Origin: Lingula anatina
Lineage: Eukaryota > Animalia > Brachiopoda
NCBI GenBank assembly: GCA_051362555.1
Contig: CM120645.1
Coordinates: forward strand, 9,796,001-9,860,000
Reading direction: 5' to 3'
DNA length: 64,000 nt
Shown piece after piece: positions 1-64,000 of the stretch (positions are counted from its first letter, which is position 1; each line of letters starts with the position of its first letter). Under the pieces are notes generated by a model that had not been told where the DNA came from, made no database searches, and worked only from the letters and a program-made list of their open reading frames with translations. A program made the translations under genes and the position numbers.

Positions 1-23
1 TAAGTAAACAACATTAGGGATAC

Positions 24-3000
24 GTGCACAGCAATAAACAATCAGTCAATTCAAACAAAATTTTGGAACAACCTCAAATAGACATTTCAGCCTTGTTAAA
101 AGGTAATCCATTGGAACACAACTTGGTAGAAATTAGTGTAGGTAAACTTCAATTCAATGCTCTTGTAGACACAGGTGCTTCTGTATCATGCATTTCTAAA
201 AATCTAGTATCTAAACTGTGTCCCGATGTCAGTTATCAACCTTCATTTCTGAAAACTGTAAGAGGTGTAGGCGGTGAAAATCACCCAATCTTTGGTTGCA
301 TCATGCTGTCTTTTTCCATTGATAATACCACCTTTCATCACAAATTTCATGTCCTTGAACGTCTACCAAGGAATGTCATCTTAGGTATTGATTTCCTACA
401 GAATAATTCAGCATGTATGGACTTCAGTTCTAAAACCCTCACTTTCAAGGACAGCATAACAATTCCTACTCACCAACAACAACATTTTGGAATGGCCAGA
501 CCTGTTTCAGATACTACCATACCTCCCCAATCTGAAAGCTTAGTTCCCCTCAAAATATCAAGACACAAGAATGCAAAGTGTAAAACGTTCTTATTAGAAC
601 CAGCAGGGAATAAGTATTTCACTTCAAGGTGTGTTGTCAGTATGAATAATGGCAAGGTTTTGTGCAGGGTATATAATCCAACAAATAAAACAATCAAAAT
701 ATCCAAAAGGGAAGTGTTAGCAAAAGGATACCACATAGATGAAGACAGTGTTTCAGCTTTACAAGAGAAAACGGAAGTCCATAAAGAGATGGGTGCTCCA
801 ACTTGCAATGAAAAAGAAAAGAAACAGTCAGATGAAATAGCTATTGTGGATACATGTATCATGCAAACAATCCAGAATGATGACGGTCCTTCAAAACAGA
901 GAGTTAAGTGGGGTGAAGACAAAGTGAAAATAGCAGAAAGCATAGGCATAGATTTACAAAATGCAGATTTAACTGAAGATCAAAAATACCAATTATCAGA
1001 CCTCATAGGTAAATACCGCTCTGTTTTTGCCACGGACCTCTCGGAATTGGGTAAAGCAAATGTAGCCCCTCACAAAATAGAGACAGGAAACGCACCACCA
1101 CAGAGACAAAGATTCTATAGACAAACACCAGAAAAGAGACAAGAGACCCTCAAACAAACACAACAGATGCTGGACAATGACATCATAGAACCTTCTACCT
1201 CTCAGTGGGCTGCACCAGTGGTTTTAGTGCAAAAGAAAGATGGAACGTATAGATTTGCAGTGGACTACAGAAGATTAAACAGTGTGACTGAACCAATAAG
1301 CTGGCCACTACCACGGTTAGAAGACATCCACGAGACCGTAGGAGAAGCAAAAGCTAAGTTCTATTCTTCACTTGATATGGCCTCTGGATACTGGCAGATA
1401 CCCTTGGACCCACTGACCAAAGAGAAAACATCCTTTGTCACTCACAATGGCCAATACCAATTCAAACGCTTACCTTTCGGCCTTCGGAATTCGGGTACAA
1501 CCTATCAACAGATCATGTCACAAATATTGCAGGATTTAAATTGGAAAATCGCACTTGCCTACATTGATGATATTTTAGTTTTCAGCCAGACATTTGACCA
1601 ACATTTGTACCATTTAGAACTTGTCTTCCAAAAGCTTCAAGCAGCAAATCTAACTCTTAAACCTGCAAAATGCAAATTTGCCTCAAAGAAAATCCACTTT
1701 TTAGGCCATGTTTTATCAAAAGAAGGAATACAAGTAGACCAACAAAAAATTGAGGCAGTTAAGTCTTTTTCAACCCCCAAAACAGTCTCACAGGTACGTA
1801 GTTTCTTAGGCCTCACAAACTATTACCGAAAATTTGTCAAAGACTATGCTAAAATTGCAACACCTCTGCACGTTTTAACCCGAAAAGACCAAAAGTTTGA
1901 ATGGACGAGTGAGTGTGAAAAGGCATTCCAACACCTGAAGCAAGCTTTAACAACTACTCCAATTTTGGCATTTCCGGATGTTTCGAAACCTTTTAAACTG
2001 ACAACCGATGCCTCAGGTACAGCAATTGGGTATATGCTTAGCCAGAAAGATGAGCATAATAAGGAGCATGCTATTGCATATGGAGGAAGAGCCTTAAGTA
2101 GACTGGAGCAGCAGCGCTTCCTTTCCCCTTCGGAATTAGAATGCCTTGCTCTAGTTGAAGGTATAAAGGCATATGAACATTTTCTTGCAAACAAGAAATT
2201 TGAAGTTTACACAGATCACCAACCATTAAAGTGGTTAAATAGTAAAAAGTCATCCAACCAAAGGCTCCAGAGATGGTCTATCTATCTTCAAGATTTTGAC
2301 TTTGAAGTTGTTTATACAAAGGGCGCTACAAATCCTGCCGACTGTCTTTCAAGGCAAACTTATCCAGAAAACCCAGAAGAACAAGACATTGAGGACAAAT
2401 TCCACAAGGCAGACATTGTTACCGTAGAAACAAGCAAAATGCTTAAAGATTTACATGAAATAACATTTATATATCAGACAGAAGCCCCTTGTATTATAGC
2501 TCAAATAGATGGCGCCCTTAAAAAGGCACAGTATCAGTGCTCAGATATTAGAGAAATAATAGAAAATATCAAATCAAACAAGTTCCCTCATTCAGCCCAA
2601 CAAGAATTCCACAAAAACAAATTCATGCTAGATGAAGGAGGTGTGCTTCATTACCTGTACCAACCCAGAAATGAAAGAAAGAACAATGAGGGAAGAACAA
2701 AACAACTACTTGTAGTGCCTCCAGGTTATCGAAAAGAACTTCTACAAGCATACCATGATACACCAGCAGGCGGAGCTCATCAAGGTTTTGACAGGACTCT
2801 TGATGCAATTAGATTGCATTACTATTGGCCAGGAATGTACAAAGACATCCAAAATTACATTCAGTCATGTGACACCTGTCAAAGGTCGAAAAGACATTAC
2901 CATGCTCGCCCAGCACCTATGCAGCCTCTACCTGTCTCAGATGTCATGGAGAGATGGCACATTGATATACTTGGACCCTTGACGAAAACAAAAGAAGGTT

Positions 3001-4064
3001 ACCAGTATATCTTGCTAGTAGTTGAATCATTTTCAAAATACCCAGAAGCATTTCCTTTGTATACTCAAAATGCCAAAGAAGTTGCAGAAGTTCTGTATAC
3101 TCATATCTTCACTCGATATGGTGCACCACGCTCCCTTGTTTCAGATAGAGGTCAAAATTTCAGATCAAAGCTGGTACAAGCTATTTCTGAACTGTTCCAA
3201 GTCAAGCAGGTTTTCACTAGTAGTTACCATCCTCAAACAAATGCTGTCTGTGAAAGAACAAATGGTTTCATTGGACAAACTCTTAGGGCATATGCAGACA
3301 AGAAACAAACCAACTGGCCAAAAGTCCTCCCGTCCATCCTAATGGCTTATCGCAAAACACCTGGAACAGCCACAGGCTTCTCCCCATATTTCTTGCTGTA
3401 CGGACGTGAAATGAGGACACCATTTGATTTGAAAATGGCACCCAGAAATAAACTGCCAAGTTCCATTAAAGAATATGTGGCAGAACATTTAGAAACACTA
3501 GAATGGGGCAGAGAAGTAGCAGAAAAGAACAAACTGCAAGCCAGTGAAGCCAACAGAAAACGGTATGATAAAAGAGCTAAAGAACCAAAGTTTGGAGTGG
3601 GAGACTTAGTGCTGTTACACAACACGGCAGTTCCAGTAGGACTGAAAAAGAAGCTGCACAAAGAATATACAGGACCTTACAGGATTCTAAGAAAAACAGG
3701 ACCCACAAACTTCCTTCTCCGAAGATGTGATAACAACAAACAAAAGGGTCCTGTGCATGCTAACAGACTAAAACCATACCATGAACCTGAGGAAAGACAA
3801 ACAATAAGAAACCAGGAAAACCAACCAAATGTTACAAATCAACCACAAGAACAGAACAGAAATGTGAAACAAATAGAAAAAATTCTTGAGTGCAGTCACT
3901 ACAAAACGGGCCATGTTTATAGGGTAAAATTTAAGGATATACGTAGGACAGAATGGGTACATGAAGAAATGGTACCAGCACAAATGAAAAGAGAGTTTCA
4001 CAATACCAAAACTTTCAAGGGCAAAGTAAGGAAAAGACCTGCAGTTGTCAGGTTAAAGAAGTAG
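24..4064 (+). CDS. pol: Pol polyprotein (aspartic protease, RT, RNase H, integrase, C-terminal chromo-like domain), 1346 aa, no true ATG start
   Basis: Protease LVDTGAS and ILGIDFL. RT FAVDYRRLN, LPFGL, YIDD. RNase H TDAS..., ELECLAL, YTDHQPL, ADCLSR. Integrase H-x6-H...C-x2-C, WHIDILGP, SDRG, CERTN. GPY motif. The frame is open from 18, after an in-frame TAG at 15-17. Confidence 0.97.
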   Translation: MHSNKQSVNSNKILEQPQIDISALLKGNPLEHNLVEISVGKLQFNALVDTGASVSCISKNLVSKLCPDVSYQPSFLKTVRGVGGENHPIFGCIMLSFSIDNTTFHHKFHVLERLPRNVILGIDFLQNNSACMDFSSKTLTFKDSITIPTHQQQHFGMARPVSDTTIPPQSESLVPLKISRHKNAKCKTFLLEPAGNKYFTSRCVVSMNNGKVLCRVYNPTNKTIKISKREVLAKGYHIDEDSVSALQEKTEVHKEMGAPTCNEKEKKQSDEIAIVDTCIMQTIQNDDGPSKQRVKWGEDKVKIAESIGIDLQNADLTEDQKYQLSDLIGKYRSVFATDLSELGKANVAPHKIETGNAPPQRQRFYRQTPEKRQETLKQTQQMLDNDIIEPSTSQWAAPVVLVQKKDGTYRFAVDYRRLNSVTEPISWPLPRLEDIHETVGEAKAKFYSSLDMASGYWQIPLDPLTKEKTSFVTHNGQYQFKRLPFGLRNSGTTYQQIMSQILQDLNWKIALAYIDDILVFSQTFDQHLYHLELVFQKLQAANLTLKPAKCKFASKKIHFLGHVLSKEGIQVDQQKIEAVKSFSTPKTVSQVRSFLGLTNYYRKFVKDYAKIATPLHVLTRKDQKFEWTSECEKAFQHLKQALTTTPILAFPDVSKPFKLTTDASGTAIGYMLSQKDEHNKEHAIAYGGRALSRLEQQRFLSPSELECLALVEGIKAYEHFLANKKFEVYTDHQPLKWLNSKKSSNQRLQRWSIYLQDFDFEVVYTKGATNPADCLSRQTYPENPEEQDIEDKFHKADIVTVETSKMLKDLHEITFIYQTEAPCIIAQIDGALKKAQYQCSDIREIIENIKSNKFPHSAQQEFHKNKFMLDEGGVLHYLYQPRNERKNNEGRTKQLLVVPPGYRKELLQAYHDTPAGGAHQGFDRTLDAIRLHYYWPGMYKDIQNYIQSCDTCQRSKRHYHARPAPMQPLPVSDVMERWHIDILGPLTKTKEGYQYILLVVESFSKYPEAFPLYTQNAKEVAEVLYTHIFTRYGAPRSLVSDRGQNFRSKLVQAISELFQVKQVFTSSYHPQTNAVCERTNGFIGQTLRAYADKKQTNWPKVLPSILMAYRKTPGTATGFSPYFLLYGREMRTPFDLKMAPRNKLPSSIKEYVAEHLETLEWGREVAEKNKLQASEANRKRYDKRAKEPKFGVGDLVLLHNTAVPVGLKKKLHKEYTGPYRILRKTGPTNFLLRRCDNNKQKGPVHANRLKPYHEPEERQTIRNQENQPNVTNQPQEQNRNVKQIEKILECSHYKTGHVYRVKFKDIRRTEWVHEEMVPAQMKREFHNTKTFKGKVRKRPAVVRLKK

Positions 4065-4311
4065 AAGCTACATCTGTACACACAAGTAAATAGGGCAGGT
4101 ACACAGAAGGAGAAATTACTAGGGTTATCGGCAATTAGTAACACTAGATAGAATCGTAAAGTTACAAAGTGCATGTTGTACAAACCCCCAAGACTGTAAC
4201 CTAGCCAGGCATAAACAAACTAAGGTACCATCTATACCCTCCTGTCTTTCATTCTTTAGCCAAATACTCACAGTGGTGCAGGCACCAATGTTATTGTAGG
4301 CGGCAAATCCT

Positions 4312-4335
4312 ATTATTTCACTCATCTTTCTTCAG
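4312..4335 (+). promoter_or_regulatory. Candidate splice acceptor for a subgenomic env mRNA
   Basis: Pyrimidine tract ttatttcactcatctttcttCAG|G lies directly upstream of the ATG-less env frame. Confidence 0.65.
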
Positions 4336-6755
4336 GTACCAAAGGATGTTTTTGCAAGGAAAGGACACAGTCAACCCAGACCCAAGAGCATGCAATTTTT
4401 AGGCTGCTGTATATACTGATAGGCATCACCATATTGGCAACATTAACGCCAGTGAAAGCTGAAACATTACATCGGGTAAATTATGGGGTTCTCTTTGAGA
4501 AAAAAACAAAAATGATGGTTGCTACAGATTACTGGTTACATACTTTTGAAGTTCAGTTACCACATGTATTAGTTCAACCTCTATTCAATTTATCTTGCTC
4601 ACTAAAGCATCATAGTAAAAAGACATGTAGTTTAATAGATAAGGCTTTAAGAGAATCAAAGAGGATATTTGTAGAAACAGAAAAGAACATCGAACATCTA
4701 GTGGAACGAATCGAAAGGATCTTGCCAAATGCAAGGCATAAGAGATCAGTTCTTCCATTTATAGGTTCAATTAGTAAATCTCTCTTCGGTACAGCAACAG
4801 AGTCAGATGTAAATCGTGTCATACAACATGTAAACATACTACAAGAGAGGCAACAAAAAGCACTCCAATCTTTTGCACGGTTAGCACATACCTTTTCTTC
4901 AGCAACAGCTTTACAAAATTCCCGACTAGATAACATGGTCAAGGCAATTACTAATAATCATGACTTAGCTATGACTTTAGGAGGAGATGTGAAAATAGTA
5001 GAAGAAGAGTTACAGTTTACCTTTAGGACTATGGCAAAACTTATGCAACAATCCACCCTAGCAGCTAAGATTGCAAACAGAATAGAGAACATGTTAATTG
5101 GTTTTGATGAATTAATCCACGGCAAGCTGTCACCATCTATCATTTCTCCACATATACTTACAAAAACACTGCAAAATATTAGCCATGAATTGGGAGGATA
5201 TCAGAACATTGCATCTTTGGACTTAAGATATTATTACTCAGCAGGTCAAATAGCATTAACTAGGCATGACAAAACTGTCAGGATTACACTCAAGGTCCCC
5301 CTTTCACCACTTCAGCAACTTTTTACCCTTTATAATGTGCAAACATATCCTGTACCAATCAACCACAGTCTGAATTACTCATCACAACTTTTAGATTATC
5401 CAAACCTTATTGCCATAAGTTTAGACAACAACTATCATTTCCATCTATCAAAAGAAATTCAACCCCTTTGTTTAGGAGAAAATATTCAAGTCTGTTTCAT
5501 GACAAGATTGACAATACGCAAGGAAAGTTCATGTATCATGGCAGTGTACAATAGCAACAAAACTGCTATCAAAGACAAATGTAATTTCAGACTTTTAAGT
5601 AAACGTTTGTCAAATTTAGTACCATTACAAAACAACCAGATTCTCATCCTAAACACATACAATGTGTCCATTAATTGTCCCAAAACAAAATATGTAATTC
5701 CAGGATGTGTGCACTGCATTGCTAATATCCCATGTTCCTGTTCAGTGCAGGATGAAACTTTTATGATCCCAGCCACTTCGTCTTGCCAGAAAGATCACAA
5801 CACTTCCACTATCTTACATGCTGTCAATCTCGCCGTCCTTCAACATTTCTTTGATTTAGAACAATTTTCAGACTTGGCAGCTGATACCCTTTTTGAAGAA
5901 TCTCCTCAGACTGTTATTCCAAAGTTGCAAATATTTCAACATAACTTTTCTCACATAATTGCTCAAGATGAACTGACTCATGTAAGTCTGAAACGTGTAG
6001 CAGAGGCTGCGAAACAAGATAGCACTATTTTCCGCACATTGGCTGAGCCTATCTTGTCAGGGCATATTCCAGTACAACCTCAAGATATTTTCGAAGACTG
6101 GAAAACTATACTTTCATGCATAGCTGTTGTCATGGCATCAATTTCCTTCCTTAGCATTCTAGGTTTCACATACAAACTCAAAGTTTTGTCCACTACAATC
6201 CTCACCTTACAGACAGCTAGAGCAGCATCTATTCCCTCATTCATTTATACAACTCCCTTTCCCATAGCAAACAAAAATGCCACTCATACAGAATTAACTC
6301 TGTATGACATGTTGTTTTTATTTCAAGGTATAATCTGGCTTGCTATCATTGTGTTTCTAGTTGTCATCAAATGTAGAAAATACATATGCAACAAAAACAT
6401 GCATCCCATCCTCTCATTAGAATTAGTCACTGTTGATTCATGCATTACCTTCCCTCTGACTAAACTGTCAGCCTGTCCACACAACTGGAAAATAGAGGCA
6501 ACTACTGTCTTCAAAAATATACAAGTCCAAGGTGTAGTTGCACCCACAATTCTTTTGGAATGGGACGACATTCACATTACAAATGTAAAAACAAATGAAG
6601 ATTGCCCATTGCCCTCAACTATCAGTGTCTTGCCTCATGTAGCCTGGTACCTCAAAAAGTTACTACAACACCCTTACGAAGCACACTTCTTTGTAGAACA
6701 TCATGGTTTCATAACTCCAATGACAATCACTCCTCACAACAGTGGCTCAGAGTAA
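4336..6755 (+). CDS. env: Envelope-like class I fusion glycoprotein (baculovirus F / errantivirus Env type); N-terminus probably supplied by splicing
   Basis: The frame is open from 4260 with no ATG before the signal-like segment IFRLLYILIGITILATLTPVKA. Furin site RHKR (4734-4745) is followed by fusion-peptide-like SVLPFIGSISKSLFGTATESD. It also has a heptad-rich region, a Cys-rich region, many N-x-S/T sites and two hydrophobic segments near the C-terminus. Confidence 0.88.
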
Positions 6756-7360
6756 ATATCTCCAAAATGGGAGACAAATAAGAATAAGTTAAAAAGTTTA
6801 TCCAAAACATATCAAAATGCTTGAATTGATTGATATTGTTGCTGTGCATTTACAATAAATTACAAGGGATAGCTGGACAAAGAGGTTCCCACTATACCAT
6901 TTCAGTATTGGTACATGTATATATTTGTAGAGAAGTTTATTTAGACATATGGAACTGATACATACAAATGTTAAATGCAATGTATACCTTAGCTTGTAAT
7001 GTGTAAATATAGATATGTGCTATATAACTGTTTTTCAATTCTTCATGAATGTAATATTACATGTTATTATGGTAATAGTAATGATACATATATTTTATTT
7101 CTTATATGCACCCTTAAATGCTTAAATAATACTGCATAAAACTAAATTTATTCAATATCTTCCCTTCAAAATGTGAAGTATTGTAATATACATACTAGTA
7201 TTATCATTATTCCATACTGCTTTTAAATATAATGTCCTTACCAATGCTTATCATTCAATATTCAATTTATGTACAAGATATTGGCCTTATAAGCAAACTC
7301 CCAATTAGTGACGGTGATTTCATGGTAAATATGAGGACATATTTAAAAGGGCCCCAGGGA

Positions 7361-7941
7361 TGTATCATAGAGGTGATTTCATGGCCAAATTTAATTTCAG
7401 AAAATCCCTATTTTAGTTCAAGTTATATGTAATTAAATTATATTTAGATGTCCTAAAATTATATTAAGTGAATATTTAAGTAAATTACATTAAACTTCTA
7501 CATAAATCAAGTCAGATGTCAGTGTATAATAAATGTATTTAGATGTCCAAGTTAAAATTACATTAAAGTTCTGCAGGATGTTTTCAGGACTGAATAACTT
7601 CATTTATGGCTTCATCTTCTAGTTAAAGTTTAAATCAGCCTTGGTCTAATTGTGTTAAAGGTCTCCTGCAATATGTCTTAATTCTGTTAATTGGCTTCAA
7701 TATCTCTGACTTGCTTAAGGAATCACTGTAATGTAATTGTCCTTGTGTATTAGTATATAAGGAGAAGAATTTGCAATATACTGTCATTAGAGTCTTGTGT
7801 CTTCACATGAAGTAGTCAGAAGTAGTGTAGAGTAGAACATATAGTCAGCAGAAAGAAGTGGACCAGTGACACCAATACCTGGATTGTACAGAATAAAGGT
7901 AGAGATCACACAGATTGTAGTGAGTCTCTAGAAACGTAACA
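7361..7941 (+). repeat. 3' LTR (~580 bp)
   Basis: Starts TGT right after AAAAGGGCCCCAGGGA (PPT-like, 7345-7360). TATATAA at ~7754-7760, AATAAA at 7892-7897, ends CGTAACA at 7941. The partner LTR is outside the window, so the boundaries are inferred. Confidence 0.72.
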
Positions 7942-8614
7942 ACGGCTTGGTGTTAGAGGTCACACAGAGATTAGGCGAGTTCAGAAAATAAAAAAGAATT
8001 AAGAGAAAGAAGAAAAAATTTTAAAAATTAGCAGCAAGATTTCAGCATTTTAGTTCATTTTAAAATACTAAAATATATTCTACCCATGAGGGTCTGAAAC
8101 ATTACAGATTGAGGGATTCAAGTCCTTTAAGCTTATGGGATTATTAGAATATTGATTTCCAAAATATGACACCATTTCATAAATCATCTGTTATTAACTT
8201 GTCAGTGTACATAAACACCATGTGAAGGGACAGGTAATTTCAAAGTGTTGCATCCCTGATTGATATTTCAAACCCAATACATTCTGACATCATGTTATTC
8301 AATTTCAAACCTATATAAAAAAAGAAGAAAAAGAAAAAAAAAAGAAAAGAAAAATAAGGAAAACATCTACATCTTTGATAGCAAAAACCAGACACATAAG
8401 GCGGCTATGCATTTCATTTTAAACTAATGTCCCCCCTACTGCAGTTTCCTTAATCTATCATTATAAATAGAAATATTTAACCTGCACATCACACCACATG
8501 CCATGCATGTAGGCTAAAGTCACTCCATGAGTCTGCTGTTTGATAATATCAAGAATATATTACAAAAACATTCTTGATAACATCTTTTAGGTGCTTAGGT
8601 CAAAATATTTTTGC

Positions 8615-8617
<3 letters not shown>

Positions 8618-8656
<39 letters not shown>

Positions 8657-8662
8657 AGAGAG
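8618..8662. repeat. (AC)n/(AG)n microsatellite
   Basis: Direct inspection. Confidence 0.95.
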
Positions 8663-8769
8663 GGGGGGGAGGGGTGTCTGAGAGAGTTGCATATGGTTCG
8701 ACTTCCATGGTTAGACAGCTAGATAACTACAGGCATCCATACGTTGTACAGGCACACTGGCACTGAAAA

Positions 8770-8770
<1 letters not shown>

Positions 8771-8800
<30 letters not shown>

Positions 8801-8828
8801 AACAGACCGACAGACAGAAAGACAGACA
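8771..8828. repeat. (GACA)n tetranucleotide repeat
   Basis: Direct inspection. Confidence 0.9.
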
Positions 8829-8879
8829 GGCCCATTGAAATGACAAAATCACACAACCAATTCTGAAACTGCCTTAATA

Positions 8880-9310
8880 TAACCTTGCCAAGGAGGTTAT
8901 ATTTGCATCTTCACCATTTGACTGTCTGTTTGTTTGTCTGTCTGTCTGTCTGTCACAAGCCTAACTGTAACTTGTGACACATAATGTAAGTTAATCATGA
9001 CCAGAAAATGGCTCTTCGACTTTTACATAAATAAAGAAAAAGAAAAAAATTTATTCAGTGGGGTTATCACGCATGTACATAAAGTAATTCCATATCATGA
9101 AATGTGATCAAATAAAAGGTCTGTTTGTTTGTCTGTCTGTCTGTCTGTCTGTCACCAGCCTAACTCTAAAAGTTTAGGATGGATTTTGATGAAATTTTCA
9201 GGATAGGTTACAAATGGACTGACTTAAAAGTGATTACATTTTGGTGACAATGCATTCATTCATTAATGTTTTAATAGTTATAGATAAATTTTTTGTCTTG
9301 GCAGAGTTAG
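8880..9310 (+). mobile_element. Non-autonomous Helentron-associated (HINE/DINE-1-like) element, interrupted by a copy of its downstream flank
   Basis: 5' ACCTTGCCAAGGAGGTTAT, an internal (GTCT/GTTT)n microsatellite, core ggattttgatgaaattttcagga, and 3' subterminal inverted copy CTTGGCAGAG at ~9297-9306. This layout is typical of HINE-type elements. Confidence 0.6.
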
Positions 9311-9485
9311 AAATTGCTGTTCACCTTAACTTGTGACACATAATGTAATTAAGTTAATCATGACCAGAAAATGGCTCTTCGACTTTTACATAAATAAAGA
9401 AAAAGAAAAAAAAATTTATTCAGTGGGGTTTTCACGCATGTACATCAAGTAATTCCATATCATGAAATGTGATCAAATAAAAGGT
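8968..9485 (+). repeat. ~155-bp direct duplication (8968-9120 and 9327-9485)
   Basis: Both copies read taacttgtgacacataatgtaa...gatcaaataaaaggt with only a few differences. Confidence 0.92.
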
Positions 9486-12445
9486 TTGAATTTTAAATTA
9501 CAAGCTCAAATCATTGAACCAAACGGGGTTCATGGTACCGCAAGTGTATCACAGAATTAATCGAAATGTATATATGCAGTAACTGAAACTCTTGGTAGAA
9601 TCTGATATCTCTTCAATTTTAATGTTTAAATGTACCTTTCCATACTGCAGTGTTAATGTATTGTATTAGCTTAAAGCTTGTACAGTTCATAGTATGTGAT
9701 GTCCTAATATAAAGTGCCTGTAAAGGGGTATATGACATTCTACATCATTTTTTTTTTTTTTTGATCAAAATGCAAGAGATCATGGAGATTTTCAAGTTTT
9801 TAAAATGCTACACATTTAAACAATATTAAGTGGATAGAAGACACATTAATATTTTTTAAAAAGGAAAGAAAAATCCATTTCCTATTTTCTGAAAAACTCG
9901 TTAAATTGTAAACAAATTCAGGTAAAATTCCATTAAATATTGCTGCATGCATTGTATTGCATCTGGATCATGTTCCCCCTTTATATTGAAGAATATTGCT
10001 ATATTGTGGAACCTCAAAAGCCCAATAAACTTCTAAAACACTAACAAAGAATGAATCTACATATCTGAGCCATTTTTAGTAAAATCTATATACCACATAC
10101 AAGGTGTGTACAACTACTTACTACAAAATTAATCAATGACTTTCACACCTCAGGTGAGATAGACAGCTAGTAGACAAAAACAGGAAACAAATCAGTAGTA
10201 GATTGCTACTGCCTTTAAAAAGCAATATCACAAGACTTTGTGTGGCTATGGCAACCAATAGCAGTAAATGGAACTGCTTAGTGTGTTTCCATGCCTTGGA
10301 GCAAAGCTTACATTCTTTTTCAATTAGCACTATAAGTGGAATAGTTTTTGTTTTCATTGATAAGGCCATTAATCTGTTCACAACGACAAGGAATGCAATA
10401 CCACTTACATGTTCAGCTATATTTCTAAGTCAATATTGTCTGCCCATCATTTTTGAAAATTTTTGTTTCCTTCATTTTCAAATAGAAAAAAAACAAATAA
10501 ATTGGCACCATCCATTTAATCTGACAAACAAGCAGAATTCCTCAAATTAAGGAAAATCTATAAATTAACCCAAATTTTCTCAAGTTTTAGACTTGAAACA
10601 AAATTCATTCATTTGCAGATGTACAGTCTCTTCCATCTTTCCATTTTTCTCTCTTCCTCTTTCCCTTTTTTTTTGTTGTATACAAAAAGAATAAAATTGA
10701 GCCGTTTAACAACAAGTCACATTTTCTGCTATAGTGGGATCTTTAATGATTGTCAACTAAAGTGCTTGTAAAAGAAAAAGAAAAAAAAACCAAGTACCAC
10801 TTGAAATGGCATCTTTCATCTGACTGCATACTTGAAGTCAAAGCAGTCAAAGCCACACAAAAAGAAGTCTTGAAGATAAAATGTGAAAATTTTTATGTAA
10901 TATGTTCTGTGACTTGGTGACTATGATAGATGAAGAAATCCACACTCCTTCCCTTTAAAATGAGGGGTAGTCTCACAGTTAATGACTTGGTATGAATGGG
11001 AGCAAAGGTGTACTATATCCCATGTGAAACCCAAAACATGGAAAATATTTTTTTTCTGTTTTTTTAACAACTTTTGTCCTCAGTTTTCCCATGGGGGCAT
11101 GACATACGGTGGTTTGAAAAAAAAAACTTATTTTATTTATCATTTTTAAGTGGGTGGCAGTTTAACCAGTGGAAAAAAGTAAAAAAGTAAAAAGTCACCT
11201 GAATGACTAAACCTCGGTCAAAACTTTTGACACATTATTTCTGAAAACACCAGAAGCTGAGCCCGGCTTGCAAATTTAACATGTTCCTTGAAATACACGA
11301 CAGAGGGTCTTTGAAAGGAAGTAGAACCTTTACCAGAAATAGCTGTTCATTCTTTATCATCTCATTAATATTTATAATATATATAATTTACAGGATAAAC
11401 TGACAGAGGCTATATTTGGCATTACTCCAACTGATGTAAAAGAAAGAGGGGTACCATTAATGGAGAGTAGAGGTACCTTGGTCCCTGGTTCCATGCCAAG
11501 TACTCTTAATTAATTTATCACATTATTGAACAGAAGAATTATATATTGTATGGTCAGGGACCTATGAACACTGAGATATATAGGCCAGAGCAGGACTCCA
11601 GGCTCAGCCCTTGTACTGCACTAAAAACTTGTCCCTGAATAATGTTTAAATGTTTTAACTGCCATTATCTGTAAACAGTATAATAGATACACAAACCGAT
11701 TTCATAATTCTCCACTTTTATCACCTCTGCCTTTGTCCCACATGATATTGTAGTGTCATGGCTATTATATCATTGTGTGATGTTATAAGAATATATTCGA
11801 TCGACATACTAAATTGTATTACAATGATTACAGTGATTTGAAACATTTATTGTATGCATAGTCATGCCCCATGCATGAACTCAGGACGTTAGGTTTGCTG
11901 GATTCGTGACAAATGAACAAAAAAGATGAAACTTGCACTTTATCAACTGTAAGTACCCCTGATTAACTCTTCTCTGTGTATGAAACATTAAACATCACGT
12001 TTCTTTAAAAAACCCTTCTTACGAGACAGTATTGTGTGTGAGTGTAATTCACGAGGAAGTCTTTCATTTTTTAGTGACATAGAGAATTAATGTATCATCT
12101 AGAGTAGCAAGACGTGAGCTTGTCACATTCAGGGAGATTTGCTTTGAGTAATGAACGAGAAAATTCAATAGCAAACTGTATTTTCATTTTTCATTCCTTT
12201 CTAAAAATTCACTACCCTTACAATTTGTCAGTGAACTTAATGCCAATATTAAGTAAGCTCGTGCTGTTTAACAGATCTTCAAAAAAATGATGACTAAGTT
12301 GGTGACAATTTTTTTTGTGCTTGCACAGGATCTTAAAAATGAAGACGTAAAAAACTATATAGAAAAAGGCTATTGACAATGTACATCTAAAGACTGGCAG
12401 GTATGATACATTTAGCCCACACCCAATGCAAGCACAGGCAACTAA

Positions 12446-12701
12446 GACCCCATTCCTATACCTAGATTGATCTAAGAGGATCGATCCATCTCCGAGGGAT
12501 TTCTCACTAAATTACTTTCAGCTTAAGTGGCTCTGATGTCTGGCACAATTACTGAAGCTGTTAGGGGGTAATTAACTTTTGTTTAGCAGTTTTAGTAGGT
12601 GTGCCTAGACATCTAAGCTGATAAAGCTGTATGCAATTTAGTGAGAAACCCCTCAGAGATGGATTGATCCTGTTAGAAAATCTAGTTATGGGAATGGGGT
12701 C
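12446..12701. mobile_element. Fold-back MITE, PIF/Harbinger-like, copy 1
   Basis: GACCCCATTCC...GGAATGGGGTC with ~115-bp imperfect inverted arms, and TAA on both sides (12443-12445, 12702-12704). Confidence 0.85.
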
Positions 12702-13127
12702 TAAGTCTCAGCAAAGAAACATCCCTCTTGATAAGCTATTTTCTTTAATTTTAAAAATGTGGCTACTTAACTCCCTGAACCCTTACACCTGTGGAAGAAA
12801 ATGAATCTAATACAATGGTTGATCGTTTTTCATAAATTGTCAATGTAGCTAACATGTACTACATGCAAAGGTCACATCACTTGCCCTAACTCTGTGGGAG
12901 TTAATTGTCCAGTCAAATGTCCGGCATAATAAATAGCCCCTGGTCAGGCCGTGACAGACACCCCTATAACTGTGGTGTAGACTTGTGGTAAGACGTAATA
13001 AATAATGTAACCAATTATTGACAAAGCCTTGCTGAACACAAATATTTTATAATGGCTGCTGTACGTGTATGTAATGATCCTTGGGAGCAACCACTTCAGT
13101 ACAATGTAGCTATCTTCAGGTGCATAA

Positions 13128-13385
13128 GAGCACATTCCAATACCTAAATCGATCTAACAGGATCGATCTTTCTGAGAGGGGTTTCTCGCTAAATTGCTTT
13201 CAGCGTAAGTGGCTCTGATGTCTGGCAGGCTTACTGAAGCTGTAAGGGGGTAATATAAACTATCATCTAACAGCTTCAGTAGGCATGCCAGACATGTAAG
13301 CTGCTTAAGCTGAAAGCAATTTAGCAAAAAACCCTTCAGAGATGGATTGACCCTGTAAGATCGATTTAGGTATGGGAATGGGGTT
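13128..13385. mobile_element. Fold-back MITE, same family, copy 2
   Basis: Aligns over its whole length with 12446-12701 in the same orientation and is preceded by TAA. Confidence 0.85.
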
Positions 13386-14570
13386 TTAGCCTACATTATA
13401 ATACTCTAATTGCAGCCCTGATGTGATCATGCAGTTATAAATGAAAGGAAACACCTGAAATCAATGTGGATTGATCCTAAATATAATTCTTAAACTGCTC
13501 ACTTGTCATAAAATAGTTCCTGCCTCTACTATCAATTAAAACATTATGTTGAAAGGATGGAGAGAGCAGAAGATGGTAATTGGGCTTTAAGGTGAAAATA
13601 TTAAAAAGATAATGAATACTTGTGTCAAGAAGTACATGTTTTATCTTGCTTGGGATTTTCAAACTGAACCTTAAATCCCATTTACTTATTTTATAAAATC
13701 TTAAACCACATCATTCTTCACCATCCTACCTAGAACTTACGATCCTTTTTTTCACCCACCTAGCAGTCAAAAACATGACATTCTATGCTTGTTACTCTAG
13801 ACTATTTTGCAAACATTTAATATCAAATTACGACTGATGACGTCATTTTATGCACTTGAGTAGGCAGGCAATGGCCAAATACCCTTTGACTAAGAAATGT
13901 TGCAGTCAAATTGATACAGTACTTAAACAGGCAGAATAGAGAGGGTGATCTACAAGTACTTTACACTGCCATATGCTGGTATTCATTGACATCTCATATA
14001 AACGTCCAACTTAAAGTATTTTTTAAAGTTAAATAGCACAGGTTTTGAGCCATGAGAAAAGCAAATTTTGCAATTTATAAGTTTAATCAATGGCACATTA
14101 GAACATACATGCATATTTGCTTAAAAAACGTTTTTGGCAGGGTGATTGCGTGATTATAATCTTTTGATAGGAGGTGAGTAACGTGTAGCTTGACTTGGTC
14201 TTTGGAGAAAATGGGATTTTACTTGAAAATTCTGGTAAAACTTGTATCCATGAAATGTCTTGCCAAGGGTTACACTTTAATCTGAAATTCAACTCAAATA
14301 AACCTTGACAAACAAAAACCTTCAGTTCTTATTAAACCAAAAAATGAAAAGTCCCAAACCCCCTGCCATGAAAAGTTCATATTTTCACTTCTAAGACCTG
14401 GCACACCACCAGACAAATCAAATTCCTCTGTCATTTATAAGGTGTTCATCAAACCAAGTGTTTTTGTAAGTACTTTATGACCCAACCTTTGGGCTGTTTT
14501 GTCTATAATGTTGGTTTGGAATACATGAAAACTGAAAAAAAGGGAGCTGCATGCCTGTCAAAATTAGTCC

Positions 14571-14587
14571 ACCCCTCTCCCCCCCCC

Positions 14588-14623
<36 letters not shown>

Positions 14624-14645
14624 AATATACCTGGCTACGGCCCTG
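14571..14645. repeat. Poly-C/poly-A tract ending in a probable MITE terminus (cctggctacggccctg)
   Basis: The reverse complement CAGGGCCGTAGCCAGG resembles TIRs of common invertebrate non-autonomous DNA elements. No partner end was found. Confidence 0.4.
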
Positions 14646-15971
14646 CATGGTGACATGACTACCTAATGCAATCCCACCTTTACTAGCTTATGACCCAACC
14701 TCAAATGTGATAACCTGTTTGATCATGGCAGTTTTGTCTCATCTTTATTTGGAGCCTGTTGCGAGTTGGTAAACACGACTGTTCTCAGAGTATGAATATC
14801 TTGAGTATTTTAAAATATATAATAGTACGGGATTCATGTGGCATGTTGCATGCTGATCTTTCATCTATCAAAGCTTTGAAGCTCAATTTGGTCACCTTGT
14901 TGACAAATCAACAATAGTGTGCTTCATTCTGTGTAGTGCATTTCTGTTTTTTCCCCCAATTTCATCAGGCGTCTGCAATCTTTAAACTGAAGCTGCTGCA
15001 GTAATTTGCTATTTAAGTGTACATCAGGAATTTGAGGTTTTATAAAGATTATTGCATGTAATTCTACAATCAATATCAATTTAACTATCACAATCTTTTA
15101 AAATATAATTCATTGGACAAAAAAAAAAAAAAAAAAAAAACATTGTCAAAACTTGTGAAACATCATGCTTGCCCAACAGTCTATTGGGACCTGACGAGGG
15201 CAGGTCTTCACTTCTGATAGACAATTAATGCAATCAACTCAGGAAAACAACAAATAAATCTCAACTTGTTTGCATGAACTTGATATTTTCCTTATCTTTT
15301 GTCCATATGTTTGACACCAGAATTTATCTCAACATGAAAGGCACTCAAGTCTCTTCTTTAGTCACCCTTGAAGACTTGACGTTTATCCCTGATGTGAGTT
15401 AACGTAATTGGGTGAACTCCAGTTTATTAGACAAATACCGAAAAAAAAAAAATCTGCTTGGACTCATCAAATAATGAGCAGTCACAGCAGGATGAATCTT
15501 TCCTTGGGTGATTTGGTTAATTCCTGTCAGTCTGATTATATCACATATTAACACAATACAACAGAAATCTAATGTGTTAGCTAATCTCGTGACACGGACC
15601 ACATGTTTTACAGAATCGTTAAAAAAGGCTGCTTGTTAGAAAAGATGAAGTCTATTTAACAAGAATAGTGCAATCCATGGTGGATTAGGGGCTTTCTTCT
15701 CTTTAATTGCAAGCCAGTTTCAGAAAATACCTTTGTAGGTCTGCATGAGTAACTCACACATTTGATCATGACTTCTAAAAAAAAAGCCCTGGATTTTTTC
15801 TGATTCAGAAGCCACCAAGAGGGTCTTTAAACTTCATTTTCTAGACAAGATTAAGACCCTTTTCATATCCAGTGATATACATTTTCTACTGTGGTATACT
15901 TTACTAAATTAAATACTACAGTACAGTCTGCACGCAGTGCACATTTAGAAATGGACAATTTTTAAACAGTC

Positions 15972-16192
15972 CCCTTGGCAAAATGAAAAGTTTGCAGCAA
16001 TATTGCAGCAAAACTGCAGCACTGAGTTTGTTGGAGTTTGCAAGAAAAATTTTGTTGCTGCTAATTTGCAGCCATATTGCAGCAAATTTGCTGCAAATTT
16101 GCAAGGAGAAATTGCAGTTTGCAGCAAGAATTGCTGCAAATTTGCAGCAGGCCTGATATTTTGCTGAGGGTCTGCAGATATTTTGCTAAGGG
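15972..16192. mobile_element. MITE with CCC...GGG termini (CMC/EnSpm-like) and internal TGCAGCA/TTTGC subrepeats; right end tandemly duplicated
   Basis: TIRs CCCTTGGCAAAAT / ATTTTGCTGAGGG (ends 16170) with a second end ATTTTGCTAAGGG (ends 16192). A 2-bp TC flanks the left end and both right ends. Confidence 0.7.
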
Positions 16193-18183
16193 TCTGCAGC
16201 TATTACACAAGGGCTCAATCCCAAGGAAACTATTGTTCTATGTACATTTGATCCAACTCAGTGAAACTCTTGCTAAATGCAATCCAATTTACATTCTGTA
16301 GTCAGAACCTTTTTTAGAAATTGCAATTTTTTATCTTAATGATCTCCTGAGGAACAATATTAAAAACAAAATTTATGAACCTGTAAGCGATGTTTCATAA
16401 TGTGTTCCAACTATCACTGAGAAGACAACAAAAAAGTTTTGACGCCTAGCTTAATATTAGCTTCATTTATTTGAAATTAGACTTTTGTTAATGACACTTT
16501 CCATATTTGCCTCCATAGATCCTGTACTTAACAAGGCCAATTAAAACTCACGCAACCGTTCACTGGTCTACATACGGTGTGTTCAGCATTACAAAAAGGA
16601 ACAAAAAATTGATTTTTCAACTCATAAGATTCAATTTAAAAACCAGTCAGCTTTACCTCCCACCCTCAATCTCTCCTCCCCCATTCTTACTCACAGTCAT
16701 GAACAGGCTGTGTGTCCTTGATCAAGTGTTCTGATCATTAGACTGTGCAGTAATTTTTTTTTTTCGATTTAGGCAAATTCCCTTTTTTTATCTCCCCAAT
16801 GTGATCTGTTTTGAAAAGGTGGCTTGTTGAAACCGATCTGCATCTGGGGGTCTCTCTTTAGGAGATACATGGTTTATGTGGTCCACAACCATAAAGAAAA
16901 GAGATTAATGGCATTTTTGGGATTTAAACCACTTTATTATGGACAGATAGCATGGAATTTATCAAAGGCACCAAAAAGTAAGGAGGAACCACAACTACAG
17001 ATATCCAAAATGAAAAAAGAAGAAAAAAAGGGAAGGAAAGAAAAAATCCCCACTGATCTTGTTTCACTTCCTTTACACTAATGTGCAAAACTGGAAAAAA
17101 TGAATGCAGCTAAGAGGTATATGTAAAGTGAGCAAGTAATTTTTTCTAATATTTGAATAATAAAGTACCTACATTAGTTTTGTTTCTTTGCTGTGTAGTC
17201 ATACTTCATTAAGCAGGGGGGTTCAAACACGCAGATTAAATTTTTTGATTAGATAAATGTCTTGTCACAGCTATCAAATGACAACATGATCACAATTAAC
17301 ATTTTCAAATTTCCATACGACAACTTTTCTCGCCCAAGCTAAGAACGAGCGATTAAATAATGCATCAAAAGTAATAAAAATCTGTTTTCTATACTGCGAC
17401 TTTTAAAGAAACATATTCAGCAAAATATTTTTCTCATGTTTTTTTCATGTAAGATCATAGTTGAAAATGCAAATCCCAAAGTTAAGATACTTAAACTCTA
17501 TGGTACATGGATACTGTGAACACAATTGACACTTGGCAGACATACAAATCACATGGCTATGATTTCAACACCAATTTCACAAAAGCATCTTCTATTCGTC
17601 ACTTTAGTCCCTGTGAATGCTTGCTGTACAACAGGAGCAAAAGGCTCCTCAGATGTCGTAGTCTGATAGTTTACTCATTGCTCTAATGCTCTGAACAAGA
17701 ACAAATAGACTGGACAAGAACAAAAGAACTGTCCTACGTGAAAAATGACATTTTAACGTCTTACTATTATAACGCGGCATGAAATAGGTACCACTACAAA
17801 GTGACCACATGTTTGCTTTTGTTGAATTCTTCGCTTTGGTCTTCTTTTTATTTGTTTTGGTGCCCGTCACGTACCTTTACTTATGAAAAGCATCCTTCAG
17901 ATCCTGTTAATGCTTGAATTATAAACTGAGATCTGATGTCATTTTAATGTTGGTGAAATTTTCAATCAGTCGTTTCAAAATTTATTGCAGATCTAGGATT
18001 TCAAGTTTCTGGTTTTTGCTTTAAAATCCGTATTCAAAATTAGTGCTATGTTTTGTGATAAAACAAGAGCAAATCCATTTGAAATACTTCACTACACTGT
18101 ACATAAACAATAGTGTTGTGGCACATATCCGGTATATAGTTGACTGAAAGAAAAACAACATATATTACATGGCCTGACAAATA

Positions 18184-18185
<2 letters not shown>

Positions 18186-18251
<66 letters not shown>

Positions 18252-18258
18252 AATAAAA
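18186..18258. repeat. (AAAT)n microsatellite
   Basis: Direct inspection. Confidence 0.95.
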
Positions 18259-21200
18259 TACTAATAATATAAACAAATAAAAAATATACATTTCAAAATC
18301 TTAAAGAGGTCTCTGCATGATACATGCTGGTGGTTCAGAAAGTCATTATGGAGACCAATTAAGTGTGACCTCTCAGGCACCCCTAGCCTGCAAATGTAAA
18401 AGTATAATTAAAAAATTCCAATACTGTATCTGGAGTGCTATCACCTGTTATTAACAGTACTCATACCTATAAATGATGATGTTGTACATTATGATACCCA
18501 AATTGGAATTTTAAATATTTAGAAATCCGTAAGGATTTGATAATGTTGCTATTTTCTGAAATAGCCTTCATGTCTCTTAATAAGTAATCCATTTGATTTT
18601 AAAGACACAATGAATAGAGGAGCAAAATTCCTAGGTTATGTAACAGTATGGTGATACCTGAGATATGATCATGCCTTTTTAATGTAGTGTGGGTGCATTT
18701 AGTTCTGTAATCAAGTGTAAATTGATACATCGTGGGTTGGGACTACGTTAAATTTACCCAATTTTGTACATCAACTGTCCCATCCTGAAAAATGCCCTGT
18801 CACTGCCCTCATCTACTCTGATTTGAAGTAATTGTCAAATTGGTTGACCTTTTCACCATTTTTTTTTTTATTCTGTTACTAGCAACCATTTTTGCCAATT
18901 AAAATATCCTATGTCAATTTAATGCCAACAAAATTGATAAAACATGACTTCATTATACAACAGTTCTGTCCTTCAAAGCAAGCTTAGAAGCACATGTAAA
19001 AAAAACACATGTAAAATCCCAATTTGAAAATGTGCTACAATGGTAAATTTTGTAGGCCTATGTCGCTAATTCTTGCAGGCAATTTTCAACAATTGGCCAG
19101 AAATTTCAATTTGCTCAGTTACTGTACCTCTGACCATTAGCAGGCTTTGTTACAAGTTCACCATCTCACTTGAACATGTCCAATCAAATCAATCCTATTA
19201 TCTGGATGTCAGACAAGACTTCTGTATGTTGGATCTGACGAGTGAATGATTAAACAAATTGCAGCAATAAGACCCAAGTATCTCTCCTGGCAGACAGGGT
19301 GACCATCTTGTCGTGATCTTTGGTACAGATAGGTTGGGGGGCACTCATCAGTAGAGCAGGTCACCCAAATATTGGCTCCACAGGCCATATTATAGTATAT
19401 TATGCTATTATTATATTATTATAGTATATTATTCCAGCTTGCAGAATAGATCTATACTGGGAGAACAGCTTTCCTTGTTGGTACAATGGAAACAGCTGGG
19501 AAAGATGTACAGATTGACCACGCCCCCCCCCTCCATTACCCCTGACAGGTGTCCTCTAGGCTCATTTTATATAGCTAAAATGATCAGACTAATGATATTT
19601 TACTTCAGGGATATGTATAATCATATTAAACTAACTGCAGTACTTCAGACCCCCCCAATATAAAGTGGATGGTGGTGGTGGTCAGGTATGGTCAGGTGTG
19701 GCCATATAGGGGCATCTATCCTTCAGGCCATTACCCACCCTAAGCAGGCACAACAGGTGGTCAGTAAGAGACAAGAACTGTCTTTTCATGGCCAACACAC
19801 TATGAAATTGTCTGCAGATAATTTGCTCTTGTAGGTGTCTTCACTGTTTTCTAATCATCATCATCATCATACTGGTAGATATGGGACAGAACAGCTTCAG
19901 AGTCTTAAAACCCATACATATCCAATTTCATGATGACTTACTCTTTCAATGTCCTTGTTTTATGCAATGCCTTATTAAGCATCCTTAAGTTTTTTTTCCT
20001 AAACCCTGGGCATACTTTATTGGCAACAAAATTACCACCTCAAGTTAAAAAAAAATTATATATGTTTTTGACTTTGCATGTGCCATTACATTTATGTTCA
20101 TGCATGCATTCGAGCGTGTATGAGTGACAGCACTTTTGCAAGTCATTTGATAAAGGTTTGGTAAAAATCAGCTCTAAATATTTGGCATCCTCCCCAAAAA
20201 ATTAATACTTTCATCAAATCAAATTCCATAAAATGTCCTTTAACATGTAAAATGCTGTCAATAATTAAACAAATATATCAAGTATATCAAAATATTAATA
20301 TACCACAAAAACATTTTCTTTCAAATTATTTATTAATTTCAGCATTTCTGTATAATATATATCTTGGTTAACGTGTTTAAATTAAAAAGCTTCTAATTAT
20401 ATGCAAAAAAAACTTGTTATTAAACAAAACAATAAAAATATAATCTAAAACCTCCTTTATTCTGACTAAAATGGACGGAATTACAATCTATGCCACTAGA
20501 AAACATGAGATCTGAAGATCTGAAAAAGTTTAAAGTTCACAATGAAAGAAAATTAGTCTATTAAAAGTATTACAAAATTAAATTATTGAATCATGAATAA
20601 CACCTGTTTAGTTTCATTCATTCATTTCATACATTTCATACATTCAAATTAACTCAATACAAATTTTCAGAGATAATCTTAAAATCTGAACTCATTCACA
20701 TCACAGTATAATATAAAAATATTAAGTACACATATTTCTTCTTATCATAAATTTTATCAAAAAGATACCACTTTATCTGACCAGCAAATAAAATGTGAAG
20801 TATAACTAGGATCCTGCCACTCTTGTGAAAAAAAAAAAGTTTACATGTCCATGATTGCTAAATTGAATGATTTCACCCGAAATTAAAAAATTTCACTGCT
20901 TTGGTTCACTGGAAGATCACCGTGTGGGCGCCATGAAGATGTCTTCACACACAAACTCCAAAGTGAAGATTGCATCAAAATTATTTCACCTAAGCTGACC
21001 CTTTGCCATGGGAACATAGCAACAAATGGCAACAAAAATAAAATTATTCAGTCTATAACCCCCAGTATAAAATACAAATTACCACTGCTTCATTTAACAT
21101 CACAAATAAGTGTTTTTTTAAAGGAACCCACTGAAGATAAACATATAAATTTGAAACATGTCAATAACTTTTATATCCAAATCGCGTGCAGTTCCAGCAG

Positions 21201-23837
21201 GGATAAAAGTGCACAGAAACTATTTACAGAACCTCCCCAGCAAATAAGTTTAAAAAATTGATATTTTCTCATGGGAACAAGTCCTAAAAGTGAGTACAAT
21301 CACGTTCATTCACTGTTCCCAATCTCTTCATATGCTTTCAACTTCCCAAATGTCTGTGTCGTACAATAGGAGGACTAAAGGTGCAGGCATAATCACCGTT
21401 TCCAATTTCATTAGTAGCAAGTTGCTCTATACCCTGTGCCCGCCACCAGGTGTGATATGAGGGCCCATTCACTGGAACCACTATTGGTTTATACAAATAG
21501 TTCACTTTGATATAAAGGTTTTTTGGGCCTATCATCCTCTAAAATCTGTCTTTTAGATAATATCCCTCAGGATGTGTTTTTCAATCACTGACAACTAGTA
21601 ATAATCAGCTTTAATTTTTGTCTGCAGCATGATCAAACCAACTGTCACGGTGGCTTATAGTGATATTACTTTCATCAAGACTGTCCCTACACCTGTTATG
21701 ACCTTCGTAATGTTAAAACTTCCTCAAAGACAGCAACTGTAAATTGAGAGTTTTTAAGAATTTTTTCGGGATGGTTTCCAACAAACCTTGACTCAGCAGT
21801 TACATAGCATGCATGCAGAGTAGAAAAAATATATATTACATAATGCTGTGTCATGCGATCAAGTACTTGCATTCAATTGCAATTGCCTCTTTCAGTACAA
21901 AAACTGCACTATGCACAAGTTAATAGAATCATACATCAGCTTATTAATAATAAATAAAATCCACAACTTTAACTAAGCCTGAACAACATGAGTCCAAGAC
22001 ACCCCCCCCCCCCCCCCCCCCGTCCCACAGGCGTATGGATAAAATTCAAATCTTGATTTATTCAAATCAATGGCATGATCCACTAGCCAAGTTCAGCACA
22101 TTTTTAACTAAAATGTTTTCAGACTGACTCCATAAAGACAACAAGACAACTTGTTTCCTCCCATTTTTTAAAAATATGCACAAGTGTGCTGGTTTGGTTT
22201 AATGGCTGCATAAGGTTCAGACAGGAACCGGAGATTTAAAAATATCTCTGAATATTTATTGTGGGACAAATCACTTCATCAGAGGAGGCATTTCAGAACT
22301 GAATTCAAAACTTCCCTGATGTCAAGAAAAAAAAAACACTCATGCCTGAGAGTTTCCTTTTGGTGTAAGACTTATAGCAGTGCTAGCCAACCTGTAATCA
22401 AACCAAATCAAACTTGAAAAAAAAAAGTCTTAAAACATCTTTAGTTGAAATGGTGCTGGACGCGTCCATACAAATACAAACAGCCCAGCAGAGCACAACA
22501 TGGACTCAGCATGACTTGTCTGGTCTATTTATCATAGCTGAAAGAGTCCGTTCCCAAATTAAAATGTGTTTAAATAATGCCGCCACCCTTTTTTGTAAGA
22601 TTTGTTGGCAGCTCAAAAACAGCTTCTGTGACGTTCATGGTTGTAATACTTAGATTGTTATATCAACATTCATGATTCACCTTGGGCATTGATAATTTTT
22701 CAGTTAAAAATTTTGATGACAAGAATTGCAGAACTTTTTATCAAACATGTCCTTAAGTTAAATGAAACATACTGACAATCTCAAAAAAAAAATATGTTGA
22801 CTATCTGTTTAAGTAAAGAAAAAACAAAAGGTCATCCACCAGGTGTGTTTTGTGCCAAGCACGAATACAGGTTCCACAGCTGTGACTTTTAATTCATTTC
22901 AAGATCACACGTAACCACTGCCAGACCTATCCGATTTCAAAGAGAAATTCTGCTTGTAGAATTAAACATTTTTAAACCTTTAAAATCAGCCGTTTTCATA
23001 CCAGGGAGAGTACAGGTCTTTTTTTTAAAATCCCTATCCAAGCTTAAACTGATGAAACCGATTGTTCTCCTCACCTATTGACATAACTGACATACAATGC
23101 CATCTACTCAGTGTCAAATGCTTACACAAATATTGTACGTATTCACACGGGTGCATGCACATGACTTCACGTGACATGATGTAAGGCTATGTAACCATGA
23201 GAATCAAAACCTTAAAAAACGCAAACGGACAAGTAGGTTCATGCTTTAAAGTGATTTTTCAGATAGGAGACTTAAGACAATACTCAGCTCGAACACCAAA
23301 TTAAACTTACCTCCATCACCTATTACTTTTTTTTTTAACTAGGCATATTACTTAAACCTAAATAAGTGCTTTCAAACATGCATGAGCACACTCACTTAAG
23401 TATGATACCTAACAGTTTTTCCCTATTGAAATTCTCTCTCAAAGGAGTATCGTATCGCTGTCAGTTAAGAACAATGATGTAACTTCAGCGTACCTGACCC
23501 AGACCCAGGGATTTCAGGAGCCCATCTTGCCACGGGTAATGAAATAACCCCAAACTGCACTCGGCCTGACACAATGAATACACACTGGAAACATAAGCCT
23601 GGGATGAACAGAGGCACTTCTGTTTCTATTTTTCTCATCTTTTGCAGACAAGTAGAGAGAGAGCTATCAGGAGACACTAGGAAGCGTGTTATCAATACCA
23701 AACAGGGTTCTGCTAAGAGATATCAACATGTCATCTTCATAAGACAATTCGTGAGATGCTTCCATCTCAGCTGACAGTTTTCAAAATATAACACAGACAT
23801 CAAACCACCATGAGTTTTACCTCACAAAAAGCACATT

Positions 23838-23843
23838 TTTATT
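23838..23843 (-). terminator. Candidate polyadenylation signal (AATAAA on minus strand) of the large gene
   Basis: TTTATT on the plus strand ~160 nt downstream of the stop codon at 24003. Confidence 0.45.
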
Positions 23844-24002
23844 TAAAAAAAAAAAAAAGGAAAACTATGATCCTCTTTCAGTAGACTGTCTGAATACACG
23901 AACGGTTTCTATTCCTATAAAATCAAGAAATGCAGAAGTTTGTCAGGTTTGTGAACCATGCTCAAGTACCTCTACATGGTACCTCTGTGTTCTGGGCCTT
24001 GA

Positions 24003-58067
<34,065 letters not shown>

Positions 58068-58771
58068 CTAGAGATTAAAATTTAAATATATAAAACCTAA
58101 GCAAAGTATTCCTTGTAATAGCTCTTTGTAAAATATTGTACTATTTGCTTTGACACTTATGAGATATAGAATCATGCCTGTGATTATGATACTCCATCCT
58201 GACTCCATCTCTATCTCCAGTCAGTGTCAAAAATATAATAATCAGTATTGAAAGATGTTGCAGATAAAATAATTTTAGACACTCAATTTGTGTATTTTAT
58301 AAGGCACATACCTCTAAAATGGCTGCCTGTACATGCTGCTTGGATATAGGAGTAAAGTTGAGTGTCTGATGAAACTGCCTTATCTGCTCCAGGACTAGGT
58401 AGCCATTGCCTATGGGGTCCAGAATATCGAAGATTGCACTCAGGTCTGGCATCCCCATCTTGTTTACTTATGTGTGGACGGCCAGTCTCGTTAAAATCTA
58501 CCAGAGAGCCAAATAAGTGATACCTTAAATCTTTAACTGAAGTGACAGACACAATGTTTATTTTGGCGACAAATTTGAATCCCAAATAAATAAATAAATG
58601 TAATATAAGTCCCTCCCGTGTCTTACTGTCACTGTACTCGTACTGTCCTGGAAATTAGTCTGTTTTGCTCAAGTTTTGCTCGCAGTTACTTCGATACCAG
58701 TATTTGCTAATATATTAATTAATACCAGCCAATTCTTCATAAATGACACTAGAATGCTGTGTAGTGCTCAC

Positions 58772-58798
58772 CTTGTTCAGGACCAGCCTGTACGAAGG
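58772..58798 (-). CDS. Candidate 27-nt microexon of the large gene (PSYRLVLNK in phase 0)
   Basis: Strong acceptor tttatttctctttttag and strong donor AAG|gtgagc. Confidence 0.45.
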
Positions 58799-59059
58799 CT
58801 AAAAAGAGAAATAAACATTTTCAGACCACTCGCCGAGAAGAATGTGTACACTCTGCTAAGGGCCTGTATCACGTGATATTAACTCCGCATTTGTAATACT
58901 TCCACATCTCATAAATATTCATTAGTCTAAAAAATGCACCATTATGTGTTGATATTTATTATTTGTCAAAAAATTCATTTTAGTTATCTGGATTATTTTC
59001 TGAATAATACTTTTCTAAAATTTTCATTTGCTGGACTAATTACTCCGTTACTTAACAAG

Positions 59060-59902
59060 ATGTCAGCGCCCTGGTGCGAAAATGTCAAGATGGAATGGAC
59101 CAAAACATTGAACAAATACATATCGAAGAAACAAAGATTACGACCAAAATTAGTAGCAAGTATCTCAATGGATATATTGGCTGTAGATGTAGGGATAAAA
59201 CCATCATTTCTCTTTGACTATTGGGCAATAACAGCTGCTGAAATGACGAACCTTCTCAAGGAATTAAGGGACTCGGGACTAACTCAACACAAGCTTCAAG
59301 TTTTAGTATTTAATCCACCGGAAGAAATGAACAGTATGGACGATTTTGTACCAGATGTATTCATTTTCGATAGAAATTCCACTGTTGACTGGTTAAACAG
59401 CGTACTGAATGGTGGCAGCCCGGTTACTGTTGTGGACGTATCCAAGGAAGTTGGACGACCCGTGGTGAAAATCGACATTACGGACATTACGGAGCAAGTG
59501 GGTGGAATTATTACCCATATTCAGCTGAGCAGGGAATTTGATGTGGTGGAAATTCCTACCTCTGCTGAGTGGAATTTGACCACATTATCTGGGGTTCTTT
59601 TGGGGTACCCGTTCTCATACTGGTACCACCCACCTTCCCCTGACGCTGATAACTGTCTGGGTTATACACCTCTAGTGAACTATCAGGTGACCTGTAAGAT
59701 GAACACTGACGGTGCCATATCAGCTAAGAAAGAGCTTGTGGATCATACTTTGTATTCTTTCAGCATTCCCCACAGTGTGAACAGTGAACAAACGATTAAT
59801 TTCTGGTTTAAAAGTTTGCAAGGTAAATTCCAGAGACAGAATATATTTTTGGATCCTTACTTATCACACAAAGATATTACTCTTCCATCTGTGGCTCTTT
59901 AA
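59060..59902 (+). CDS. C1orf74: UPF0739 protein C1orf74 homolog (DUF4504 family), single coding exon, ~280 aa
   Basis: Motifs recognised from memory of the family: DILAVDVGIKPSFLFDY, WNLTTLSGVLLGYP, DNCL...PL, LYSFSIP and C-terminal TLPSVAL. The ATG at 59060 (AAGATGT) is preferred over the AT-rich upstream extension from 58934. Confidence 0.88.
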   Translation: MSAPWCENVKMEWTKTLNKYISKKQRLRPKLVASISMDILAVDVGIKPSFLFDYWAITAAEMTNLLKELRDSGLTQHKLQVLVFNPPEEMNSMDDFVPDVFIFDRNSTVDWLNSVLNGGSPVTVVDVSKEVGRPVVKIDITDITEQVGGIITHIQLSREFDVVEIPTSAEWNLTTLSGVLLGYPFSYWYHPPSPDADNCLGYTPLVNYQVTCKMNTDGAISAKKELVDHTLYSFSIPHSVNSEQTINFWFKSLQGKFQRQNIFLDPYLSHKDITLPSVAL

Positions 59903-60990
59903 TTAATTAAATGTGTCAAATTGGATTTTTAATATTTTTAATGTGTTTATAAATTATAGCAAGTGCAATTGAGTAAAAGAGCAAATAATTTAAAGCTGAC
60001 TTTTGATTGTTTTTGTTTTACTTCATTCTCATGGATTTTTAAAAAAATATATCTGTGAATATGAGTTTTTAAACAAGTTTTGTTGTTTAAACAAGTGCCA
60101 TGTTAATCCAAAATTTAAGAAAAGCAGAATATGTTCTTACATTTTCATTCAAGGAGTAAAGCTTGGCATTGAATTTTCATCTTTAATATGTATAATTATT
60201 TAATAATCACATTTTTTATATTGAATAAATCAAGACTTCACCTTGTAAGATGAACAATAAAATGACATAGAATGTTTGAGAACTATTCCGATAATAGAGA
60301 GAAAACTTGGACATCCCGAAACATCCAGAAGGTCAGTTAGGGCGTCAAATTATGGTTACCGCCTATATTTGGCACAAAATTTAATTGAACAGCAAATAGA
60401 AAAGTCTACCTTGGTGTTTAATTGAGCTAGATTTATTCGCAGTCATGCATGAGCCCACTGTGTGCGGTAAACATGTTGAAGAACAAAGTTGACTGGTGTC
60501 ATGACCTCCCATGATGATAATTTACAATGTCTGCTTCTTGAGTCTGTTTCCATGGATGTTTTAAACACAGTTATATATCTTTTATATACATATAAAAGTT
60601 TGTTTTAGGCTTAAAAAAGAAACTTTTTTTAAGCTCTGTTATATCTTTTGTTTACACAAAAATGTGTAAAAAATTTATGCTCAAATTAAGGAAATTCTTG
60701 TGCTTTACAATAGAAAATTTAAGCCCGAAGTATAGAAATGAACTGACATCAGAAGCTTCGAGGTAGATTAGCTTTAGAGATAACTGATGCACAGCTACGT
60801 GTATTATTCTCTGGTCAGTGTTACAGCGTACAATTTAACATCAAGTCGTGCCGCAGTCTAGTTTAGTTGAAAAACAAAGCTTACACATACGACAAATAGA
60901 GACCACATTCTAGTACTTTATTGAACACTGCTAAAGATCTGTATTTTGCATCTATTAACATCCCAAAACTATATAGACTAGTTTGTTTCA

Positions 60991-61080
60991 CAAAAAAAAA
61001 AATAAATAAATAAAAATAAATAAATAAATAAAATAAATAAATAAAAATAATAATAATAAATAAAATGAGATAAATAAATG
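60991..61080. repeat. A-rich (AAAT/AAT)n repeat
   Basis: Direct inspection. Confidence 0.9.
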
Positions 61081-61583
61081 AATGGAACAGTGTAAAATGA
61101 AATGAGAACAACATTGAAAGTACGGCTCATTTTTCATTGTTTTTATTTTTTTAAACTATACCATCCTTAATGACCACATTATCCGAGTTAGGAAAATAAT
61201 GCACGTTGTGAAAGATTTTTTTTAATCGGGTGGTTGCTATAAACGGCAAATCTGTTGCTAATACAGTATGTTTATATAAGTCCAGTTTGCTCGATCAGTT
61301 AGCTAAGATTGTCGTAATGCATTCTTCTTAAGCGCCGTACCCAGCAGTAAAACTAGAGTCAAATTTCAGTAAACTGTAAAGTTTTGCAAATTACGGTGTG
61401 AATTTTACATTTTTAAATGCCTCTCAAAAAATATATCAGCCTTCACAGTCAGAATACATAATCTGTTAGAAAATAAGTCGTTTATACCAAACAGTCAAAT
61501 ATCAAAGTTCCCCTTTTTTGTTCAAAATTGTTTATCAATGAACAAAGACAAGTGATATTTTTGCTTGATTTTCACCTTTCTTC

Positions 61584-62669
61584 TCAAGTCTGTATATACT
61601 CCCTGATGTGATTGACAAGGATTTCATATTCGGAGGCATGTCTGTATTTTCCTTGCATTTTGTGAAGATGTTCCTTCGACTCACACCCGGCCCAGTTGTG
61701 CAGTCTGCCACACGGGTTTTGCGCGCCGGAATTGGGGCGATTTGCGAAGTGAATCGGCAGAGAGTTGTACACCTTGGACGTCGGTGGCGTTGCGGCGTCA
61801 CGCGCTTCATTTCTATACGAGGTGATTTTGCCGTTGATGGCGGCACGAAGGCGACGCCAGTGAGGTTTGGAAGTTGAGACAGGACTGGAAGAGCAGCCTT
61901 TTTTCAGTATTGGCTTTTGTAAGAAAGTTGAGATTTTTCTTTCTAAATTTTGCCTGTTTTCTACCTCCTTCAGTTTCAGATCTTGCAAAGACGCGGTAAC
62001 AAGTTGGACAGCTGAGGCGTCATTTTTATTTTTGCTACTCGGCGGAGAGGGAACCAGCGTTTTCTTTTGCGCCATCTTTTCCACCTTGCCTCTAGGGTTT
62101 ACCTTTTGAAAACGCGAGGAGTCAGTTCGTTTGAACTTCTTTTGGTGAATGTTGGGAATTTTGCAAGTCTGAACAGAGTCACTTGATATCGATAACCTGT
62201 TAATTGGAGGAGCCAAAAGTTGGCGATTCGACGCTGGGCTCAGGATTTCCTCCACATCAGACGCCGAATAAGGTCTTTCAGGACGACAAGGAGTTAACTC
62301 AGACACGTCTTCAATGTTGGCAAATTTCACTGTGCGCTGGAATACAGGCGGGCAACTTAAAGTGCCGTCATTTTCGCACCCAGTCGATTTTGTGATGACG
62401 ACTTTGGGGCGACGAGGTCTTTTCGGCAACAGAACTTCGTTGTCCGGAAAGCTACGAGCACGCGCAACTTGCGGTCTCTTAGTTTTACCTGTATGTGAGG
62501 AGGCTGAATTCTTCCTAACTTTGTGCTGTTCGTTGACGCAATTCTCCGTCTTTTTCTTGCGACTAGCTTCAAGAGTTTGTGCTTTGTTCGACAGCATGTT
62601 TGTACGCACTCTGGAGGCAGATGATAATTTGTGCCTTGTCTGTTTTTCCAAAGTTTTTGTGCTTGCCAT
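61584..62669 (-). CDS. Hypothetical basic, Ser/Pro/Lys/Arg-rich protein (~361 aa) or one large exon
   Basis: Over 1 kb open in an AT-rich genome, with higher GC and CpG. ATG at 62669 sits in a good context (GTAATGG). No recognisable domain. Confidence 0.7.
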   Translation of the reverse strand: MASTKTLEKQTRHKLSSASRVRTNMLSNKAQTLEASRKKKTENCVNEQHKVRKNSASSHTGKTKRPQVARARSFPDNEVLLPKRPRRPKVVITKSTGCENDGTLSCPPVFQRTVKFANIEDVSELTPCRPERPYSASDVEEILSPASNRQLLAPPINRLSISSDSVQTCKIPNIHQKKFKRTDSSRFQKVNPRGKVEKMAQKKTLVPSPPSSKNKNDASAVQLVTASLQDLKLKEVENRQNLERKISTFLQKPILKKGCSSSPVSTSKPHWRRLRAAINGKITSYRNEARDAATPPTSKVYNSLPIHFANRPNSGAQNPCGRLHNWAGCESKEHLHKMQGKYRHASEYEILVNHIREYIQT

Positions 62670-64000
62670 TACACCAGAAAGCAAAAACCTTTTTCTTTTA
62701 CTCTGTAAATTCGTCACCGGTACGTTTACTGGAAGAATTTCATGTCACTGCGCTATAATTCAGTATCTCATAACGCAAAATGGCTCGTTAAAAGTCCACT
62801 GGCGAGTATGGTATATTTCGGATATTTCACTGCTGCTGTATGTTAAATTCAACGTCTTCACCCTGATAAGGTCGCTGCATAATGTATGGAAAATGCCACT
62901 TTTTGTTCTTTTAACGCATAAAATACACGGCTGAGTTTATGCATATAAATGGTTCATTATAAGGCTTGAGCTGCCAGAATCGCTGCATGTTCGCTCTTTA
63001 AGGCCGTGATGACGCATTCCTTACATTATCACGCTTTATCAAAACAAATCAAGCACTTTAATTTTCTCGTCTTTATAGGCACCAAGAGGTTTTTATGTCC
63101 ATTTTCTGCAACTCTAGCGCGCAGTCACTCCTGAGTATAACTCTAGGACCTGGCCAGGGTTGGCTTAAAGTACAAGGTTTTAACTCTTCTTTGGCCACCT
63201 TTTCTGGACACCGTCCGCCCTTATTTATTTGGGCCCATAATCGACTTGTCGCCGATGGCCAAGGCCTCGAGTTTGAATTGGAATTCACATTGTTCTTTAA
63301 GCTGCTGCGAGATTTATAACCAGAAATGTATGACGCATTTACACTGCACGTTTTTGTTCCTGCCTGGTCCTAACGCGCGCTGTGCTCTAGATCTGGCGTT
63401 GCCTGTCCACAGTGGCTCCCTGACGACTGCACTAGTAGACCTTGTTTTGAGGGCATGGTTGATCTTTAATTAACTTGTTTGTCTTTTCACACTACGTGGT
63501 ATTTATTTGGACGCGTTATTGTTGTTTACGATGCTACTTTTGACCTTTTCTGAAAATTGTGCTGAAATAGCAAAGGTTAATTTGGAACTGTTCTAAGAAA
63601 CTTTACCATTAAAGAAAACAAACCGTTACATCAAAGTTAGATGTTAAAACGTATGTAGATGTAAAAATAGTAGGTAGTCTTTGTTTGTCATTGCGGTTGC
63701 TATGCAACACATCAATGTTGTTCTTAGTGGCGATTGCGTTTTCTTAGAACGCACTGTTTGCCATTTTAAAACTGTGCCCGTTGTATCCATTTTACTTCTA
63801 TTGAAAATCTTTTATATAATTACTGAAATTTTAAAAACTGCCGACCATGTAAGAAAAATAAAATCCGTATTTTTATTTAATCAGTAGAGTTCACTGTATA
63901 TTACTTAAAATACAGGCCAGGTTCTATGGGATTTTACCACCAGTATGAAAGAAATGCACCTAACTGTCTTGGACTTGTTTTTACAGCTTTGAATACTTCA

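Follow-up and report, generated by a model that had tools for sequence, protein, structure and literature searches.

A Ty3/gypsy element of the brachiopod Lingula anatina whose env is predicted to encode an F-type fusion protein and a likely matrix-type membrane protein

Ty3/gypsy elements with an F-type env are already known outside insects. Chary & Hayashi (eLife 2026, PMC13524379) reported intact elements of this kind across invertebrates, with mollusc, annelid and chromodomain clades, and their 'ancient errantiviruses' include a chromodomain clade of Cnidaria, Mollusca and Annelida with F-type ENV. The accessible text gives many mollusc, annelid and nemertean cases; in the supplement, 'Mollusca' occurs 92 times (two per row) and ENV_F in at least 25 rows, all of those inspected. 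For Lingula (LinAna2.0) the screen recorded 11 POL and 17 ENV matches under the entry 'yes - No intact copies', and the element list in the accessible material holds no brachiopod, unlike the case described here. That analysis covered the Env ectodomain only, from the signal peptide to the first transmembrane segment (TM); the accessible main text makes no mention of matrix, splicing, readthrough, late domain or ESCRT, and the seven supplements none of matrix.

In Drosophila gypsy, ZAM and idefix (Senti et al., EMBO J 2025, PMC12992720), env-F likewise follows pol and encodes a furin site and a fusion peptide. According to the accessible text of that study, insect env is spliced and takes its start from an upstream exon, and Env consists of an ectodomain, one TM and a cytoplasmic tail, to which the Env described here adds a signal-like segment, a TM and a folded domain. 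A third comparison, drawn by structure match only, is with the 1040-1235 aa glycoproteins of negative-strand chu-like RNA viruses (Jingchuvirales; Shayang fly virus 1, Taiyuan leafhopper virus, Hubei coleoptera virus 3), which match both Env and its tail; Viro3D (PMC12583693), in its accessible text, counts Aliusviridae as class I fusogens. The literature searched, outside subscription journals, figures and bioRxiv supplements, contained no report of a domain resembling matrix in errantivirus Env or in the glycoproteins of chu-like viruses.

Pol, env expression and relationships

The window, a stretch of 64,000 nucleotides, begins within an element of this kind: its first ~8 kb represent the right-hand part of a Ty3/gypsy element that was likely inserted recently in Lingula. 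The host is non-insect, in agreement with the initial annotation: an open reading frame at 59060-59899 has the Lingula anatina C1orf74 homologue as its sole match, at 98% identity. The coding features of the element are as follows.

15..20, + strand: TAG GGA, an in-frame stop directly before pol and the likely gag-pol readthrough site (same junction in relative L002/L003)
18..4064, + strand: pol, with protease, RT, RNase H and integrase (HHCC, DDE, GPY) (open frame, Pfam, motifs)
3870..4043, + strand: degenerate chromodomain-like tail of integrase (profile of chromodomain-bearing relatives)
4237..4259, + strand: candidate splice acceptor 1 for env, 18 of 20 pyrimidines, phase 0 (rank 1 of 263 YAG sites in 31-7300)
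4313..4335, + strand: candidate splice acceptor 2 for env, 17 of 20 pyrimidines, phase 1 (rank 2 of the 263)
4260..6755, + strand: env open frame, with no AUG of its own ahead of the signal peptide (ORF, codon scan)

Both frames are stop-free, as first described, with 1348 codons in pol and 831 in env (chance of such openness ~1e-41 and ~1e-25, respectively), and every RT, RNase H and integrase catalytic motif expected from that description was found (DTG, YIDD, TDAS/ELECL/TDH/ADCLSR, HHCC, D-D-E, GPY). A Pfam search of the window pol returned the order protease, RT, RNase H, integrase, which is the Ty3/gypsy arrangement; under the Metaviridae definition of the ICTV profile (PMC7879559), the window sequence holds both this order and a polypurine tract upstream of the 3' LTR. 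In the wide sense of errantivirus used by Chary & Hayashi, it likewise holds an uninterrupted env after pol and an F-type ectodomain with furin site and fusion peptide. The integrase tail gave no direct Pfam or PDB match, and scored E 1.6e-16 with a profile built from 39 relatives that bear PF00385, compared with E of about 1 for 200 shuffles.

Pol is 51-58% identical to mollusc and unnamed pols, the best-scoring rows of the search being long gene models of only 35-45% identity; its nearest relatives are molluscan. We built a tree from 61 of 122 sequences (named, chromodomain-labelled or at least 56% identical), without any Chary & Hayashi named element and without Drosophila errantiviruses; pol grouped with six others, five of them chromodomain-labelled, inside a mollusc-containing clade (supports 0.88 and 0.93). 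The 5' LTR, PBS and gag lie to the left of the window. All are present in a full-length relative on a metagenome contig (L002:230-8610, L003:1-9844), which reads gag-TAG-pol-env between LTRs and has a chromodomain-like pol tail. The element resembles the ancient errantiviruses of the accessible text of PMC13524379 as a gag-pol-env Ty3/gypsy element of a lophotrochozoan with furin site and fusion peptide in an F-type ectodomain, a chromodomain-like integrase tail, low copy number and molluscan nearest named pol and env. We regard it as a new member of this described group, possibly the first in its phylum with open pol and env. Two Mytilus gene models, P0010 and P0022, annotated as 'chromo domain-containing proteins', are an element pol tail fused to env, an annotation artefact.

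Because the relative has the same TAG-GGA junction, with gag and pol in one frame across it, we infer readthrough as the likely route to Gag-Pol, for which gammaretroviruses provide a parallel. UAG followed by GGG is described as leaky, type III readthrough in the accessible text of PMC2754532, which measured little readthrough for it. The env frame, called intact in the initial annotation, is open and has no start codon before its signal peptide: the first in-frame ATG after 4260 is at 4512, within the ectodomain. The start codon is presumably supplied by splicing from upstream, to judge from the two acceptor-like tracts; comparable tracts are present in relatives L001, L002 and L004, there with an ATG of its own after each. 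No env splice joint was found in four RNA runs, 6-25% of each having been examined. The element had little RNA cover, and what there was in X12 and X13, which had the most of it internally, came mostly from the sense strand; most reads were 90-99% identical to the window and so derive from other copies.

Right end, polymorphism and age of the insertion

Public DNA and RNA runs of the same organism were compared with the window, the DNA runs being X1, X3, X4 and X10.

7344..7360, + strand: polypurine tract, 12 of 17 purines (sequence)
7361..7955, + strand: 3' LTR, 595 bp, TG...TGTTA, with TATATAA at 7754 and AATAAA at 7892 (depth jump, junction contigs, read ends, motifs)
7956..7960, + strand: first host-flank bases and expected target-site duplication (TSD) position (empty-allele contigs in X1, X3 and X4; left copy outside the view)

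In three of the four DNA runs, from three studies, a contig match starts exactly at 7956 after 217 (X1), 727 (X3) or 1012 (X4) unrelated letters; X10 had no informative junction contig among those listed. RNA reads of other copies match the window through 7955/7956. With empty alleles in these three runs, the insertion is polymorphic and the element ends at 7955, not at 7941 as initially placed; the ACGGC at 7942 that had been put forward as a TSD consequently sits within the LTR, and a TSD would start at 7956. We rejected the alternative that a tandem copy begins here, with a decayed PBS from 7956 onward, as the empty-allele contigs contain that sequence. Neither a second LTR piece nor a tRNA gene for PBS comparison was found in the window.

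An insertion-polymorphic element implies that the family has probably moved recently. X1 yielded 1693 nt of env with 0 differences although it carries the empty allele of this insertion, and X3 yielded 1139 nt with 6 differences; these near-identical env stretches point to recent copying, with one run possibly related to the source sample. The empty alleles and the identical env stretch agree with the youth first ascribed to the element. Contig depth relative to flank, which is not equal to copy number, was 17-45x for the LTR, ~1-4x for pol and ~1x for env, with env at 0 in X4, and deleted family forms were seen as joints (env-deleted, 4762 to 6563/6568; pol-deleted, 140 to 3969). A family in which few copies retain env, and many are solo LTRs or deleted derivatives, would fit these values, so that most family members appear to be without env, a state that the initial annotation had named as counting against its proposal and that is in part what we found. 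Differences between copies in pol fell at third codon positions in 27 of the 38 best-supported cases (497 further rows not included); among the env differences listed (n=13), 6 were at third positions and 7 elsewhere, and one source copy has a frameshift.

TGTTA ends (7951-7955), in which the usual CA is missing, were seen in two integrated copies, that of the window and one in X18 reads, while reads in X15 and X13 extend into CATG before rejoining the element at 7313 or 7304 (region 7304-7360); both LTRs of the relative on L003 end in TGTTACA. The LTR ends suggest a non-canonical TG...TA integrated end together with tandem LTR-PPT-LTR mini-derivatives (TRIM-like). Elsewhere in the window, a second high-copy repeat lies 1 kb to the right of the element (8961-9280; depth 20-45x flank, sharp ends near 9177-9219), followed by direct and inverted repeats of 120-130 bp nested in one another (12442-13389; possibly MITEs), exons of a long coiled-coil host gene (23755-50327, - strand), the single-exon C1orf74 homologue (59060-59902, + strand) and a 386-codon low-complexity open reading frame (61584-62744, - strand).

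A predicted fusogen and a predicted second membrane protein in Env

4392..4460, + strand: N-terminal signal-peptide-like hydrophobic stretch (hydropathy, alignment)
4461..6107, + strand: predicted F-type class I fusogen ectodomain
4734..4808, + strand: furin site RHKR and fusion peptide (conservation in homologues)
6108..6173, + strand: membrane anchor of F, TM1 (hydropathy, homologue conservation)
6174..6224, + strand: internal signal-peptide-like segment with K-x-K, hydrophobic core and a small residue at predicted -1 (56 homologues)
6225..6311, + strand: Ser/Thr/Pro-rich short stalk, predicted lumenal (composition)
6312..6368, + strand: last membrane helix, then basic patch, predicted cytosolic side (composition)
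6381..6740, + strand: conserved domain, predicted Mononegavirales matrix-like fold (predicted structure, structure searches)

The furin site and fusion peptide at 4734-4808 (RHKR, then SVLPFIGSISKSLFGTATESD) stand as first described: RxxR occurs in 47 and FG[TLVI] in 50 of the 56 full-length Env homologues, and R118, F123 and F132-G-T-A135 are invariant across 24 aligned Env proteins. Since the window Env alone matched no Pfam family, its assignment to the F type comes from homologues and structure; a sequence search against the PDB also gave no match. PF12259 (Baculovirus F), which the window Env does not match, is carried by 10 of 28 homologues, with P0002, P0003 and the L002 Env passing its cut-off. 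The predicted structure and its matches support an F-type class I fusogen fold, as originally proposed; the specific link to baculoviruses fared less well. In the viral structure library (BFVD), baculovirus F came at ranks 13-16 for whole Env, after ten chu-like glycoprotein entries (E 2.5e-22 to 8.3e-12) and an abalone herpesvirus protein. The latter, A0A145VUZ2, uncharacterised and of the same length (801 residues), was the second-best match (E 4.2e-25) and is absent from the 50 listed matches of the tail domain alone; it may reflect exchange of an F-type gene between these elements and herpesviruses of molluscs. Nothing relevant was found in the literature on abalone herpesvirus, and 22 pattern matches to Env in viral contigs included none that was confirmed.

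Beyond TM1, the internal signal-like segment has K/R in 94% and 80% of the 56 homologues at its two basic positions and a small residue in 95% at position 611, from which signal-peptidase cleavage after about residue 611 may be expected. The stalk that follows has 41 S/T/P and 3.7 K/R per 100 residues, and the sequence after the last helix 25.6 K/R vs 0.6 D/E. In a structure search with the predicted model of the tail domain, ranks 1-5 were all Mononegavirales matrix chains spanning nearly the whole domain, the best neighbours being Borna disease virus M (3F1J), the Ebola VP40 N-domain and M of NDV, RSV and measles. In the independent viral library, bornavirus M ranked directly after chu-like glycoproteins; the same ten chu-like entries matched both whole Env and the tail alone, and thus seem to combine F with this domain. 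By sequence, a Pfam search with 81 members of the tail returned single-member TM noise only and a profile search against the PDB no match; the best hit in the ESM Atlas, 0.84, is a lead only. Besides the F-type fusion protein, env is therefore predicted to encode a membrane-anchored protein that is likely separate and likely folds like a matrix protein. The initial annotation had looked for novelty at the level of architecture, which holds, for a different reason: it had not seen the matrix-like tail domain. On these models, the combination of Env and matrix would be what is new.

Mechanism, competing readings and meaning

We think it reasonably probable that cleavage of Env yields F and a tethered matrix-like protein, that the latter organises budding, and that particles thereby pass between cells. 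In the scheme that we infer, running from readthrough to infectivity, Gag-Pol would arise by readthrough of the TAG at 15-17, as the relative's junction indicates, and Env from a spliced subgenomic RNA bringing an AUG from upstream. Signal peptidase would remove the leader and make a second cut after about residue 611, and furin, at the RHKR motif, would free the fusion peptide. In the second product, according to the predicted topology, one membrane helix would join a short stalk to a cytosolic domain of 120 residues; this protein would coat the membrane from inside like a viral matrix and gather F trimers and Gag particles; in many relatives a C-terminal YPxL motif would recruit ESCRT, and in the full-length relative the tail domain ends near LYPNL. 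By analogy with Drosophila gypsy/ZAM, the particle would move from one cell to its neighbour, probably from soma to germ line.

Alternatively, the element could be an ordinary ancient errantivirus whose tail is a long structured cytoplasmic F tail that stays attached or regulates trafficking or fusion, its matrix resemblance being a relic or a common beta-sheet arrangement with no budding role. We hold this to be somewhat unlikely, given that matrix chains fill the first five ranks across the whole domain, that bornavirus M recurs in the independent library, and that the K-x-K, the hydrophobic core and the small residue at -1, all conserved, resemble a processing signal more than a plain tail. 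A two-pass topology, in which the segment after TM1 is cytosolic and the last helix exports the 120-residue domain as an attachment or accessory ectodomain, would account for the just two C-terminal peaks in a hydropathy scan of the window protein, and for the conserved cysteines of the domain and some sequons in homologues; the strong basic patch after the last helix, the acidic, S/T/P-rich stretch before it, and a matrix-like fold and terminal YPxL that suit the cytosol make it very unlikely.

The copy might also have been dead on arrival, its open frames reflecting recent copying while env is untranslated and the family moves without it, a reading compatible with the proposed Env architecture. 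It draws on the missing AUG ahead of the signal peptide, low RNA cover with no splice joint seen, family DNA that is mostly LTR or deleted forms, with no env cover in X4, and the lack of an intact copy in LinAna2.0 in the screen, as accessible, of PMC13524379. On the other side, insect env genes likewise start from an upstream exon (accessible text of PMC12992720), X1 and X3, which come from two studies, both still hold near-identical env, the furin site, fusion peptide and cysteines are retained, and the RNA evidence covers just 6-25% of each run, from unspecified tissues. We judge it unlikely.

The element adds Brachiopoda, where the screen in the accessible text of PMC13524379 reported no intact copy, to the hosts of this group. 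There is also a wider, tentative proposal that we regard as possible: in a large lophotrochozoan Ty3/gypsy clade, Env would be a class I fusogen plus a membrane-tethered matrix with a late domain, common to chu-like viruses, the cassette having been taken from or given to the jingchuvirus/mononegavirus lineage and not baculoviruses, and the 'missing' matrix of jingchuviruses would be hidden at the end of their glycoprotein. If true, this would link the origin of these env genes with negative-strand RNA viruses and hint at the place of the matrix in chu-like viruses. To our knowledge, Ty3/gypsy Gag has no recognised matrix domain, and the Gag of the relative on L002 had no matches other than Retrotrans_gag and a weak zinc knuckle. 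If env encodes a tethered matrix-like protein, this would explain how Ty3/gypsy particles reach the membrane and pick up Env, and would give the element a way to bud from cells.
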